Assembly: GCA_019058275.1 (NCBI GenBank)
Contig: JAHLVW010000083.1
Location: 35,570 to 99,569 of the forward strand
DNA: 64,000 nt
DNA from: Candidatus Heimdallarchaeota archaeon
GTDB taxonomy: Archaea > Asgardarchaeota > Heimdallarchaeia > JABLTI01
Direction: 5' to 3'
Shown: in pieces, positions 1 through 64,000 of the stretch
Layout of the letters: every line of letters begins with the position of its first letter
How positions within the stretch are numbered: position 1 is the first letter of the stretch
The notes under the pieces: model-generated
Database searches by the model: none
What the model saw: the letters and a program-made list of their open reading frames with translations, nothing else
Told to the model about the DNA's origin: nothing
Translations under genes and position numbers: made by a program

Positions 1-1199
1 ACTGATTTTTGAAGTAACTTAAGAAGGCTGGTTTCTTTTGTTTTTTCTGCTTCTTTTAATCCTTTTTGAAATGCATCATTTGCTAGATTAAAGAAATCAA
101 GTGCTTCAGTGTACTTTTCATTATCTAGATTAAAAATCCCTTGTGATTGATAAAAATGACCGTGGTAGTATTGCATCTGAGCACTCCATCTTACAGCTAT
201 AAGCTCATCAACATCTCTTTTTGGATACATCTCAATAGCTTTTTTCATGGCATTAAATGCAAGCTCGAATTTTCTTGTTGCACCCTTTGCATTATTTTTA
301 TTTTTCAGTAATTCATTTGCGTTTGATTCATACATACTGGCTATTAACATATGTGAATAGGCCATTAGCAGTGTTGAATCCTTTGAATCTGATGATAATT
401 TACTCGCACGGGCATAAAGTTTAGAAGCAAATTTGCATTTCTCACCACTCTCAGTAAATTTCCCTTCAATAGACAAACGATAAGCTAGTCCCCAGATTTT
501 TGATGCTTTTTCTTTTACTAAAAAGTTCAACGTTGTTTTTATAGTATTATTTTGTTCACTTACCCAAATACTATAAGACGGATTATAGTATGTAGCAGTG
601 ACAAATAATCTATAGGCGTCTAAATGCTTTCTCTTTGCTAACCGAATATCCTTTTCAGTTACTGCTTTTTGGCCTTCCAACCTACTAACAAGTCCTTGTG
701 CAAAATTGGTTCTTGCTTTAGCATTATAGATTGGAAGTAATTTCTTGATCTTTTCCACTATTTCTACTTCGAGAGTGTATGAATTAATCGCTTCAATTAA
801 ATTAGCAATTTGATCATCAAGTTTTGTTCCTTTCTTAAGTGCTTGACATTCAAATAATCTGCCTTTTGCGAACAGATCGAGTCTCTCAGCTTCTTGTTGA
901 AACTCTATTGTAAAACCAGTGCTCATTCTTTGAAATCTGGTAATCATTTTGCCTCCTTCACTGTACTCATTTGCAGCACTATTATAGTCGCCTGCACGAT
1001 ATTTCTTTTCTGCACCAATTATTGCAAAAATTCCTTGGTACAAGTACAAATAAATTTTGGCTACCGATTCACCAGCTTCATCCTTTGCTTTAAATGTCTT
1101 AATAGTGGAATCAATTCTTGTCATAGCATCTTGTAAATTAGTTCTAAATTCATCGAAAGAAAATAGAGTATAATTCGTATCCGTAGCATTAGAAATCAA
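1..1199 (-). CDS. Partial (runs off the left edge) alpha-helical, TPR-like repeat hypothetical protein
   Basis: Not in the ORF track. Manual translation gives an open minus-strand frame from TTG at 1199 (GGTGA RBS just upstream) to the window edge: MISNATDTNYTLFSFDEFRTNLQDAM...EKYTEALDFFNLANDAFQKG. Ala/Tyr-rich helical periodicity. Confidence 0.75.
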   Translation of the reverse strand, partial: MISNATDTNYTLFSFDEFRTNLQDAMTRIDSTIKTFKAKDEAGESVAKIYLYLYQGIFAIIGAEKKYRAGDYNSAANEYSEGGKMITRFQRMSTGFTIEFQQEAERLDLFAKGRLFECQALKKGTKLDDQIANLIEAINSYTLEVEIVEKIKKLLPIYNAKARTNFAQGLVSRLEGQKAVTEKDIRLAKRKHLDAYRLFVTATYYNPSYSIWVSEQNNTIKTTLNFLVKEKASKIWGLAYRLSIEGKFTESGEKCKFASKLYARASKLSSDSKDSTLLMAYSHMLIASMYESNANELLKNKNNAKGATRKFELAFNAMKKAIEMYPKRDVDELIAVRWSAQMQYYHGHFYQSQGIFNLDNEKYTEALDFFNLANDAFQKGLKEAEKTKETSLLKLLQKS

Positions 1200-1353
1200 A
1201 TTTGTAATCACCTTGAGCAATATAAAATATGTAATATTGTAACTTAAGAAACCTTTGTTTATGATATGATATTTTGTTACTCAAAAATAAAGAAAATAAA
1301 TTTGAAAATTAGTCTGTATAAATTTTTACTAATTTTCAAATCAACAACTGTTA

Positions 1354-2547
1354 CTATTGATTTGGTTGAGTTGTGACCACTCTACTATTTCCAGTTAAGT
1401 ATACTGTATGTTCTGATTGTGAAATTATTGAATCTTTTATATCACTAAGAACTGGATATCGTTTTATTTGAGCTTTATTGGCTAAGTAGTTTAAAGCAAC
1501 TTTTGTTGATGGTATTGGTAACTCTTTGGCAATCCATCGTGTTGTGAATGGAAAATACCTATAATTTGCAAGTATAACTTTCCTTGCTCTTTTAGCAGAT
1601 TCAAGACGTAGTGGAATATTGAAAGGATTTAACTGGAAAATATAACATCTAATATCACCCTTAATCAATCTACCAGTTCCAGACGTAGCAAAAGTTTCAA
1701 TTGCAAAGGCTTGACCTTCTTCTAATCTTATTCCTTTAGTTCCTTTAACGTTTGGAATGGTTATTGGACCATGAAGAAGATTTTGATCTAATTGGTGACC
1801 ACTTAGCTCTCTTATTGGTCTATAACCATATGAACGAATAATATCATCAATTGCTGTGCCAATTCTATCTGTGGTCATACCAGGACGAATTAAATCAACA
1901 GCAGCTTTTGTAGCCTCTTCTGAAGCTTTAATGATATCTTTATGATCTTGACCAAAAGAAACAGTAAAAGCAGTATCTGCAACATAACCATCTACGTGAA
2001 CACCACAATCAACCTTCACAATATCTCCTTTTTGAATTACTAATTCATCTTCTGGTTGTGCGGAATAATGTGCTGCTACATTATTGATAGATATGTTCAG
2101 TGGAAACGCCCAAAGTCCACCTAATTCTTTTATCTTTGATTCACCTGCTTCACATACTTCTAGAACTGAAGCTCCAACCTTGACTTTGCTTCTTAAGAGT
2201 TCCTTAACTTTTATAGCAATTTCTCCAGCCTTTAGATAGAACTCAAGTGGACCTTCAACTTTAGCTGCTTTTGCAGTAGCTTTCTTCTTTACAACTTTCT
2301 TAGTTATGGTTTTCTTCACAGTAGTAGTTTTTGTTGCTGCTTTGGTAGTTGTAGTTTTTTTCTTTGTTGGTGCTTTCTTTGTTGTAGTCTTTTTAGTGGC
2401 TGCTGTAGTAGTTTTCTTAGTAGAAGATGTTTTTGCAGTTGGTTTCTTTTTTGCAGTAGATGTTGTTTTTTTGGTAGGACTAGCCTTCTTCTTTGTGCTA
2501 GTTTTTATTGGTTTTTTTTGTTTTGACATTACTAATGCTCCTATCAT
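1354..2547 (-). CDS. map: Type II methionine aminopeptidase with ~95-aa Lys/Thr/Ala-rich N-terminal extension (likely start MSKQKK at 2529)
   Basis: Metal-binding motifs DCGVHVDGYVADTAFT, SGHQL, AIETFAT, QSEHTV, plus the type-II helical insert. Confidence 0.95.
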   Translation of the reverse strand: MIGALVMSKQKKPIKTSTKKKASPTKKTTSTAKKKPTAKTSSTKKTTTAATKKTTTKKAPTKKKTTTTKAATKTTTVKKTITKKVVKKKATAKAAKVEGPLEFYLKAGEIAIKVKELLRSKVKVGASVLEVCEAGESKIKELGGLWAFPLNISINNVAAHYSAQPEDELVIQKGDIVKVDCGVHVDGYVADTAFTVSFGQDHKDIIKASEEATKAAVDLIRPGMTTDRIGTAIDDIIRSYGYRPIRELSGHQLDQNLLHGPITIPNVKGTKGIRLEEGQAFAIETFATSGTGRLIKGDIRCYIFQLNPFNIPLRLESAKRARKVILANYRYFPFTTRWIAKELPIPSTKVALNYLANKAQIKRYPVLSDIKDSIISQSEHTVYLTGNSRVVTTQPNQ

Positions 2548-2667
2548 TAAATAGAATAAAAATTATCTTTTATTAATTCTTCCCGAATCTTCTTGAAACG
2601 AATTAAAAAGTTTCTTTGGTTTTTGAAAAACAAAAATCTCAAAATAGAAATCTCACAATGAATAGGT

Positions 2668-2710
2668 AAAAAATAAAAAAAAAAGAAAAAATGTAAGGAA
2701 CGGAGTTCCT
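2668..2710 (-). terminator. Putative terminator of the surface-protein gene: 6-bp hairpin followed by a long T tract
   Basis: AGGAAC-GGA-GTTCCT at 2696-2710 right after the stop codon, then an A-rich run at 2668-2691 (T tract on the minus strand). Confidence 0.6.
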
Positions 2711-2714
2711 AACT

Positions 2715-4349
2715 TTATTTCTTGAATTTCTTGTATATTATGAAGCTTGCACCAGCGAGTCCGAAGATACCTAATATGATACCAAATCCAGCTGTTGCGG
2801 GTGTATATTCACCAAGAATGAACCAGTAATAATCTGATGTTATCTTGTTATTGGCTGAATCAAATACTTGTACGAAGTATGTGTAGTTATTCATTGCGCT
2901 TGCGTTGTATGCATCAGTTAATGAGATGTTTGCATCGTAGGTTGATCCTCCAGATGAGAATTGTATCATTTGGATCTGTTTAGCAATGTCATCATCTTTG
3001 TAGTAGTACAATAGAACTGAAAGCTCATCTACATAAGTATAGTCATCCTTAACACCAACTGTTACAGTAACATAATCAGTGTCATTATCTAGACCAGTTG
3101 GGTATCTTTCATTTAAATCGACTATACCAATAATTTCTGGTGCTAAATCATCACTAATTGTTACATTTTGATATTTTACAAATGGTGTTTCGTATTTTGG
3201 AGCGAATGTAACATTAAGTTGTTGGAATCCTAGGGGCATTTGATATTTATTGAATTGGTATAGTACGCTCCAGTCTCCTGTGATATAGTTAATTTCAGCA
3301 AGTCTCCACGATCCTTCTAATTCTAGGTTGACGAGTATTTCAGATGCTCTGTAATCGTCATATGCAGTACCAGTAACTAAGAGTGATTCGTTAACTGTGT
3401 CAGTAATAGCATTCCAGGTGAATGTAGCTGCATTGTCGTTGTCTCCTGATAGAACGTAGCATTCAACATCGATTATCATGTCTTCTGCATCATCTCCATC
3501 AGCTGCTCCAACACAGAATGAATAATCTGATAATGTGGAGAAGTCAAATACAATATCGTCAGTTTGACCAGTGTTTAATAGTCTAGCGAATTCTATTATA
3601 TGCATGTCATTGCCTGATACGTTAAATGTATGAGAAATAGCAACATCTGTTTGACTTAAAGTTGGAGGAGTTTTTTCAAACCAACCCTTGTAAACAGTAA
3701 GATTCGCAACAGCATCCTGATTAGCTATCGCCACTGAAAAATTATCCGTTTTTGGTTGTAACCAACCTTTTGCCTCAGTAACGGTATCAATATTTCGGGT
3801 GAATGAAGTATCACCAGCATCAGCTTTACCAGCTTTGGTCATTTCATAAGCGTAGTTAGCATCTCCTCTGAATGAGTTTGCCCAGACCCAATAGTCTGAA
3901 GCTTTTCCCTTAGAGAAACCAACAGTTAACATGTCATCAGAACCATCAAATTGGTCCCAAATAGCATGAGTGGTATTATCTTCCGTACTACCTGTCTTGT
4001 TCCACAAACTAACGGTATTGTCGATTGTTGAATCAGCCCATTGAACTGCAACATAAACATGGGTGCTTGTGTAGCACAGATAGGTGTCAACACCATTGAA
4101 ATCGTAATGTGGATTGTTAACCCAATCATCAAGATTAGCATCTACAGTGATTCCTGGACCATATGTACTATTGTCATACATCCAAATACCTTTGGAACCC
4201 CAAGGAGTTACGGCATCTGGATTTATTAATTCGGTGTCAGAAATAGTAGTTGAGTTACCTGATGTTTGTCTAAAAGTACTAGCAACAGCAAATGCACTAG
4301 AAAACATAACTAGAAACATTACTGCAGCTAAAATTTTTCTCTTCTTCAT
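2715..4349 (-). CDS. Secreted, C-terminally anchored surface glycoprotein with a DOMON/EB_dh-like N-terminal domain
   Basis: Signal peptide MKKRKILAAVMFLVMFSSAFA; ITVDANLDDW and IIEFARLLNTGQTDDIVFD motifs; many N-x-S/T sequons; C-terminal TAGF-TM-KKFKK (PGF-CTERM-like). Confidence 0.75.
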   Translation of the reverse strand: MKKRKILAAVMFLVMFSSAFAVASTFRQTSGNSTTISDTELINPDAVTPWGSKGIWMYDNSTYGPGITVDANLDDWVNNPHYDFNGVDTYLCYTSTHVYVAVQWADSTIDNTVSLWNKTGSTEDNTTHAIWDQFDGSDDMLTVGFSKGKASDYWVWANSFRGDANYAYEMTKAGKADAGDTSFTRNIDTVTEAKGWLQPKTDNFSVAIANQDAVANLTVYKGWFEKTPPTLSQTDVAISHTFNVSGNDMHIIEFARLLNTGQTDDIVFDFSTLSDYSFCVGAADGDDAEDMIIDVECYVLSGDNDNAATFTWNAITDTVNESLLVTGTAYDDYRASEILVNLELEGSWRLAEINYITGDWSVLYQFNKYQMPLGFQQLNVTFAPKYETPFVKYQNVTISDDLAPEIIGIVDLNERYPTGLDNDTDYVTVTVGVKDDYTYVDELSVLLYYYKDDDIAKQIQMIQFSSGGSTYDANISLTDAYNASAMNNYTYFVQVFDSANNKITSDYYWFILGEYTPATAGFGIILGIFGLAGASFIIYKKFKK

Positions 4350-4619
4350 AATTCGAACATCTTCCTATTATTTTTTTAGGCTAAATCTTTGCTCCTAGCT
4401 GTAGCTTGGAACATAGAGTCGTGGTTTTATTTTGAATGAGAGAATATATACTTTTTGGAAACATTAAAAAATTATTTATACTTTAAATGATTCGTTTATC
4501 TTTTTAGCAAATAATTTAATAAATACACAGTTTTTCCAAGCAAATGAACTGTTCAGCAAAAACTGAAATATTCATGAAAAATTAGCTTTTTTTTATGAAA
4601 AATAATTGTTCAGAAATTC

Positions 4620-6431
4620 CTAAACAATTCGTCCAAACTCTTTTTCTAGTGTCTTTTCTGATATTTTAATAATGGTTGGTCGACCATGAGGGCAAGTAAA
4701 TGGATTTTTGCAATTCTTTAACTCAAATAAGATAGAAAGTATTTTAGAAATGTCAACCGCATCTCCTCCACGAACAACTGAATGGCAAGCCATTGTCTTT
4801 AGAATGAGATCTATTCTTTCATTTATATCACCAATTTTGACAACATCTTTTCTCATTTCATCAATGAAGTCTTTAATATCATTTTCAGTTTTAACTAGAT
4901 CCATAGAGACTGGTAAGCTACGAACGATGTAGGTCTTCCCACCAAATAATTCGAAATTAATTCCTATCTTCTTAAATTGATGCAAGTAGTCCTTTAAGAA
5001 AGCTATTTGCTCACTTGTTAGCTGAAAAGTTATTGGTTGGAGTAATTCTTGAATTTCTAGTTTAGAATTTTGGAGTTTTTCTGTTAATTGTTCGTACCTA
5101 ACACGTTCATGTGCAGCATGGATGTCAACAACTGCAATGCCTTCATTAGTTTCACATAAAGCATAAAGATTCAATGCTTGACCTAAGGGTTTCATCCAGA
5201 ATGAATCTGAAAACACAACAACTCTAGATTCCGTATGTAATGATTGTTTATGTTTTACTTTTATTGAATCATCTTCAGCTTCAAATGTAAGTTGTGCATC
5301 TACTGATGTTTGTGATGAGCTAGTATCGATTTGTTTAGTAGTTTTAGTTACTATTTCTTTAACAGGTTCCATTGCAAGAGATACTTGCTCTGATGTTCCT
5401 TTCAATAATAGCTTCTCATCTCGCCATAGTTCAGTTGAACTTAATGCTTCTGAGATTGCGTTTTTAACTACATCAAATATCTTTGAAGCATTACCAAATC
5501 TAACTTCCCTTTTTGTTGGATGAATATTAACATCAACTTCAGAGGTTTCAAGTTCAATATTTAGAAGTGTCACAGGATATCTTTTTTTCATAAGTAAAGT
5601 TTTATACGCTTCCTCAACTCCTTCTGATAGGATTTTGTTTTTTACAAAGCGTTTATTCACATAAAACATTTCATGATCTCTTGTTGAACGGGAAAGATCA
5701 GGCATTGATGTAAAACCAGAAACTTCTACCCCATCATGTTTATATAATACTGGTATCATTTTTCTTGTCATTTCTATTCCAAAAACAGCTATAAATGGTT
5801 CTATTGTGTTTGAGCTCTTTGGACTATTCAATAGGATTGACTTATCATGTTGAAGCTTAAAATGGATATTTGGTCGAATCAAAGCTTGCCTTGTAACAAT
5901 TTCAATAATATGACCCAATTCAGTTGTTTTTGATTTTAGAAATTTCTTTCTTGCTGGAACATTATAGAACAAATTTCTTATCGTAATTATAGTGCCAGGT
6001 CTACAGTTTTTTTCTTCAAATAGCTCGAGCTCTCCTCCCTTAATTCTTACAATAGTTCCAATTGATTGATCTTTTTTTCTAGTAACAATCTCCATCATAG
6101 ATACTGAAGCAATACTAGCTAAAGCTTCCCCTCTAAAACCTAAAGATTCGATTGAGGCCAAATCAGTTATAGTTTTTAGTTTGCTCGTTGTATGGGATTT
6201 CCATGATAGCGCAGCGTCTTCTTTACTCATACCTATTCCATTATCAACGATCGTTATTTCATCAAGTCCATGTCCCTTAATGAAAACTGAAATTACAGTA
6301 GCAAATGCATCAAGCGAATTTTCAACTAATTCTTTAACAACAGATGCAGGTCGCTCAACAACTTCACCTGCAGCTATTTTGGTGATTGTTTTTTTATCAA
6401 GTTGAATAATGGTTGTCCTTTTAGACGACAT
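4620..6431 (-). CDS. mutL: DNA mismatch repair endonuclease MutL
   Basis: KIAAGEVVERPASVVKELVENSLDA, GFRGEALASI, DVNIHPTKREV, DIHAAHERVRYE, ACH, CPHGRP. Confidence 0.98.
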   Translation of the reverse strand: MSSKRTTIIQLDKKTITKIAAGEVVERPASVVKELVENSLDAFATVISVFIKGHGLDEITIVDNGIGMSKEDAALSWKSHTTSKLKTITDLASIESLGFRGEALASIASVSMMEIVTRKKDQSIGTIVRIKGGELELFEEKNCRPGTIITIRNLFYNVPARKKFLKSKTTELGHIIEIVTRQALIRPNIHFKLQHDKSILLNSPKSSNTIEPFIAVFGIEMTRKMIPVLYKHDGVEVSGFTSMPDLSRSTRDHEMFYVNKRFVKNKILSEGVEEAYKTLLMKKRYPVTLLNIELETSEVDVNIHPTKREVRFGNASKIFDVVKNAISEALSSTELWRDEKLLLKGTSEQVSLAMEPVKEIVTKTTKQIDTSSSQTSVDAQLTFEAEDDSIKVKHKQSLHTESRVVVFSDSFWMKPLGQALNLYALCETNEGIAVVDIHAAHERVRYEQLTEKLQNSKLEIQELLQPITFQLTSEQIAFLKDYLHQFKKIGINFELFGGKTYIVRSLPVSMDLVKTENDIKDFIDEMRKDVVKIGDINERIDLILKTMACHSVVRGGDAVDISKILSILFELKNCKNPFTCPHGRPTIIKISEKTLEKEFGRIV

Positions 6432-6674
6432 AGCTACCCCAATTCCTTTGGTAGATAATGATTTTTAATAATAGTGATGAACTCAAAATTGACACTCTTA
6501 CTTAATTAATACTTTCAAATTGATTAATAAATTCCTCTACGATATTTTAGATGCTAGTTAGCTCTTGTTAACTATCTAATTCAAGCACCAAAAAAAGATA
6601 AATAGGCATTAGCTTTATTGATAAGAAAAAGTAACTTTAGACAATTTTGACGTTATAATTCGGAGTAAAATTAG

Positions 6675-7682
6675 ATGGCACAAATTATAGTATTAGCAAT
6701 TTTCTTAGGGATATTATCATACTCAATGCTGAATATAGGCATGGGATTACAGAAGAAGGGTGCTGCTTGTTTACCGAAGATTGAAAAACAAAGTTTTGGT
6801 CAAAATATGAAAAACTTCTTTACAAACAAGACATGGCTTATCGGATTTCTTTTAGTTCAGATACAATGGGGTTTTCTAGCAATGGCTCTAGATTTCGCTT
6901 CTGTATCGATAATAACTCCACTAATGAGTGTTGGTATGGTAGCATTAATCATTTTTTCATATTTCTATTTGAAAGAGCCAATCACAAAAGTTGAAATGAT
7001 GGGAATTATAGCAATTATAATTGGAATTGTTGTTTTAGGTGTCACAAGTCCAAGTGATGAAGTGGAATACAATCTGAACTTTGTTTTTGAGAATATATCA
7101 AAACTAAGTTCAATAATTTTTCTTATAGTAGCGTTCATTATTTCCATTCTACTTCTTGTTGTATGTATAAGTCGTAAATTTGCTAATGCTGATATTTTGT
7201 TCAGCATTTCAGCAGGAATTACAGATGCTTTAGGGGCTATATTTTTGAGAGCTTATATGGGGGGAGCTGATTTTAGAGATGGAGATGTTCTTAGAGAAGC
7301 TTCTCTTAGATGGGGGTGGTGGGTGATTTTTGTACTAATGATTTTGTTAAATGCAACTGCTACCATCTATTTGCAAGTTGCCTATCAAAGAGGTAAAGCA
7401 GTTGTAGTAGCACCTATTTTCGCGGTTTTAGCTATGATTACTCCTGTATTTGGTGGAATCCTGATTTTTAATGAATGGAGCTTTTATTTCACAGAAAAGA
7501 AATTTGGTTTTATGGCTGGAAGAATAATTGCCTTGGCAATCATAGCTGCAGGAGCCATCATACTTTCGCTACATAGTGCTAGAAGTAGAAAGTTTGATGT
7601 TTGTGATGTAGATGAGGACGAAAAAAGAACACAAACACCAGACTTGGTTCAACCAATCGATGCATCTAATGCTTCGAAGTGA
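6675..7682 (+). CDS. DMT-superfamily membrane transporter, NIPA (Mg2+ transporter)-like
   Basis: About 9 hydrophobic segments; GMGLQKKG, ALDFASVSIITPL, YFYLKEPI, LQVAYQRGKAVVVAP. Confidence 0.75.
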   Translation: MAQIIVLAIFLGILSYSMLNIGMGLQKKGAACLPKIEKQSFGQNMKNFFTNKTWLIGFLLVQIQWGFLAMALDFASVSIITPLMSVGMVALIIFSYFYLKEPITKVEMMGIIAIIIGIVVLGVTSPSDEVEYNLNFVFENISKLSSIIFLIVAFIISILLLVVCISRKFANADILFSISAGITDALGAIFLRAYMGGADFRDGDVLREASLRWGWWVIFVLMILLNATATIYLQVAYQRGKAVVVAPIFAVLAMITPVFGGILIFNEWSFYFTEKKFGFMAGRIIALAIIAAGAIILSLHSARSRKFDVCDVDEDEKRTQTPDLVQPIDASNASK

Positions 7683-7702
7683 TAATGTCATTCACTCCAA
7701 TT

Positions 7703-10405
7703 CTATTTTTCAAGTTGTTTGTAGCTTTTCTTGATCCGTTCTTTTATACTATTCAACTTATTTAAAGCTTCAAGAGGTGATAGATTATCAATGTCTATTT
7801 CTTGAAACTCCTCAACAATTTCTTCATTAATTCTATCTTTTTCGTTTCTAGAAGATTTATGGAAGATACTTTTCATCAAAGTTAGATCACTACTACTTGG
7901 TTTCAATCCTTCAGTAATTTGACCCAAAAGATTTGTTTGGACTGAAGCTGTTTTTGGTGCTATTGCATCATCCTCTCTAATTTCACCAGTCGAAGTTTGG
8001 TACTCTAAATATTGCAGAAGCTCTTTTGCCCTGTTTATTACTGCATCAGGCATACCAGAAAGCTTTGCAACCTGTATGCCGTAGCTCTTATCTGTGCCAC
8101 CAGGAACAATCTTGTGTAGAAATAGAATCTTGTCTTCTTTCTTTTTCACTTGTATGCTGTAATTCTTTACTCGCTCGAGATATTTTTCGAGATCGATTAA
8201 TTGATGATAGTGAGTAGCGAAAAGGGTTTTTGAGCCCAAATTACTTGAATTGTGCAAATATTCAGCTACAGCCCAAGCAATGCTAACACCATCAAAAGTA
8301 GAAGTTCCTCGACCAATTTCATCTAAAATAATCAAGCTCCTTTTAGTAGCGTTATTAAGGATATTAGCAGTTTCATTCATTTCTACAAGAAATGTTGAAA
8401 GACCTTTTGAAATGTCATCTGAAGCACCGATCCTAGTAAAGATTCGGTCAACCACTCCAATTGTAGCTTTCTCTGCAGGAACAAAACAGCCAATCTGAGC
8501 CATAAGTACGGTTAAAGCAACTTGCCGAATGTAAGTAGATTTACCACTCATGTTGGGACCGGTAATAATTAGAATCTGATCTGTTTTGTTATCCATTGTA
8601 ACATCATTTGGAATGAAAGGTTGATCAAGAAGCATCTTCTCAACTACGCTATGACGACCCTTTTTTATTGATATCTTAAAGGAATTGTTTACAACTGGTC
8701 TTACATAAGCATTGTTTCTGGAGATTTCAGCAAAAGTTGTTAAGCAATCCAGCTCAGCTATTTTTTCAGCATTTACTAGAATTTTAGCAATTTCTTTATG
8801 CACAGCATCCCTAATTTCACAGAACAACTTATACTCGAGATCATTAATTTGATCCTTAGCATTCAGAATTTTTGATTCATAATCTTTTAATTCCGAAGTG
8901 ATAAACCTCTTTCCACTTGTTACTTCTTGCTTTTGAACATAATTTTCAGGTACCAAATTTAAGTAATTCTTACTTACTTGTATATAGTAACCTAGCACTC
9001 TATTGTATTCAACTCGAAGTGCTTTTATGCCTGTTTTTGTCTTTTCCTCTAATTCATAATTTATAATCCACTTTCTACCGCCTTCAGATATTTTCCGAAG
9101 GTCATCTACCTCTTGATTATAACCGTTTTTTATTATTCCGCCATCTTTTATAGTAGCAGATGGAGATTCCTTTATTGCACTCTCTATTTTTTTAATTAGA
9201 GGATTCAAGTTGAATAATTCTTTAATGATCCTTTTAGGTGCATTTGATTGTAATGTCTTTAGTATCTTAGTAATAGATGGGATTGCTTTCAAGGAATTTT
9301 TAATCGAAATGATATCTCTTGCATTCGCCCTTTTCAGCGAAATCTGACTCGCTAAACGTTCAAGATCTTGCACTGGTTTAAGTACGGAGCGTAGATCCTC
9401 TCTTGCAAAAGAATTGCCAACTAATTCATCAACTGCATCTAATCGCTCGTTAATTTTTTGGGGATCAACTAAGGGTCTTCGAAGTGCCCTTCTAATGTAA
9501 CGTCCACCTAAAGAAGTACAGCTTTTGTCAAGAATTTCAATTAGAGTTCCTTTTGAGGTATTATCTCTAACGTTTCTTGTTAGTTCTAAACTTCTAAAGG
9601 ATGATTGATCAATTACCATATAACCTTTTGTTGAATAAAGAGACATATTACGGATATTGTCTAATTTGGACTTTTGAGTCTCCATAAGGTAATCCAAAAG
9701 AGCACCAGCAGCTGAAATAGCTAGTGGTTTGTCTTCACAGCCAAAACCCTCCAAAGTCTTCGTTTTGAAATGCTCTGTTAACAGTTGATAAGAACTTTCA
9801 TTTGAAAAACGATAATCCTCAAGTGGAGAGATCATGACATTTTCAAGAGTCTCAAAAATACTATCAGGCAAATTATGTTTCTCAGAAACTATACATTCAG
9901 TTGGAGAAATTCTATTTAGCTCGATCAATAATTCATCTAATGGTTCGTTCTCAATAAAATGAGTTACTCGGAATTCACCGGTTGAAACATCAGCTAATGC
10001 TAAGCCAAATTTCTTCCCTTTTTCAAAAATGGAAATGATATAGTTATTTTCATTCGATTCTAACATTGCAGTTTCAGTAATTGTCCCTGGAGTTAAAATG
10101 CGCACAACACCTCTTTTTACAAGCCCTTTGGCTTCACTTGCATCTTCTAGTTGATCCACGACAGCTACTTTGTACCCATGTTTGACTAGGGTCAACATAT
10201 ATGCATCGACAGCCTTTGCAGGAACACCTGCGAGTGGTTCACCAGATCTGGCAGTAAGCGTAATGCCTAAGATTTTCGCACCAAGCTTCGCATCAGCACC
10301 AAAAAGCTCAAAGAAATCTCCGACTCGGAAAAGTATTAAACAATCTGGATATTTTCGCTTAAAGGACTTATACTGTCTCATCATAGGAGTAGATTTTGAG
10401 GACAT
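7703..10405 (-). CDS. mutS: DNA mismatch repair protein MutS (MutS1)
   Basis: TPMMRQY, LFRVGDFFELF, Walker A TGPNMSGKST, DEIGRGTST, FATHYH, SYGIQVAKLSG. Confidence 0.98.
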   Translation of the reverse strand: MSSKSTPMMRQYKSFKRKYPDCLILFRVGDFFELFGADAKLGAKILGITLTARSGEPLAGVPAKAVDAYMLTLVKHGYKVAVVDQLEDASEAKGLVKRGVVRILTPGTITETAMLESNENNYIISIFEKGKKFGLALADVSTGEFRVTHFIENEPLDELLIELNRISPTECIVSEKHNLPDSIFETLENVMISPLEDYRFSNESSYQLLTEHFKTKTLEGFGCEDKPLAISAAGALLDYLMETQKSKLDNIRNMSLYSTKGYMVIDQSSFRSLELTRNVRDNTSKGTLIEILDKSCTSLGGRYIRRALRRPLVDPQKINERLDAVDELVGNSFAREDLRSVLKPVQDLERLASQISLKRANARDIISIKNSLKAIPSITKILKTLQSNAPKRIIKELFNLNPLIKKIESAIKESPSATIKDGGIIKNGYNQEVDDLRKISEGGRKWIINYELEEKTKTGIKALRVEYNRVLGYYIQVSKNYLNLVPENYVQKQEVTSGKRFITSELKDYESKILNAKDQINDLEYKLFCEIRDAVHKEIAKILVNAEKIAELDCLTTFAEISRNNAYVRPVVNNSFKISIKKGRHSVVEKMLLDQPFIPNDVTMDNKTDQILIITGPNMSGKSTYIRQVALTVLMAQIGCFVPAEKATIGVVDRIFTRIGASDDISKGLSTFLVEMNETANILNNATKRSLIILDEIGRGTSTFDGVSIAWAVAEYLHNSSNLGSKTLFATHYHQLIDLEKYLERVKNYSIQVKKKEDKILFLHKIVPGGTDKSYGIQVAKLSGMPDAVINRAKELLQYLEYQTSTGEIREDDAIAPKTASVQTNLLGQITEGLKPSSSDLTLMKSIFHKSSRNEKDRINEEIVEEFQEIDIDNLSPLEALNKLNSIKERIKKSYKQLEK

Positions 10406-10709
10406 TGACTTTACCCTATTGAAATTTATTTTAGCAATATACTAAGCTATCTTCTTCTACCTTTATTGCTTCTCTTACACAATTAATTATTAATTTTTCT
10501 TTAATATCATCAACGAAAGTAGCTCAAAATAATCAGTACTTACGCTATTTTCGTTCAATACTAAGCAATCTTTAAGTTTTAAAATTAGAAACTAATATGT
10601 AGAAGTGAAGAAACAGGCATAAAAGAATGAAATTTTATTGAGTTAGAAATCACATCCAATGAATAGCTAGAACCTTTCTAAAAAAAGTAGAAAGCTAGTA
10701 CTAAAAGGG

Positions 10710-12290
10710 ATGAAAATGACTAAACGATTAGAAACTAAAATACCACAAATATTAGGATTCACAAAAATCTCAGCTGATGGTATTTTCAAACTAAAGAAGA
10801 AAATCGTTGAATATCTAAAGTTAACTGATAACCAAATACCTTATCTAAATTACAATGGAGAAATAACTCTTTCTGCTAAACCTTTTGGTATAAAAGCTAA
10901 TGTATTAAATGGAAATAGAATTGAATTACCTCTAAAAGCCTTAGAGAAATTGTTGATTACTAAAAGAACAGATATTTGTTTTATTGAACGACACAATGCA
11001 GTTGCGATAAAAAAAATCGAGATAAACGTAAAAAAAGGTAAAGGACCAAAAATCATTGATATTGAAAGTCCTTATTCTGTAATAAGGCAAGTTAAAACAT
11101 TTGCAAATCCAGATAGTTTATTGGATGAGTTAATAGATAAATCAAAAGACATCAATTTAAACTATAATTTGGTTAATTTTTGGAAAGATAAAAAATCATT
11201 TAGCGCTTGGAAAGCCAGAAAAATTTTGAATGTTCCTGAACCATTTGATGAAGATTTACAAAAGGAACTAATTCAAGATAGATTATCAAACCAAGATTCC
11301 TATGGTTCGTGGGAAGGATTAGTAACTGCTACGGCTAAAAATTTGATGGAACTTGCTGAATTAGGGATGAGTAGTAACTATCCTCAAATTCAACAAGCTA
11401 TAAAATGGCTAATGGATCGTCCAGAATCAAAACACAATCCAGGAATGTTTTTCTTAACTGATGAATTAGTACAAGAGCAACTTGATATTGTTGAAATAAG
11501 AGAAGAACAAACTAGTGGTCCTCGAGATAGATTTCGGAAACGTCCTAAAGGTGAATTGAAGTTAATAACAAATGTTGATGAACTCTATGATAATCCTTGT
11601 GGTCAAAGAATCATGTGGCCTAATGCATTTGTTCTAGAAGCATTGCTTACTTTGGGTTATGAAACACATGATAGAGTACAAACAATTCTTGAAACATTAA
11701 CCTATAGTCATTGGTGTGATTGTGCTTATCAACATGGACATAGTAGTTGGTTTCGAAAGGAACCTTATTCTATGAGAGAAGTAGAGAAATTCGAACGACA
11801 AACTTTGTATGAGTTTAAACATGGAGGCGTGAAAAACTTACAATTTCTTATAAGCCAACCTACTTTGAATCACTTACTTCGTTTATCTCAAAAGAGGAAA
11901 GGAGAAATTGTGGAGTACACCTTATGGGTACCAATTATTACCCAAGGATGTGAATTAATAACTACTGAAGCTCTTAGCAAAGTAAAGGATGAAAAACTAT
12001 GGCGTTTAGCTGAAACTCATTTATGGCGTTTTGTTGTTTTGCTTTACAATGCTTATACTAATCAACATACTATGGATGAATTTGTAAAATACCATCTAAC
12101 ACCATTCATTCATCTGAAGGTTTTTGCTAAATATAATACTAAAGGATCGAGAATTGGCATTCTGTTATCACTTCCATGGATAAGAGACAATCAAAATGAG
12201 GATGGTTCATGGGGTAATGGCAAGCAAAAGGAAAGTGCAACAATATCTATTTTGAGTGCGCTTAAATCAATAGATTTCATCAATCAATAA
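10710..12290 (+). CDS. Hypothetical protein: terpene-cyclase/prenyltransferase-like helical barrel with an N-terminal tandem AbrB-like region
   Basis: QW-type repeats QDSYGSWEG and QNEDGSWG; IQQAIKWLM; N-terminal KISADGIFKLKKKIVEYLKL and NRIELPLKALEKLLI. Confidence 0.55.
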   Translation: MKMTKRLETKIPQILGFTKISADGIFKLKKKIVEYLKLTDNQIPYLNYNGEITLSAKPFGIKANVLNGNRIELPLKALEKLLITKRTDICFIERHNAVAIKKIEINVKKGKGPKIIDIESPYSVIRQVKTFANPDSLLDELIDKSKDINLNYNLVNFWKDKKSFSAWKARKILNVPEPFDEDLQKELIQDRLSNQDSYGSWEGLVTATAKNLMELAELGMSSNYPQIQQAIKWLMDRPESKHNPGMFFLTDELVQEQLDIVEIREEQTSGPRDRFRKRPKGELKLITNVDELYDNPCGQRIMWPNAFVLEALLTLGYETHDRVQTILETLTYSHWCDCAYQHGHSSWFRKEPYSMREVEKFERQTLYEFKHGGVKNLQFLISQPTLNHLLRLSQKRKGEIVEYTLWVPIITQGCELITTEALSKVKDEKLWRLAETHLWRFVVLLYNAYTNQHTMDEFVKYHLTPFIHLKVFAKYNTKGSRIGILLSLPWIRDNQNEDGSWGNGKQKESATISILSALKSIDFINQ

Positions 12291-12364
12291 TCATTATTGA
12301 TTATTTATCAGAGATAATGTGATGTAAAATAAGCTACTGATAAGAAATAATGTTACAATTGAGT

Positions 12365-12790
12365 TTAGCTTCTAAACTTCCCTTCAATTTTATCTAAAGC
12401 TATAGAAGCTTGTTCTCGAACGCGCCAATTATCATCAAGTAATGCATTACGTATAGCTGGAACTGTTTCATTAGTTCGATTTTGCATTTCACCCAACGCA
12501 GCAGCTGCTAGTGTACGTACGTCATCTCTATTGTCTTTTTTCAAAATATCTACTATTACAGGTATAGTCTTAATATTCTTTTCTCCCAACTCACATAATG
12601 ATAAGGCTGCCCATTTACGAACCTCTAAATCATCATCCTTTAGAGCTTTCATTAAAGCATTAACAATTTTCTTATCTTTCTTTCCATAAATTCCTAATAT
12701 TAAAGCTGCTGTTGCTCGAACCTTTGGATTAAAACTGTCTAAATCTTTAAGAAAATTCTTGACTTCTTTGGGATCCAATATAGCAGTCAA
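12365..12790 (-). CDS. HEAT-repeat (PBS lyase-like) protein
   Basis: Repeats VRATAALILG, VRKWAALSLC, VRTLAAAALG, VREQASIALD. Confidence 0.9.
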   Translation of the reverse strand: MTAILDPKEVKNFLKDLDSFNPKVRATAALILGIYGKKDKKIVNALMKALKDDDLEVRKWAALSLCELGEKNIKTIPVIVDILKKDNRDDVRTLAAAALGEMQNRTNETVPAIRNALLDDNWRVREQASIALDKIEGKFRS

Positions 12791-13051
12791 AGTTCTAATC
12801 CACCAAACTCAATAAACAACAATATTATAACTAATAAGTTATCAAAAAGTCTTTTCATGATAAAATATTTTCAACTATCTCTCAAATCATTTAACTATTA
12901 TTTTGAGATTATTTCAGTTATTTTTTGATAAATTAAGTATGTTTACTTGAGGTTAAAAAACTGAATAGATAACAATTAGACCAATCAAATTTGGAAAAGT
13001 AGATATTCTTAAAATTACTATCATTATTCTTCTCTTTAGGAATTGTTAGTT

Positions 13052-14086
13052 TTGGTAAAATTATAGTATATAATTGGAAAGAAGAAGGATTTACCAGAGA
13101 AATATTATGAAAAAATGATAAGCATGATTAGAGGCTACGATTCAGAACGGTTGCCTTTTGAACCACCTACTTTAGATTATTATCGTAATTATTGGGATTT
13201 ACCAAAACCATCAGGACAAGAAACAATAACTGTATTCGCATTCAATGACTTTGATGAACTTATAGGATTTGGATATTCGGGTTGGAATATAAAATATGAT
13301 AATTTAGATCATGGATTCTTTCAAATTTATGTTGTTCCTACAAATCGAAGAAAAGGATTTGGTACTAAGATTATACGAAAGTTATTTTCTCAAATTCCTT
13401 CTCAGATTAAAACTTTAGCAGCTTCAACAAAGGAGGGTTCTATTGGTGAAGCATTTCTACAAAAATTTAAACACGAGAATTGTTTTGAAGAACTTTTTAG
13501 AGCTGCAGATTTATCAGAATTCAATCTAGAAGAAATAAGGGAGATTGTAAAGATAGAAACTGAAAGAATTGAATAATTAGGCTATACTTTTGTAGAGCTT
13601 GAAAGTCTAGATTATGCTGAAAAATTCAATGAAGAGGAATATGTCAGAATGGTAGAGAGAATATGGAACGATATGCCTCGAGAAGAAATGTCTTTTGGGG
13701 AGAATGTTATTACCTCCGAACGTTACAAGTCTATGATTGAATTAAATCTTAAAAAAGGTGATAGAAATTTTGGTTATGCAATTGCCAAAAAAGAAACTAA
13801 CGAACCAGTAGGTCACACAAGAGTTCTCTATAATAAATATGATCTTGATCTTGTTGAACAAGATGATACAGGGGTTGTTCATGAACATAGAGGAAATGGT
13901 TTTGGTTTAGCTTTAAAATATAAAGTCTTAGAGAGGATATTGAATGAACTAAATGCGAAATTCTGGTTTACTGGTAATGCTCAAAGCAATAAACATATGA
14001 TTCGAATAAATAAAAAATTAAAACATAAAATCGTTGGAAAGAAAGTTGTATATGAATTAAAGAGAGAAGAATGGGAATTGATCTAA
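13052..14086 (+). pseudogene. Tandem-GNAT acetyltransferase interrupted by in-frame stops
   Basis: ORFs 13115-13576 and 13649-14086 share a frame and are separated only by TAA at 13574-76. An upstream TTG (13052) is followed by TAG at 13064-66. Two AcCoA motifs: RRKGFG and HRGNGFG. Confidence 0.8.
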
Positions 14087-14289
14087 AACTACTATTTAGT
14101 AAATATTGTAATCAATAAAAAAGTCAAAGGGAATTCTTCACCTTATATCTCATAATAGATTGCTCATGTTATAAAAAACTTTGATTGCATTGGCATTTCT
14201 CTCTAATTACTGGTCAGAAAATACCATATTATACTAATAGAGTGGTCAATTTACTTTTACTTTTACTAAATAGAATTCAATAGAGATGA

Positions 14290-15438
14290 TTGAAAATGAC
14301 TGATGCTGAAAAACACAAAGAAAATATTGTGAATAACTTAGTTGGTATAAAATTCGAAGGTAGACCCATCCCTTTATGGGATGAGAAAGATAAATTGACT
14401 GATAAAATGAAACAATTCAAAGTACCTGGTCTAAGTATTGTTGTGATTAATGATTTTCAAATAGATTGGACATTGCATGAAGGCGTGCAAGACTTGAACT
14501 CCAACAAAAAATTAACTCCTGAAACTTTGTTTGAAGCTGCATCTACGACTAAAGCTCTAACAGCTGTTCTTGCTTTGCACTTCGTTGAAAATGGTATTTT
14601 AGACCTAGATGAGGAAATTAATACTAAACTAAAAAACTGGAAAATACCTGAGAATGAGTTCACTGAGAAAGAGAAAGTTACTCTTCGCAGATTACTAACA
14701 CATATGGCAGGTATAAACCGTCCTGACAGCTTGTTTAGTTACGAAGAAGGGAAAACTCCTACACTAATTCAAGTATTAAATGGAGAATCACCTGCTTTGA
14801 ATGATCCTGTAAAAGTAGAATTTATTCCTGGATCAAAACATCAATACTCAAATATTGGCTATACTATTATACAACAGTTATTAGAAGATGTTACTGGGAA
14901 ATCATTTCATCAATTAATGAAAGAAGTGATTTTTGAACCACTAGAGATGAATAATAGTACATTAGAATTTCCGCTTCCTGATAATTTTAGTCAACGAGCT
15001 GTTTTACCACATACAGCTGAAGGTGAAGCTAAGGATAAAGGCTTACACGCATCAGCTTTAGCACATGGCAACTTAAGCTGTACTTCAATTGATTTGAGTA
15101 AATTTCTTTTAGAACTAATGAACACTTATAATGGAAAATCTGAAAAAATATTGTCAAAAAACATGGTTAGAAAAATGTTTGAATCTCAACGTTCATTTGG
15201 TCCAACAGAATTAATGGGTTTCTCTGATCAAGCCTTAGGTGTGTTTTTGATGAGAAATGATAAAAACTCATTCTTTCTCCATCCAGGAGGAAATGAACCA
15301 GGGGCAAATTGCTTTCTTATAGGTTCTCCTACAACAGGTCATGGTGCTATTTTGATGTCAAATGGTTCTATGGGTGAGCTCATCAATATGCAATTGATTT
15401 ATACTATAGCAAAAGATTATGAATGGAATTTTGGATGA
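14290..15438 (+). CDS. Beta-lactamase-family serine hydrolase
   Basis: FEAASTTK (SxxK), LLTHMAG, YSNIGY, HPGG. Confidence 0.92.
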   Translation: MKMTDAEKHKENIVNNLVGIKFEGRPIPLWDEKDKLTDKMKQFKVPGLSIVVINDFQIDWTLHEGVQDLNSNKKLTPETLFEAASTTKALTAVLALHFVENGILDLDEEINTKLKNWKIPENEFTEKEKVTLRRLLTHMAGINRPDSLFSYEEGKTPTLIQVLNGESPALNDPVKVEFIPGSKHQYSNIGYTIIQQLLEDVTGKSFHQLMKEVIFEPLEMNNSTLEFPLPDNFSQRAVLPHTAEGEAKDKGLHASALAHGNLSCTSIDLSKFLLELMNTYNGKSEKILSKNMVRKMFESQRSFGPTELMGFSDQALGVFLMRNDKNSFFLHPGGNEPGANCFLIGSPTTGHGAILMSNGSMGELINMQLIYTIAKDYEWNFG

Positions 15439-15553
15439 ATAACTCACCAAAATTTCTTTAATTATTTTCTAGATACCTTTTCTTTTTTTTATTAAGAAAG
15501 TCACTCGTAATTAATTAATAATCAGATGAGTATTTTACAATGGAGGTAATGAA

Positions 15554-15988
15554 ATGAAAATTTTTGATGCTCCTATTCTTCACAAAGTGTTAATTCGTGC
15601 CCCTCGAGAAAAGGTCTATGATGCAATGACAACTGCAGAAGGTTTAGATGGGTAGTTTACTAAGGGATACTTTGTTGGTCGTAAACCAGGTGGGAAAATC
15701 ATTCTTCGATGGGTTGATTGGGGCGTAGATAAAGTAAATACTCAAACAGAAGCTCCTATAATAGAAGTCAAATTACCAGAACGTTTTGTCTTTAAGTGGT
15801 GGGAAGATCATTATACAATAGTTGAGATGGATTTTATAGAAGTTAAAGAAGGAACAGTTGTATCAGTAAAGGAACACGGATATCAAGATTCAACAGAAGG
15901 TCACGTACGATGTCTTGAATGTGCAACTGGATGGGGAGAAGCCCTCACATTACTAAAATTCTATGTTGAGCATGGATTACGATACTGA
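15554..15988 (+). pseudogene. SRPBCC/AHSA1 (START-like) domain protein with an internal amber stop
   Basis: Not in the ORF track. ATG 15554 with GGAGG RBS; IRAPREKVYDAMTTAEGLDG*FTKG...GWGEALTLLKFYVE. TAG at 15653-55 lies at the usual Trp position. Confidence 0.85.
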
Positions 15989-15989
15989 A

Positions 15990-16508
15990 TCAGCTATATT
16001 CCTTTCGAGCTTTTTTCTCTATTTTTTTGATAAATTTTGATTTGCCATTAGTATATGCCTTTCTGTCATTTCTGAACAATTGTGCCAATCCTTGTTTCAA
16101 ATCATTGTATTCCTTTGCCGCATCAGGATAGCTTCGCAGAAAATCGCGAAAGAGAATATGCCTTCCCCAATAATCACTATTTATATCTATAATATACAAA
16201 TGAATCTTAATTCCGTCAAATTGCTTGTCTAGTGATTTCCTTTCAGGAAAATCCTCAACGCGATTTGTATCAAAAGTATATCCAATACTTACTAATAGAG
16301 GAATACATTTCTTGATCTCATCAAATGATTCTACGCCAATCATTATATCAATTATTGGTTTAGCACCCATTCCAGGTACAGCAGTGCTCCCAATGTGCTC
16401 TATACTTATTACTAAATCACTTAATGCTTCTTCAATTACCACTCTTTCTTTTTCGAAGAATTTAGGCCATTTAGGATTATATTTCTCAATTATAATTGGA
16501 GCATTCAT
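15990..16508 (-). CDS. GrpB/UPF0157 family nucleotidyltransferase-fold protein
   Basis: YNPKWP, IEHIGSTAVPGMGAKPIIDI, FRDFLR, YTNGKS. Confidence 0.93.
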   Translation of the reverse strand: MNAPIIIEKYNPKWPKFFEKERVVIEEALSDLVISIEHIGSTAVPGMGAKPIIDIMIGVESFDEIKKCIPLLVSIGYTFDTNRVEDFPERKSLDKQFDGIKIHLYIIDINSDYWGRHILFRDFLRSYPDAAKEYNDLKQGLAQLFRNDRKAYTNGKSKFIKKIEKKARKEYS

Positions 16509-16598
16509 AATAGATTACCAATATATTGAAATTTATCAAATTTACTAAATCTACAAAGTAACAAGCAATGTAAAATTTACCTTGGACCTAATGCATGT

Positions 16599-17039
16599 TT
16601 AAACGATAGTACCCTTATATAAACCAATGAATCGTTCATATCTACCCGGTAATTTTTCATTATCTTGTAAATGTAATAACCAAGCATGAATTTCATTTTC
16701 TAAGATGATTTTCTCTCCTGCTACATTCTCTACTTCTGGTCTATGGATGTTTTTAATGGCTGTAAATTCCATCATTACATATGCTTCAGACATTACTATT
16801 GTTGAGATGTCGTTTAGATACATTTCATCATTTACACTGAGAATACATCTAATAAGCGCTCTCGCAAGGAAAGTGATAAATCTTTTCTGAAGATCCATTG
16901 GACCTTTAAATAACTTACCAAAAATCGCGCCCATAACTGTGTTTTCAAAATCATATCTGTTCATAACATAAGGTATTAAGAACTCCTCTAATTCTTGAAT
17001 AAGCTTTTGACTAATATTGTACCCCGCCTTTTTAATCAC
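16599..17039 (-). CDS. Hypothetical protein
   Basis: 146-aa ORF with typical composition; no motif recognised. Confidence 0.6.
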   Translation of the reverse strand: MIKKAGYNISQKLIQELEEFLIPYVMNRYDFENTVMGAIFGKLFKGPMDLQKRFITFLARALIRCILSVNDEMYLNDISTIVMSEAYVMMEFTAIKNIHRPEVENVAGEKIILENEIHAWLLHLQDNEKLPGRYERFIGLYKGTIV

Positions 17040-17176
17040 TATAAAACAAATGTGATTGGTTTATTTATATGTTTTCAGAAACAAGAGTCATAATTTCATA
17101 ATAAGTAAAAGCCCCTCTTTGTAAAAGAGTAATTATAAATATTATTTATGTTAATTATATAAGGGGGCAGATAGAA

Positions 17177-18145
17177 ATGGATGTCATAGATTGGTTATTA
17201 ACTAAAGATGCTTTTATTGAGTACAACACAAGAGTAGAATTGCTAGGACAAACTGAATCTAATAAACATGTACAAAATGCGAAGGAAAGGATGCTTAAGG
17301 ATATTAGAATCATTAATTTATTTGCTGAATTACTAGATTGGCCTGGTTACTCATTGAAGAGACATAATGATGCGAAACACTTGACTCACAAACTAGCATT
17401 TCTAGTGGATATTGGTGTTAAAAAAAATAATAAAACACTTACACAAGTATCTAAGAAAATTTTCGAACAAAAATCCGAAGAGGGAGCCTTTCAGGTAATC
17501 GTAAATATACCTACACATTTCGGTGGATCAGGGGAGGATGAAATGCTATGGATGCTTTGTGATTTTCCAACGATATTATATTCTATGTTAAAAATAGGTT
17601 GGGAAAATGATAAACGAATTGAAATAGCGATTGATTACTTGAAAGAACTAATAAGAGAAAATGGTTGGCCATGTGCAAGTTCTCCAAAATTAGGTGGAAA
17701 ATTCAAAGGTCCAGGTAAGAAAAGCGATCCTTGTCCCTATGCTAATCTAATCATACTAAAAGCATTAAGCCAACATCCAAAATCAAAGAACTCCAAAGAG
17801 TGCAAAGTAGGAGCTGAAACCTTACTATCATTATGGGAACGAAGAAAGGAAGTAAAACCCTTTTTATTTGGTATGGGAACAGATTTCAAGAAATTAAAAG
17901 CTCCTTTTATTTGGTATGATGTTTTACATATCACTGATGTGTTGACAAAATTTGAATGGTTGCATAAAGATGAACGACTTAATGAAATGATTGAGATTAT
18001 TCGTAACAAAATAGATTCTAATGGATTTTATAAGGCTGAATCTGTTTGGCGTGCTTGGAAAGAATGGGATTTTGGACAAAAGAAAGAACCATCTCCTTGG
18101 ATAACTTTCTTAGTAACAAGATTGCTAAGACGAATCGATAGATAG
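17177..18145 (+). CDS. Terpene-cyclase/prenyltransferase-fold hypothetical protein
   Basis: IDWLL start, ENGWPC, PCPYANLIILKAL, FKKLKAPFIWYDVLH, GQKKEPSPWIT. Confidence 0.7.
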   Translation: MDVIDWLLTKDAFIEYNTRVELLGQTESNKHVQNAKERMLKDIRIINLFAELLDWPGYSLKRHNDAKHLTHKLAFLVDIGVKKNNKTLTQVSKKIFEQKSEEGAFQVIVNIPTHFGGSGEDEMLWMLCDFPTILYSMLKIGWENDKRIEIAIDYLKELIRENGWPCASSPKLGGKFKGPGKKSDPCPYANLIILKALSQHPKSKNSKECKVGAETLLSLWERRKEVKPFLFGMGTDFKKLKAPFIWYDVLHITDVLTKFEWLHKDERLNEMIEIIRNKIDSNGFYKAESVWRAWKEWDFGQKKEPSPWITFLVTRLLRRIDR

Positions 18146-18554
18146 AATTCAATCAATTTGTTCATCATAAAATATATATAAAAAGTGTTGATATGTGAAC
18201 TTAATCATACATAAAGAAAGCAAAAGTTGAGAGTATATATTATTAAAGGAAATTGATAATAGAGATCTTCTAATTTTTACTGTTTTTGTGTATAAAATAA
18301 CAAATTTAGGTGAATTAATTGAGTTATGATAGAGAACCAAGAGAAATGCATAAAATTACTTGCTCCGAATGTGGACAAGAAGCAGAAGTTCCATTTAAGC
18401 CAGATGGTGAACGACCTGTATACTGTCAAGAATGTTTTAGTAAAAAGAGGAAACCAAGACGAAGATTCTAATCACATTCGATTTTCTAATTTTAGGATAA
18501 ATATTCTTAGTCTAATGAATAGCCAGCAATTTGCTGTTGCTATTCACTTATAAT

Positions 18555-19520
18555 TTATAGTTTTTTCATAACTAAATTAGCAAAGTCCTTACTATAATTA
18601 ACTATTTTTTCATCAAATCCTGGAAACATTACTTGATAGTAGTCAAAACCTAAGCTATTTAGGTATTCAAATCGTTCAATGAGTTCTTCTGGATATCCTA
18701 CCCATGAACCAGGAGTGTCTTGTGTTATTCTTTCCTTTATAGCTTCCAATGGTCTATTATATCGCTCAGATATATCTTTCAGATAGTTTTCAATTTCCTC
18801 CTCTGATTTTGAAACAAATATAGGAATTCCCACAGCAAACAAGCTTTTACCAATTTCATCGTAATCTCTGCCAACTACCTTACAATGAGCTTTGAGTATT
18901 TCTAATGATCGTTCAAGGTTTGGTCGTAAAACGAAGTTACAATAATCTGCTTGTCTTGCAACAATTTTCAGCAGTATTTTTTTGCCCATACCTCCAATCA
19001 TTATTGGCGGCCATGGTTTCTGAACTGGTTTTGGAGCTGAAAAAGCATCTTTGATTTTATAATATTGACCCTCAAAAGTAACCTTAGCTTCTGTCCATAG
19101 TAATTTTATGATCTCAATAGCTTCCTCCATTTGGTATAACCGTTCTATTGTTGATGGAAACGGGATTCCATAGGCATTATACTCAATTTCTTTCCAACCG
19201 GCACCAAAACCGAAGAATAACCTACCATTGGAAATCATATCTACAGTTGCAGCCATTTTAGCTAGAACAGCTGGATACCTATAAGAATTACAAGTAACTA
19301 GAGTTCCTAATCTAAGTTTTTTAGTTACAGCTGCTAATGCAGAGAGCAATGTCCAAGCTTCCATACAATTCTTGTTTTCAGATTTGTTATCTAAGAAGAA
19401 ATGGTCACTAGTCCAGATGGAATCATAACCTATCTTCTCTGCTTCTAAAGCTATTTTTTCTACTGTTTTATATTCAAATCCCATTTGAGGTTCTATTTGA
19501 ATGCCAAATTTTACAGTCAT
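18555..19520 (-). CDS. LLM-class, probably F420-dependent oxidoreductase
   Basis: GYDSIWTSDHF, RLGTLVTCNSYRYPAVLAKMAATVDMISNGRL, PKPVQKPWPPIMIGG. Confidence 0.93.
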   Translation of the reverse strand: MTVKFGIQIEPQMGFEYKTVEKIALEAEKIGYDSIWTSDHFFLDNKSENKNCMEAWTLLSALAAVTKKLRLGTLVTCNSYRYPAVLAKMAATVDMISNGRLFFGFGAGWKEIEYNAYGIPFPSTIERLYQMEEAIEIIKLLWTEAKVTFEGQYYKIKDAFSAPKPVQKPWPPIMIGGMGKKILLKIVARQADYCNFVLRPNLERSLEILKAHCKVVGRDYDEIGKSLFAVGIPIFVSKSEEEIENYLKDISERYNRPLEAIKERITQDTPGSWVGYPEELIERFEYLNSLGFDYYQVMFPGFDEKIVNYSKDFANLVMKKL

Positions 19521-19623
19521 TTGTTTTCCCTATTTTACCTTTCATTCTCTAGTTATAGTTTTTTTGAATTATTTCAGTAGAAGCTCATAAAGAATTTAAT
19601 TCATAAACAAGTCTTATATTACT

Positions 19624-20724
19624 ATGAAGCAGGATAAACAAGAAATTCGACCTCGTTTTCGAGATTTGGGATATACAGTTGGCGATTTGGAGATAGGAAA
19701 ATTAAACTCCATAACAGATGTTCCAGGTGTAAAAGTTGGACATTGTACAATCATTGAAGGTAATAGTAGATTAATTCCTGGAAAAGGACCTGTGAGAACC
19801 GGTGTAACTGTTATACTTCCTCATGAGAAAAATGTTTACAGAGAAAAAGTCAGAGCAGGTTATTTTGTTTTAAATGGTTATGGAAAAACTACTGGATTAG
19901 TTCAAGTTCAAGAATTAGGTTGTATTGAATCGTATATTGGTCTGACAAATACATTGAGCATACCAGCTGTTACTGATGCATTGATTGATTTTCACATCGA
20001 GGAAAATCCGGACGTAGGTATTTCAACTTCTTCAATTAATGTTGTTGTGGGAGAATGCAATGATGGATTTCTAAATGACATGCAAGGAAGACATGTGAAG
20101 AAAGAACACGTTTTTCATGCTATTGAGAATGCTTCCAGAAATGTTGAAGAAGGTTGTGTTGGAGCAGGTACAGGCATGAGTTTGTTTGGATATAAGGGAG
20201 GAATTGGAACTGCTTCAAGAGTTGTTATAGAAAAAACTGCTGAGTATGTTGTAGGAGTTTTAGTTTTAACCAATTTTGGCCACAGAAAGGATTTAACCAT
20301 TTTAGGAAAGAAGCTGCATAAAGAAGGGATGAAGCAGGTTACCAAAACCCAGCATCATGGTTCTGTTATGGTGATTATTGCTACTGATGCTCCTCTTAAT
20401 AATCGACAGCTTACTCGTCTAGCAAAAAGAGCTCCATTGGGTTTAGCGAGAACAGGAAGTTTTGCTTCGTGGGATTCTGGAGATATTATCATCACTTTTT
20501 CAACTACAAATAGGATTAGACATGATGAAAATGCTGCAACGATAAATATGTCAATAATAAATGAATCAACCAAATTATTCAGTAGCTTTTTGAAAGCAGT
20601 AGTTGAAGCTACTGAGGAAGCAGTGTTAAATTCATTGTGTAAAGCAACTTCAATGACTGGAAGAGACGATAATTATGTGGAAGCCATCTCAATTGAGAAA
20701 ATTAAAGAATTATTAGAATCCTAG
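19624..20724 (+). CDS. dmpA: DmpA/P1 (S58) family aminopeptidase
   Basis: NSITDVPGVKVGH, VRTGVTVILP, ECNDGFLND, EGCVGAGTGM, autoproteolytic G-S site (HGSVMV). Confidence 0.93.
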   Translation: MKQDKQEIRPRFRDLGYTVGDLEIGKLNSITDVPGVKVGHCTIIEGNSRLIPGKGPVRTGVTVILPHEKNVYREKVRAGYFVLNGYGKTTGLVQVQELGCIESYIGLTNTLSIPAVTDALIDFHIEENPDVGISTSSINVVVGECNDGFLNDMQGRHVKKEHVFHAIENASRNVEEGCVGAGTGMSLFGYKGGIGTASRVVIEKTAEYVVGVLVLTNFGHRKDLTILGKKLHKEGMKQVTKTQHHGSVMVIIATDAPLNNRQLTRLAKRAPLGLARTGSFASWDSGDIIITFSTTNRIRHDENAATINMSIINESTKLFSSFLKAVVEATEEAVLNSLCKATSMTGRDDNYVEAISIEKIKELLES

Positions 20725-20727
20725 TGT

Positions 20728-21463
20728 TTAATCTTCTACAACTTTTGACAACTTTCTAGCGGTTTTAATATTATACACCAAATCACTTGGGTTTGGAACC
20801 ATTCCATCCCAATTTGATTCTTCAACGAATCTAATGAAGAATTCATGGAGTTCTTTAGGTTCAAATTCCGCAATTTTAGCGGGAGAATCTAGTCCAGCAT
20901 CATAGTAGAGTCGGGAGAGTTTCTTCTTAACATAACCAAGACGGGTTATATCAGAAAGCTTAACTAATTCTAAAATTGATTCTTCCGGGATAGCTAATTG
21001 CTTAGAAAGATCTTCACGTTGTTTCTTAGTTTTTCCCTTTTCCAACATTTGTTCAACGTTCTTGATTCCTATAGTTGCAAGTTTCTTTACTTGTTCTTGA
21101 TTGACTTTTAGAAATTCTTTAAGCGGAAAAATTCTCTTTGTCTTTTTGGTTCTTTCATCTCTTAAAGCTAGTGTGTTGAAGTAGTTCTTTATTGTCCAAG
21201 AAATGGAAATAATTCATTAAGATATACAAATAACCTTTTGCGGACTGTTTTTTACTTTCAAGTTCAAAAACAAAAGCATCTATATCGTCAGTCGTTACAG
21301 CTTCAAGATTTTTCTTTCTTTTCTCTTGCAAGTAGGACATGAAATCCTTTAGAACATTCACATTTCGATCTACTACATGTGGCTTTTTTCCTTCCCGTTT
21401 CAAGTATTTCCTAAAATCTTCTTCATTCATTAACTTCACAAGCAATACTATTTTATTTTTCAT
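20728..21463 (-). pseudogene. Frameshifted integrase-SAM-like + DUF4332-like (HhH) protein; paralog of 30986-31699
   Basis: ORFs 21155-21463 and 20728-21048 join by a frameshift at a CACAC tract near 21172. The alternative frame reads LALRDERTKKTKRIFPLKEFLKVNQEQVKKLATIGIKNVEQML and matches the intact paralog. Confidence 0.8.
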
Positions 21464-22439
21464 TAATTACTTCTTTGGGAAGATGAATAGCAAAAGTACA
21501 AATGTCATCTCCCTTTAAGACGGATTTAACAAGATCGACTTCTAAGGTTTGCTCGAAAATACCTTCAAAAGGCACTTTGTGCCATCCTCCAGAACAATTA
21601 CAAAAAGTATGTGAAACTTGTTTTTCTTCAGGTTTTTTCAATGAATCTCTAATCCAACCACAATGGCAATAATGATAGCGTTTGGTTTTATCATCTTTGG
21701 CTTCAACGAATTGTTTTATTTGATACGGGATTTTAGAAACATAAACGATATTCCCCTCTCGTACTCCCGCTTCGATAGATGGTTCAGCTTCAACATACTT
21801 ATACTCAGGAGAATTATACCCATATCTATCACCAATGATCTTTTTCCACTTAGCATGCATATGTTGTAAAACAACATCAATATTTCCTGCTTTTTCATAC
21901 ATTCTTTTCAATTTCTTGAAAGATGTAGACTTTGGACTTTTGAAGTGTAAATTATTAGTTAGAATTTTCTTGCAAGTTTTTTCATCAACATTTGCTTCTA
22001 AACAATCCATCATACACTTTGTCCAAGCAGCTTTCTTAACAGTTGATGAGGTTTGTTTAATGGGTCCACCTGCTGCGATGATTTTTTCTTGTAGCTCTTC
22101 ACCTACATATTCATCCAATGTTTCTTCGAATCGCGAAAGCCAAGTTCCTCTTCCTAATAATCGATTGGCATTAGCAATTAAATTATGATTCTCTGTGGCT
22201 TTTCCGTAGCTTTTCATTGCTAAAAGAAAGAGCTTTTTCTTTTTCTTGTCATCTTCCCATTGTTTGAGAAAAGCTTGTAAATCCTTCAAATATGATTTAT
22301 CTATCCCAAGAGATTTCTTTTCAATTTTGAGATAATCATCTATTTTTTTCACAAAAGTTACATATCTTTCTATTGTATTATCTTGCTTATTTTTCGATTT
22401 CATGAATTTTCTTAATTTCTCTTCTTGCATTAGTTTCAC
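21453..22439 (-). CDS. Integrase-SAM-like N-domain fused to a Cys-rich V4R-like (DUF6144-like) domain
   Basis: N-terminal LRKFMKSKNKQDNTIERYV; C-terminal HYCHCGW...FCNCSGG...SVLKGDDICTFAI. Confidence 0.75.
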   Translation of the reverse strand: MKLMQEEKLRKFMKSKNKQDNTIERYVTFVKKIDDYLKIEKKSLGIDKSYLKDLQAFLKQWEDDKKKKKLFLLAMKSYGKATENHNLIANANRLLGRGTWLSRFEETLDEYVGEELQEKIIAAGGPIKQTSSTVKKAAWTKCMMDCLEANVDEKTCKKILTNNLHFKSPKSTSFKKLKRMYEKAGNIDVVLQHMHAKWKKIIGDRYGYNSPEYKYVEAEPSIEAGVREGNIVYVSKIPYQIKQFVEAKDDKTKRYHYCHCGWIRDSLKKPEEKQVSHTFCNCSGGWHKVPFEGIFEQTLEVDLVKSVLKGDDICTFAIHLPKEVINEK

Positions 22440-22440
22440 C

Positions 22441-22944
22441 TTATTTTATGGGAATGAAAAAATCCATTTCTGATTCCTCATTATCCATGCCAAAAAAGCG
22501 CTTAGAATCATATGCTTGTATTTGGTATGAATATGATTCTTTATACTTAGATTTGGGCAACCATTCATGATAGATATAATTATTCGCTTCACGAAATTCT
22601 TTCCCTTTTGCAGAAAAAACAGCATATTTCGTTTTTGGTAGTATTTTACAAAACATTTCTAGAGGTATATTATGAAATCCTTTTACTTCAATACCGATAA
22701 ATACATACCATTTCTTCTCTTCCTTAGCAATTACAGGATCAATATGTACTTCATAAGTTTTTGAGGGGTTAATCAATATCTCTTTGAGTTGTTCTTTCTT
22801 TTCGTCAAGTAATTTAATAAATCGTACCCATAATCTACCAATCTCATTTTCAATGCTCCAACCCTTAATCGAATGAAATGGATCTCCGTAAAAAATGCTG
22901 CCAATTAGCTTTATTTCATCCTTATCAATGATTTTTTGCTTCAT
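22441..22944 (-). CDS. Stand-alone GyrI-like small-molecule-binding protein
   Basis: IGRLWVRF, LPKTKYAVF, YIYHEWLPKSKY, EMDFFIPIK. Confidence 0.88.
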   Translation of the reverse strand: MKQKIIDKDEIKLIGSIFYGDPFHSIKGWSIENEIGRLWVRFIKLLDEKKEQLKEILINPSKTYEVHIDPVIAKEEKKWYVFIGIEVKGFHNIPLEMFCKILPKTKYAVFSAKGKEFREANNYIYHEWLPKSKYKESYSYQIQAYDSKRFFGMDNEESEMDFFIPIK

Positions 22945-23008
22945 ACTTATCTAGACCTCATTAAAAAAAATTATCTTGATAATTTATAACAGTTTAAACA
23001 TCTTCCGC

Positions 23009-23470
23009 TTATAAGCCAAAACCATCATCTGGAAACCAATCTGGCCAACCTGAAATCCATTTTGGAATTTTAGCTTCTTTTACCCTGTCACATACAGGGA
23101 AATATGCCTTTAGGTCAAGTATTGGAGTCGTATCGAAAGCATCTATATTTTTAATCTTGATTAGTCCTTTTTCATGATTTATTTTGAGAATTTCCACTAT
23201 AGTCAAACCTATTGGATTTGGTCTGTATTCAGCCCTAGTAGCAAAAACACCGGTTACTGGAGGGTTTTCCCCATATGGAGGTGTACATTGGATACTTTTT
23301 TTGCTCTTAATATTATCATGTTTATCAGAACACCACAATACATGCATGTGACTAAAATGCTCTAGTTGTTGTAGAGCAGGTCTATATTCTTGAAAGAGTT
23401 CAAGATAGATGCCATCATCCTTTCTATTTACAAAACCTATTGGAGTTACTTTAAAATCTGTTTCAGTCAA
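23009..23470 (-). CDS. tsaA: TsaA/TrmO-family SAM-binding beta-barrel protein (single-domain form)
   Basis: PIGFV, LEHFSHMHVLW, GVFATRAEYRPNPIGLT, IDAFDTTPILDLKAY. Confidence 0.9.
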   Translation of the reverse strand: MTETDFKVTPIGFVNRKDDGIYLELFQEYRPALQQLEHFSHMHVLWCSDKHDNIKSKKSIQCTPPYGENPPVTGVFATRAEYRPNPIGLTIVEILKINHEKGLIKIKNIDAFDTTPILDLKAYFPVCDRVKEAKIPKWISGWPDWFPDDGFGL

Positions 23471-23638
23471 TTTAATTCCTCCAAAAAAGAGCTTCTTTCA
23501 AACATCTGTTTCTATTTAATATACATCGTATTTGGATATTTAAGAGTTTCTATTATCGGTGAATAATATTCATTAGAATTAGGTATTTATGTAATCTGAA
23601 CTGGAGAATATTTGCAATTAGTTGTAGAAAAATGAATG

Positions 23639-24025
23639 TTAGGTTTCTCTTCTTTGTAGAAAAGTATCTAGAAGATGCTTCTTCTGCTGTGCTTCTCGTT
23701 CTTTGATTTCGATTGATTGGGATTCAAGAAAAGCATCATTAATTGATTGTAAGAATTCAATACCCGTTTCGGTAATTCTATAATAACCATGATGGATTTT
23801 ATCAACCAGAGAAGCAGTTTTTAGAGAAGCAAGATGATTTGCTAAAGCTGTTCTACCGAGTTCAACTTCAGACATTAGTTCTTGGAATGTTTTTGTTCCC
23901 TCTAATAAGACTATTAGTATTTTCATTCTATTAGGAGAACCCAAAGCTTTCAAAACAAATATGAGATCATTGAAAGATCGCTGGAGGGATTCATATAATT
24001 CAGAATTGACATTATTATCTGACAT
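23639..24025 (-). CDS. ArsR-like winged-helix transcriptional regulator
   Basis: LKALGSPNRMKIL, LANHLASLKTASLV, YRITETG. Confidence 0.9.
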   Translation of the reverse strand: MSDNNVNSELYESLQRSFNDLIFVLKALGSPNRMKILIVLLEGTKTFQELMSEVELGRTALANHLASLKTASLVDKIHHGYYRITETGIEFLQSINDAFLESQSIEIKEREAQQKKHLLDTFLQRRET

Positions 24026-24096
24026 GATTCGGGTTAATTTGACCCTATTTTAATATAAATACTTAATCATGCAATGTTCATATATGAGATTAAGCA

Positions 24097-24903
24097 ATGA
24101 TTAAAGCGATTAAAATGAGTGTCCCCGATTACAAGATTATCAATATTACAGAGCAAAACTTAGATGAATATGATTTATTATGTCACAAATCCAAGAAAAG
24201 TGGAGAAGGATATCAAAATAAAGTCAAGTGGTTTATGGATCGATTAAAAGAAGGATTAAAATTAAAGCTCTTATTAATCGATGAGGGTACAAGAGGTTTT
24301 CGATCCAGGGGTTTTATTGAGTATATTCCAGGTGAATACACATGGCGTGGAATCGATGCTAAAGGATATATGGTCATTCATTGTATTTGGGTTATTGGTA
24401 AGAATAAGAAAATGGGTTTTGGTGTGAAATTACTAAATAAATGTTTAATTGATGCACAAGGAATGTATGGGGTAGTAGTTGTAACATCTAAAACTGGTTG
24501 GTTACCAAAAAGTAAATTTTTCATAAAAAATAGTTTTGAGAAAGTAGACGGTTTACCCCCGTCTTTTGATCTTTATGTAAAGAAATTTTCAGAGGTATTT
24601 CCCAATCCGGCATTCTATCCTATTTCTCGGAAAGAAGAATTTTCAGATGGTTTAGCAATTATGATTTCTCATCAATGCCCATATTCACCTTCAGCAAAAA
24701 ATGTAGTACAAAGAGTTGCAAAGAAACTAAACCTACCATTTAGAGTGATTGAAATTACTGATTGCAAACAAGCACAAAGAAATGGAATTCATCCATATGG
24801 AACATATTGTGTAGTATTAAATGGTGAAGCTTTGACTTATCGGGCTAGTAGTGAAAAAGATATATTGGAATTAATAAAAAAGAAAGAAGTTAAGATTGAG
24901 TAA
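24097..24903 (+). CDS. YoaP-type GNAT acetyltransferase with a C-terminal thioredoxin-like domain
   Basis: GFIEYIPGE, YMVIHCIWVIGKNKKMGFG, HQCPY, PYGTYCVVLNG. Confidence 0.85.
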   Translation: MIKAIKMSVPDYKIINITEQNLDEYDLLCHKSKKSGEGYQNKVKWFMDRLKEGLKLKLLLIDEGTRGFRSRGFIEYIPGEYTWRGIDAKGYMVIHCIWVIGKNKKMGFGVKLLNKCLIDAQGMYGVVVVTSKTGWLPKSKFFIKNSFEKVDGLPPSFDLYVKKFSEVFPNPAFYPISRKEEFSDGLAIMISHQCPYSPSAKNVVQRVAKKLNLPFRVIEITDCKQAQRNGIHPYGTYCVVLNGEALTYRASSEKDILELIKKKEVKIE

Positions 24904-24912
24904 AAGAGGGAA

Positions 24913-25446
24913 ATGCTTAATTCCTATTTAAACCTTCGATATATTGAGGAAGGTATAATGAATTCTGATAAGAAACACGTTTGGATTTCAAGCGGTTTAT
25001 TAGGCCAATTTTCAAGCAGTTGGAAGATGCTTCGAAGTGCTATTGATAATGCTCCTGACGAGTATTGGTATGGGAAGGAACATGATTGGAATTATTCACG
25101 AACGATTTACCATACAATTGAAACACAACTTTTCTACATAAGGAGTTCTCCTGAAGGCATGGAATGGGGTAAAATAATAAAAGAAATTAACACTGAAAAA
25201 AAACCCCCTAAAGAAGTCTACCCCTCAAAAGAGATTTTGATTGATTATTTGGGGAAGGTGAAAAAGCAGGTTACCACTTATCTCAAAGTAGTTAAGTTTG
25301 AAGAATTACTCGAGAAAGATGACTTCAAATGGTTTGGTTCTGTATTTGAAAAGCTACTTTATTTGTTAAGACATAATGCACATCACATTGGAGAATTAGC
25401 TAGAATGCTCCGAGAATGGGGATGTGATCGAGTAGAATGGACTTGA
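24913..25446 (+). CDS. DinB-family protein (likely start MNSDKK at 24958)
   Basis: IYHTIE and LRHNAHHIGEL metal-binding His pattern. Confidence 0.85.
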   Translation: MLNSYLNLRYIEEGIMNSDKKHVWISSGLLGQFSSSWKMLRSAIDNAPDEYWYGKEHDWNYSRTIYHTIETQLFYIRSSPEGMEWGKIIKEINTEKKPPKEVYPSKEILIDYLGKVKKQVTTYLKVVKFEELLEKDDFKWFGSVFEKLLYLLRHNAHHIGELARMLREWGCDRVEWT

Positions 25447-25467
25447 ATTATAATCCATTTTCACTTT

Positions 25468-26436
25468 CTATTCTATTTTTGGCATTTTGTCTATGGGAAT
25501 GTTAAATTTCTGAGCAATTATTCCCAAAGCTGCTTTTGTAAAATTAGTAATGTCCTTTAATGAAGAATCTAATCCGAAATTTGCATGTCCAGTTTTTTCA
25601 AAAGCGCATAAGAAGAGTGTTGGAGAACCTGTCTCTAATGCCAATTGATTCTTCTCAGCAGAAACAAAATAAATTGGTTCTTGCTTCCCCTTTTCATAAA
25701 GGTAAAGTAAATGTTCATACTGAATATTGCCATAACTTACAATATCGCTAACTATTATTGCTTCATAATTTCCAAGCTTAAATGACTTCTTTTCTGCAGC
25801 TGAAACAATTGAAGGAAGATAGTATTCAATTTTAAGAATATTAAACAAATACTTCAATAGAATCGTGCAGAATGGATCATAATCAAGTGCTTTTCTTAAC
25901 ACTGATTCAGCTTCTGTTGGATTGTTGTTGTTCTCGACTAAAATTATTGATAGGTTTAGTGATGCTTTGGTAATTGATGGATCAATATCTAATGTAGTTC
26001 GGTAAGCATTTTCAGCTTCTGTATAATTTTCCAATTTATGATATGTCGTTCCTAGATTTAACCAAGCTACAGGATCTTGAGGTTCAAGTTGTAGAAATTC
26101 ATTATAAGCTTCTTTAGCACCGATCAAATCATTTTGTTGAGTTAAAATAATTGCTAAGTTGAACCATGCATTTATTGCGCTTGGATTTATTTTAAGTGTC
26201 TGTCGATAATTTTTTTCAGCTTCTTTAAACTCACCTTTGTCTCCCATGGTTATTGCTAGTTCAAACCAAATCATTGAATTTTGTTGATCAAGCTGTAAGG
26301 CTTCTCTAAGTGACTCTTCTGCTTCAGCTAATTTATTTTTCAATCTCAAAGTAATTCCAAGCTCTATCCAAGAATCAACATCTTGTGGATTTTGCTTTAC
26401 TCGAGTTCTATAAAACTCTTCATCGTTTTTACTCAT
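25468..26436 (-). CDS. TPR-repeat protein with an unknown C-terminal domain
   Basis: About 5 TPR units (WIELG..AEESLREAL, AWFNLA, AWLNLG). Confidence 0.9.
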   Translation of the reverse strand: MSKNDEEFYRTRVKQNPQDVDSWIELGITLRLKNKLAEAEESLREALQLDQQNSMIWFELAITMGDKGEFKEAEKNYRQTLKINPSAINAWFNLAIILTQQNDLIGAKEAYNEFLQLEPQDPVAWLNLGTTYHKLENYTEAENAYRTTLDIDPSITKASLNLSIILVENNNNPTEAESVLRKALDYDPFCTILLKYLFNILKIEYYLPSIVSAAEKKSFKLGNYEAIIVSDIVSYGNIQYEHLLYLYEKGKQEPIYFVSAEKNQLALETGSPTLFLCAFEKTGHANFGLDSSLKDITNFTKAALGIIAQKFNIPIDKMPKIE

Positions 26437-26598
26437 ACATTTTACAATCCAATGAGAAATACCTAAGAGATGATTACCTCTCGATTCTTTATAACTTATT
26501 TTGTTTACAATTCACAAAGCGAAAAGGTTAACTTTCAATTATTTTAAACATATCCAAATTTTTCCGAAATATTTTTCATAAATGTTTGCAAAATACAA

Positions 26599-28143
26599 AT
26601 GATAATGACTTCTATTACTAACACCACAATTACTATAATTCCAGAACCTGTGGAATTAAAGAAAATTAATGGACATTTCGAGATTACAAAAGAAACTATG
26701 CTTTTTGTTGGAGAGAAACTAAAGAAAGTAGAAGAGTATTTACAACAATTAGTACAACCCTCTTTTAGTTGGAGAATTCCTGTTAGCACTAAACGAGTTA
26801 AAACTAATTATATTGATCTTTTGATTTGCGAAGAAGATCAAGAATTGGGCGAAGAAGGGTATGTTCTTAGTTCTACAAAAGATGGAATAAGAATTGAAGG
26901 AAACACTCCAAAAGGTGTTTTTTATGGCATACAGACACTTAGACAATTACTACCAATGGAGATAGAAGAGAAGAGTCAAATTCAAAATATCGAATGGGTA
27001 ATTCCTCGTGTTACAATAAAGGATTATCCAAGATTTGAATGGCGAGGATTCATGTTAGATGAAGCTCGGTATTTTATGGGGACAGAAGTTGTTAAGAAAT
27101 ATTTAGATTTGATGGCTTTACAAAAATTGAATAAATTTCATTGGCATTTAGTTGATGATCAAGGTTGGCGAATAGAAATCGAAAAATACCCAAAGCTTAC
27201 AAAAGTTGGTTCTAAACGTGAGTTGAAACAAAAACGTGGTGAAATAGCTAATACTGAGAATCCTAATATCTATGGAAGATTTTACAAAAAGTCAGAGATA
27301 CAAGAAATCATTCAATATGCAAAAGATCGTTTTATAGAAATCATACCTGAAATTGAAATGCCAGGACATTCATCTGCTGCTTTAGCTGCTTACCCTGAAC
27401 TAAGTTGTACAGGAGGACCATTTGAAGTTCCTACAAGATGGGGAATTTTTGCTGATACTTATTGTCCTGGAAATGATGAAGTTTACGAATTTCTGAAAAA
27501 CGTTCTTGATGAGGTCATAGAGCTCTTTCCCTCTAAAATCATTCACATTGGTGGCGATGAAGTTCCTAAAATCCGCTGGCGATCTTGCTCTAAGTGTAAG
27601 GAAAAGATGAAAAAGGAAAATATTTCGAAGATTAAGGATTTACAAGTTCTTCTCACAAATTACTTTGCCACATATCTCGAGTCAAAAGGTAGAAGATTAA
27701 TGGGGTGGAATCAAATCCTAGATGAAAACTTAGTAAATAATGCTATTTCTCAATACTGGTTAGGAAAACAAAGGGAAACAATCAGTCATATAAAGCAAGG
27801 CAGAGATACTGTTATAACAAAATACTTGTGGACTTACTTGGATCATCCATACAAGATACTTTCTTTAAAGAAAGCCTATAGGTTTGAACCAATTTTTTCA
27901 AAGTTAGGTGAAAAACATCACTCGCATATTATTGGAATTGAAGCACCTCTTTGGACAGAACGCATCCCCAACGAAGAAAGATTAGATTGGCAAGCATTCC
28001 CTAGATTAATAGCATATGCTGAAATTGGTTGGACACCTAAAGATAAGAAAGACTACAAATCATTTAGAAATAGATTAGAAGCATTCCTAAAAAGACTAGA
28101 TATTCTTGGTATAAATTACGCAACAATGAAAGAAGCAGAATGA
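26599..28143 (+). CDS. GH20 beta-N-acetylhexosaminidase (no signal peptide)
   Basis: DYPRFEWRGFMLD, FHWHLVDDQGWR, PEIEMPGH, catalytic HIGGDE, LWTE. Confidence 0.96.
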   Translation: MIMTSITNTTITIIPEPVELKKINGHFEITKETMLFVGEKLKKVEEYLQQLVQPSFSWRIPVSTKRVKTNYIDLLICEEDQELGEEGYVLSSTKDGIRIEGNTPKGVFYGIQTLRQLLPMEIEEKSQIQNIEWVIPRVTIKDYPRFEWRGFMLDEARYFMGTEVVKKYLDLMALQKLNKFHWHLVDDQGWRIEIEKYPKLTKVGSKRELKQKRGEIANTENPNIYGRFYKKSEIQEIIQYAKDRFIEIIPEIEMPGHSSAALAAYPELSCTGGPFEVPTRWGIFADTYCPGNDEVYEFLKNVLDEVIELFPSKIIHIGGDEVPKIRWRSCSKCKEKMKKENISKIKDLQVLLTNYFATYLESKGRRLMGWNQILDENLVNNAISQYWLGKQRETISHIKQGRDTVITKYLWTYLDHPYKILSLKKAYRFEPIFSKLGEKHHSHIIGIEAPLWTERIPNEERLDWQAFPRLIAYAEIGWTPKDKKDYKSFRNRLEAFLKRLDILGINYATMKEAE

Positions 28144-29138
28144 AATTCTAATAATTCAAATCTATTCTTTTTGCTTCCTTTAAAACAGAGTACATCTATT
28201 GTAACGAATTCATTCATTAGCCGCTTATTTACACCACCCCAATTTGCTGGAGAGAAATAACTTTTATCAATATTGTTTGGTTGAAAATATTTTGATTCAG
28301 TAGGGAAACCACCATCAGGCAACCTTTTGGATTCAAGGATATCAATTGCTTCAATACAACATGAATCAGTGATTTTATTGGCTTCTGCAAGAACCTTTAA
28401 TGCCATTAATATGTCATAATGCCAAAAGGGAGGATAATGTAGTTTTAACCACTCGTTTTTAATTATCTCATTATCAGATAATCCTCTAAAGAGCTTTCTT
28501 TTGAGAAAAAGTTCTGCACATTTATCTACAGCGATTTTAACCCTACTATCATTAAAAATTTCATTATACAAGTTTAATGCTCGTAAAGGAATAAGACTTT
28601 CGTGATAAGAGGACTTAATCACTTTAGGTTTCTTATCACAATTCCAACCACCATCATCCCACTGATAGTCGACTAATCTATTAACAAGGTTCTTCACTCG
28701 TCTATCATAAATCTTGAGCTTTAAAATAGAGTAAAGACCATTTCCATCTTGAGATGCGCAAAATCTCTTTCGATCTTCAATTATAGGGAATTTTTTCCAC
28801 CTTTTACTACCTAATAACCACTCTAATTCACTATCTCTGCTTGGAATTAAAGATGAATCACCAGGTGGATAACAAATGTCAGCGAGGGATGCTAATATCC
28901 AATGAGCACCTTGCCATTTTGTATAAACATGGTATTTGCTTTGCTCACCTTCTTTTGGTAGATAAGAAAATAATGAAGAAATAACTGTTGATGTTTCTTT
29001 GATGTTTTCAGTTAAACGAATAACTTCTTCTGTTTCATATTTATAGTTTAATAACTGAATGTAGGTTTTCAGCCTTATAGCAGGTTCTTTAGATGATAGA
29101 AGTTTTTCAATGATATCATCTTGAGTCAAAATAATCAC
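28116..29138 (-). CDS. Terpene-cyclase/prenyltransferase-fold protein, probably with a late frameshift
   Basis: VYTKWQGAHWIL, YQWDDGGWNCD, LHYPPFWHYDILMAL, RLPDGGF. An alternative frame after ~28187 ends at TAG 28148. Confidence 0.7.
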   Translation of the reverse strand: MIILTQDDIIEKLLSSKEPAIRLKTYIQLLNYKYETEEVIRLTENIKETSTVISSLFSYLPKEGEQSKYHVYTKWQGAHWILASLADICYPPGDSSLIPSRDSELEWLLGSKRWKKFPIIEDRKRFCASQDGNGLYSILKLKIYDRRVKNLVNRLVDYQWDDGGWNCDKKPKVIKSSYHESLIPLRALNLYNEIFNDSRVKIAVDKCAELFLKRKLFRGLSDNEIIKNEWLKLHYPPFWHYDILMALKVLAEANKITDSCCIEAIDILESKRLPDGGFPTESKYFQPNNIDKSYFSPANWGGVNKRLMNEFVTIDVLCFKGSKKNRFELLEFHSASFIVA

Positions 29139-29203
29139 TAACAGTTTAATCTCAAAGATGAATATTACTTTTTTGAGTAAGAAGTTTCTTGCAATTAAAA
29201 AAG

Positions 29204-30985
29204 CTAATTGGACGAAGAATGAAATTTATCCTTAAGTTTGCTGATTTTTTCTGCTTCTTCTTCTCCTTTCAAAGTTTTTAATTTTTCAATTGCTTGATCA
29301 AAAACCCATCCTTGTAAAGCACGATGTTCAGGATCTTCATTTAGCAAGGTTTCGAAGTAACCTACTGGATCTGATAATTTCACTACTTTTGTATTATCTT
29401 TGTATAGAAATTCATCTTCAAAAATTACTGGAGTACCCAAGAACGAAAAGAATAGGTTAGGAATACTTTCATGCTCATAAAGACGGTCATTTTCGTAGTA
29501 GAGATGTCCATCAACTATCTTTACAATGTTAATAGCAAATTCAGTATGATACCAATTCCATAGATACAAACCTGTATGTTTTTTCCACTCAAGTCTGTTC
29601 GGTCCTTGTTCCTTAGTTATTCTACCAAGATAATTGAAATACGCTAGACCATATGTTTTGGAGAAGTACTTAAAACCCTTGGGGTTTTCATTCCTTTCAA
29701 GTTCAAAAATTAGCCCATCAGTATTTTCTCTTGAGAATGCTAATTCATTATGAGAGACTAAACGCTCCTTTGCTTTTCCTCTATCTATATACAATCCTTG
29801 AGCATTGGCATTTATCTTTAAAATGCCTTCTTTTCCAGAGTAGACTCCAACCAGACGATCTAGCAATATTACTTTGATATCTTTCTGAGGTGAATTCGCA
29901 TATGGATAACTAGTAGAATCAGGAGATATTTCTTTGGATTTGAAAACTGATTCTAAAATTCTTTGTGGAAGTTCCTTTATGAACCTCAAATTATATTCCT
30001 GATTTGTAAATACAGCAATACCAAAATCATGTTCTGGTGACCAATACATTTCAGAAATAAAACCATAACCACCGCCATTGTGATAGTAAAATTTCGTTCC
30101 GAACGTATCCATTACCTCGGTTCCTAAACCATAATTGTAATTCCCAAAGGGAGTTCTCATTTGGTTAATGTAATCTTTCATTAGGATCTCTTTACCATTT
30201 ACTGAGCCAAGGTTTAGAAGAAATTGCACTAATTTTGCTTGATCCTTTATCGAAAGATGTGCTATCCCACAACCGTATCCACTTGGTTCTACAGGAATTG
30301 TTTTGTAATCACCAAGATATCCTTTAGCTGAATTCTCCATTTTGGATATTTCCTTCGTATCATAATTAAAAGTAATTCCAAGTGGATTTCCAAGCATTTC
30401 TTGGACATATACTGGGTAAGCCTTTCCGGTAATTAACTCGAGGACATAAGCAACCAAGTCCATACCTGCATTACAATATGAAAAGCCATCTCCAACTTTG
30501 AATTTAAGCCAAGAATTATTTATACTCTTTATGTGTTCCTCGAATGAACACTCATCGTAATTGAACACCCCCCCTAATCTTGCTTCTCTAGCAAGACCAG
30601 AGCTGTGTGTTAGTAGATGTTTGAATGTAATTTTCTTATACTGATCTTTACCATATCGACTATTAACCTTGAAATCTGGGTAGTACTTAACTAATTGGTC
30701 ATCTAATTTAACAAGTCCTTTTTGAGCAGCTAATTGAAAAGCAAGAGCAGTTACAGTTTTGCTTGTGGATTGCAGTGAAAACAATGTATCCTTATCGATT
30801 TTCTTACTGTTTCCTTCATCAGTAAAACCAAAACAGCCCATCCAGATTATTTCTTCTTTTGTAACTAATGCTATTGCTAATCCGTGAATGTTATCCTTCT
30901 TCATTTCTTTTGGAATTTCTTTCTTTAATTCAGATCGATTAGTCTCTTTTAGATAATGAATGAGCTCTTTCACAAGTTTACCCAC
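29204..30985 (-). CDS. Beta-lactamase-family serine hydrolase with C-terminal beta-rich extensions
   Basis: FSLQSTSK, LLTHSSG, FSYCNAG, YHNGG. Confidence 0.9.
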   Translation of the reverse strand: MGKLVKELIHYLKETNRSELKKEIPKEMKKDNIHGLAIALVTKEEIIWMGCFGFTDEGNSKKIDKDTLFSLQSTSKTVTALAFQLAAQKGLVKLDDQLVKYYPDFKVNSRYGKDQYKKITFKHLLTHSSGLAREARLGGVFNYDECSFEEHIKSINNSWLKFKVGDGFSYCNAGMDLVAYVLELITGKAYPVYVQEMLGNPLGITFNYDTKEISKMENSAKGYLGDYKTIPVEPSGYGCGIAHLSIKDQAKLVQFLLNLGSVNGKEILMKDYINQMRTPFGNYNYGLGTEVMDTFGTKFYYHNGGGYGFISEMYWSPEHDFGIAVFTNQEYNLRFIKELPQRILESVFKSKEISPDSTSYPYANSPQKDIKVILLDRLVGVYSGKEGILKINANAQGLYIDRGKAKERLVSHNELAFSRENTDGLIFELERNENPKGFKYFSKTYGLAYFNYLGRITKEQGPNRLEWKKHTGLYLWNWYHTEFAINIVKIVDGHLYYENDRLYEHESIPNLFFSFLGTPVIFEDEFLYKDNTKVVKLSDPVGYFETLLNEDPEHRALQGWVFDQAIEKLKTLKGEEEAEKISKLKDKFHSSSN

Positions 30986-31699
30986 CTAGAATTCAATTAT
31001 TCTTAGAATTCTTTTTGAATTCTCAATAGATGATTTAGCATCTGCTAGTATTGGTGCACTGCCATCAAATCCAGTTTTCTTAATGAAATCATCCAGAAAT
31101 GCTATCATCTCTTCTGGATTTTGTGCAGCAATTTTATCAAAAGTATCTAAACCTACCTCAAAATACAAACAAGCTCTTTTTTTCATATGACCAGGACATC
31201 GAGCAAGATTAGCAATTTTAACGAATTTTAATATCTCTTCTATTGGAACTTTTGAACTCTCAGCTAATACTTCTCTTTCCTTCTTATTTCTTCCTACATC
31301 AAGTATTTGACTTGCAGTTTTTATTCCTATCTTTGCTAAGCTCTTTGCGTGTTCTTGGTTTACAGTCATAAAGTTTTTCAGTTTGAATTTTTCTAGTTGA
31401 ATCATTTGCATTATTTGATTACAAGCATATGATAATAGCTTATTTTCTAAGAAACGATAATACTCGCGAATACCAAATAATTCTAGATAAGCGTTTATTT
31501 TATTGCTCTTACTCCAATCAACGAAATCTTGAAGATCCTGAATTGTTAATTCTCCAATTGATTTTCTTATTTTGGTATCAAACAAATATTGTTCGAATCT
31601 CTTAACTCGATTAATATAGGAATTTATTGTGTCTGTAGGTTTTTTCTTCTCTTTCATATAATTAAAAAATCCTGTTTCATCCAATTCAATCACCCTCAC
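30986..31699 (-). CDS. Integrase-SAM-like N-domain + DUF4332-like helix-hairpin-helix protein
   Basis: N-terminal FFNYMKEKKKPTDTINSYINRVKRF...IREYYRFL; C-terminal LAKIGIKTASQIL, ANLARCPG, LYFEVGLDT. Confidence 0.78.
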   Translation of the reverse strand: MRVIELDETGFFNYMKEKKKPTDTINSYINRVKRFEQYLFDTKIRKSIGELTIQDLQDFVDWSKSNKINAYLELFGIREYYRFLENKLLSYACNQIMQMIQLEKFKLKNFMTVNQEHAKSLAKIGIKTASQILDVGRNKKEREVLAESSKVPIEEILKFVKIANLARCPGHMKKRACLYFEVGLDTFDKIAAQNPEEMIAFLDDFIKKTGFDGSAPILADAKSSIENSKRILRIIEF

Positions 31700-32730
31700 T
31701 ATTTTCTTTCTTCCGTTTTCTTGACAACTTCCTTAGGAAGATGTATAGCAAATAAGCATCTTGAATCACCATCCAATATGGTTTCAACAACATCAACATT
31801 AATTGGGTGATCAAGAATTACATCCCATTGGTTCTTATAGTATCCTGCACTGCACTTGCAGAATTTAGATGGAACCTGTATTTCTCCAGTTTTCAATGCT
31901 TCTCGCACCCAAGAGCAATGGCAATAATAGTATTGCTTCATTTTCTCATCAGTTTCTTCTAGGAATTGTTTAGTCATGTAAGGAATTTTCTCTGCGTAAA
32001 CAATGTTTCCCTTTCTCACTCCACGCTCTATTTGAGGATTGTTTTTTACATGATCAATAACTTGATCATCGATTTCTTGAGTATAGAATAGTGTTTTTTC
32101 ATCTCTATGCTTCTCTAATGTCTTAATGAAATCAGCATTTCTTTCCTTTAGGTATTCATCAACATTTTCCGTTTTCAGAAATTTCTCTCTTTGTCTTTTG
32201 TAGCTTTCCTTCGGAATACCATGAAGATTGCTGACAAGAATTTTATGACAAGTTTTCTCATCAAGATTTTCTTCTAAACGTTCCATAACTTTCTTTGTTA
32301 TTACAGGTTTTTTATCAGAAGTCGTTCCTAAAACAGGAAAATCTATACCGGCTAGAATTTGTTTTCCTTTCTCTTCACCCACAGCTTCAAACAATTCTCT
32401 CGATAAATTAACTAGAACATCACTACCATCTAATAGTTCGTATAATGCAATAAGCATATCATTGTTTCCAGAGAAATAACAGTATCTAATCAATGCGTAA
32501 AGATTCTCTTTCTTATTTTTTCCAGTTGCTATCAATTCTTGAGCGAAGTTATGAACATCTTCTTCTTTTGCTGAGTCAATATTTCGTTTAGCTTCTAGTA
32601 AAAAGTCATCGAATTCTTTTACAACCTCTATCGCTTTTTCTACTATCTCTTCACTATATTCTCTTTTTTCACAAAATTTCTTGAATCCTTCAATGTCCAT
32701 TATTATACCTTCTTTTTTTGGTAGCTTCAA
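31699..32730 (-). CDS. Integrase-SAM-like N-domain + V4R-like (DUF6144-like) Cys-rich domain (likely start ATG 32700)
   Basis: MDIEGFKKF...; YYCHCSW...FCKCSAG...TILDGDSRCLFAIHLP; paralog of 21453-22439. Confidence 0.78.
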   Translation of the reverse strand: MKLPKKEGIIMDIEGFKKFCEKREYSEEIVEKAIEVVKEFDDFLLEAKRNIDSAKEEDVHNFAQELIATGKNKKENLYALIRYCYFSGNNDMLIALYELLDGSDVLVNLSRELFEAVGEEKGKQILAGIDFPVLGTTSDKKPVITKKVMERLEENLDEKTCHKILVSNLHGIPKESYKRQREKFLKTENVDEYLKERNADFIKTLEKHRDEKTLFYTQEIDDQVIDHVKNNPQIERGVRKGNIVYAEKIPYMTKQFLEETDEKMKQYYYCHCSWVREALKTGEIQVPSKFCKCSAGYYKNQWDVILDHPINVDVVETILDGDSRCLFAIHLPKEVVKKTEERK

Positions 32731-32756
32731 TGTATGTTTTGTAGTAGTATATTAGA

Positions 32757-32776
32757 TTTCTCATCAAATTGAGAAA
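32757..32776. promoter_or_regulatory. Inverted repeat, possible operator in a divergent promoter
   Basis: TTTCTCA-N6-TGAGAAA between the divergent genes starting at 32730 and 32908. Confidence 0.3.
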
Positions 32777-32907
32777 GTTTTCACATTAATGTAAGACTGA
32801 AGCCGGATTATATATGGACTTTGATTAGAGATTACCGAAAGTAATAAACACTTTAAGTTACCTCTCCAATCAGCAAAAGTATTTAGGTAAAAATAAGAGA
32901 TTTATCA

Positions 32908-34179
32908 GTGCAGAAGATGAAAATAGAAGAAAAGCTTGTTAAAACACTTATTCGACAGGGTGGTCCATCAGTATTTTCTTGGTCTGAAATCTACTTGAAT
33001 CCATACCAAGGCTGCTATCACAACTGTGTTTATTGTGACGGAAAAAGTGAACATTATCATATGCATGATGATTTTGGTGATAGAATTTTTGTTAAGAAAA
33101 ATGCTCCTGCTCTTTTCGAGAAGTTTCTGAAAAACAAGAGTTTTCAGCCAGTTCATGAGAAAGAACAATCTGCGATCGATGAATTCTTTCCGTCCTTAAA
33201 GGCAATTCCTAATTCTAAGGTTTTACCTAAATCAATTATTACTATTGGTGGTGGTGTCTGTGATTCCTATCAGCAAGCTGAAGAAACGGTCAAAATAACT
33301 AGAAAGTTACTCGAGATCGTTTATAATTACCAATTTCCTCTTTGGATTCTCACTAAAAATGATCTTGTTCTAAGAGATATTGATTTGATCAAGAAAATCA
33401 ACAAAGAAACATATGCTTGTGTTAATTTTACTATAACGCTAAGTGATGAGAAAGCTCAAAAGATCTTTGAACCTCGAGCAAGCACAACTTCTGAGCGTTT
33501 TGAAGCAATCCGAATTCTTCGTAAGGAGGAAATTCATTCTGGGGTATATTGTTATCCATCTTTACCGTTCATCGGTAATACCGATAAGAATATCCAGGAA
33601 ATTTATCAACGTGCAAAAAGGGTTGGTGCGGAATTTATCTATTGTGATGGATTAACCTTGAAACCTGGTCGTAGTAAGAATGAATTCATGCAAACATTGA
33701 GACAATATTATCCGGACCTCTATCCAAAATACGAGCTACTTTATAGTAATAACAACAAATATGGTCATTTGGATCAAGAACAATTTGAAGATCTTGGGCT
33801 TATGCGGTCATTGCATAGAGGTTACAAATTTGGATATGAAATGGAATTAGATTATGCTGCAAAACGATTTGTACCTGAAGGAAGATTGACTGTCAATCTT
33901 CAACTATCAGAATTATTACGTAGAATTGTTTATCTAAAAGGTAGCATATTGTATGAAGCAAGATATGAAGTTAATGCATTTAACAATGCTGCCAAATTGG
34001 TTGAGAATTCAGGTAGGGACTTTGGGAAACTTAGAGGGGATGAATTTGCGGATATCCCAACCAATATACAAGTCAAAGATGTGATTAAGGAGTTCGTTTT
34101 GACTGGAAAATCTGCTTATCTTAAGGATTTGGAGAAACGTACTTATGATTACTTAGTTGATAAATATTATACGGAATAG
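32908..34179 (+). CDS. Radical SAM protein of the SPL-like/Rv2578c-type group, with a PIP-box match and a PolX-like C-terminal helical domain
   Basis: LNPYQGCYHNCVYC, ILTKNDLVLRDID, FEPRAST; QSAIDEFF; C-terminal AFNNAAKLVE...IKEFVLTGKS. Confidence 0.85.
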   Translation: MQKMKIEEKLVKTLIRQGGPSVFSWSEIYLNPYQGCYHNCVYCDGKSEHYHMHDDFGDRIFVKKNAPALFEKFLKNKSFQPVHEKEQSAIDEFFPSLKAIPNSKVLPKSIITIGGGVCDSYQQAEETVKITRKLLEIVYNYQFPLWILTKNDLVLRDIDLIKKINKETYACVNFTITLSDEKAQKIFEPRASTTSERFEAIRILRKEEIHSGVYCYPSLPFIGNTDKNIQEIYQRAKRVGAEFIYCDGLTLKPGRSKNEFMQTLRQYYPDLYPKYELLYSNNNKYGHLDQEQFEDLGLMRSLHRGYKFGYEMELDYAAKRFVPEGRLTVNLQLSELLRRIVYLKGSILYEARYEVNAFNNAAKLVENSGRDFGKLRGDEFADIPTNIQVKDVIKEFVLTGKSAYLKDLEKRTYDYLVDKYYTE

Positions 34180-34196
34180 AAAGCCGTGTCACAAGA

Positions 34197-35111
34197 ATGA
34201 AAGTTGCTAAAGATATAACAGATTTAATAGGAAAAACTCCCCTAGTTCGACTTCAAAGACTTTTTCCAAATTTCAAAGTTTTTGGAAAATGTGAATTCAT
34301 GAATCCCATGAGTGTTAAGGATCGTCCAATTCTGCAAATATTCAAAGATGCAGAAACAGATGGCAAACTTAAACCAGGGGATACTGTTGTGGAATCCACA
34401 AGTGGCAACACAGGGATAGCTGTAGCATATATTTCAGCAATTCGTGGATATAAAGCTGTCTTGGTGATGTCTGAGATCCAAAGCATTGAACGAAGAAAAA
34501 TCTTGAAAGCTTTGGGAGCTGAACTAATGCTTACTCCAGCTAATCTTGGAACAAAAGGAGCTAGAGACAAATTAAAAGAAATTCGAGAACAGAATCCTGA
34601 ATATTTCTATGTTGGTCAACATGTTAATCCCTCAAATCCAAGAAGTCACTATCTTACAACAGGTCCTGAAATTTGGAAGGACACCAAAGGGAAAATTGAC
34701 ATTCTTATTGCTGGTTTAGGGACAGGTGGAACAATATGTGGTGCAGGTAAGTATCTAAAAGAAATGAAACCAGAAATACAACTTGTAGCTGTTGAACCCT
34801 TTGAATCCCCATTTATATCAAAAGGGATTTTTCGACCCCACAAATTGATGGGAACAGCACCTGGATTTGTTCCTGAAACACTTGATAGAGAAATAATTGA
34901 TGAAATAAAACTTGTTAAGGAAAGTGATGCTTTTGCAATGTGTCGATTACTTGGCAAGAAAGAAGGTATACTTGCTGGTATCAGCTCTGGAGCTACATCC
35001 AAAGTTGCAGCAGACATCCTACAGTATCAGGAAAATAAGAATAAAACTATTGTTGTTATTTTAGCTGACACCGGAGAACGTTATTTGAGTGTTGAAGGAT
35101 TATTTACATAA
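34197..35111 (+). CDS. cysK: Cysteine synthase (O-acetylserine sulfhydrylase family)
   Basis: IGKTPLVRL, SVKDR PLP lysine, ESTSGNTG, GTGGT, GISSGA, DTGERYLS. Confidence 0.93.
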   Translation: MKVAKDITDLIGKTPLVRLQRLFPNFKVFGKCEFMNPMSVKDRPILQIFKDAETDGKLKPGDTVVESTSGNTGIAVAYISAIRGYKAVLVMSEIQSIERRKILKALGAELMLTPANLGTKGARDKLKEIREQNPEYFYVGQHVNPSNPRSHYLTTGPEIWKDTKGKIDILIAGLGTGGTICGAGKYLKEMKPEIQLVAVEPFESPFISKGIFRPHKLMGTAPGFVPETLDREIIDEIKLVKESDAFAMCRLLGKKEGILAGISSGATSKVAADILQYQENKNKTIVVILADTGERYLSVEGLFT

Positions 35112-35234
35112 AAATGAGCGAATAGTAATTGATTGCCCATATTTCTTGTATAAAATTTAAAAAGGTTAATTCGCTAAAAGCAATAACTCAAATTGAATCT
35201 ATAAACGTTTAACAAATTCAAGGAGATAAAGAAA

Positions 35235-36329
35235 ATGGCAACTTCTGATAGTGATAACTATATAATTGAACAATTTACTTTGAAGGATTCACATTTCAAG
35301 GAATTAGCTGATCTTATTACTGGAGCATTCCTTGCTGATGAAGCAGCTCAAGATGATGGAGCTGTACTTGTTTTTACGGAACAAACATTTAGAACAATTT
35401 TTGGGTTACCATCAGTTGATAGAAGGCTCTTTGTTCGAGCAAGATACAAACCCACAAATGAAATTGTAGGATTTCTTGGAACTATTAACAAGAAATTGTT
35501 GTTAGATGGAAAACAATACAAATGTGGTATTCCAGCTTGGTTAGCTGTATCGAAAAGACACCAAAGGAAAGGATTAGCAAAAAGGATGGGATTAAAGATG
35601 CTTGAACTAGGTCAAGCAGAGGGTTATGATGCTGCATTTTCATTTCATGAGTCAGAACAACATGGTATAGATACATCTCAAGCTGTTGCTCGAGAAGCTG
35701 GTATACCTATTAATAGATTGGTTTTACTAGACAAATTTGTAATTCGAGCATTTGATATAGGAGAAACAGCTAAAGCTGTAAAGCTAAAATGGTATGAAAA
35801 ATTATACTTCAAGACGAAAGAAAAAGTAGGTAAAGTAAAATCCAAACAAGTACGCCTTTATGACCCTAAAGATATCGACCAAATATTTGATCTTACAATG
35901 GATCTTGTTTTCAAATCACATTTGTCTATTGTTCCAGAATATGAAGATATGAAATGGATGCTGAATCAACCTAATGTTCTATGTGTTGTTCATGAGAATA
36001 AGGATGGGAAAATTAATGGCTATATACTAGTTTGGCAGTTCATATTAGCCGGTTTTGGCAATGAAGTACCTTATGGATGGTTGGATACTGTTCATGCCTA
36101 CAATCTAAATCAAAAAGAAGTTAAAGATTTGGCAAACTTCATGAGTCAAGAGGCAATAAAACTAGGATGGAAAGGCGTACAAACACCATACATTCCTTAC
36201 TTTGATGCTAAACCATTTATCAAAGCAAACTTCATCTTTTTCGGAAAGAAAGTAGGTATAGATTTGTTTAACTGGTCAAATATCCCTATACCAGAGAAAA
36301 TTGAATCGATTTACTTCATCTTGCGATAA
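35235..36329 (+). CDS. Tandem GNAT-fold acyltransferase
   Basis: LAVSKRHQRKGLA motif; a second GNAT-like half starts near VRLYDPKDIDQI. Confidence 0.8.
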   Translation: MATSDSDNYIIEQFTLKDSHFKELADLITGAFLADEAAQDDGAVLVFTEQTFRTIFGLPSVDRRLFVRARYKPTNEIVGFLGTINKKLLLDGKQYKCGIPAWLAVSKRHQRKGLAKRMGLKMLELGQAEGYDAAFSFHESEQHGIDTSQAVAREAGIPINRLVLLDKFVIRAFDIGETAKAVKLKWYEKLYFKTKEKVGKVKSKQVRLYDPKDIDQIFDLTMDLVFKSHLSIVPEYEDMKWMLNQPNVLCVVHENKDGKINGYILVWQFILAGFGNEVPYGWLDTVHAYNLNQKEVKDLANFMSQEAIKLGWKGVQTPYIPYFDAKPFIKANFIFFGKKVGIDLFNWSNIPIPEKIESIYFILR

Positions 36330-36419
36330 ACTAAAGAAGGAAATTAGCAAATTGGAATCTTTCTTCCTTTTTTATCCTGAATTGTAAATGTTTAAATCAT
36401 CTTTTGAGCATAAAAACTT

Positions 36420-37050
36420 ATGACATCTAATTTGAAATCACTTAAAACGGTTAAAGAAATCAGAAATCGAACTTGCGATTGATATGTTTTCTCGGGCTTT
36501 TCTCAATGATCCACTAGCTGCTTATATTTTTCCAAACGAAAAGAAACGGCAAGAAAATTTACAGCATTATTTTCGCTTTCGTATAAAATACGGTGTATTA
36601 AATGGTGAAGTTTATGCACCATCTCCCAACATTGAAGGATTAGCAATCTGGATACATCCAAGCAACATAGATATGACTTACTGGCAAATGTTTCGAGCAG
36701 GTGGTATGAGACAGTTTCGTAAGTTAGGAAAGGAAAAGATAGGAAAAATGCTAACAATAGAAAAATACACATCAGCTATGCGCCATTGAAATACTAATTT
36801 TCCACATTAGCATCTAACACCAATTGGTGTTGATCCTGAGCACCAAGGTAAGGGATATGCTAGCACATTGATGAGAGCGATGTTAGAACGGTTTGATAAA
36901 GAAAACATTGCTTGCTTTCTTGAAACACAAAGTCAGAAAAACGTTGAGATATACAAACGATATGATTTCAAAGTAGTAGAAAAAGGAATTATTCCAAAAG
37001 CAAATCTTGAACATTGGGCAATGGTAAGATTACCTAAAAAAATAAAATGA
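36420..37050 (+). pseudogene. GNAT acetyltransferase (puromycin-acetyltransferase-like) pseudogene
   Basis: SRAFLNDPL..., PH*HLTPIGVDPEHQGKGYA, FLETQSQKNVEIYKRYDF. In-frame TGA at 36787 and TAG at 36808, plus a 5' frameshift near 36445. Confidence 0.85.
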
Positions 37051-37078
37051 AAGAAGAAGAGATCCATATTCTCTAATT

Positions 37079-38968
37079 CTAATCGCTTGCATGTTGCTCC
37101 ACTGGTTGTGGATGGTCATTTGTGTATTCAAATTGGCTTCCGTGTAATTCAGCATAGAATCCATCTTGTGCAAGTAGCTCTTCATGAGTTCCTTGTTCTA
37201 CAATGTCTCCATCATGAATGACGAGGATAAGATCAGCATTTCGGATTGTAGATAAACGATGAGCAATTACAAAACTTGTTCTATTCTTCATCAAATCGTC
37301 CATTGCTTTCTGGATTAAAATTTCTGTACGAGTGTCTACTGAACTGGTTGCCTCATCGAGAATAAGGACTGGTGGATCAGCTAATACTGCTCTTGCTATT
37401 GTAAGAAGCTGCTTCTGACCTTGGGAGATATTTGTCACTTCTTCATTGATTATCATATCATACCCATCAGGTAAAGTGTGGACAAATCTATCCACATATG
37501 CTGCTTTAGCAGCAGCTTTGACTTCTTTATCAGTTGCATCAAGACGTCCGTAACGTATATTTTCCATTATGGTTCCATTAAAGAGCCAAGTATTTTGTAG
37601 AACCATACCAAACTTATCACGTAAATCTTTACGTGTAAGATTACGTATGTCGATACCATCTACTGAAATAGCTCCGTCATTTAATTCATAGAATCGCATA
37701 AGGAGTTTAACCATAGTAGTTTTACCAGCTCCTGTTGGACCAACTAAAGCAATTTTCTGTCCTGGTTTTACTAAAGCTGAAAAGTTGTGAATGATTGTTT
37801 TTTCTGGATTATATCCAAAATTAACATTTTTAAATTCTACGCGACCTTTCACATATCCTATTTTGAGAGGTTCAGGTGTGTCTGCAACTTCCTCTGATTC
37901 ATTTAGAAATTCAAACACTCGTTCTGATGCTGCAGCAGTTTGTTGTAGAACGTTAGATGCGCTAGCTATTTGACCTAGCGGTCGAGTGAAAGAGCGTACA
38001 TATTGAATAAATGCTTGAATATCACCTACAGTAATAGCATTTTGAGTGGTTAAATATCCACCTAAGATTGCGACAGCAACATATCCTAGATTTCCGATGA
38101 AAGTCATCAAAGGCATCATTAATCCGGAAAAGAATTGTGATTTCCAAGCAGATTTATAAAGTGTGTTGTTGTATCCACCAAATGTTTCTTGACTCTTTTC
38201 TTCCGCATTGTAAGCTTTCACAATAGTATGACCACCAAACATCTCTTCTACATGACTGTTGACATGTCCTAGATACTCTTGCTGTTGATTGAAGTGTTTT
38301 TGTGATCTTTTTACAATGAAAACTATCATTAATCCTGATAATGGGATTACTCCTATGACTAACAAAGCCATCTTCCAGCTAATAGTAAACATCATAACAA
38401 GTACACCGATTACGGTTATTACCGATGTAATGATCTGTGTGAGACTGTTGCTTAATGTTTGATTAATTGTATCTACATCATTAGTTAAACGTGAGAGTAT
38501 TTCACCATGGGTAGTACTATCATAGTATTTGAGCTTCATGCGATTCATTTTTTCAGAGATATCTTTTCGCAAACGATAGGCAATGTCAGTTGAAACTTTA
38601 GCCATTATCCATCCTTGAATATATGCTAGAATTGCTGATCCCACATAAAGTGATAAAGTAATCAGTATTATCCTACCAATAAAGTCAAAATCGACTGAAC
38701 CTGTTCCCCGAATAGTTTCAATTAATCCTTCGAATAATTCAGTAGTAGCTCTTCCTAGGATTTTCGGTCCTACAATACTAGCAGTAGTAGAAGCTATTGC
38801 AATCAGAATTGCAACAATTATTATTGCTTTGTATCTACCGAGATATTGTAGTAGTTTAACCATTGTTCCTTTGAAATCTTTGGCCTTTTCTCCTCCTCCC
38901 CTCATCATTCCACCCATTGGTCCTCCTCTTCTCGGACCGCTTTGCTGACGTCGTTGATTTTGGCTCAT
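37079..38968 (-). CDS. ABC exporter permease/ATPase subunit (consensus Walker B)
   Basis: TM domain, GPTGAGKT, ISQGQKQ, ILDEATS, IAHRLSTI. Confidence 0.95.
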   Translation of the reverse strand: MSQNQRRQQSGPRRGGPMGGMMRGGGEKAKDFKGTMVKLLQYLGRYKAIIIVAILIAIASTTASIVGPKILGRATTELFEGLIETIRGTGSVDFDFIGRIILITLSLYVGSAILAYIQGWIMAKVSTDIAYRLRKDISEKMNRMKLKYYDSTTHGEILSRLTNDVDTINQTLSNSLTQIITSVITVIGVLVMMFTISWKMALLVIGVIPLSGLMIVFIVKRSQKHFNQQQEYLGHVNSHVEEMFGGHTIVKAYNAEEKSQETFGGYNNTLYKSAWKSQFFSGLMMPLMTFIGNLGYVAVAILGGYLTTQNAITVGDIQAFIQYVRSFTRPLGQIASASNVLQQTAAASERVFEFLNESEEVADTPEPLKIGYVKGRVEFKNVNFGYNPEKTIIHNFSALVKPGQKIALVGPTGAGKTTMVKLLMRFYELNDGAISVDGIDIRNLTRKDLRDKFGMVLQNTWLFNGTIMENIRYGRLDATDKEVKAAAKAAYVDRFVHTLPDGYDMIINEEVTNISQGQKQLLTIARAVLADPPVLILDEATSSVDTRTEILIQKAMDDLMKNRTSFVIAHRLSTIRNADLILVIHDGDIVEQGTHEELLAQDGFYAELHGSQFEYTNDHPQPVEQHASD

Positions 38969-41205
38969 AGGTGTCCCTCCAGTTCAAGTTGTGATATCGC
39001 AATTTCTTTGTAGATATCACATGTTTCCATTAATTCATCATGAGTACCTTTGCCCACGATTTTACCTTCTTCTATAACTAGAATTTGTTCAGCATTTCTT
39101 ATAGTAGAAACACGTTGAGTTACCATTAAAACGGTACTTTCTCCAGTTTTTTCTTTGAGAGCTTTTCGAAGTGCAGCATCAGTTTTGAAGTCCAAATTTG
39201 ACATAATATCATCGAAAATAAATATTTGTGGTTTCTTAACTAATGCTCGAGCTATAGAAAGACGTTGTTTTTGTCCGCCTGAAACATTCATTCCACCTTG
39301 GGCGATTTCCCTATCCATACCTTCAAGTACGGTGGAAACGAATTCTGCCGCTTGGGCAATTTCTATTGCTGATTGAAGAGTCTCTTCACTTGCATTTCCA
39401 TCTGCAAAAAGCAAATTACTCTCAATCGTGCCTGAGAATAAAGAACTCTTTTGCGGAACATATCCAATTTTATCACGCAAATCATGCTGAGTAACTTTCC
39501 GTATATCTAAGCCATCAATACGAATGGATCCTGAAGAAATATCATAGAACCTTGGTATTAGATTTATAACTGTTGATTTACCTGAACCCGTGGCTCCTAT
39601 TAATGCAGTAGTTTGGCTTGGATGAGCAGTAAAGCTTATGTTATGCAATGCATTTTTCTTCGCTCCAGGATATTTGAAGGATACATTTTGGAATTCAATA
39701 GTTCCTTTGAATGGTTCAGAAAATATTTTTGGTTCCTCAGGATTTTTAATTTCTGGTTCTGTATACAATACTTCATTGATTCGTCTTCCAGACACTACAG
39801 CTCTAGGTAAAATAATAAACATCATTGTTAACATCAGAAATGCAAACACAATCTGCATAGCATACTGCATAAATGCCATCATATCACCAACTTGCATAAC
39901 ACCATCTGCAACCTGATGAGATCCCACCCAAATAATACCGAGTGTAAGACCATTCAAAATAATCATCATGAATGGCATCAGAATCACCATTAATCTGTTA
40001 AGGAATAGAATAACAGCTGTTAAGTCTGTATTAGCTTTATCAAAACGTTTTTCCTCATATTTTTCCCTGTTGAATGCTCGAACAACCAACATTCCCATTA
40101 AGTTTTCTCGAGCTACAAGATTAATACGATCAATCAAAGATTGCATTTTATTGAATCTTGGAACAGCTACTAGGAAAACTATCAGTATAAGTACCAACAG
40201 TATAAGTACAGCAACTCCAATAAGCCACCACATAGACTGATTTTTATTAAGTGCTCGAATAATTCCTCCAACACCTAAGATAGGTGCATAGAAAACCATT
40301 CTAATAACCATTACAACAACCAACTGTATTTGAGTAACATCGTTAGTAGAACGTGTGATGAGCGAAGCTGTAGAGAATTTATCAAATTCTATATTCGAGA
40401 AACTTTCAACCTTCTGGAATAAATCGCCACGAATATCACGCGCCATTCCTGCTGCTGTTCTAGATGCTAGAAAACTTACTATGACGGTGCATATAACTGA
40501 CAGTAGGGTCATCAAAAGCATCAAACCACCAGATCTAAGAATATACATGCTTTGTATCTTATCTACATCTACACCAATTACATCATATTCCAATCGGACT
40601 GCCATCACAGCAACTTGGTTAATCATTATATCTCCTAATGCTGTAAAGTACTGAGTGATAAAGAATGAAATCAATGAAAGATTAGCATAAGGGAGTGTAC
40701 TTAAATAACTAAAGAAAATATCTTCTGGAGGGAGAGTAGTTACATTGAATCCTAGACCTTCAATAATTTCTGTAGCGTTTTCTGGATTAACAAATATTTG
40801 TTCAAGAGTAAAAATAACAACAATCGGTTCTGCCAGTATTTCATTCAATTGTTTTAATTCCTTATTCTTAACTTTATTTAAAACATAAATCGATTCATTT
40901 ACAAGATAAGGATAAATTTCAATATAATCATCATAATCTGTAGAATTTTCATCTACAAGAGTATAAGCATCAAGAACCGTTGTTTTGTTATCAGGATTTG
41001 TGAAGATAAAGACTCTTTCCAATTCATTTTGACGAATTGCTACAGGAACAGCATATTCTACACCACTTTGTTGTATACCTGTATCAACTATATTGGAAAG
41101 ATAATCTGGTAAAGCTAAATCTAAATTTGCTTGTGCAAATAATAAGCCAATTGATAAGAAAACCATTATCAGATAAGGTTTTGTATATTTTAATAATTTA
41201 ATCAC
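38965..41205 (-). CDS. ABC exporter permease/ATPase subunit (degenerate site) with a large extracellular loop
   Basis: GATGSGKS, VSGGQKQR, degenerate FDDIMS and TQR; overlaps its partner by 4 nt. Confidence 0.95.
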   Translation of the reverse strand: MIKLLKYTKPYLIMVFLSIGLLFAQANLDLALPDYLSNIVDTGIQQSGVEYAVPVAIRQNELERVFIFTNPDNKTTVLDAYTLVDENSTDYDDYIEIYPYLVNESIYVLNKVKNKELKQLNEILAEPIVVIFTLEQIFVNPENATEIIEGLGFNVTTLPPEDIFFSYLSTLPYANLSLISFFITQYFTALGDIMINQVAVMAVRLEYDVIGVDVDKIQSMYILRSGGLMLLMTLLSVICTVIVSFLASRTAAGMARDIRGDLFQKVESFSNIEFDKFSTASLITRSTNDVTQIQLVVVMVIRMVFYAPILGVGGIIRALNKNQSMWWLIGVAVLILLVLILIVFLVAVPRFNKMQSLIDRINLVARENLMGMLVVRAFNREKYEEKRFDKANTDLTAVILFLNRLMVILMPFMMIILNGLTLGIIWVGSHQVADGVMQVGDMMAFMQYAMQIVFAFLMLTMMFIILPRAVVSGRRINEVLYTEPEIKNPEEPKIFSEPFKGTIEFQNVSFKYPGAKKNALHNISFTAHPSQTTALIGATGSGKSTVINLIPRFYDISSGSIRIDGLDIRKVTQHDLRDKIGYVPQKSSLFSGTIESNLLFADGNASEETLQSAIEIAQAAEFVSTVLEGMDREIAQGGMNVSGGQKQRLSIARALVKKPQIFIFDDIMSNLDFKTDAALRKALKEKTGESTVLMVTQRVSTIRNAEQILVIEEGKIVGKGTHDELMETCDIYKEIAISQLELEGHL

Positions 41206-41234
41206 AGTCGTTTTTACTCCTTTATGTAGAATGA

Positions 41235-41780
41235 TTATTCACTCATATTTTCCTCTTCTAAAAATTGGATGTCAAATTTCGTAGCAATTTTTCTGAGAGA
41301 AGTAAGTGTATTCTCAATAACTGCTTGTGTTTCCTTTGGGGCTTCTCTTATTAATAATAAAAGCATTCGAGAGATGCTCTGCATATTTTCCATAATGGAC
41401 TTAATGCACTGCTGGAAAGCTTCTGATTCTTCTAAATTATCAATTTCACCTACCATCTGTACAAATGAAAAGAATTGAGAAAGATTCTTCATCATGTGCT
41501 TCTTCATACATTGCTGGGTCTCTTCGAAAAACTGTTGACCTTGTTCAGTTATCGAATATATTTTCTGAGCACGCCCTTTTTCGATTTTTTCCTTAACAGT
41601 AACTAAGTTTTCATTCTCCATGGATTTTAATGAGTTATAAACTGCTGTTTGACTAGGTTTCCAACCAAATTTTTCATCAATTAAAGAGGTCAATGCATAA
41701 CCATGAAGAGGTCCCTCTCTAACAATTTGCATAAGGATTAAAGAATCAAGCATTTTGGTTGGTGAAAAAATCGGAAACAT
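41235..41780 (-). CDS. PadR-family regulator upstream of the ABC exporter
   Basis: PLHGYAL, VYNSLKSMENENLV, KIYSITEQG. Confidence 0.92.
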   Translation of the reverse strand: MFPIFSPTKMLDSLILMQIVREGPLHGYALTSLIDEKFGWKPSQTAVYNSLKSMENENLVTVKEKIEKGRAQKIYSITEQGQQFFEETQQCMKKHMMKNLSQFFSFVQMVGEIDNLEESEAFQQCIKSIMENMQSISRMLLLLIREAPKETQAVIENTLTSLRKIATKFDIQFLEEENMSE

Positions 41781-41912
41781 AGCGGATATGAAAGTTTTGT
41801 TATATAAAAAAATTGTGATATAATAGGATAATGGAAATAAACAATATATTAGAAGAAACGATTTGATGTTCTTCTATTTACGATAAAAGAAGAATGAGAT
41901 GAGATTAATTAC

Positions 41913-42914
41913 TTATCTCATCATTTCTAAATAGTATTTATTTGGTTTGTAAGTCAAAGGCCATTCAGGCACATTATCTAGAATTTCTTCGATTTGATCT
42001 AATACATCATTTGACAATGTAACTTCAGAAGCTTTTACATTTTCAATGACATGTTCTGGCTTTGATGCACCAATTATTGCTGAGGATATTTCAGGTTTTC
42101 TGAGAATCCATGCTAATGCTAAGTTGCTCATTGATATATCTAAGGATTTTGCAACGTCACATAGTTTCTTCAATTTATCCAGATTTTCTTCCGTTAAACG
42201 TTTAGTGATGCTTTCTGACCGACTACCTCTACTACCTTCAGGTATTCCATCATTATACTTGCCCGTGAGTAAGCCCTGACCCAGTGGAGACCAAACTGTA
42301 AGACCCATACCATGTGTTTTAGCTACAGACATAATTTCGAGCTCAATGTGTCTTGAAATCATATTATATAGGGGTTGTTCAACAATTGGTTTGTGTGCCT
42401 GCAAATCTTTTGCTACAGCATTTACTCTCTCTAGTTGTGCAGCAGTCCAAACGGATGTTCCCCAATAAAGAACTTTACCGGATCGTATTAGATCATCCAA
42501 AATTTCAACAGTTTCCTTTATTGGTGTCATATAATCGTATCTATGCATGTAATAGATGTCTATGTAATCCAAATTTAATCGTTCCAATGTTCCCTCTATA
42601 GCATTTCTAATATTTTTACGACTTAATCCCCAACGATTAATGTCTTCACTCATTGGCCAAAAAACTTTACTTGATATCACCAAATCTTTTCGCTTAACAG
42701 TCTCTTCTGCTAGAAACTCAGCAATTACTTTTTCAGCTTCTCCTCTAGCATAGATTTCTGCTGAATCAATGAAATTTATACCATGCTCTACTGCTGTTGT
42801 CATACATTTCTTTGCAATCTCACTTTCTACGGTTCCTCCATATGTGAGCCATGATCCTAGTGAGATTTCACTAATTTTTAAGCCACTTTTGCCTACTTTT
42901 CTATATTTCAACAA
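41913..42914 (-). CDS. Aldo/keto reductase (Kv-beta-like subfamily)
   Basis: GKSGLKISEISLGSWLT, IDSAEIY, YIDIYYMHR, WSPLGQGLLTGKY. Confidence 0.95.
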   Translation of the reverse strand: MLKYRKVGKSGLKISEISLGSWLTYGGTVESEIAKKCMTTAVEHGINFIDSAEIYARGEAEKVIAEFLAEETVKRKDLVISSKVFWPMSEDINRWGLSRKNIRNAIEGTLERLNLDYIDIYYMHRYDYMTPIKETVEILDDLIRSGKVLYWGTSVWTAAQLERVNAVAKDLQAHKPIVEQPLYNMISRHIELEIMSVAKTHGMGLTVWSPLGQGLLTGKYNDGIPEGSRGSRSESITKRLTEENLDKLKKLCDVAKSLDISMSNLALAWILRKPEISSAIIGASKPEHVIENVKASEVTLSNDVLDQIEEILDNVPEWPLTYKPNKYYLEMMR

Positions 42915-43003
42915 ATCTCCTCCGTTGTAAAAAGTTCAGATGTTTAGTAAACATAAAGTAGACAACCATTTTAATAACATGGTTAATAAAGATAGAAATT
43001 TGA

Positions 43004-44287
43004 GTGATTTTTCTTTCAAAACTTTTGTTTTTTTCAGTTTTAGAATTAAATTTTGTTTTTTCATCAATGATATCTTTTTATAGAGCTTTGAACTCATTAG
43101 ATATAGGAGATAGTTATATGAAAGTCCTTTACGGGATTAACACGAATGGCCAAGGTCATATTAATCGTTCCAGTGTTGTTATTTCCCAGTTGATGAAAGA
43201 TGGACATGATGTTCATGTGTTATTGTCAGGTAAAATACCACCGATATATGCATATGATATAAGTCCCATAGTCTTTTACAGATCAGGACCCATTGACTTC
43301 TATAAAGATAATAAGATGCTAATAAGCAAATCACTTAGAACCAACTTTGGAAAATATAATGAATTTGCTAAAATTGTAAAAGAAATGGTAGAATTAGATA
43401 GAAAAGAAAATTTTGATTTTATAATTTCCGATTTTGAACGAACTTCATCTTTAGTAGGCAAACGTCTAAATAAACCAGTTATTGTTATTGATCGACAGCA
43501 TTCACTACTTCATCCGTCTGTCGTTGAAGCTCCTAAGAAAAATTATGAAATGTGGGCTGTTAAATTGGCTTTTAGCATGATTAATCCTTATTACTATCAT
43601 ATCTATGTCCTTGATTATTGTTATACTATTGATACCCAAGATGACATTACCCTCTTTCCTTTAATTTGGAAGCCAGAACTTGAGAACTATAAGATAAGAA
43701 CAAGCAATCATATTGTTGTCTATTTGCCTAGAAGTGAACCTAATGAACTAATTGATATTTTTACTAAATTCCCAAAAGAAACATTTTACGTTTATGGATT
43801 CAATGTAGAAAAACAAATCAATAATGTTCATTTGAAATTAACAAGCAGAGAAGGGTTCTTAGAAGACCTTACTTCATGCAAAGCAATTATTGGAAATGCA
43901 GGTTTCAATCTTACATGGGAAGCTTGCTTACTAAATAAGCTAATTTGGACAATTCCTCATTCTAATCAATATGAGCAATTAGCTAATGCTTTTAGATTGC
44001 AAAAACTGAATCAATCGTTTGTTTCCAATGATTTTACTGAAATAGATCTCAAGAATTTTCTAGAATGGGCTAAAAGAAATGATTATCACTCAGAGAATAA
44101 CTTACCTATTTTAACAGCATCTGATTTACTTACTCTTGTGTATGAAGATTTAGAAAATTATGAATCAGAGAATTTCCTAACACCAAGACAAATTAGACAA
44201 AATATAAAGTATGATGTAAATCGTTGGCGTTTAAGGAAAGAAATTAGAAAGGAAATTCAAGTGAACACTTCCTACCTCGAGTATTAA
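43004..44287 (+). CDS. MJ1255/VC2487-like GT-B glycosyltransferase (likely start ATG 43118)
   Basis: MKVLYGINTNGQGHINRS, IISDFE, IGNAGF, QYEQLANA. Confidence 0.88.
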   Translation: MIFLSKLLFFSVLELNFVFSSMISFYRALNSLDIGDSYMKVLYGINTNGQGHINRSSVVISQLMKDGHDVHVLLSGKIPPIYAYDISPIVFYRSGPIDFYKDNKMLISKSLRTNFGKYNEFAKIVKEMVELDRKENFDFIISDFERTSSLVGKRLNKPVIVIDRQHSLLHPSVVEAPKKNYEMWAVKLAFSMINPYYYHIYVLDYCYTIDTQDDITLFPLIWKPELENYKIRTSNHIVVYLPRSEPNELIDIFTKFPKETFYVYGFNVEKQINNVHLKLTSREGFLEDLTSCKAIIGNAGFNLTWEACLLNKLIWTIPHSNQYEQLANAFRLQKLNQSFVSNDFTEIDLKNFLEWAKRNDYHSENNLPILTASDLLTLVYEDLENYESENFLTPRQIRQNIKYDVNRWRLRKEIRKEIQVNTSYLEY

Positions 44288-44292
44288 TAGTT

Positions 44293-45444
44293 TTATCGCA
44301 ATAAATGCTGATTTCCTATTGATATATTTTTGAGCCCTTTCTCAATTGCTGCTTTGAAACATCTGTCAGCATGCTTTTTTGATGTTGTAGGAAGGTCATC
44401 AATAGCAAATGAAGGATAGAAAGCTAATAAGGAATAAGGAATTGATTCATCTATAGATACTAGATATTCTGCTATTTTTGCAACTTGATCAACATCAACG
44501 TATCCAGGAATTAATAATGTGCTAGCTACTAGCAGAGGTGTTTCTGGTCTTTCATTTATTCGCTTGCCAATTTCCTTGAGATTAAAAAGTGTAAATTTAT
44601 TGCTTGAACCACATAATGCTAGATTTAATTCATCATCAAATGTTTTAACATCAATCTTTATTAAACCACCAGTTTTCAGAGCAATTTCAGTTGTTTTGCG
44701 CATTAATTCAGGTTTTGCAGAACCATTTGTTTCCCAACAAACCCGTAAAATCCTATCCTCCTTTTGAGCTTTCTCTATAGACAACTCTCCCACCTTATTT
44801 GAGTGGCGTATTTGTGCTGCAGGATCACCACCAAAGAAACAAATACAACTAGTATTTTTCCGAACAGCATTAATTAGTAGCTTAGGTGATGTGGGGCTAG
44901 ATACATGCACCCCATTTCTATATTGATAATTTTGACAGAATAAACAATCAAATGTACATGCTTGATAAAAAACTGCTAAATTATTCCAACCAATTTCAGC
45001 TCCAGCTACATAGGAATATTTAGGATAACCATTTGAAGAACATCCAGGACAAAATGGGGCAGCAACACAGTTTGTTGGCAAGGAATCATAATAAAAACTA
45101 AATAAACCATTTTTCTCATCACCAGCAATTCTTACAAGTTTACCTTTGATATTCTTAACTAAATTACAAAAACCAATTTCATCTGAACCTAATACACAGT
45201 TGTTTACACAATCGCCACAGGTTAACCCATTCTTAGTTTTAGGTGGTTTAATTGGCAGCGAATAATTCATTCGATAAGTTTTTCTTATAATAGAGATTAT
45301 CTCTGATGCATTTGTATAATCGGTTAAAACACACTCTCTGCAAACTCCAAGCTTCTCAGAAATATCTTCTGATTCTTTACCGCAAAGTTTGCATTTCTTT
45401 TGATGAAGATTCCTGTTGATAAATCTCATCGTACACACTTTCAA
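44293..45444 (-). CDS. Radical SAM protein, PFL-activase/AmmeMemoRadiSam-like, with N-terminal Zn/Cys clusters
   Basis: CKLC..CREC, PTNCVA, CTFDCLFCQN, FFGGDP, CWETNG. Confidence 0.88.
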   Translation of the reverse strand: MKVCTMRFINRNLHQKKCKLCGKESEDISEKLGVCRECVLTDYTNASEIISIIRKTYRMNYSLPIKPPKTKNGLTCGDCVNNCVLGSDEIGFCNLVKNIKGKLVRIAGDEKNGLFSFYYDSLPTNCVAAPFCPGCSSNGYPKYSYVAGAEIGWNNLAVFYQACTFDCLFCQNYQYRNGVHVSSPTSPKLLINAVRKNTSCICFFGGDPAAQIRHSNKVGELSIEKAQKEDRILRVCWETNGSAKPELMRKTTEIALKTGGLIKIDVKTFDDELNLALCGSSNKFTLFNLKEIGKRINERPETPLLVASTLLIPGYVDVDQVAKIAEYLVSIDESIPYSLLAFYPSFAIDDLPTTSKKHADRCFKAAIEKGLKNISIGNQHLLR

Positions 45445-45487
45445 AATATATGTGGAGGATTAAGATTATTTATTTTTTCGAGTAAAA

Positions 45488-45922
45488 TTAAAGATTAGCT
45501 GGTGGAGCTGGTTCTTCGTTAAAAGGTGTTAAATCATCGGAAAATTCCATTAGCTCTTGAAAGTTCAAATATCTATTAAAACAGAGATTAAAAACCTCAA
45601 GTTTTAGTTTATCTGGTTGATCTTTATACACGCTAGCAAGGTTGAATATCTTAGCAGATAGAATAGCATCACCTAAGACGTAATGAATCCATAATGCCAA
45701 ATCACATTCAAGTTCAGCTTTTACCTCACGACACAAGTATGGAAAAATATCCTCTGCTTTAATTGTTGATAAATTATCTACAAGATCTCTTAAGCTATGG
45801 ATTTTTGCAAGAAGCTTGCCTGATTTATCTTTAACTACAAAGGCATCTTCTTCATTTGGTGTCCCATTTGCCATCTTTGCTAAAACATGAAGATCTGTCA
45901 CTTCAGCCATTTTTTCATTCAA
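45488..45922 (-). CDS. Hypothetical protein, DUF5752-like
   Basis: AFVVK...HSLRDL...DLALWIHYVLGDAILSAKI pattern. Confidence 0.5.
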   Translation of the reverse strand: MNEKMAEVTDLHVLAKMANGTPNEEDAFVVKDKSGKLLAKIHSLRDLVDNLSTIKAEDIFPYLCREVKAELECDLALWIHYVLGDAILSAKIFNLASVYKDQPDKLKLEVFNLCFNRYLNFQELMEFSDDLTPFNEEPAPPANL

Positions 45923-46050
45923 ACCTTTTCACTGTGTATTTCAAGAACTCAAATGATTATCTGTTTCTATGAAAACTAAAAAGCAACTAATAACACTTTC
46001 CATATTGGTAAATACAAAAGATAAAAGAAAATAAGATGGAGAAGAACCAT

Positions 46051-46992
46051 CTAAGCTAATCCTAATTGCCATTCAACAATTGTCCAGATTGACACTAGAA
46101 CTAAGACTGTTGCAAAGGTAATTTTTAGTGGATCAGCTTTTATCTTTCTAGCTATTCTTGCTCCAATTTGAGCTCCTACAACAATGCCTATCGCTAAACC
46201 AGCAACATAAGACCACCAAATACCTGCAGTTTCTGTTTCAGTAGTATATGCAGTTATTACTGTAGTAGATTTTGTGAAAATCATGATAAACACAGAGGTA
46301 GCAGCAGAAAAGTGTATTGGTAAACCAATGAAGATATGTAAAACTGGAACCATAATAATACCTCCACCTACACCTGCCATACTGGCTACAAAACCTCCAA
46401 CAATCGCTATGGGTGTAAGATATAATCTTGCTTTGTATTGCCAGTTTTTATTGCTTCTGTCATCAAAATTCCTTTCTAGTGTAAGCTTGTCAAGTAGGAG
46501 TTTAAATCGTGATGGTTCATCTTCAATGGTTTTTTCATTGTTGCCATTTTCATTTTTGGAATCTTCAAGTTGGTTTTCCTGTTTTTCCTGTCTTTTAGTG
46601 GAAATTACTTTGAAAGTCATTCTAGCAGCTGTTAATACAAGTAGTATTGCAAAGAAGATTAGCACAGTTGTTTCATCAATCTTGTTTTGAGCAAATTTCC
46701 CAAAGTATGCACCTGCAATAGTAAAAGGAGCACAAAGTAACGCTACAATATAATCAATCCTTTTTTGTATTACAAAGGCAATTGTCCCAGAAATGGCAGT
46801 AAATATTATAACTGTACTTGAAATAGTAGTAGCATATTTTATGCTATCAAATAATGGTTCCGAGAATGCGAAAATACCAAGAAAGAGAATTGGTACCATT
46901 AAAACTCCTCCGCCAAGTCCGGTTATAGCAGCAAATATTCCTACTGCTAAACCAATTGGAATTAAGATAAAGAAAATTGACAATGGTTCCAT
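46051..46992 (-). CDS. TauE/SafE (TSUP) family exporter
   Basis: Duplicated GLGGGVLMVP and GVGGGIIMVP; GAQIGAR. Confidence 0.93.
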   Translation of the reverse strand: MEPLSIFFILIPIGLAVGIFAAITGLGGGVLMVPILFLGIFAFSEPLFDSIKYATTISSTVIIFTAISGTIAFVIQKRIDYIVALLCAPFTIAGAYFGKFAQNKIDETTVLIFFAILLVLTAARMTFKVISTKRQEKQENQLEDSKNENGNNEKTIEDEPSRFKLLLDKLTLERNFDDRSNKNWQYKARLYLTPIAIVGGFVASMAGVGGGIIMVPVLHIFIGLPIHFSAATSVFIMIFTKSTTVITAYTTETETAGIWWSYVAGLAIGIVVGAQIGARIARKIKADPLKITFATVLVLVSIWTIVEWQLGLA

Positions 46993-47076
46993 TAAGACTA
47001 CTCCTGTGTTAACATCTGTATGTGAAGAAAACTGAAAAGATAAAATTCTTGTGGTTAGTAAGAATTATTCTAGGTT

Positions 47077-47565
47077 TCATTTTAAAGTTGTCTGATATGG
47101 TAAAACTACAGCTTTTGAGCAATTTGGACATTTATATCTTCTGAATAATTGTTCTTTCACTTCAGGATTTTGTTCAAAAAATAAAAGAATGTTTTCTTTA
47201 TCCTCTTCTGAAATTCGTTTTCCTTTCACAAGTGAAAGTAATGTTGGTTCAGCAGTTTCTCGACTAATTAGGAAATCTCCTTGATCTTTCATGAAATCTT
47301 TGTATTTAATCTCCATCCTCATCGGCATTTTACAATCTTGACAGAAAGGTATTTGCTCTTGGGAACCTTTATCTTCAATGAGTTTTTTGAACGTTCTTTC
47401 ATTGAATTCGGAACTCCTACCTGCCTGATTGCTACTCCTAATATATCGCCACATAAACCAAATTAAAAGTCCTGCTACAACAACACCTAATGCTGGTAAT
47501 AACCAATTCAAAACATCTTGTAAAGTTATCTCATTCAAAAGTACAACAGGTGTTTTTGGTATCAA
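47077..47565 (-). CDS. Single-TM membrane protein with split CxxC...CxxC zinc ligands
   Basis: TM WLLPALGVVVAGLLIWFMW; CQDC and CPNC. Confidence 0.65.
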   Translation of the reverse strand: MIPKTPVVLLNEITLQDVLNWLLPALGVVVAGLLIWFMWRYIRSSNQAGRSSEFNERTFKKLIEDKGSQEQIPFCQDCKMPMRMEIKYKDFMKDQGDFLISRETAEPTLLSLVKGKRISEEDKENILLFFEQNPEVKEQLFRRYKCPNCSKAVVLPYQTTLK

Positions 47566-47656
47566 ATAATTTCCAACCTAATAGGATCAAATTGCAATTA
47601 GTAGTTAAAGAACTACAATCTTAATTAGGTTTGCTTTACTTAAAAATATTCAAGAA

Positions 47657-48313
47657 TTACTTTACTTTGAGATTCTGATAATAATTACATAAATTCTGGA
47701 GAAAACATTTAGAACAAAGCGGTTTTATTGCTTTGCAGATTTTTCTACCATGTTCAATTAGATTTATGTGAAGACTGTATTTATCTTTTGAAGGGATAAT
47801 ATCTTTCATTTCTTCTTGAGTTTTCTCTCTGCTTTTTGTAGAAACGATTCCTAATCTATTACTCAATCGGTTAATGTGTGTGTCTACTGGCATAATGGGA
47901 AAATTGAATGAAAAAATAAGGACACAAGCAGCAGTCTTAGGTCCAACACCATTTAGTGATAGTAGGTATTCCTCTGCTTCTTTCAATTCCATCTCGGATA
48001 AAAACTCTAAATCGATTTTCCCTTCTCTCTTCTTTATCTCCATTAAGCTCTTTTTAATTTTTTTAGCCTTTACGTTTGCTAATCCACCTGATCTGATTAA
48101 TTCCACTACCTCTGCTTCATCAGCATCTAATAGTTCATCCCAATTGTTGTAGTGGTCCACTAAGTTTGCATAGGTTCTCAAACTATTCTTGTCAGTAGTA
48201 TTTTGGGACAGAATTGTTCGAACTAGTTCACCTACTGGTTCCCGCCACCTAGACCACTCTTTTACTCCATAATAATCATTGAGTTTAGTAATTATCGAAT
48301 TTACTTTATCCAT
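47657..48313 (-). CDS. nth: Endonuclease III
   Basis: ILSQNTTD, HhH LNGVGPKTA, PVDTH, CKAIKPLCSKCFLQNLC [4Fe-4S] motif. Confidence 0.95.
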   Translation of the reverse strand: MDKVNSIITKLNDYYGVKEWSRWREPVGELVRTILSQNTTDKNSLRTYANLVDHYNNWDELLDADEAEVVELIRSGGLANVKAKKIKKSLMEIKKREGKIDLEFLSEMELKEAEEYLLSLNGVGPKTAACVLIFSFNFPIMPVDTHINRLSNRLGIVSTKSREKTQEEMKDIIPSKDKYSLHINLIEHGRKICKAIKPLCSKCFLQNLCNYYQNLKVK

Positions 48314-48355
48314 TTAACACACAACTAAAATCTTGATTTGCAATTTGCCCAAGTT

Positions 48356-49126
48356 TTACTTTTCTGATTTATTTGGTAGAAATGTACTAAAATACATACA
48401 TTCACTTGGTGGGATTGACATTGTTTCTGTTAAATCTTCCTCACTCAAGATTATTGGTGCATTTCTTATTAAAACAAGTGGAACTTTTTCATCAACTTCT
48501 CCAGACAAAATTTCAGCAGCTGACATTAAATTATCAGCAATTGCTCTTCTAGTCATCTTCATTTCTCTACCGGAAAGGTCCTTTCTACCTCGATCATCAA
48601 TAACTGGAACAAAACCAGCAACACCAAGAGCTAGACCACTTGTACCTCTTCTTAACGGTTGAACACGACTATCGCCTATAATAACCCCTATTCTGCATTG
48701 GTATTTTTCTTGTAGAAAATATTGAATGTCTCGAGCAATTTTAGTAGGATTTGTTGGTAAAATAATTATTGTTCCTTGAGGAGCATTACTTTGATCTGCA
48801 CCAGCATTTGGCATGAAATAATCATTACATCTAGTTAGTAGTGCTCCAAAACACGCTCCTAATACTTCATCTGATTCTCTAATAGCAACTTCCATGAATT
48901 CAGGACTTAGCTTTGTTATTTCAGCATATTTTTTAGCTTCTTCTGAAACAATGATTTCATCTTTGTTTATTAGTAATCCTTGTGTTATACTAACAATCTT
49001 TGATGCTATCGTTAATACATCACCATCATGTAGTGTTACCTTAGCTTTTTCTAACGCTTTTGTTATTACTTCAAGTAATTCATCATTGGATTTAACTAAT
49101 GGGGTGCTGATAGGTATTAATTGCAA
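48356..49126 (-). CDS. cofE: Coenzyme F420-0:L-glutamate ligase
   Basis: GDVLTIASKIVS, NAGADQSN, GVIIGDS, DLSGREM, ADNL. Confidence 0.92.
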   Translation of the reverse strand: MQLIPISTPLVKSNDELLEVITKALEKAKVTLHDGDVLTIASKIVSITQGLLINKDEIIVSEEAKKYAEITKLSPEFMEVAIRESDEVLGACFGALLTRCNDYFMPNAGADQSNAPQGTIIILPTNPTKIARDIQYFLQEKYQCRIGVIIGDSRVQPLRRGTSGLALGVAGFVPVIDDRGRKDLSGREMKMTRRAIADNLMSAAEILSGEVDEKVPLVLIRNAPIILSEEDLTETMSIPPSECMYFSTFLPNKSEK

Positions 49127-49208
49127 ATTATTAAGCTCCTTATTTTCTATCTTGGATTTTATTGTGGTTTGTTAACATGATTGTTTTCTCATTTTTATTA
49201 TAAAAAAT

Positions 49209-49664
49209 TCATTCAAAATATATTGCACTTGATCCTGGGGTTTCTTCTACACTTACTCTAATCTTAAATTGTGGCCAGAGTTTCTTGAGTTTGTTATGAA
49301 AATACTTAGCCATTTCTTCTGCGGTTGTTGCTGGAGTTGGTATTAGTATTACATCTTCCTTAGGAATTAAGTATCGCTTATCGCATGTAGTTATCTCTAT
49401 TGAGTCTTCTATTTCCTCAATTAATAACCCCTCTGCTTTCGAAGGAATTAGAACTTTATGAGCCAAGGGTTTCGTTAATTTTCTTAATTCTTCCTTTATA
49501 ATACCATAATCAAGAACCATATGTTGTTCATCCAATTTACCAATAATTTTTACTTTTAGAAAGTAGTTATGACCATGCATCCTACCACATTTATCATGAC
49601 CAATGATGAAATGAGCAGATGCAAAACCTATTCGGGGGTCTGCAAAATCAATTTCAAATGGCAT
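49209..49664 (-). CDS. queD: 6-carboxytetrahydropterin synthase (PTPS-I)
   Basis: FASAHF, CGRMHGHNY, TAEEMA, VEET; located downstream of arcS/raSEA. Confidence 0.85.
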   Translation of the reverse strand: MPFEIDFADPRIGFASAHFIIGHDKCGRMHGHNYFLKVKIIGKLDEQHMVLDYGIIKEELRKLTKPLAHKVLIPSKAEGLLIEEIEDSIEITTCDKRYLIPKEDVILIPTPATTAEEMAKYFHNKLKKLWPQFKIRVSVEETPGSSAIYFE

Positions 49665-49675
49665 TTTTCTCTATC

Positions 49676-50269
49676 CTAAAATGTTTTTGATTTTGTTATG
49701 TCTTGATTTATATCATTAATTTCTGTGATAAAGCTCTCACCTATCCTTCTGGTTAAGCTTTCTAAATCAACATCTTTATTCAAATCCTTTAAACCGATTG
49801 CTTTAACATATTCTGGTACACCTGAGGATACAATATTCAAGCCAAAATGGATTTTTGAGGAGCTATTAGAGCTAGTAGCAATTGCTACATTTAGTTTTCT
49901 TTCTTTATGATAAAGATCTGTTCCTTTCTTTTCAAGATTAATATTGAATTCTTTTTCAACAATCCTTTGAACAATAAACGCTAGGAGATGTAACCTATGA
50001 TAAGCAACTTTCAGATTTGAGGGTTGATCATCAAACATCTCGATAATAAAATGTATGCAATCATCACCAGAAATGAGGATATCAGCTAAATCCTTTTCCC
50101 TAGTAATATCTTTGATATCTATCATTTCTTCCTTCGGAACTTTCATACTACCTCTAAAGATTACCATAGAACTTCCTGAAACCTCAAATTTGCTTAATGC
50201 CCAAAGTGGTCTTATTTGTGTTCCATCATAGCATTCCTTTTTTGCAAAGTCGCTTACTATTAACTCTAT
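49676..50269 (-). CDS. DUF366 family protein (extends upstream of the track ORF; probable ATA start)
   Basis: The open frame continues upstream through YDGTQIRPLWA to ATA at 50269, behind a GGTGG RBS; also FRGSM, GTDLY, IHFGLN. Confidence 0.8.
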   Translation of the reverse strand: MELIVSDFAKKECYDGTQIRPLWALSKFEVSGSSMVIFRGSMKVPKEEMIDIKDITREKDLADILISGDDCIHFIIEMFDDQPSNLKVAYHRLHLLAFIVQRIVEKEFNINLEKKGTDLYHKERKLNVAIATSSNSSSKIHFGLNIVSSGVPEYVKAIGLKDLNKDVDLESLTRRIGESFITEINDINQDITKSKTF

Positions 50270-50392
50270 TTTTTATCCCACCATTCTTTATTTCCTATTT
50301 ATGAACTGTTTCAGTTTATATCTAAATAAATGTAATTTTCATTTAATTAAAGATTGCTTAAAATTTTGTTTACCATAGCATTCTTTGTAAAA

Positions 50393-51517
50393 TCATAATA
50401 ATTGTTCAGCTTTTTCAACTTTCATTAATGAAAAGTCTCGAGATGCTTCTTCTTGCACAATTAATTCCTTCCAAAGATCATAACAAGAACAAGTTATGCT
50501 ATCGAATAGAAAAGCTTCTTGCTTTAGGGAGTAGTCTTGAATCGCTCTTGCAAAATCTCTATTGCACTTTCGACAATTATGAATACTGCGAGATAATCCT
50601 GAGCTAGATGGATCACTAACAATACGGTCAACTTTATTTTCTAGATTTTCTTTATTAATTTGGAACCATATTCTCTGAATTGCTTCTTTTAGGCTCCAAA
50701 ACCATGGTGGATGATAGATATCATTTCGCCATAGATAGTAAACAAATGTTCCAGTTTGAATATTGACAGGATTAATTGATATAGACCTTGAGCCTAATTT
50801 TATAGCTACTAATGTAGATTGCACAATATCATCAATCGCTTCCTTTTCTGTTAAAAATGGAGGTTTCATCAAAAGATATGTTTTAACTCGTATATCTTCC
50901 TTTATTGCAATATCTACTGCTTTAACGAAATCATTGAATAGAAAGCCTTTATTGATATTATTAATTCTGATGAAGTCATTACTTGATTCCAAACCGATGC
51001 CTATTTCCAATTCCTTATCTTTGTTCAAATTAGATTTTAATCGTTTCAAAACGCTCTTTTGAACAAATTCAGGTCTCGATTCAATGATAACTTCTGTCAC
51101 TTCATTAAAATCATTAATTAGAGATAAAATACCATTTTGTGCTTCAATTGGAATCTCAATTTCATCAAGAAAGCTTCCTGAATTAAATATTTTAATAGAT
51201 TGAAACTCCTTTTTCTCAAAAATTTCTAATCCCTTTAGAAATTGCTTTATTAGGTTTTCAGCAGTTATATCAGATGAGGTTTCGTTTGAATAACCACACA
51301 TACTACAACCACCATCTTTTCCTAACCCCCACTTACAACCTTTGGAATTCAAGATAATGACAAACGCTTTCCCTTGCTTCTTTATCAAACGATCATCTTC
51401 AATCCAAGTAGCAATAGCTTTGTTTGGATTTCGATCTTTACGTTCTCGTAGTGATTTTTCTCTTAAATTGCAGATCTGTTCAGCAAAGATTCCTTTTGTA
51501 TCCATTTTATCTATCAT
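50393..51517 (-). CDS. raSEA: Archaeosine biosynthesis radical SAM protein
   Basis: GCKW...GGCSMCGY, KIFNSGSFLD, IESRPEF, YLLMKPPFL, PPWFWS, HNCRKC; adjacent to arcS. Confidence 0.92.
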   Translation of the reverse strand: MIDKMDTKGIFAEQICNLREKSLRERKDRNPNKAIATWIEDDRLIKKQGKAFVIILNSKGCKWGLGKDGGCSMCGYSNETSSDITAENLIKQFLKGLEIFEKKEFQSIKIFNSGSFLDEIEIPIEAQNGILSLINDFNEVTEVIIESRPEFVQKSVLKRLKSNLNKDKELEIGIGLESSNDFIRINNINKGFLFNDFVKAVDIAIKEDIRVKTYLLMKPPFLTEKEAIDDIVQSTLVAIKLGSRSISINPVNIQTGTFVYYLWRNDIYHPPWFWSLKEAIQRIWFQINKENLENKVDRIVSDPSSSGLSRSIHNCRKCNRDFARAIQDYSLKQEAFLFDSITCSCYDLWKELIVQEEASRDFSLMKVEKAEQLL

Positions 51518-51531
51518 CCTTTGATTATCAT

Positions 51532-53460
51532 TTACACCTTTTGTTTAATTTTCACTACGGGACCACTTCTCATATGTTTCATATCAAAACCAGAAACTAA
51601 AGCTTGTCCAACTCCTACAAGTTCTTTATCAACATTCAAAACTACCACAGCATCTGAGGGTCTAATATCCAAATCTGCGTCAACCACGCCAACAGCAAAA
51701 AGTGTTGATCCTTGTAATTCCTTGCCTTCAAAAATCACATGATATTTTGGCTTCTTAGCTAAAACATTACCAGTTTCTATTGACAATGTTAGTTGCCCTG
51801 TTTCTTGATGTATAACACCTAATTGTTTTCTTTCTCGCATTACTAGAAGTGGCTGTCTTGGTTTTCCTCTGAGCCTACATTTCTCATTAAATAATCCCTC
51901 TCCAATACCTAAACCAAATTGATAATCTGCAATTGTACGTATTTTATCGACATCGGAATAATTTGTTATTGGAGGTAATTTTTCTAATAGTTTACTTAGT
52001 TCCTTTGATAAATCTGACAGACTTATTTGAGATGTTGCTTTGCTTTTTAACGAAGTATATTTGAACTTCATTTTAAGGTTCTTTTCAGTTTCTTCGCATA
52101 ATTCGATATATTCATCACTAACATGTGCAATAACAGTCATCTTTAATTTCTTTGCTTTTTCTAATACACCAGTTAATTGATATACAGCAATTTCCTTTTC
52201 TTCAAAACTCCAATCACCAGTTACAGGAATATCATAGTGAGCTGCAGGATAAACGGTTTCTAATTCTCTAGGGATTACACCTAGAGGAGATGTTAAAATC
52301 AGTTCTTGTATGTATCCTCCTTTCCTTTTATCTAAAGAATCTAGTGTATTCAGGAATTTCTTATGACTTTTAGATTGGGAATATGGTTTCCTAGCAGAGC
52401 ACGGAAATATGACAACAATTTTCTTTTTGTCAGGAATTTTGTATCTATCAAGCATTCTTCTTTGAAATCCTTGTATAGCCGGTCGATAAAAACTATAGGT
52501 AGTAATATGGTTGATTGGTGCTGTTTGCCAAGTTGCTGTTCTCGAGATAAATAAGTCAGAATAATATTTATCAAGTAATCGTAGTGCTGTTCCACTAAAT
52601 ACATTTGAATGAACCATCTGTTCTATATAACTTCTTAACTCTTGATTGCGTATCGCATTACGGATTTCTCTTATCTTTTTAGCTAGCATCATTTTGTTAT
52701 GTTTCTCTAAAAATGTGCTATTGGAGTTTTGTGGATCTTTTTTCAGCAAGTTAGTGATTTTGTCTACACTAGTACATGCTTCGCAAAAACAAGGTAACTC
52801 TTTAATTCTATCTAGCTGTTTACCTGAAAAATCAGTAAGGTAAAAGGATTGCTTGGCAGCAATTTTAGCGAAATCTGTATTAAAAACATCAATACCAGCA
52901 TAAGCAAATATTGGTATAAAAGTATGAGGAATAGGTGACAGAAGATACAATATTGTATCAATTGGCAACTGCTCTTTTATTGTTCCAAGAAAAGTAGTTG
53001 CTTGTCTTGGCCTGTTTAGTAAGGGGAGGAAATTTGTTATTGCAATATTTCTTATCTCAAAATCAGATATTATTTGTAAAACTTGTTTCAACGTCTCATT
53101 TGAGTCAGTTGGCTGAATAGTTATAGCAACCTTTTCTATGTTGAGAGATTCAATTATTTTTGGAAGTGCTTCTTTTGTTGCACTTAGATGCCTATCAATG
53201 ATTGATTTATCTACAGTTTTATGCATGAAAATGTTAGCTACATTGGCATAATCATCTACAAATTTCTCGGAGGAATTAGGTTTGATACTACTTTGAGGAA
53301 TATTCATGGTAAAATAATTATCCTCTTCACCTATTTGCCAAAAGATTCTTTCTCCACTTTTGTTAACAGTCATTGTTGTCGGAATTTCAATTTGCTTATC
53401 TTTGTCTTTAATTTTAGCTAATTTAGCAAAACCTGAAGAGACTGTGAGTTGGAATTTCAT
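51532..53460 (-). CDS. arcS: Archaeosine synthase subunit alpha
   Basis: TGT-like N-terminal part, PCSARKPYSQSKSH, TSPLGVIPRELE, YDIPVTGDW, C-terminal PUA. Confidence 0.93.
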   Translation of the reverse strand: MKFQLTVSSGFAKLAKIKDKDKQIEIPTTMTVNKSGERIFWQIGEEDNYFTMNIPQSSIKPNSSEKFVDDYANVANIFMHKTVDKSIIDRHLSATKEALPKIIESLNIEKVAITIQPTDSNETLKQVLQIISDFEIRNIAITNFLPLLNRPRQATTFLGTIKEQLPIDTILYLLSPIPHTFIPIFAYAGIDVFNTDFAKIAAKQSFYLTDFSGKQLDRIKELPCFCEACTSVDKITNLLKKDPQNSNSTFLEKHNKMMLAKKIREIRNAIRNQELRSYIEQMVHSNVFSGTALRLLDKYYSDLFISRTATWQTAPINHITTYSFYRPAIQGFQRRMLDRYKIPDKKKIVVIFPCSARKPYSQSKSHKKFLNTLDSLDKRKGGYIQELILTSPLGVIPRELETVYPAAHYDIPVTGDWSFEEKEIAVYQLTGVLEKAKKLKMTVIAHVSDEYIELCEETEKNLKMKFKYTSLKSKATSQISLSDLSKELSKLLEKLPPITNYSDVDKIRTIADYQFGLGIGEGLFNEKCRLRGKPRQPLLVMRERKQLGVIHQETGQLTLSIETGNVLAKKPKYHVIFEGKELQGSTLFAVGVVDADLDIRPSDAVVVLNVDKELVGVGQALVSGFDMKHMRSGPVVKIKQKV

Positions 53461-53606
53461 ACCTAAGTATCAACCTTTTTTTCAACAATAGTGAAAACGA
53501 GGAGAGATTTAGCTTAAGTAATTTATGATTATATTCACTCAAAAAAAACAATTTTCAATGAAATAAATGGAAAGAAAATCCTTGAGAGATACTATTAACT
53601 GCTAAA

Positions 53607-54341
53607 TCATTTTTCTTCGTTCATTTTTACTCCACAATGGATACAAAACTCGCTCTTTCCATGTGGAAGTTTTTTACCACATTGTGAACAGAAGTTTGTA
53701 AATTCAGCCATAGGTCCAAACATTTTCAGACCAGTCATTATAGAATAATTAGCCAAATCTATTAACTGGGGTAGAGCTACTTCCATTCTCCTTAGCTTAC
53801 CATGTGTTGGTGAGGTAGCTTCTTCAGATACTGTTGTTAGTACAATGAATTTTGTGTTTATCAAGTCAGTAGGGATTTCAATAGGTGCATCTCTTTGTGA
53901 TCCAGCTTTATTGTAGATAGTAAAACCTTCCAAACATTTCAAATCATCAATAAGATCAACTAAAATGCTTTGAATCATAGAGCTTTCGCCTAATACTTTG
54001 ACAAAAGTTTCAGGTTTCCCTCTAAGTGAGAATTGTGTTGGTTCTACAGAGTTAATTTGTAATGTTGCATGTGCACCCTCTCCTGAAACTGACATTCTTT
54101 CTTTTGAAATCCAAACAAATGTATAATGTGTTAAGCCATCAGAAGATGCTTTCTTTGGTAGAGTGAGAGCAATCACTCCATCCATATCCAATCCTCTAAG
54201 GAAGAATGCTCCTAATGGGACCATATTTTTCTTTCTACCCTCTTCTTCAATTATTCTTCTTAAAGGATAATCACTTGGTATTTGCCTACCTATACAATAT
54301 GATACAAGCTTTACAAATTTGTCTTTGTTTAGCAACAGCAC
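53607..54341 (-). CDS. Hypothetical protein with a C-terminal zinc ribbon
   Basis: FCSQCG...FCIHCG. Confidence 0.7.
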   Translation of the reverse strand: MLLLNKDKFVKLVSYCIGRQIPSDYPLRRIIEEEGRKKNMVPLGAFFLRGLDMDGVIALTLPKKASSDGLTHYTFVWISKERMSVSGEGAHATLQINSVEPTQFSLRGKPETFVKVLGESSMIQSILVDLIDDLKCLEGFTIYNKAGSQRDAPIEIPTDLINTKFIVLTTVSEEATSPTHGKLRRMEVALPQLIDLANYSIMTGLKMFGPMAEFTNFCSQCGKKLPHGKSEFCIHCGVKMNEEK

Positions 54342-54554
54342 CTTTTAACACACCCAAGGTTATTCTACTATTATTTGCAAAATACTAAGAACCATTCTAT
54401 GCTAAAAAGTATACTAAATAGATTTTTATGCAATTTCATCAATCTTTTTTATTAGCATACTTTTTATTTGATTAATTTACAGAAAAGTATTTAGTAAAAT
54501 TAAATTCTAAAGGACAAGTATCAAAAGATGATAAACTATTACAATATTGAATGA

Positions 54555-55778
54555 TTGGGTGGAATAAATCTGATAGAAGGCATTAGTGATAAAATTAAGT
54601 TGCTTAGAGATAAGTATCAATTTAATTATGAATTTATTAAACGCTTGAGTTTCTATTATGGCTATATGAGAACTGAGAACCTTATCCAGAGTCTTAAAAC
54701 ACATACATCTACAATTTCAGTTAGAGTAAACACCCAATTTACAACAGCAGCTAAACTTCTTGAAGCGTTTGTTGAAAAAGATATCCCCGCTAAACAACAC
54801 CCAGTATTAAAAGAAGCAATTCTTATAGACATTAATGAAGCATCATCGATCCCACGTAAAGATAAAGTAGCTACTTTGAACTATTATAGATCTGTTAACA
54901 AAGTTCTACTTGGTTCAGGATTAGGAGCAAAAGATTTCATTGTACCCGATGATGTTAATTTTGGAGACGAAATATCTCTTATCGATAAGAAAGATAATGT
55001 TGTTGCTAATGGAATCTTAATGATGGGTGTAGATGAAATCAATGCTAAGAAAAAGGGTGTTGCCATAAAAATAACAGATAGCAAGTATAAAGTACCAAAT
55101 CTTAATGGCTTGAAAGAATTCTTACGAGGTCATTTCATTATTCAAACCATACCAAACATGCTTATTGGGTTAATGGTTAATCTCAAACCTAAAGATCGTC
55201 TTATGGATATGATTACCAGAAACGGAGATATTTTATCTCATATTTGGCAGAGAAACTCAAAAATTGATTCAAAAATAATTGCTATAGATAATTCTGCTCA
55301 TAGGTTATCTAAATTTGATGAGACTATAAAGCGATTACGAATGTATAAAGCCCCTATTGAAAAAATGCAGCTGAATATGAGGACATTTGCTCAGAAATTT
55401 AGTAAAGATGAAACATTCGATTGGATAATAATTAATCCAACTTCATCTGAAACGGGATTACGACCTAAGATTTTTGAGGACGTTGACGAAAAAAATATTC
55501 TTGAAATGGTTGTAACACAGAAAGAATTCATGGAACATGCTGCAAGATTGATTAAAAGGGGAGGTACAATTTTCTATATTACTTCAAGCATAGATCCAGC
55601 AGAGAATGAAGAGATAATTAGTTATGCTGTTGATGAATTAGAATTATCTATAGATGAACAGGAAATCTTTCTTGGAGATAAGTGTCAATCTACATTTGAG
55701 GGGTCAGAATTATTACAATATTTCTTCCCAGATAAACATGACACACCGGGACAGTTCATAGCAAAATTAACCAAATAG
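54555..55778 (+). CDS. RsmB/NOP2/NSUN6-like RNA m5C methyltransferase homolog with a PUA-like domain, apparently catalytically degenerate
   Basis: VRVNT, GLRPK, ENEEII, FFPDKHDTPGQFIAKL; both catalytic Cys are missing. Confidence 0.8.
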   Translation: MGGINLIEGISDKIKLLRDKYQFNYEFIKRLSFYYGYMRTENLIQSLKTHTSTISVRVNTQFTTAAKLLEAFVEKDIPAKQHPVLKEAILIDINEASSIPRKDKVATLNYYRSVNKVLLGSGLGAKDFIVPDDVNFGDEISLIDKKDNVVANGILMMGVDEINAKKKGVAIKITDSKYKVPNLNGLKEFLRGHFIIQTIPNMLIGLMVNLKPKDRLMDMITRNGDILSHIWQRNSKIDSKIIAIDNSAHRLSKFDETIKRLRMYKAPIEKMQLNMRTFAQKFSKDETFDWIIINPTSSETGLRPKIFEDVDEKNILEMVVTQKEFMEHAARLIKRGGTIFYITSSIDPAENEEIISYAVDELELSIDEQEIFLGDKCQSTFEGSELLQYFFPDKHDTPGQFIAKLTK

Positions 55779-55793
55779 TATTGGGAGAATAGT

Positions 55794-56459
55794 TTGATGA
55801 GTAAAATTGTTGTAGGTGCTGATGAAGCAGGAAGAGGATTAATAATAGGTCCAATGGTTATTGGTGCGAGTGCCATAGACAATTCTATAGCTGATAACTT
55901 TCGTCAACTAGGAATAAAGGATAGTAAAAAATACACTTCTGTTAGAAAAATAGATGAACATGCAAATGCAATTAAAAAAACTTCATTTGCTTGGTCAGTA
56001 AAAGTTCTTTCTGCAGAGGTTCTGAATAATTTTAATAAAAACGGTATGACTATGGATGAAGCAGAAGCTTTTGCGTTCTTTAGAGCAATAGAGGAAATTG
56101 TCAAGAAAGTTAAGGGTGTTCAAGAATACCAAGTTGACAATTTTCAAGCTGTTGCTAGATTGAAATCTTTGTTAAAGAAGAATAATTCAACTAGACACAT
56201 TAAATTAATTGTAATGCCAAAAGCTGAAAGTAAATATATTGCAGTAAGTGCTGGTTCTATACTTGCTAGATCAAAATCTCTTCATGAATTATCAAATATC
56301 AGAAACAAGTACGGTAATTTTGGGTCTGGAAGCACTAATGATATAAAAACGATTAATTGGTTGAAACAATATTATAGAGAGAACCAAAAGTGGCCTTCCA
56401 AAATTGTTCGAACACATTGGAAAACAATAGATCGCTTAGAGAGGGAAATTAAATTTTAA
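55794..56459 (+). CDS. rnhB: Ribonuclease HII
   Basis: GADEAGRG, GPMV, GIKDSKK, KAE...VSAGSILA, FGSG, VRTHW. Confidence 0.95.
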   Translation: MMSKIVVGADEAGRGLIIGPMVIGASAIDNSIADNFRQLGIKDSKKYTSVRKIDEHANAIKKTSFAWSVKVLSAEVLNNFNKNGMTMDEAEAFAFFRAIEEIVKKVKGVQEYQVDNFQAVARLKSLLKKNNSTRHIKLIVMPKAESKYIAVSAGSILARSKSLHELSNIRNKYGNFGSGSTNDIKTINWLKQYYRENQKWPSKIVRTHWKTIDRLEREIKF

Positions 56460-56486
56460 AACTAGGAAGGAAGAATTACATGATGT

Positions 56487-57194
56487 TTAAATCATGTAAT
56501 CAAAAGTTATTCCAATTTCGTCCCATTCAACATCAATCTTTTTCAATTCGTTTAATGTCTTATTTAAATCATCAGCTTTTTCTATTGAGATTATAGAGCC
56601 AAATGCAATGGGATCATTTCGTGGCAAGTTATCAAAATCTGTTTCACTTTCAACAATATGTGACTCAAGGTTATCATTATCTTTAAAAAATAATTGATTC
56701 ATTAACACATTTAATTTGGGACTTTTCTTTATGTTACCCAGAATTAATTTTGCTTCATTGAATGATGAGATTTCTCTATCAGCTTTAATTTCACTTGGTT
56801 TTAGATCCTTCTTTACCAATGTAGGTATAATCCATTGGTCAATTGTCGAGACAACTTGCTCGAGTAATTCAGCTTTATTTGCTTTTGAAAATGTTATTGC
56901 TTTTTCTAGGAAATCTTCTGCAATCTCAGATTTCCTAAATTTAGGAAGAATGCCAATTTCTTGAATGGTAGCGATTTTAGTATCTACAGCTTCTATATAA
57001 TCAGCAACCACAAAAGCATAACCGACTGGTTTGTCCGCATCATAAGCAACCAGAAAGATTTTGTTTTCATGTGGTATTTTAACAAGCTGTAACAAATCTT
57101 CAGCTAACCATATGCCTTCAAAGCATTTGCTTACAATTGAAGAAACTTCTTTGTAAAGCTTATCAGGTCTTCCTTGCACAATTTTTATTGCCAT
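56487..57194 (-). CDS. GNAT-fold protein with an extra C-terminal domain
   Basis: FLVAYDADKPVGYA, IQEIGILPKFRKSEIA. Confidence 0.7.
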   Translation of the reverse strand: MAIKIVQGRPDKLYKEVSSIVSKCFEGIWLAEDLLQLVKIPHENKIFLVAYDADKPVGYAFVVADYIEAVDTKIATIQEIGILPKFRKSEIAEDFLEKAITFSKANKAELLEQVVSTIDQWIIPTLVKKDLKPSEIKADREISSFNEAKLILGNIKKSPKLNVLMNQLFFKDNDNLESHIVESETDFDNLPRNDPIAFGSIISIEKADDLNKTLNELKKIDVEWDEIGITFDYMI

Positions 57195-57290
57195 TTTTCC
57201 TTCCTCGGTATGGATATCTTTATTCCTTAAAATTCTAGGTCACAATGGAGTATAAATACATGTTCAAAGAACAGCAATATGGCTTTTCTG

Positions 57291-58331
57291 TTAAATTTTT
57301 AAGAAGAATTCATTTTTTAGTGTCCCCAATGTCAATTGATAATATTCCCTTTTTCCGTTGATTTTTACTGTTTCTAATTTCCCTCTTACATTCACCTTAT
57401 CGTTTTCTTTTGCAATATCAGCATATCGTCCTCTTACAGAGAATATCCGATTGGGTATACAATCTATTGTCTTTGATTTGGTTTTTACTTCAACTTCCTT
57501 TAGATTGTAAATACATGGTGTAAAAATAGAAAGTTCGTCATTTGCTATTGTAGCTTCGATTTCTAACTCACCCAGAGAACGAATTTCTGTGTGTTGATAA
57601 GGTTCGTAATACTCATCAGGTAATAAAACTAGCCTAATGTAAAAATCTCTGCTCGAGATAGTTCCTTGTAATCGTTTATCCTTTTCTAGGTCATAAAATG
57701 AATTATAATCAATTTGGTTTTGTTGTCCCCTTTGATTCCATAAAGACTCTAATTCAGTCTTTGAATACCTACTCACTTTAAAACATGAATCAAAAATCTC
57801 TGGCATGTTTTGATAAATTGCTTGACCGTTTTTCCTTCCGTAAACTACTAAATCAATATCTGATTTTTCATTATGCAAGTCAACCAGAATGGACCCAGAT
57901 ATACCAATATTCTCTAGTTTTACATTACTATATTCTTCAATCTGAGTTGCCAATTCAAGTGCTATTTTCTCTAATTTATCCAACTTCTGTAAATCTTCTT
58001 CGACTAATCCCTTCATCTTTAGTAGTGGATTGTAAATTGTTTGAATTCTATCTTTCAGAACTGCTTGGAGGGATCCTCTTCCTTTTGGATCATCAAACAA
58101 GTAATCTGGGAATTTTTTCTTCAGAAAAGCATAACGTTCATCCAAATCATACAATTTTCTGTATCCAGTAGGTGAATCTGTTTTATCTAATTTAAAATAC
58201 TTCACTGGTATATATCTTACAAAAGCAATTACTCGATCATCTGGATGACTTATGCCTTTGACGTCAAAAATCATTTTCTCTTTTGAACTAATGAAAAAAC
58301 CTTCGATGGGATTTAGAATACTTTGGTTCAA
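57291..58331 (-). CDS. Archaeal predicted nucleotidyltransferase (COG1665-like)
   Basis: FDVKGISHP, AFVRY, IGISGSILV...SDIDLVVYG, C-terminal OB-like VRGKLE. Confidence 0.82.
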   Translation of the reverse strand: MNQSILNPIEGFFISSKEKMIFDVKGISHPDDRVIAFVRYIPVKYFKLDKTDSPTGYRKLYDLDERYAFLKKKFPDYLFDDPKGRGSLQAVLKDRIQTIYNPLLKMKGLVEEDLQKLDKLEKIALELATQIEEYSNVKLENIGISGSILVDLHNEKSDIDLVVYGRKNGQAIYQNMPEIFDSCFKVSRYSKTELESLWNQRGQQNQIDYNSFYDLEKDKRLQGTISSRDFYIRLVLLPDEYYEPYQHTEIRSLGELEIEATIANDELSIFTPCIYNLKEVEVKTKSKTIDCIPNRIFSVRGRYADIAKENDKVNVRGKLETVKINGKREYYQLTLGTLKNEFFLKI

Positions 58332-58364
58332 ATTTCTACAACCAACTTTAGCAAATTCTTACTT

Positions 58365-59009
58365 TCATTCTATTTCAGAAGAGATTTTCTCTAGAATTTT
58401 ATCAACTAATTGATTATATATTAGATTGTCAAAAGATACTCTTTCAATTACATTTGCGTGATATTTTATCAATTCCATTAACCTTATGACTTCAGGTGAG
58501 GTAGAACCTTTAGTTTTGGAGAAATGTAAAACTCTAGTTGTATGTATTAATATTTCAAGTAAAGATGAAAATGCTCTTGTATAAGGGGGGTAAAAATCTT
58601 CTTTAATTTGGAATTGAACAATTTTGCATTCGAATATTGCTCTTTCTAGTTCAATCTTCTCGTTTTTTACTTCAGCTATGATATATCTGTTTATGCATTC
58701 CTTTAATACTGGAGCACTTATTTTAGTTATTTTTTTGAATGATTCTTCAGGCAATTCATCTTGAAACAACGCACAAATTACAAAGAGTTCTGGATTACAA
58801 GTGAAATTAATCACACAGATTTTTGACTGATGCATGTTTTGATAGGTATCTGTCTGAAAAAATGCTCGAAGTATTAAATCACCATTACTATCGATTGAGA
58901 TACCCATAGGAGCAGCATTTGGTTTTCCTTTCTCATCGAATGTTGATACTATAGTTTCATAAATAATCCCTTTTTCTAATGGTAATCCTTTCATTGATAT
59001 CCTTCCCAT
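58365..59009 (-). CDS. DUF447 family protein (split-barrel, methanopterin-linked)
   Basis: IYETIVST...PNAAPMGI...TDTYQN...VINF. Confidence 0.85.
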   Translation of the reverse strand: MGRISMKGLPLEKGIIYETIVSTFDEKGKPNAAPMGISIDSNGDLILRAFFQTDTYQNMHQSKICVINFTCNPELFVICALFQDELPEESFKKITKISAPVLKECINRYIIAEVKNEKIELERAIFECKIVQFQIKEDFYPPYTRAFSSLLEILIHTTRVLHFSKTKGSTSPEVIRLMELIKYHANVIERVSFDNLIYNQLVDKILEKISSEIE

Positions 59010-59081
59010 TAAAATAACTTATATTAATCATAATAATTTATTTGAATATAGTATAGTGCATGTGAAATTTCTAGCACTAGG

Positions 59082-59903
59082 ATGCTGACAATGCAACAAT
59101 TTGTTCAACTTTCTAAAAAAGATTACTTACAAATTTGTTCATTATTAGATATAGATCCAGATACTGATCTTAACGCTAGGAAATCCTTACATGAAAAAGT
59201 CAATCGAAAGAATGTAAAAACCACTTTGAAAGAATTATCTAAAAGAATTAAGGATAAAACAGCTATCATTTTTGGAGCAGGACCTTCTCTCGTTAATGAC
59301 ATCTCTGATGTTTCTCCTCTAATAAGAAAATATCCAAATGAGATTGTAGTTATAGCTGTCGATGGAGCAGTAAAAGCTCTTCTTGAGTGTGATTTGAAAG
59401 TGGACATTGTTGTTACAGATTTAGATGGCAGCATACCAGCTATAAGAGAAAGCCATACTAAAAATGCTATTATTATTATCCATGCTCATGGAGATAACAT
59501 CCCAAAAGTAAATTCAATCTCAGACTTACTACCAAAAATGGGTATAATAGGTACAACACAGACTACGAAAACTTCCAAAGTTTGGAATCTAGGTGGTTTT
59601 ACAGATGGGGACAGAGCAGTTTATACTGCAGCAAATATGTATGCAAAAAGGATAGTACTTTTTGGTTTTGATTTTGGTAAAATAATTGGTAGATATTCTA
59701 AACCCGAAAATTATAATGAAGACTTTCCAGCATCTGAAAACAAACTAATCAAATTTAAAATTGCTAAGAAATTATTGGCTCAACTTCCTGAAAAATTCTT
59801 GTTTACTGAATTCTTTCAATATACAGAAAAGGGAGAGAAAATTGAGAATATCCTGCAAATTGGTATGACTAAACTAAAAGAAATTTTGAATGTTAAGCAT
59901 TGA
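59082..59903 (+). CDS. mptE: 6-hydroxymethyl-7,8-dihydropterin pyrophosphokinase
   Basis: FGAGPSL, IAVDGA, VVTDLDG, HAHGDN, GGFTDGDRA, GFDFG. Confidence 0.92.
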   Translation: MLTMQQFVQLSKKDYLQICSLLDIDPDTDLNARKSLHEKVNRKNVKTTLKELSKRIKDKTAIIFGAGPSLVNDISDVSPLIRKYPNEIVVIAVDGAVKALLECDLKVDIVVTDLDGSIPAIRESHTKNAIIIIHAHGDNIPKVNSISDLLPKMGIIGTTQTTKTSKVWNLGGFTDGDRAVYTAANMYAKRIVLFGFDFGKIIGRYSKPENYNEDFPASENKLIKFKIAKKLLAQLPEKFLFTEFFQYTEKGEKIENILQIGMTKLKEILNVKH

Positions 59904-59904
59904 A

Positions 59905-60405
59905 TCATCTTGTGATTTTTTTCCAACATCCTTGCCCTCTATATTCGAATACACCAACTTCAATAGCATCAATATTGGCATATTTATCAAATAGAGGTCT
60001 GAGTTTTTCTGATAATAATCTTGCAAATTCCTCTACTGTAGTATTCTTTATTGGTAATAAGCAGACATCGACTTTTGGAAAAACATACCTTTTGTTTTTT
60101 GGCACAAATAAAATATCCAATTCCCCTTTATTTTCAGTAATTTGTAGATGTTTGTTATTGTTGGGGAGTAGAATCTTATGATCTAAATCTTCGATGAATT
60201 TTCTAACGAAGGGTTTCAATTCTAGAAAATCAATTACTAAATTCTTCTGCTCATCTTGGTCACCGTAAATTTGCACTTCAACAAGATAATTATGACCATG
60301 TAATCTTTCACATCCAGTATCACCTAACACAAAATGTGCAGCAGCAAACTTGAAACTTAATTCTCCTTGAACAAGACAATAACTCATAATGGTCACCAAA
60401 TACAT
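59905..60405 (-). CDS. 6-pyruvoyl-tetrahydropterin synthase family protein, PTPS-I/III motif
   Basis: FAAAHF, CERLHGHNY, DLDHK, TTVEEFA. Confidence 0.88.
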   Translation of the reverse strand: MYLVTIMSYCLVQGELSFKFAAAHFVLGDTGCERLHGHNYLVEVQIYGDQDEQKNLVIDFLELKPFVRKFIEDLDHKILLPNNNKHLQITENKGELDILFVPKNKRYVFPKVDVCLLPIKNTTVEEFARLLSEKLRPLFDKYANIDAIEVGVFEYRGQGCWKKITR

Positions 60406-60445
60406 AATGAAACTATTTTTCTGAAATTTAACTTTATTTACTTAA

Positions 60446-60706
60446 TTAGTACTTTCTTTTGATGAAATAAATATTTATCACACCGCTAGTATCTGAAAGG
60501 AAAAGCTCATGACTATTCATACGACACCATTTGGAAATATTAGTTCTAGATTTAGGATTATCGGTCATAACTTTTACAATATCTCCGATTTGAATGTCCT
60601 TCATTGTTTTCATTAAAGCTAGTCGTATTTCGAAGCACTCTTTGCCTATAAATTCAAGTACCACTGATATCTTTTCATTTGAAGACATATTATTCAATAG
60701 TATCAT
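60446..60706 (-). CDS. TusA/SirA-like sulfur carrier
   Basis: GKEC..., GDIVKVMTDNPKSRTNISKWC, YFIKR. Confidence 0.75.
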   Translation of the reverse strand: MILLNNMSSNEKISVVLEFIGKECFEIRLALMKTMKDIQIGDIVKVMTDNPKSRTNISKWCRMNSHELFLSDTSGVINIYFIKRKY

Positions 60707-60818
60707 AATTACTATTCGTTAAAAACATTTCAATAACTGACATTATTTCTGGTTGTATATTTGACTGATTTTCAAATAAGTTAAAGAAAGAAATTCTCTT
60801 TTAATTAAATGAAATAAA

Positions 60819-61886
60819 ATGGTTAAAATTCTAGGATTAGATATTGGTGGAGCAAATACTAAATATGCTTTACTTAGTGTTGAGAATAATCAATTGAAGT
60901 TATTAACTTCAGGATCAGAATATTTCCCATTTTGGAAAAAACTTCAATCATTTCCAAGCTTTTTAGCAGAGCTTAAAGAAAAACTCAAAGAATTGCATGG
61001 CAATATCACCCAAGTTGTTTTTGTAACCACTGCTGAATTGGCTGATTGTTTTCAAACTAAAAAGGAGGGTATTCAATCTATTTGTGATTCAGTCTTAGAG
61101 GTTTTCTATTCTGAACGTAGTAATATGCCCTTAATTTTAGATGTAAATGGTGATTATATTCCAGTTGATATTGCTTCAGAAAATTGGTTATCTGTTGCTG
61201 CGACAAATTGGGTTGCTTCTGCAAAGTACTTTGCAAAGGATAATGTTAACGCAATAGTTATTGATATTGGATCTACAACCACAGATATTATTCCTATATT
61301 CAATGGAGAAATTGTTGCAGAAGGGAAAAATGATTTAGAGCGTTTAATATCCAAAGAGCTGGTTTATGTAGGTCTGATAAGAACTAATGTTGTAGCAATT
61401 ATTCAAGAAATTAAGTTAAACAATAAAATTATTCCATTGGCTAGTGAATTATTTGCTACTAGTGGTGATGTTTACTTAATACTTAATATGATATCTGAAG
61501 ATGAATTTACTTCAGATACAGCTGATGGTAAGCCAGCAGATAAGAAACACGCAATGGTTAGACTTTCACACATTATTTGTGCTGATACAAATCAATTAGC
61601 GCAAGGTGAAATTATAGCAATTGCTAAACAAGTCAAAGACAAACAACTTGAACAGTTGTCAATTGCGTTAAACGTAGTAGCAGATAGATATCGTGAGAAA
61701 TATAGTATAAATCCAAAATTTGTTCTTATAGGTGCAGGTGCAACAACATTGGGTATTTCTCTTCTACGAATGAATGGTATTTATGAAGAAGTTATTGCAA
61801 ATGATATTTTAGGAGATGAGAAATTGAATGTTTTCTGTGCATTTGCTGTAGCAGCAATATACCAACAACTACATATGACAAAATAA
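60819..61886 (+). CDS. mfnF: MfnF/Orf9-like hydantoinase-family protein (methanofuran-linked)
   Basis: GLDIGGANTK, TAELADCF, AATNWVASA, DIGSTTTDIIP, SELFATSGD, TADG. Confidence 0.85.
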   Translation: MVKILGLDIGGANTKYALLSVENNQLKLLTSGSEYFPFWKKLQSFPSFLAELKEKLKELHGNITQVVFVTTAELADCFQTKKEGIQSICDSVLEVFYSERSNMPLILDVNGDYIPVDIASENWLSVAATNWVASAKYFAKDNVNAIVIDIGSTTTDIIPIFNGEIVAEGKNDLERLISKELVYVGLIRTNVVAIIQEIKLNNKIIPLASELFATSGDVYLILNMISEDEFTSDTADGKPADKKHAMVRLSHIICADTNQLAQGEIIAIAKQVKDKQLEQLSIALNVVADRYREKYSINPKFVLIGAGATTLGISLLRMNGIYEEVIANDILGDEKLNVFCAFAVAAIYQQLHMTK

Positions 61887-61907
61887 AACTCTGGTGAAAA
61901 AATAATC

Positions 61908-62585
61908 ATGAAGATCGAAAATCTAATCAAACTAGGAGGTTCAGTTACTGAAAATAGATCAGTCAAAGAATTAAAGGAATTAGGTAAATCAATCTATAAA
62001 AATTTCCAGAGTTCAAAGAATTTCGTCATTGTTCCAGGAGGAGGAGTTTTCGCAGATTTTGTAAGAAAAACTCAAGATGTTTATGGAATAGATGATGAAA
62101 GTGTTCATTGGATGGCTATACAGGCAATGGATCAAAATGCTCTTCTTTTGAGAAATTTTATACCAAATTCATATCTGATTGATTTTAACACAAGTGATTT
62201 TCCAAAAAAGGTATCCAATGATAAATTACCAATTCTTAATGTATTACAATATATGCGATTAGAAAGCACTTTAGATAAATCATGGGATACAACTAGTGAT
62301 GCAATTGCTGCTGAAATTGCATGTCAGCTAGAAGTTAAAAGATTAATATTCGTTAAAGATATTGATGGAGTTTTTGTTAAAGATAAATTTAGAAAAGAAA
62401 TTACATTAGATGAACTAGAGCAATTGGAATCAAGTCCTATTGATAAAATTACCCCAAGAATTTTATTAAATCAAAACCTAAAAGTATACATTGTAAATGG
62501 TTTATACCCCAAAAGAATAAATGAATTAATCAAAGAAAAAGAGGATACTATTGCTACAGAAATAATTTGTAAAAAAGTGGCATAA
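61908..62585 (+). CDS. mfnE: MfnE/Orf21-like amino-acid-kinase-family kinase
   Basis: IKLGGS, VPGGGVFADFVR, HWMAIQAMDQ, SWDTTSDAIA, KDIDG. Confidence 0.83.
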   Translation: MKIENLIKLGGSVTENRSVKELKELGKSIYKNFQSSKNFVIVPGGGVFADFVRKTQDVYGIDDESVHWMAIQAMDQNALLLRNFIPNSYLIDFNTSDFPKKVSNDKLPILNVLQYMRLESTLDKSWDTTSDAIAAEIACQLEVKRLIFVKDIDGVFVKDKFRKEITLDELEQLESSPIDKITPRILLNQNLKVYIVNGLYPKRINELIKEKEDTIATEIICKKVA

Positions 62586-62635
62586 TCCACAAGAATTTTA
62601 TTTAAAAGAACTATAAAAGAATAGGAGACAAAACA

Positions 62636-63367
62636 ATGAGTCAAATTGCTAGAGTGAAAACAGGGATACCCGGGTTAGATAAAATGCTGAATGGAGGATT
62701 ACCAAAAGGTAGAACTATCCTTCTTAGTGGTCCAGCTGGTGCAGGAAAAACTACTTTGGCTACACAGTTTATCTATAAAGGTGTATTAGATTATGGTGAT
62801 CCTGGAATCTATGTCACCTTTGATGAAAATCCAAAAGCAATTCGACTAAACTTTGCTAGTTATAATTGGAAACTTGAGAGTTTAGAAAAAGAAAACCTTC
62901 TAGCTCTTGTTGATGGGTTTTCAATACGTGCAGGAGTAGCTTCTAAAGAGAAATATAGTATTAGATTGGAAATTGATGATCTCCTCACAACTCTTATCGC
63001 TTTAATTGATGAGCTAGGTGCTGAGAGAGTTGTAATTGATTCTTTAACAGCTTTAGCACTTTCATTAGAAAGTGAGATACGTATAAGAAGGGAGATTCTA
63101 AAATTAAGTGCTGTTATGTCAAGTCTTAAGTGTACCACACTCGTTACAAGTGAAATGTCTCAAAGCGGTGAAATTTCTCGTTATGGTGTAGAGGAATTCA
63201 TGGCTTCTGGAGTTATAGTTCTTGATATTCAAGAAGTAAATCAGCGCTTAGTTAGAAGTATTTACATTCGCAAAATGAGAGGTATTAATCACGAACTTGT
63301 ACGTAGACCATTTGAGTTAACTCATGATGGATGTATTGCTTTATCCACAGAAACATTATTCTTGTGA
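62636..63367 (+). CDS. Single-domain KaiC/RAD55-like ATPase
   Basis: TGIPGLDKML, GPAGAGKT, VIDSL, EEFMASG, IRKMRG. Confidence 0.9.
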   Translation: MSQIARVKTGIPGLDKMLNGGLPKGRTILLSGPAGAGKTTLATQFIYKGVLDYGDPGIYVTFDENPKAIRLNFASYNWKLESLEKENLLALVDGFSIRAGVASKEKYSIRLEIDDLLTTLIALIDELGAERVVIDSLTALALSLESEIRIRREILKLSAVMSSLKCTTLVTSEMSQSGEISRYGVEEFMASGVIVLDIQEVNQRLVRSIYIRKMRGINHELVRRPFELTHDGCIALSTETLFL

Positions 63368-63454
63368 ATAAGAAAACACTTCAAATTCCATTTTTCTTTA
63401 TTTAATAAAAAGCTATTAATCTTACGATAACAAATCATAAATGAGAGAAAAAGA

Positions 63455-63652
63455 ATGTTTACTAAGGACTCGAAAGTTAAAGAAGATGACTTAGTTCTTG
63501 TTGAAACTAAACCCCTCAAAGAGAAATGTGGACATTGTGGAAATGAGCTTGTCCTAAAGTTATTCTGGACAAAAGAGGATTATCAGCAAAAGATCGAATG
63601 TGAGAAATGTGGTTTAGCAGTTTGGCGTAATATGACAAAAAGAGAATATTGA
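63455..63652 (+). CDS. Small zinc-ribbon protein
   Basis: CGHCG...CEKCG in 65 aa. Confidence 0.6.
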   Translation: MFTKDSKVKEDDLVLVETKPLKEKCGHCGNELVLKLFWTKEDYQQKIECEKCGLAVWRNMTKREY

Positions 63653-63727
63653 TTTACAACAATCAATACTCTGTTTTTAACCGTTCCTTTTTTTATGGAC
63701 AATTATTCCAACACTGATTGAAAAAGT

Positions 63728-64000
63728 TTATCCATACCCAGTCACCGCAACAAGTCCATTGGTACGGTTCATCTCTGGTCCTCCGCTAGGAACAGTTGAG
63801 CGGAGGGTCCCCATCTCCTGATAGGGGATGGGGTTGATGTCTTTGAGACTTTTACTTTGTTTATAATCTATGAAGCTTGCTCGATAAATGTTTATTGCAG
63901 CGATATAATCTCTATCTGCTGAGAAGCCACAGTTTGGGCAATGAAACCAGCGACCTCTTGTAGTAGGAATAAGATTGTTTGGTCCGAGCACCTTTTGTCC
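63728..64000 (-). mobile_element. tnpB: 3' end of an IS200/IS605-family tnpB (partial, open to the window edge)
   Basis: FHCPNCGFSADRDYIAAINI (Zn ribbon plus RuvC-III motif); locally more GC-rich. Confidence 0.85.

Follow-up and report, generated by a model that had tools for sequence, protein, structure and literature searches.

Tyrosine recombinases such as XerA, XerC, XerD and IntI carry a core-binding domain together with a catalytic domain that holds the R-H-R-Y residues. For the N-terminal domain of these enzymes there are precedents in DNA-binding regulation other than recombination, namely ALOG, Ndc10, MrpR and SroF (PMC3537659). ALOG proteins are eukaryotic plant transcription factors, derive from a retroposon and contain a zinc-ribbon insert, and MrpR and SroF retain the whole recombinase body. 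A second point of reference is MsvR, a methanogen-specific redox regulator with a V4R domain. In MsvR a nucleic-acid-binding-type domain (an HTH) is joined to a canonical V4R domain, and its cysteines modulate DNA binding by redox state (PMC3729527). The MetOD1 domain has been described as resembling three others, HNOB, ATC hydrolase and V4R; with the latter two it also has a conserved three-cysteine cluster in common (PMC5847659). In the literature searched, DUF6144 is unmentioned and DUF4332 appears, in passing, in one paper.

We analysed a window of 64,000 nucleotides (the term denotes this whole stretch of DNA) from a Heimdall-group Asgard archaeon. It appears to hold two paralogous operons, each of which would unite members of two separate widespread families, here called A and B. 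Both families seem to have been built on the tyrosine-recombinase core-binding domain after loss of the catalytic domain: their first 90-100 residues have the core-binding fold in common with XerA, XerC, XerD and IntI, but a sensor-like domain in A and helix-hairpin-helix (HhH) modules in B stand where the recombinases have their catalytic domain. Family A (~330 aa) combines the core-binding domain with a DUF6144 domain of ~240 aa that probably belongs to the V4R/H-NOX/Bet3 fold group and in which five cysteines and one histidine form a conserved cluster, and is a putative sensor of a metal, of redox state or of a small hydrophobic ligand; its nearest analogues would be MsvR and the sensor domains of PoxR/MopR. 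Family B (~232 aa) joins the same domain to two HhH modules and is a putative non-catalytic DNA-binding protein.

The likeness of A to MsvR would lie in the joining of a nucleic-acid-binding-type domain to a domain of the V4R superfamily whose cysteines are conserved; A differs in having an N-terminal acidic core-binding fold and DUF6144 (CxC...CxC...C). With PoxR/MopR/DmpR, MetOD1, ATC hydrolase, H-NOX and TRAPP Bet3, A may have in common a similar fold over ~130-170 residues and the presence of a Cys cluster. These would be distant relatives. A has five conserved Cys and one His as opposed to a three-Cys cluster in V4R, MetOD1 and ATC hydrolase (PMC5847659), and it lacks the AAA+/HTH or REC context of the proteins in that group. 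The DUF4332 domain of B superposes on the (HhH)2 modules of NusA AR1/AR2, Hef/XPF, FAAP24, the RAD51 N-domain and Hel308/PolQ domain 5; unlike those proteins, B has a core-binding domain attached and no nuclease, helicase or recombinase core. In contrast to ALOG, A and B come from prokaryotes, where the domain has been fused to unrelated ones, and they do not retain the recombinase body kept by MrpR and SroF. The features of the locus are the following.

20728..21213, minus strand: B2 C-terminal piece, DUF4332, in a different frame from the N-terminal piece
21155..21463, minus strand: B2 N-terminal piece, core-binding domain, 102-aa open reading frame; Pfam Phage_int_SAM_1 28.3 bits
21453..22439, minus strand: A2; Pfam DUF6144 49.9 bits
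22441..22944, minus strand: GyrI-like / Cass2 small-molecule-binding protein; Pfam Cass2 E 6.8e-16, GyrI-like E 1e-13
29204..30985, minus strand: serine hydrolase of beta-lactamase fold, 593 aa; Pfam Beta-lactamase E 1e-49
30986..31699, minus strand: B1 open reading frame
30986..31684, minus strand: B1 from its probable start, 232 aa; core-binding (SAM-like) domain aa 1-98, then DUF4332 as two HhH modules, aa 99-232
31699..32730, minus strand: A1 open reading frame
31699..32700, minus strand: A1 from its probable start, 333 aa; core-binding (SAM-like) domain ~aa 1-91, then DUF6144 / V4R-H-NOX-Bet3-like domain ~aa 92-333
32908..34179, plus strand: radical SAM protein, PA0069/Rv2578c-like, with scores far below the NCBIfam cut-offs

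Two diverged A-B pairs with unchanged gene order had been predicted from the sequence, and both are found at the coordinates given for them. The true start of A1 is probably the ATG at 32700 and that of B1 probably the TTG at 31684, which follows the A1 stop by 15 nt and has a GGTGA motif before it; A2 and B2 overlap by 11 nt. A1 and A2 share 37% identity over 333 columns (E 6e-63), A2 being a fast-evolving, genus-restricted paralogue of A1, and for B1 and B2 the identity is 31% across the N part and 38% across the C part.

The start codon of the hydrolase directly abuts the stop codon of B1, and for this reason the hydrolase probably belongs to the operon of B1. Immediately upstream of A2, and likewise on the minus strand, lies the GyrI-like gene, an order that is kept in two other genomes (G087 and G081), and the radical SAM gene is divergent from A1. 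Pair 1 would be co-transcribed with the hydrolase and pair 2 with the GyrI-like binder. The genotoxin-stress context that had been proposed for the locus has generic neighbours as its sole basis: a hydrolase of class-C beta-lactamase fold, a protein like GyrI/Cass2, and a radical SAM protein resembling PA0069 that scores far below its family cut-off. Elsewhere the neighbours of A are variable and mostly of a redox or detoxification type (nitroreductase, SDR, methyltransferase, GNAT).

The original prediction treated B2 as an intact gene and overlooked a frameshift that splits it. Alignment with the intact orthologues of two sister species (L121:4360-5097 and L122:3298-4011) places a 2-nt deletion at 21169/21168 of the window, between the N and C pieces. 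The frameshift brings in a premature TGA that terminates the N piece; the second open reading frame covers 20728..21048, and its frame is open back to 21213. B2 is therefore likely a pseudogene or a split gene. A homopolymer sequencing error was considered as the cause and set aside as less probable. Judged by the assembly sequence alone, a real mutation is more likely, because the deletion is of 2 nt and sits in non-repetitive sequence.

A homologous domain of ~90 aa opens all four proteins, as had been proposed, and the N-domains align at 49% mean column identity. A profile of the B N-domain matches the A N-terminus in 80/80 A loci (median E 2e-7). In the window's own genome it matches A1, A2 and A3 at E 1e-9 to 2e-13, and its sole further match there is a genuine tyrosine recombinase. 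The assignment of this domain to the non-catalytic core-binding (SAM-like) fold of tyrosine recombinases is borne out by structural comparison with XerA/XerD (Z 10-12, rmsd 1.6-2.5 Å). Residues 1-92 of the A1 model reach Z 10.6-12.2 against XerA, XerD and IntI, and residues 1-99 of the B1 model Z 11.8 against XerA (9.6-11.8 over XerA, XerD and IntI); the superposition on recombinase core-binding domains spans 83-89 residues of a four- to five-helix fold. Further structural matches of the A1 and B1 models, from the set of precedents that includes ALOG, Ndc10, MrpR and SroF, are 3sqi, 8a0a and 9rd5. At the level of profiles, Pfam SAM_1 (PF02899) is above its cut-off in B1 and B2, B1 scores 25.1 bits with Phage_int_SAM_1 (cut-off 22.3), NCBIfam XerD matches the B N-terminus and the B profile matches XerA at E 5.5e-4. 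The SAM_1/SAM_4 models match 22-30 of 62 A homologues when E-values up to 1 are admitted. The catalytic domain PF00589 (R-H-R-Y) gave no match in A1, A2, B1, B2 or the 62 A homologues, and the real recombinase of the same genome matches it at E 1.8e-27. A and B cannot be recombinases.

The typical A N-domain is acidic, with a median net charge of -5.5 and 53/62 members at or below zero, and the B N-domains have a median of +3. A1 carries -8 and A2 is unusually basic at +10. A profile search of longer proteins for this N-domain subtype in other architectures returned A and B members only, which is weak evidence because the candidates were picked by shared words. One B protein is fused to a DinB_2/DUF1706 domain.

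The C-terminal part of A passes the Pfam DUF6144 (PF19641) cut-off of 28.8 in A1 (30.5 bits) as well as in A2, and DUF6144 is matched by 62/62 A homologues. The predicted YCHC..FCxCSxG..CxF motif is real and conserved: in these 62 homologues C261, C282 and C316 never vary, and conservation is at least 90% at H262, C263 and C284. The AF2 model of A1 has a pLDDT of 95.3 and a pTM of 0.89. In Foldseek against the PDB it gave nothing at E <= 0.001, all E-values being above 0.2, and an A sequence profile had no PDB match at E up to 10; the folds of both A and B became visible through a VIA-align search. In that search A1 residues 92/125-334 match Bet3, H-NOX and PoxR/DmpR at Z 5.5-6.4 over 128-173 residues with an rmsd of 4.6-6 Å, a moderate match that agrees with the proposed V4R-like nature of this part. 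The V4R protein MJ1460 (2osd) is matched locally, with an rmsd of 1.2 Å over 39 columns. Weak profile matches within the family point the same way, with MetOD1 in 27 (best E 0.003), ATC_hydrolase in 6 (best 0.00099) and V4R in 6 (best 0.013) of the 62 homologues, and one Atlas cluster contains both DUF6144 and MetOD1.

For B1 the AF2 model has a pLDDT of 97.1 and a pTM of 0.90, and Foldseek against the PDB again gave nothing at E <= 0.001. Pfam DUF4332 (PF14229, cut-off 23.2) scores 64.6 bits in B1 and 38.9 bits in the B2 C-piece. That this part consists of HhH repeats, as had been suggested, follows from fold matches and from a match of the B profile to the PolQ HhH region (E 0.003). Residues 99-165 of B1 match a RAD51-type HhH domain and residues 146-231 the (HhH)2 module of NusA-AR/Hef/FAAP24, with Z 5-7.7 and rmsd 1.5-3.1 Å overall. 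The HhH part of B1 has a net charge of +6, and family B is net basic.

The two families differ in their distribution. A is present in 243/400 of the sampled Asgard genomes (~60%), with 1-5 copies per genome, and also in Bathyarchaeia, Chloroflexota and WOR-3; B is present in 70/400. In one family (f20) A occurs in 82/135 genomes and B in 0/135, three of five closed genomes with A are without a full B, and the Bathyarchaeota B genes are solitary. A B gene lies within 4 kb at 2/80 A loci from other genomes, both in the window's own genus, and among the best 30 B loci in the class an A neighbour is seen in this genus (g1) only. The coordinates of A and B are unlinked across Asgard genomes, including closed ones; two Thor genomes show a loose linkage at 3-5 kb. 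Some A1 orthologues at 72-74% identity have no adjoining B (L014-L016). Within the genus both pairs are retained in several species, and in G081 a 201-aa gene intervenes between A2 and B2. The gene-neighbourhood survey thus returned an outcome that had been named beforehand as refuting: adjacency of A and B is not conserved across distant genomes. Because the two are usually apart in other genomes, they are probably not an obligate pair.

How did the pairing in this genus come about? The deepest split of the B tree separates B1 from B2, and under an AU test the hypothesis that the A-adjacent B genes form one clade is rejected (p 5.7e-30). Since B1 and B2 come from deeply separate subfamilies, the A-B juxtaposition arose twice in the genus, and this double origin leaves room for a lineage-specific link. 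An old duplication of one A-B pair was rejected as the source, as B1 and B2 each belong to a deep clade of their own in which the remaining members have no A neighbour. The branch of A2 is too long for its placement in the A tree.

The explanation that we favour, with confidence evenly balanced for and against, is that A and B are uncharacterised families independent of each other, with A as a V4R-type sensor and B as a non-catalytic DNA binder, and that in this locus they are co-transcribed with detoxification-type enzymes. In the window's genus a B gene would have come to sit directly behind A on two occasions, each time from a different B subfamily. The domain identities, the distributions of the families, the absence of conserved linkage and the break in B2 are established by the data. 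We infer sensing by A from its fold group and conserved cysteines, and DNA binding by B from its HhH modules; any cross-talk between the two would be hypothetical as well. Two independent, operon-tight juxtapositions argue for a real A-B link in the genus, a link that the two-family explanation leaves unexplained.

A new two-component-like system is not established by these results. What A and B show is a prokaryotic exaptation of the tyrosine-recombinase core-binding domain, which is joined to a sensor-type domain in A and to HhH modules in B, and in the literature searched a comparable exaptation without the recombinase body is described in eukaryotes (ALOG, Ndc10). To our knowledge, regulation in Asgard archaea is almost unstudied; should A turn out to sense redox state, a metal or a ligand, it would represent a new class of signalling protein for these organisms. 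The confident models (pLDDT 95-97) put expression, metal analysis and DNA-binding tests within easy reach.

It is conceivable but unlikely that A is a one-component transcription factor with the core-binding domain as output and DUF6144 as sensor, a counterpart of ALOG and functional analogue of MsvR, with B as an unrelated DNA-binding protein. The core-binding fold is known to bind DNA, and in ALOG it was exapted for use in a transcription factor (8p5q, Z 5.8-7.0; PMC3537659), V4R sensors are typically joined to DNA-binding domains, for example in MsvR (PMC3729527), and the copy number of A together with its variable enzyme neighbours resembles that of local regulators. However, the acidic N-domain of most A proteins is a misfit with a DNA-binding output, and the pTM of the A1 model suggests that the N-domain is packed onto the sensor domain.

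Could A and B be a dedicated sensor/effector pair, joined through the core-binding-like domain that they share, so that sensing of a ligand, metal or redox signal by A controls DNA binding by B? This was the original prediction, and we now regard it as improbable, as adjacency is confined to the window's genus and most genomes with A have no B. The tight spacing in both pairs (15 nt and an 11-nt overlap), their retention in several species and the twofold origin from different B subfamilies speak for it, as do the loose linkage in two Thor genomes, the position of the A and B N-domains as mutual closest relatives in the genome, and the acidic charge of the typical A N-domain next to a basic one in B. 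Against it, 78/80 A loci lack adjacency, as do all loci outside the genus among the 30 best B loci, and 82 genomes of f20 have A with zero B. Moreover, some close A1 orthologues have no neighbouring B, B2 is broken here and separated from A2 in G081, and searches of A/B relatives and longer proteins found no A-B fusion protein. Because the A2 N-domain carries +10, charge complementarity between A and B is not general. A related proposal, in which the core-binding domain is a new prokaryotic interaction or DNA-binding module that links the V4R-type sensor A to the HhH DNA binder B, and A and B associate via their paralogous N-domains (acidic in most A, basic in B) as a split signalling system that acts in trans in most genomes and was twice gathered into one operon in this Heimdall genus, also appears rather doubtful to us; if true, it would amount to unrecognised regulation widespread in Asgard archaea, Bathyarchaeia and Chloroflexota.

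There is, furthermore, a small chance that DUF6144 of A is an enzyme or cofactor carrier like ATC hydrolase which works with redox neighbours, the core-binding-like domain serving as a structural or oligomerisation cap. An ATC hydrolase-related activity was suggested by Galperin et al. for the related MetOD1 domain (PMC5847659), 6/62 members match ATC_hydrolase (see above), and the acidic N-domain would suit a non-DNA role. A nitroreductase and an SDR recur beside A, but this synteny comes from related Thor genomes and is missing in the window; nor is there a catalytic-residue model, and the relatives V4R, H-NOX and Bet3 bind ligands and are not enzymes. Finally, the view of A and B as functionless remnants of integrase genes or of mobile-element cassettes that decayed and by chance became joined to downstream open reading frames could draw on the frameshift in B2 and on the Cass2 'integron-associated' binder that adjoins A2, but it is close to refuted by the lack of any recombinase catalytic remnant (PF00589), by the compact, very confident models (pLDDT 95-97) and by a full-length conservation of both families that crosses the borders of phyla and even of domains.

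The two gene pairs combine two protein families that share a core-binding (SAM-like) N-terminal domain: A, which continues with DUF6144, and B, which continues with DUF4332. The pairs, A1-B1 and A2-B2, are arranged as follows.

31699..32730, minus strand: A1 open reading frame, followed by B1
30986..31699, minus strand: B1 open reading frame, after A1
Next after B1: β-lactamase-fold hydrolase (593 aa), its start codon directly abutting the B1 stop codon
21453..22439, minus strand: A2 open reading frame, followed by two short open reading frames
21155..21463 and 20728..21048, minus strand: the two short open reading frames of pair 2 (B2)
18555-24025, neighbours of pair 2: luciferase-like monooxygenase, S58/DmpA peptidase, GyrI/Cass2-like binder, TrmO-N-like protein, ArsR-type regulator

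Judging from homologue alignments and the DNA, the real start of A1 is probably the ATG at 32700, giving a protein of 333 aa, and B1 appears to start at the TTG at 31684, which is preceded by GGTGA and begins 15 nt downstream of the A1 stop. Full-length identity between A1 and A2 is 37% (E 6e-63); the N-terminal 84 residues of B1 match the first short frame of pair 2 (31%) and its C-terminal 133 residues match the frame 20728..21213 (38%). The duplication of the pair is therefore real. Compared with intact orthologues from two sister species (L121:4360-5097 and L122:3298-4011), B2 is interrupted by the absence of 2 nt between 21169 and 21168. Because these were lost from non-repetitive sequence, the change looks like a genuine mutation and not a homopolymer error. 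In one sister species (G081) a 201-aa frame without a Pfam match (L122:4025-4630, contig C135) lies between the A2 and B2 orthologues. The second B copy of a Bathyarchaeota genome (G404:C1:1674836-1675534, CP070730.1) carries one in-frame TAG that may mark a pseudogene, result from a sequencing error or be recoded. In another Heimdall genus (G040:C67, L124:2284-3299) a full B is followed after 2 nt by a 100-aa frame consisting of a core-binding domain only (PF02899, E 1.2e-6) and then by an 83-aa frame without a match; this arrangement may represent another broken B, or else an N-domain protein that stands by itself.

What unites the four proteins is their N-terminus, with a mean column identity of 49% when aligned. 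A profile built from B N-domains only matched the A N-terminus in all 80 A loci from other genomes (median E 2e-7), a broader one from 80 diverse B proteins matched A1, A2 and the third paralogue A3 at E 1e-9 to 2e-13, and the A profile in turn matched B N-domains at E 1e-8 to 1e-15. Both B1 and B2 score above the Pfam cut-off for Phage_int_SAM_1. In exhaustive structural comparisons of the predicted models, both of very high confidence (pLDDT 95.3 and pTM 0.89 for A1, 97.1 and 0.90 for B1), residues 1-92 of A1 and 1-99 of B1 fit the core-binding domains of XerA, XerD, IntI, Cre and lambda Int with Z of 9-12 and rmsd of 1.6-3 Å; the exapted relatives ALOG, Ndc10, MrpR and SroF also match, lower in the list. 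No catalytic domain follows in A1, A2, B1 or B2, so that the original prediction of a shared recombinase core-binding fold detached from catalysis is confirmed. Within the window's own genome (G000, 4.1 Mb) this subtype occurs only in A1, A2, A3 (contig C117), B1, B2 and, more weakly, in a genuine tyrosine recombinase of 355 aa that matches PF00589.

The C-terminal part of A was matched by DUF6144 in 62 of 62 aligned homologues. Residues 92/125-334 of the A1 model superpose on TRAPP Bet3 (including Asgard TRAPPC3), H-NOX and the phenol-sensor domains of PoxR/DmpR with Z of 5.5-6.4 across 128-173 residues, and the V4R protein MJ1460 gave a local Foldseek match. Among the 62 homologues, 27 matched MetOD1, six ATC_hydrolase and six V4R. 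According to Galperin et al. (PMC5847659), MetOD1 resembles HNOB as well as V4R and ATC hydrolase; with the latter two it has three clustered conserved cysteines in common. On the family matches and this kinship, calling the end of A V4R-like, as had been proposed, is reasonable at the superfamily level; the fold scores alone are no more than moderate. The motif C261-H262-C263 ... F281-C282-x-C284-S285-x-G287 ... C316-x-F318 varies little or not at all across the homologue alignment, and this cluster of five cysteines and one histidine points to a putative metal or redox site. A short DUF6144-only protein of 143 aa without the N-domain (L001:1498-1929, G000:C35) retains the CxC...CxCSxGW...C signature, with CFC replacing CHC.

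The predicted helix-hairpin-helix (HhH) repeats at the end of B were borne out. The DUF4332 part of B1 (64.6 bits, net charge +6) comprises two HhH modules, residues 99-165 resembling the N-terminal domain of RAD51/RAD51C and residues 146-231 resembling NusA AR1/AR2, Hef, FAAP24 and PolQ domain 5; the B family profile matches PolQ at E 0.003. One 347-aa relative (P0174) has, fused behind its core-binding domain and DUF4332, a C-terminal DinB_2/DUF1706 domain; some members of the DinB superfamily are detoxification enzymes that depend on thiols.

Do A and B form a conserved module? The original prediction made this its central claim and itself counted a lack of conserved adjacency among the results that would refute it, which is the result obtained. 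The survey covered 80 A loci together with flanks of 4 kb, and for 68 of them the sequence extended 800 nt or more downstream. Only two had a DUF4332 gene nearby, both A1 orthologues of 83% identity from the window's own genus (g1); some A1 orthologues of 72-74% identity (L014-L016) had no B. Among the best 30 B loci in the class, A adjoins B only in this genus, and close relatives of B1 in Bathyarchaeota have no A beside them. Three of five closed genomes with A lack a full B, and a Chloroflexota chromosome has A and B 850 kb from each other. Elsewhere A neighbours a nitroreductase, a methyltransferase, a GNAT, or an SDR accompanied by an uncharacterised protein of 95 aa. In Thorarchaeia-labelled genomes (L125:5124-7926, L126:4040-6832) the SDR, the 95-aa gene (divergent), A and a nitroreductase recur as a cluster, which occurs in 13-21 of the 80 loci, though mostly in related genomes. 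The two-gene module is not conserved as claimed, and for this reason we place the importance of the pair below that first assigned to it. Both domain combinations are already visible in precomputed Pfam annotations, and we found no description of them in the literature searched, where DUF6144 is not mentioned and DUF4332 once in passing. We rate A as an exapted recombinase DNA-binding domain joined to a putative V4R-type sensor, a variation on known kinds.

Within the genus, pair 1 is kept in G000, G085, G087 and G089, and pair 2 in G000, G087, G081 and G084. B1 and B2 are separated by the deepest division of the B tree, each nested among B genes without an A neighbour, a placement that rules them out as recent duplicates. 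A single clade of A-adjacent B genes, a group named after the first tree was seen, was rejected by the AU test (p 5.7e-30). Either B therefore arrived directly behind A on two occasions, or one B already there was exchanged for another in place. In two Thor genomes B lies 3.3-5 kb from A. Around pair 2 lies a series of small-molecule and detoxification-type genes, in an order that is kept in G087 and G081. The repeated placement hints at a functional link particular to this lineage, although it amounts to only two events in one genus; B2 is broken here, and in G081 the additional 201-aa gene separates A2 from B2.

We consider it an even call that A is a V4R-type sensor and B a non-catalytic DNA binder, co-expressed here with detoxification-type enzymes. 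The core-binding-like domain of A would then be an output or interaction module with a putative partner, B would bind DNA without catalysis, and in this genus both would be expressed together with those enzymes. Alternatively, A could be a self-contained one-component regulator, analogous to ALOG or MsvR. The A N-domain is acidic in 53 of 62 homologues (median -5.5; A1 -8, A3 -7, with A2 an outlier at +10), which argues against the simplest transcription factor model, and we regard this alternative as unlikely; B N-domains are mildly basic. An obligate A-B pair, set beside both the pairs retained in this genus and the scarce adjacency elsewhere, is quite improbable. That A acts as an enzyme, or carries a cofactor, in the manner of ATC hydrolase is similarly improbable. 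Decayed integrase remnants are hardly credible.

Both families extend well beyond this contig. A comprises at least 71 clusters at 90% identity. Of 400 Asgard genomes 243 carry it, as a rule with 1-5 copies each, and titled GTDB records extend its range to Bathyarchaeia, Chloroflexota, WOR-3 and others, closed chromosomes among them. Full-length A of 41-50% identity is found in L060 (CP070764.1, Chloroflexota), L067 (CP070705.1, WOR-3) and L020 (OY970072.1, Bathyarchaeota). Because closed bacterial and non-Asgard archaeal chromosomes carry full-length A, inter-domain transfer of the family is implied; several records whose taxon labels look odd may stem from mis-binning. B is patchier (70 of 400 Asgard genomes), but in its full-length architecture it too forms a family of some size: a representative search gave 162 proteins at E up to 1e-10, most of those among the matches listed aligning over their full length. 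None of the 135 genomes of one Asgard family (f20) has B; 82 of them have A. The third paralogue of the window's genome, A3 (L004:1450-2448, G000:C117:24768-25763; 332 aa), is 35% identical to A1 and has no B neighbour; the gene downstream of it encodes a GNAT acetyltransferase (PF12746).

Follow-up and report, generated by a model that had tools for sequence, protein, structure and literature searches.

DNA repair chemistry has been proven for spore photoproduct (SP) lyase, a radical SAM enzyme. The SPL-like enzymes of COG1533 are widespread, have been placed in LUCA and occur in taxa without spores or UV exposure, with no known substrate in spore-free organisms (PMC11383801). Genes of this group are SOS-regulated in several bacteria (PMC8565304), and their function outside spores is unexplained (PMC8565304, PMC3765255, PMC11383801). 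Two of the SPL-like families, PA0069 and Rv2578c (NF033668 and NF038135; COG1533 'DNA repair photolyase'), consist of uncharacterised enzymes, some of them SOS-regulated. A literature search found no clamp link for SPL.

The exchange of clamp-binding motifs between archaea and bacteria has been described for NucS/EndoMS and for the IS1634 transposases, in which the archaeal members of a family have a PIP box and the bacterial members a beta-clamp motif (PMC6159515, PMC4549789); for NucS it is the same exchange as that reported below (PMC6159515). The published beta-clamp consensus is QLxLF (PMC4549789), and archaeal PolD has PIP boxes that lack the Q and PIP boxes that are internal (10.1101/2020.01.29.925263). 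The 8-kDa helical domain of family X polymerases (HHH_8, PF14716; PDB 3AU2, pol beta) is found at the N-terminus of PolX.

Here we describe a gene of a Candidatus Heimdallarchaeota archaeon, located in a 64,000-nucleotide stretch of DNA (the window), whose product joins an SPL-like radical SAM barrel to a putative clamp-binding loop and to a C-terminal PolX-type 8-kDa domain. A literature search, which was incomplete for subscription papers, found no SPL-like enzyme with a clamp motif or a PolX domain. The protein is fairly likely to be a sliding-clamp-tethered radical SAM DNA repair enzyme acting by direct reversal. Such a reading would give the ill-defined 'photolyase' label a content that can be tested, in a family that is common among genomes of the Asgard archaea, the lineage closest to eukaryotes.

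The gene and its distribution

The gene maps to window positions 32908..34179 on the forward strand and encodes 423 amino acids when read from its GTG codon. The database copies are 420 amino acids long and Met4 is invariant, so the ATG at 32917 may be the real start. In Pfam searches the query matched Radical_SAM (PF04055) above the cut-off (35.9 bits against 29.5), which, together with SP lyase as the top fold match (see below), bears out the original prediction of an open reading frame with a CYHNCVYC motif and an SPL-like radical SAM core. The best sequence families in NCBIfam were PA0069 (156 bits) and Rv2578c (124 bits), but the query lies far under their cut-offs of 360 and 430 bits and is a member of neither. 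It also differs from both in its internal loop and C-terminal PolX domain, whereas short relatives carry a clamp-type motif at the C-terminus instead of in a loop.

The nearest relatives are Candidatus Heimdallarchaeota records, with a top identity of 93%. A tight family of proteins of ~400-440 amino acids was found in Heimdallarchaeia, other Asgard groups, Theionarchaea and a few bacteria, and with all subfamilies counted, 321 of the 400 Asgard genomes searched have the family at an E-value of 1e-20. An ESM Atlas cluster, mostly bacterial, combines Radical_SAM with HHH_8, indicating that this architecture is present in databases under no name. The ortholog in the named bacterial isolate Gorillibacterium sp. 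CAU 1737 could allow genetics.

One record (L010) is titled Bathyarchaeia, and its coordinates are those of a genome (G090) that shares its genus with the window; NCBI has probably mislabelled the record. At eight loci, forming a clade of Thermoplasmata and Methanobacteriota, the loop is kept as TGTLxD plus one hydrophobic residue, the box is weaker and the protein stops ahead of the PolX domain.

Radical SAM barrel and C-terminal domain

The AlphaFold model of the full protein has a mean pLDDT of 90.6 and comprises three parts. The first, residues 1-318, is an SPL-type barrel, for which SP lyase (4fhc_A) was the top of 48,161 chains in a fold comparison (Z 18.5, rmsd 4.0 Å, 266 aligned residues). 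Foldseek returned a match for the barrel only, and whole-protein and profile sequence searches of the PDB gave nothing useful. The barrel shares with SplB (PDB 4FHC; PF20903; TIGR04070) the partial TIM barrel radical SAM fold, the CxxxCxxC motif and a similar order of motifs around the cluster; unlike SplB, with which identity is 16%, the query is without SPL's N-terminal part, and its clamp loop and PolX 8-kDa domain are missing from SPL. The [4Fe-4S]/SAM motif CYHNCVYC occupies residues 36-43 (33013..33036, forward strand), with C36, C40 and C43 invariant in 73 homologs. A GGGVCDxYQ motif is located at residues 114-122 (33247..33273, forward strand), and its C118, present in 72 of the 73 homologs, may be the hydrogen-atom donor.

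Residues 328-412 (33889..34143, forward strand) correspond to the 8-kDa helical domain of PolX and pol beta. In the full model they match the N-terminal 8-kDa domain of T. thermophilus PolX with Z 13.0 and an rmsd of 1.7 Å over 84 residues, and further fold matches were D. radiodurans PolX, pol beta, lambda, mu and TdT, the same helical fold being recovered at 1.7-2.2 Å over ~80 residues. A single-sequence fold of this region was poor (pLDDT 55) and was set aside, so the fold match is that of the full model. Homology was also seen at the profile level, where a profile of 30 family members reached T. thermophilus PolX with an E-value of 4.5e-14 and pol beta with ~1e-12. HHH_8 was matched by 20 of these 30 members, whereas the query alone was below the Pfam threshold and gave a faint match to PolX PRK08609 (E 0.0085, residues 349-414). 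PDB sequences were used for the PolX comparison because a PolX search among the relatives of Gorillibacterium found none. The domain is a real 8-kDa domain, although it is C-terminal here, N-terminal in PolX, and belongs to a protein without a polymerase.

The GVG hairpin is kept by distant members of the family and lost in the clade of the query, where it is shortened to a P-x-x turn. Column 392, the position of the dRP-lyase Lys as placed by the PolX alignment, is Tyr, Ile or Val in most of the 73 homologs; in pol beta the nucleophile is K72. A dRP-lyase activity of the domain was considered and rejected, since the Lys is absent. With the hairpin lost and the lyase-Lys position hydrophobic, the domain is probably a non-catalytic DNA-contact module. 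The original prediction of a PolX-like C-terminus thus agrees with the fold and the profile match, but the helix-hairpin-helix element and the lyase residue are degenerate in this clade and the domain is probably no lyase.

The loop and its PIP box in archaea

An inserted loop of residues 76-109 (33133..33234, forward strand), absent from loop-less relatives and ~25-28 residues longer than their equivalent, carries the putative PIP box QSAIDEFF at residues 87-94 (33166..33189, forward strand). As first noticed from the sequence, the box lies inside the insertion and is an exact match to the consensus Qxx[ILM]xxFF; it also fits the consensus in the form Qxx[ILM]xx[FY][FYW]. No 30-residue stretch of the model has a lower confidence than residues 81-110 (pLDDT 56-65), and the loop is probably flexible, judging from this and from its being dispensable in relatives. 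A motif buried in the fold would have spoken against the original prediction; the low-confidence loop would fit an accessible motif, although residues 85-93 are modelled as a helix.

The strict pattern Qxx[ILM]xxFF has 31 matches in the host proteome against 13-26 in shuffled versions (about 20 by chance), and a protein of the query's length would match by chance in ~0.7% of cases, so the match of QSAIDEFF is not decisive on its own and conservation is. In a taxon-labelled set, a PIP-type hydrophobic core was found in 44 of 55 archaeal loops, with 5.5 expected from shuffled loops, and conservation of the archaeal box is highest at positions 3, 4, 7 and 8. Of these 44 loops, 40 have T or S at position 3, which lies outside the search pattern. 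Other proteins of the host show the same preference in PIP-like tails, and tails of this type end several of them, including FEN1, PolB and PolD as recognised by eye. The usual archaeal form of the family is T-S-T-L-x-D-[FY]-[FLI]; the PIP-type core is what the archaeal orthologs conserve. The strict Q form belongs to a single subclade, being found in 27 of 121 near homologs, 26 of which are among the closest hits, and in 6 of 55 sampled archaeal rows.

The readout of a complex model of host PCNA and the full protein was a score, with no interface: 0.58, against 0.00 for the best control, with at least 96% of contacts agreeing among the runs and a partner pLDDT of at least 89. The mark set for such models was reached by 58 of 80 solved pairs and 2 of 110 mismatched pairs, but passes at 0.60 or under comprised only 7 of the 80 solved pairs and both mismatches, and PIP-PCNA pairs may pass on account of likeness. 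The model favours the predicted binding to PCNA, but as a weak pass it lends weak support and shifts the odds little.

The host genome is ~93% complete and has two PCNA genes, the first at L001:1489-2235. The second (L002:1417-2223) shows 53-54% identity to the first, is surrounded by ORFs that do not look like housekeeping genes, and may belong to a mobile element.

Exchange of the motif in bacterial orthologs

The bacterial orthologs have a shorter loop at the same site, with motifs such as QGSLF (two Bacillota MAGs), QLSLF (Clostridiales), QLDWF (Gorillibacterium), QKDLF, QLELF and similar ones. The PIP core was found in none of 22 bacterial rows, whereas a beta-clamp-type motif was found in 14 of the 22 (0.6 expected) and in 1 of 55 archaeal rows, a count made with a looser pattern that was set after the data had been seen and across related rows that are not independent; the strict QxxLF form was found in 9 of the 22. 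A recognisable motif was missing in the other 8 bacterial rows. The bacterial labels were assigned by record name (7 rows), by contig context (8) and by tree only (7). Comparison of archaeal with bacterial orthologs, which had been proposed as a check on the motif, thus gave a PIP-type box in archaea that is replaced by a QxxLF/QLxLF-type motif in most bacterial orthologs.

In trees built without the loop, the bacterial rows were nested among the archaeal ones, in a main clade (support 100/98) and a second small clade. A single bacterial clade was not rejected by the AU test (p 0.073), and therefore two independent switches are not claimed. Clamp-type motifs of the same classes were also found away from the loop: loop-less Asgard relatives have TLDRFL-type C-terminal tails, many loop-less Bacillota relatives have QLSLF-type ones, and the loop-less SPL-like paralog of the host ends QSKLDSWF, with PIP-like tails throughout the genus. 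A crude tally that set loop presence against C-terminal motifs suffered from false hits to a helical tail ending YY and was not used as a statistic.

The motif switch adds strong comparative evidence, at the level of sequence, for recruitment to the clamp. It parallels the exchange in NucS/EndoMS and the IS1634 transposases, although those enzymes are unrelated to the query and their motifs are C-terminal, whereas that of the query is in an internal loop. The swap of the clamp motif between hosts and its shift between loop and C-terminus are evidence, of the kind that a natural experiment gives, for an action of these proteins on clamp-loaded DNA.

The host paralog (L004:2202-2200, reverse strand; G000:C1 ~53060) has an in-frame TAG just before its cluster motif, at a site that is Trp in same-genus orthologs, which could reflect a pseudogene or a sequence error. 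No tRNA with a CUA anticodon was found by ARAGORN in the host tRNA set, which is incomplete.

Proposed mode of action

The protein in all probability acts on DNA and is very likely to bind the clamp; repair by direct reversal is somewhat favoured. Recruitment to the clamp, the first half of what had been predicted, is supported by a motif that is conserved in archaea and swapped in bacteria, whereas the action on a DNA lesion we infer. The internal PIP loop would dock on PCNA and deliver the enzyme to clamp-loaded DNA at forks, gaps and nicks, and the PolX-type 8-kDa domain would supply a non-catalytic DNA contact. A flipped-out damaged nucleotide would be taken into the SPL-like barrel, SAM would be reductively cleaved at the CxxxCxxC cluster, and the 5'-deoxyadenosyl radical would abstract a hydrogen, leading to breakage of the cross-link or adduct bond and restoration of the base; Cys118 may give the hydrogen back. 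This barrel chemistry is modelled on the SPL mechanism (PMC3467042): the query would work like SPL, yet it falls outside the SPL family. The lesion is more likely to be a chemically or radical-made adduct or cross-link than the spore photoproduct.

A broader proposal, which we consider tentative and rather doubtful, is that SPL-like (COG1533) enzymes are generally sliding-clamp clients and make up an undescribed direct-reversal pathway that would be replication-coupled and oxygen-independent and would deal with a non-UV lesion. On this view, bacteria acquired the present subfamily to protect their own DNA next to clusters for DNA-damaging natural products.

Alternative explanations

The main rival is a clamp-coupled DNA-modifying enzyme, which would modify the bases or the backbone of freshly replicated DNA and not remove damage; we consider it improbable. 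Clamp docking and the 8-kDa domain would fit such an enzyme equally well, and the catalytic residues of SPL are not kept. Archaeal neighbourhoods, in which most neighbour clusters are unannotated, differ by lineage, with no fixed donor or repair partner identified. However, among solved folds a lyase comes closest, SOS regulation is known in the wider family and conserved partner genes of a modification pathway were not seen. The bacterial copies also point towards repair, with four loci, three of them related, at which the gene lies at most three genes from uvrB or uvrBA.

Less probable again is a true spore photoproduct lyase in non-sporulating archaea, repairing the thymine dimer of dry or A-form DNA. 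SPL is the top fold match, and 14 of the 73 homologs match Pfam SPL weakly (best E 0.0012). In a by-eye alignment anchored on a conserved Asp, over a stretch that hhalign misplaces, Cys140 of SPL appears to fall on Gly116, and the conserved Cys118, two residues on, could stand in for it; the SPL donor cysteine shifts position in Clostridia (PMC3467042). The query itself, however, has no match to Pfam SPL (PF20903) and TIGR04070 is absent from its NCBIfam matches, while the SPL family profile had no match in the whole genome at an E-value of 0.01. With identity as low as that given above, hhalign against true SPL reached a probability of only 38%, in an alignment that goes wrong at the loop. 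In addition, Tyr98 of SPL, which comes right after the third cluster Cys, corresponds to Asp44 in the query, with Asp in at least 90% of homologs, and Gorillibacterium has both a true SPL and the present gene in one bacterium. The Asp at the Tyr98 position, the absent SPL-family match and the presence of both genes in one bacterium, on top of the occurrence of COG1533 in taxa without spores or UV exposure, suggest that the lesion is probably not the spore photoproduct.

A slightly weaker candidate still is a structural surface insertion, in which the hydrophobic residues of the loop would be packed on the barrel, the PIP match would be a coincidence and the enzyme would be clamp-independent. 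About two thirds of the strict PIP matches in the proteome are expected by chance, the loop is partly helical in the model (residues 85-93) and the Q is not conserved family-wide. Nevertheless, such an insertion would leave unexplained the bacterial switch to QxxLF/QLxLF motifs, the T or S at position 3 and the low pLDDT, and would not account for loop-less relatives having these motif classes in their C-terminal tails.

An enzyme that tailors small molecules in natural-product pathways is very unlikely: at four bacterial loci (L139, L144, L178 and L179) the gene has NRPS/PKS, amidase, GyrI-like, MATE or peptidase-ABC genes as neighbours, but such a context was not recognised around archaeal copies, a clamp motif and a PolX domain would be useless for tailoring, and DNA self-protection is the simpler explanation because uvrB is in the same clusters.

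These bacterial clusters resemble the self-protection set of a DNA-damaging natural product. Orthologs in or beside NRPS/PKS clusters were seen at the same four loci and at L177, also with a WbuX-like amidotransferase gene and often with uvrB. In the window, 8-10 kb upstream of the gene (22441-25446), there are ORFs that by eye are like GyrI-like, YoaP-like and DinB-like proteins, and genes of the GyrI-like and YoaP kinds are also found on the flanks of several bacterial orthologs.

Divergent neighbours and the spacer palindrome

Next to the gene, on the reverse strand (30986..32730), are a DUF6144 gene (31699-32730) and a DUF4332/integrase-SAM-like gene (30986-31699), which had been termed the A/B module. 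The spacer contains the inverted repeat TTTCTCA-N6-TGAGAAA (32757..32776), 27 bp from the DUF6144 ORF and ~130 bp from the radical SAM ORF, in agreement with the divergent arrangement across a palindrome-bearing spacer that was first described.

The suggested joint regulation with this module did not hold. The two genes are adjacent to the radical SAM gene only within the genus, where the DUF6144 gene is divergent at four loci (L007-L010) and co-directional at two (L012-L013); it lies a few genes upstream at two others (L015 and L019) and is absent from the remaining loci. The DUF4332 gene accompanies it at L008-L009 only. Of 83 genomes of the class, 53 have the DUF6144 family, in most cases away from the radical SAM gene. 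The palindrome is kept in three close relatives, in which most of the spacer is likewise kept. Shared regulation with the module is thus unsupported, since the linkage is genus-limited, palindrome and spacer are kept alike, and the palindrome adjoins the DUF6144 gene. Co-regulation as a conserved feature was rejected on the divergent pairing being limited to the genus and on the two co-directional loci within it. From its position, the palindrome is more likely to be an operator of the DUF6144 gene than a link to the radical SAM gene, and gene order indicates that the A/B genes are not part of the radical SAM system.

A DUF6144 paralog with a faint integrase SAM-like N-terminus was found in the window at 21453-22439, 9 kb from the first copy. 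Allowing at most one mismatch, TTTCTCA-N6-TGAGAAA, a possible regulator site, occurs at eight sites in the host genome (G000), including that in the window, against two for the reversed control. Six of the eight sites are outside called ORFs and two flank an HTH-like gene (C55); one site is ~400 bp ahead of an ORF that by eye is UvrA-like (C34).

Follow-up and report, generated by a model that had tools for sequence, protein, structure and literature searches.

The closest described relatives of the protein reported here are two enzymes of the NSUN6 branch of the RsmB/NOL1/NOP2/Sun family of RNA m5C methyltransferases. The archaeal one is NSun6 of P. horikoshii (PhNSun6; PH1991, structure 5zvd), a tRNA (cytosine72-C5)-methyltransferase for which residue roles and a list of SAH-pocket residues have been published (PMC6393295). 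Human NSUN6 (structures 5wwq-5wwt and 9imb; PMC5499824) supplies the residue roles with which the active site and the contacts to the CCA end are compared. Motif VI holds the nucleophilic Cys (human C373, Ph C327), and a second Cys in motif IV (human C326, Ph C280) acts as general base or in release. Human K248 is the motif I Lys that touches both SAM and the cytosine, and D323 is the motif IV Asp for SAM binding and cytosine recognition. Human NSUN6 carrying C373A, K248A, or D323A has no activity, the variants D323A, D266A, and K271A fail to bind SAM, and the motif IV mutants C326S/N are left with about 1/26 of the wild-type activity (PMC5499824).

We analyzed a window of 64,000 nt, the whole stretch of Candidatus Heimdallarchaeota DNA under consideration, which encodes an NSUN6-like protein of 407 aa (Table 1), called dead NSUN6 below for short. 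Its reading frame starts with a TTG immediately 3' of an in-frame TGA and runs uninterrupted, exactly as a reading of the letters and open reading frames (the sequence-only reading) had described it. Pfam recognized the Methyltr_RsmB-F core (PF01189) in aa 207-405 with 82.1 bits (cut-off 27), whilst a PUA match in aa 132-174 stayed below threshold (20.9 bits; cut-off 24.8). The protein scored far under the cut-offs of the NCBIfam models for RsmB, Nop2, and tRNA-cytosine methyltransferases. Among solved structures HMMER placed it closest to PhNSun6 5zvd (E 8e-39) and next to human NSUN6 5wwq (E 4e-14). An AlphaFold2 (AF2) model built on an alignment of 33 relatives reached a pTM of 0.90 along with the high pLDDT given in Table 1. 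In Foldseek the model matched 5zvd best (TM 0.80/0.84 over 386 columns), then human NSUN6 (TM about 0.76-0.79), with further matches to NOP2, RsmB, and RsmF; in the ESM Atlas it matched an archaeal NSUN6 cluster (TM 0.87/0.91). The protein thus has the PF01189 domain and Rossmann-type methyltransferase core that define the fold family as well as the architecture of NSUN6, with an RRM-like domain and a PUA domain inserted before the core, and it groups within archaeal NSUN6 in trees. The AF2 model shows this predicted three-part fold of RRM-like domain, PUA insert, and Rossmann core to be intact.

Table 1. Features of the dead NSUN6 locus, with positions in the 64,000-nt window.
Feature	Position	Strand	Remarks
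244-aa orphan with C-terminal zinc ribbon	53607..54341	-	divergently transcribed, upstream of dead NSUN6
Cys-less NSUN6-like ORF, 407 aa	54555..55778	+	TAG stop 55776-55778; PF01189 82 bits; pLDDT 93.4
RRM/ferredoxin-like sub-domain, aa 27-92	54633..54830	+	Pfam PF22458 (RsmF-B_ferredox), 29.8 bits, cut-off 27
PUA-like insert, aa 97-175	54843..55079	+	CCA-stacking Tyr replaced by Gly124
Degenerate motif I, DMITRNGDIL (canonical DMAAAPGGKT), aa 218-227	55206..55235	+	SAM/cytosine-contacting Lys replaced by Ile226
Motif IV remnant, NPTSSETGLRPK, aa 294-305	55434..55469	+	Asp replaced by Asn294, Cys by Ser297; RPK kept
Motif VI remnant, ITSSIDPAENE, aa 342-352	55578..55610	+	nucleophile Cys replaced by Ser344; ENE kept
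15-nt spacer	55779..55793	+	GGGAG Shine-Dalgarno-like box 55783-55787; TTG/ATG start of next gene follows
Lineage-specific RNase HII paralogue, 221 aa	55794..56459	+	carboxylates DEDE; no PIP box; GRGL, GSGS

We mapped functional residues by HMMER alignment to PhNSun6 (5zvd) and human NSUN6 (5wwq). S297 aligns with the motif IV Cys and S344 with the motif VI nucleophile, which bears out the claim of the sequence-only reading that both catalytic cysteines are absent. The segment ITRNGDI aligns with AAAPGGK of motif I, where Ile occupies the Lys position and the bulky Ile220 and Arg222 occupy small-residue positions of AAPGG. The adenine-contacting Asp is replaced by Asn274 and the archaeal-specific Tyr304 of PhNSun6 by Thr321. 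Of the 13 SAH-pocket residues listed for PhNSun6, five are kept (M219, G224, D245, R250, and F325) when mapped by hand from the alignment. The PUA aromatic stacking against A76 at the CCA end (Ph Y112, human Y131) is a Gly in the window's protein and is aromatic in none of 35 relatives; hence the PUA-like region, which had been read as retained, keeps its fold but not this contact.

Taken as a whole, dead NSUN6 resembles PhNSun6 in length and three-part architecture, with 28% identity, and the two have in common the motifs RVNT, G-x-F-x-x-Q, RPK, and ENE and the C-terminal G-x-F-[IV]-A-K-L. RVNT (R57, V58, N59, T60) lies in the RRM/ferredoxin-like sub-domain, and its R57 and N59 are invariant across the dead clade and conserved in canonical NSUN6. 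In contrast, both catalytic Cys, the Lys and Pro of motif I, the motif IV Asp, the adenine-contacting Asp and Tyr, and the PUA Tyr of PhNSun6 are all replaced. Human NSUN6 shares the fold, but it is a longer, fully catalytic protein with a Lys-rich D-stem loop. Judged by these replacements, dead NSUN6 would be unable to bind SAM or to methylate cytosine.

The losses extend over a whole clade. A database search returned 38 clusters with 44-100% identity to dead NSUN6, all from Heimdall/Asgard metagenome bins; beyond these, identity drops to 30% or less and the sequences are canonical NSUN6. For comparison with 35 relatives from the dead clade we used 47 sequences of canonical NSUN6. The nucleophile Cys of motif VI is present in 0/35 and 47/47, respectively, the residues shown at this position in the dead clade being Asn (21), Ser (6), Lys (2), Arg (2), Glu (1), and Gln (1). 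Likewise, the Lys and the Pro of motif I are each found in 0/35 of the dead clade, the motif IV Asp in 2/35, and the motif IV Cys in 5/35, whereas all 47 canonical sequences have each of these residues. The CCA-stacking position of the PUA domain is Gly in 29/35 members of the dead clade and Tyr or Phe in 47/47 canonical proteins. Altogether 13 canonical-invariant positions are lost in the dead clade, mostly in catalytic or SAM motifs, and the two forms have 34 conserved positions in common. All 35 members of the dead clade have RPK, the two Glu of ENE, and G224, and 34/35 have the Thr preceding the former nucleophile and the C-terminal Phe. The clade also remains basic, with a median pI of 9.08 versus 8.9.

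All relatives down to 44% identity have a full-length ORF. Pairwise dN/dS of dead NSUN6 among close relatives was 0.07-0.25, comparable to that of the flanking genes (0.03-0.15). The sequence-only reading had asked whether the loss of Cys is clade-wide and whether the gene is under purifying selection; the answer to both questions is yes. Residue comparison indicates that the loss is clade-wide and old, and the substitution ratios show a gene evidently kept by purifying selection through long diversification. We conclude that the gene very probably encodes an inactive but selected pseudoenzyme of the NSUN6 branch.

The sequence-only reading had suggested looking for an active paralogue. The window's genome (G000) has four RsmB-family genes, namely a Trm4-like gene, an RsmB/Nop2-like gene, dead NSUN6, and, on another contig (contig 69), a sequence-intact NSUN6 of 396 aa that has AAPGGK, a motif IV Cys, and TC. 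In a survey of 400 genomes from the phylum, close relatives of the dead form (>370 bits) were confined to the GTDB family of the window, where 11 of the 12 genomes have one. The twelfth, G090, does not count as a true lacker: its whole ArcS-to-GNAT region is missing and the assembly is 86% complete, so the absence is an assembly gap and not evidence. Intact NSUN6 was found in only 2/12 family genomes, and the dead form is the only NSUN6-like gene found in most of them. At the syntenic site of G081 and G082 (upstream gene, then amidohydrolase) we detected no NSUN6 remnant in the spacers of 81 and 255 nt, respectively. Because live NSUN6 is cleanly missing there, the dead form does not depend on it, and we consider a partnership of the two unlikely.

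A profile search of 1.84 billion representatives for further Cys-less NSUN6-like proteins revealed two more groups. The first is a long form of 430-560 aa from four other families of the class, in which T-H-S-[IL]-D-P replaces T-C-T and x-D-N-G-E-[IMV]-A replaces A-A-P-G-G-K. The record of one of its members is from Kariarchaeaceae, and in a family whose canonical NSUN6 groups with a Heimdallarchaeaceae record the long form is a second paralogue beside the canonical gene. The other group comes from three families of other classes, and the canonical PUA motif G-A-x-L-Y-x-P-G-V is still present in it. In a 67-row tree, a quick one with long branches, all 31 Cys-less rows formed one clade (SH-aLRT 97) that is sister to an intact Asgard NSUN6 group, and the canonical NSUN6 of Heimdall genomes, including the one of the window's own genome, branched away from it. 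An AU test on a 30-row subset did not reject a grouping of the window's clade with Heimdall canonical NSUN6 (p 0.161), so that the 67-row tree favors, but does not prove, one origin for every Cys-less form. One ancient loss would account for all of them, and this is the history we favor. In the neighborhoods examined in other Asgard families, RNase HII was not adjacent to the Cys-less NSUN6-like genes. From these sequences the pseudoenzyme lineage appears much broader than the clade of the window and, outside it, not linked to RNase HII.

Within the family of the window, dead NSUN6 has a constant neighbor. The sequence-only reading had noted a 15-nt gap to a following rnhB gene and had taken the two to be apparently co-transcribed. 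The gap and its GGGAG box are confirmed (Table 1), and the genes form a tight two-gene unit in every relative examined: RNase HII lies directly downstream wherever that sequence is assembled, with an overlap of 1-20 nt or a gap of at most 55 nt, including the most divergent members. The neighbor is indeed an RNase HII with its carboxylates; it is, however, a divergent lineage-specific paralogue and not the housekeeping gene. A second RNase HII of the same genome lies on contig 28 and scores higher (175 vs 113 bits), and in most genomes with the window-type protein we also found such a housekeeping copy, at about 30% identity. The window-type RNase HII (>280 bits) was found in 10/12 family genomes, all with dead NSUN6; of the other two, the contig of G086 ends just past dead NSUN6, and G090 is without the region. 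ArcS/archaeosine synthase and this archaeal-type RNase HII are among the neighbors in the window; together with the relatives found, they assign the genome to the Asgard class Heimdallarchaeia. The 244-aa zinc-ribbon orphan on the other side has the same narrow distribution as dead NSUN6, and an ESM Atlas look-up of it gave no usable match. PADLOC defense-system models returned only a generic methyltransferase match, Rfam gave no match over the whole window, and a scan for bacterial-type promoters and terminators together with a TATA-box pattern gave no informative signal in the AT-rich DNA.

The RNase HII paralogue keeps D10, E11, and D115, and its fourth carboxylate is Glu in the window, several orthologues having Asp there; it also has the motifs GRG and DSK. 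Housekeeping copies and RNases HII in the PDB have GRGP and GSGY, whereas all 10 paralogues compared have GRGL/I and GSGS. Housekeeping RNase HII also carries a C-terminal PIP box (QSNLDEFF in G000, QRNLNDFF in G090), and the paralogues end before that tail. The equivalents of the two substituted positions are determinants of junction recognition in yeast and Thermotoga RNase H2 (Chon et al. 2013, PMC3597693). Yeast Y219S is inactive on RNA-DNA junctions and has some activity on RNA-RNA junction hybrids, and Rnh201 P45D-Y219A, the RNase H2 'RED' mutant, loses ribonucleotide excision and keeps hybrid cleavage (PMC3597693). Both determinants, the Pro that follows GRG and the junction Tyr, are naturally missing from the paralogue, as they are from RNase HIII (PMC3597693). 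The paralogue differs from the RED mutant in having Leu/Ile and Ser where the mutant has Asp and Ala.

Without PCNA docking and junction specificity, the RNase HII paralogue would need another route to its substrates. A working partnership between it and dead NSUN6 is therefore possible, and we put it forward tentatively. The explanation that competes most closely is that dead NSUN6 acts on its own as a non-catalytic RNA binder or chaperone, for example for tRNA or rRNA, and that its position next to RNase HII is inherited gene order. As described above, the Cys-less relatives of other families lack an RNase HII neighbor, and the whole neighborhood of 7-10 genes is syntenic within the family, so that adjacency alone is weak evidence for a partnership. 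A database search for fused 'Rosetta stone' proteins found no NSUN6-RNase HII fusion. We also modeled the natural in-frame read-through of the two genes with AF2 (TAG translated as Gly). Each half was modeled confidently, but the pTM was 0.65, and the model gave no confident interface or relative placement of the two proteins; with an unpaired alignment and a short linker this is a weak test that neither supports a complex nor argues strongly against one. What inherited gene order explains less readily is that the two genes are a same-strand pair between opposite-strand genes whose short overlaps or gaps are maintained down to 45% identity, that both are lineage-specific paralogues with an identical distribution, and that the RNase HII has lost its usual PCNA-docking tail. 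We regard the stand-alone explanation as somewhat unlikely.

A second alternative is that the protein is still an enzyme and that its remodeled pocket supports a chemistry other than SAM-dependent m5C formation. In favor of this are 20 positions that at least 90% of the dead clade conserves and that are rare in canonical NSUN6 (new conserved residues include W231, N234, S345, D347, R191, and R215), and the long-form relatives, whose T-H-S-[IL]-D-P motif places a conserved His at the position of the former nucleophile. Within the dead clade, however, the former nucleophile position (N/S/K/R/E/Q) and the former SAM-pocket positions vary, which is unlike the behavior of catalytic sites, and neither Pfam nor NCBIfam recognized a cofactor motif. 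Such an activity is improbable.

Less probable still is a cryptic m5C methyltransferase that would use Ser344, Ser297, or Cys377 and bind SAM in an atypical way. In its favor are the residual activity of human C326S/N (PMC5499824) and the ribose contacts Asp245 and Arg250, which are still present in the window's protein. Yet the human enzyme is inactive once its motif VI Cys is mutated (PMC5499824), and this position is Ser in the window's protein and variable in the clade. Also missing are the strictly conserved Lys and Asp, and Ile220 and Arg222 put bulk at the small-residue positions of AAPGG. Cys377, the only Cys of the protein, lies in the C-terminal hairpin; its position is Cys in 22/35 members of the clade and Gly in 8, and Gly in canonical enzymes, so that no conserved alternative to the catalytic Cys, which would have overturned the sequence-only reading, was found, and we reject this residue in that role. 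Finally, a recently inactivated gene heading for loss has nothing in its favor beyond the missing catalytic residues and is refuted by full-length ORFs down to 44% identity, dN/dS of 0.07-0.25, the confident AF2 model, and a loss common to 35/35 members and to more distant groups.

As a whole, the explanation that we find reasonably probable is an inert NSUN6 that is kept as a nucleic-acid binder and works with the RNase HII paralogue. Fold and conservation together suggest that dead NSUN6 is probably a non-catalytic binder of nucleic acid, and the checks proposed with the sequence-only reading, which had supposed a retained RNA-binding or scaffold protein, came out in favor of that interpretation. 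Binding would involve the elements that are invariant in dead and live forms, namely RVNT, G-x-F-x-x-Q, RPK, ENE, and the C-terminal Phe, and the basic surface may be used for it too. As the PUA Tyr and other contacts to the CCA end and N73 are changed, the ligand may be something other than the acceptor end of a tRNA. Dead NSUN6 and the RNase HII paralogue are probably translationally coupled, and, as a weaker suggestion, dead NSUN6 may supply substrate targeting to the nuclease. In its most far-reaching and rather doubtful form, this idea would make dead NSUN6 a targeting subunit that recruits a PCNA-independent, excision-nonspecific RNase HII to a particular RNA or RNA/DNA-hybrid structure, and Asgard archaea would have an ancient family of RNA 'readers' descended from NSUN6 that repeatedly acquired new partners.

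Kinases and some methyltransferases provide well-documented cases of dead paralogues; among the methyltransferases, METTL14 works with METTL3, Trm6 with Trm61, and DNMT3L with DNMT3A. Dead NSUN6 resembles METTL14, Trm6, and DNMT3L in having a methyltransferase fold that is under selection after loss of catalysis or cofactor binding and is reused for binding or scaffolding. Unlike these proteins, which act with an active paralogue, it mostly occurs without a live NSUN6, and its conserved neighbor is a nuclease. Full-text literature searches, which did return papers on archaeal and human NSUN6, yielded none that describes an NSUN-family lineage without catalytic activity or Asgard NSUN6.

In current annotations, genes for dead NSUN6 appear as cytosine methyltransferases of 16S rRNA or tRNA or as hypothetical proteins, and because of the methyltransferase annotations the m5C capacity of these genomes is overstated. 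Our analysis points to an old dead lineage in several families of Asgard archaea, the archaea closest to eukaryotes, and dead NSUN6 would offer a natural system for studying non-methylating roles of an RNA-methyltransferase scaffold. Its pairing with an RNase HII that has substitutions at the RED positions and no PCNA tail leads to a testable hypothesis, that the two may represent a new way of targeting RNase H.

The Cys-less NSUN6-like ORF and the RNase HII gene that adjoins it are embedded in a conserved block of oppositely oriented genes, with ArcS upstream of the pair and a GNAT protein, a nucleotidyltransferase-fold protein and a DUF447 protein following downstream. In the neighbourhoods of relatives the block continues with MptE and PTPS, a radical-SAM gene lies beyond ArcS, and the gene order is conserved down to about 45% identity. 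The 244-aa orphan, transcribed divergently from the NSUN6-like ORF, is better conserved than the latter across the window's GTDB family (70-95% identity) and is nearly confined to it; look-ups of the orphan in Pfam, PADLOC and the Atlas gave no lead. The true start of the NSUN6-like protein is uncertain because an identical protein in public gene annotation (P0002, 392 aa) begins 15 residues downstream. AF2 confidence is low over the first 6 residues.

Coordinates of the features (window positions unless a locus is named)
Feature	Position	Strand	Remark
ArcS (TGT, DUF5591, TGT_C2, PUA)	51532-53460	-	upstream of the pair
244-aa orphan	53607-54341	-	C-terminal double-zinc-ribbon-like motif
Alternative NSUN6-like start	TTG at 54600	+	residue 16 of the 407-aa ORF
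RNase HII paralogue	55794-56459	+	adjoins the NSUN6-like ORF
235-aa GNAT, 346-aa nucleotidyltransferase-fold, DUF447	56487-59009	-	downstream of the pair
Housekeeping RNase HII	contig 28 (L057)		same genome
Intact NSUN6 paralogue	contig 69, L003:1492-2682	-	same genome
456-aa amidohydrolase	contig 69, L003:40-1410	-	same genome
Long Cys-less NSUN6-like proteins	L077-L087, L092, L093		G010, G035, G040, G042-G049, G051, G055

The amidohydrolase directly adjoins intact NSUN6 in both genomes that have the latter; two other genomes of the family (G081 and G082) keep the amidohydrolase and the upstream gene, with intact NSUN6 cleanly absent between them. The long Cys-less NSUN6-like proteins (430-560 aa) of other Heimdallarchaeia families have x-D-N-G-E-[IMV]-A in motif I, and where the nucleophile once stood they share a conserved His (T-H-S-[IL]-D-P), a substitution that could hint at different chemistry in this branch.

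The genome encodes two RNase HII proteins. The copy adjoining the NSUN6-like ORF, a type confined to the window's family, lacks the C-terminal PIP box and carries GRGL in place of GRGP and GSGS in place of GSGY; it looks like a natural variant of the ribonucleotide-excision-defective type.
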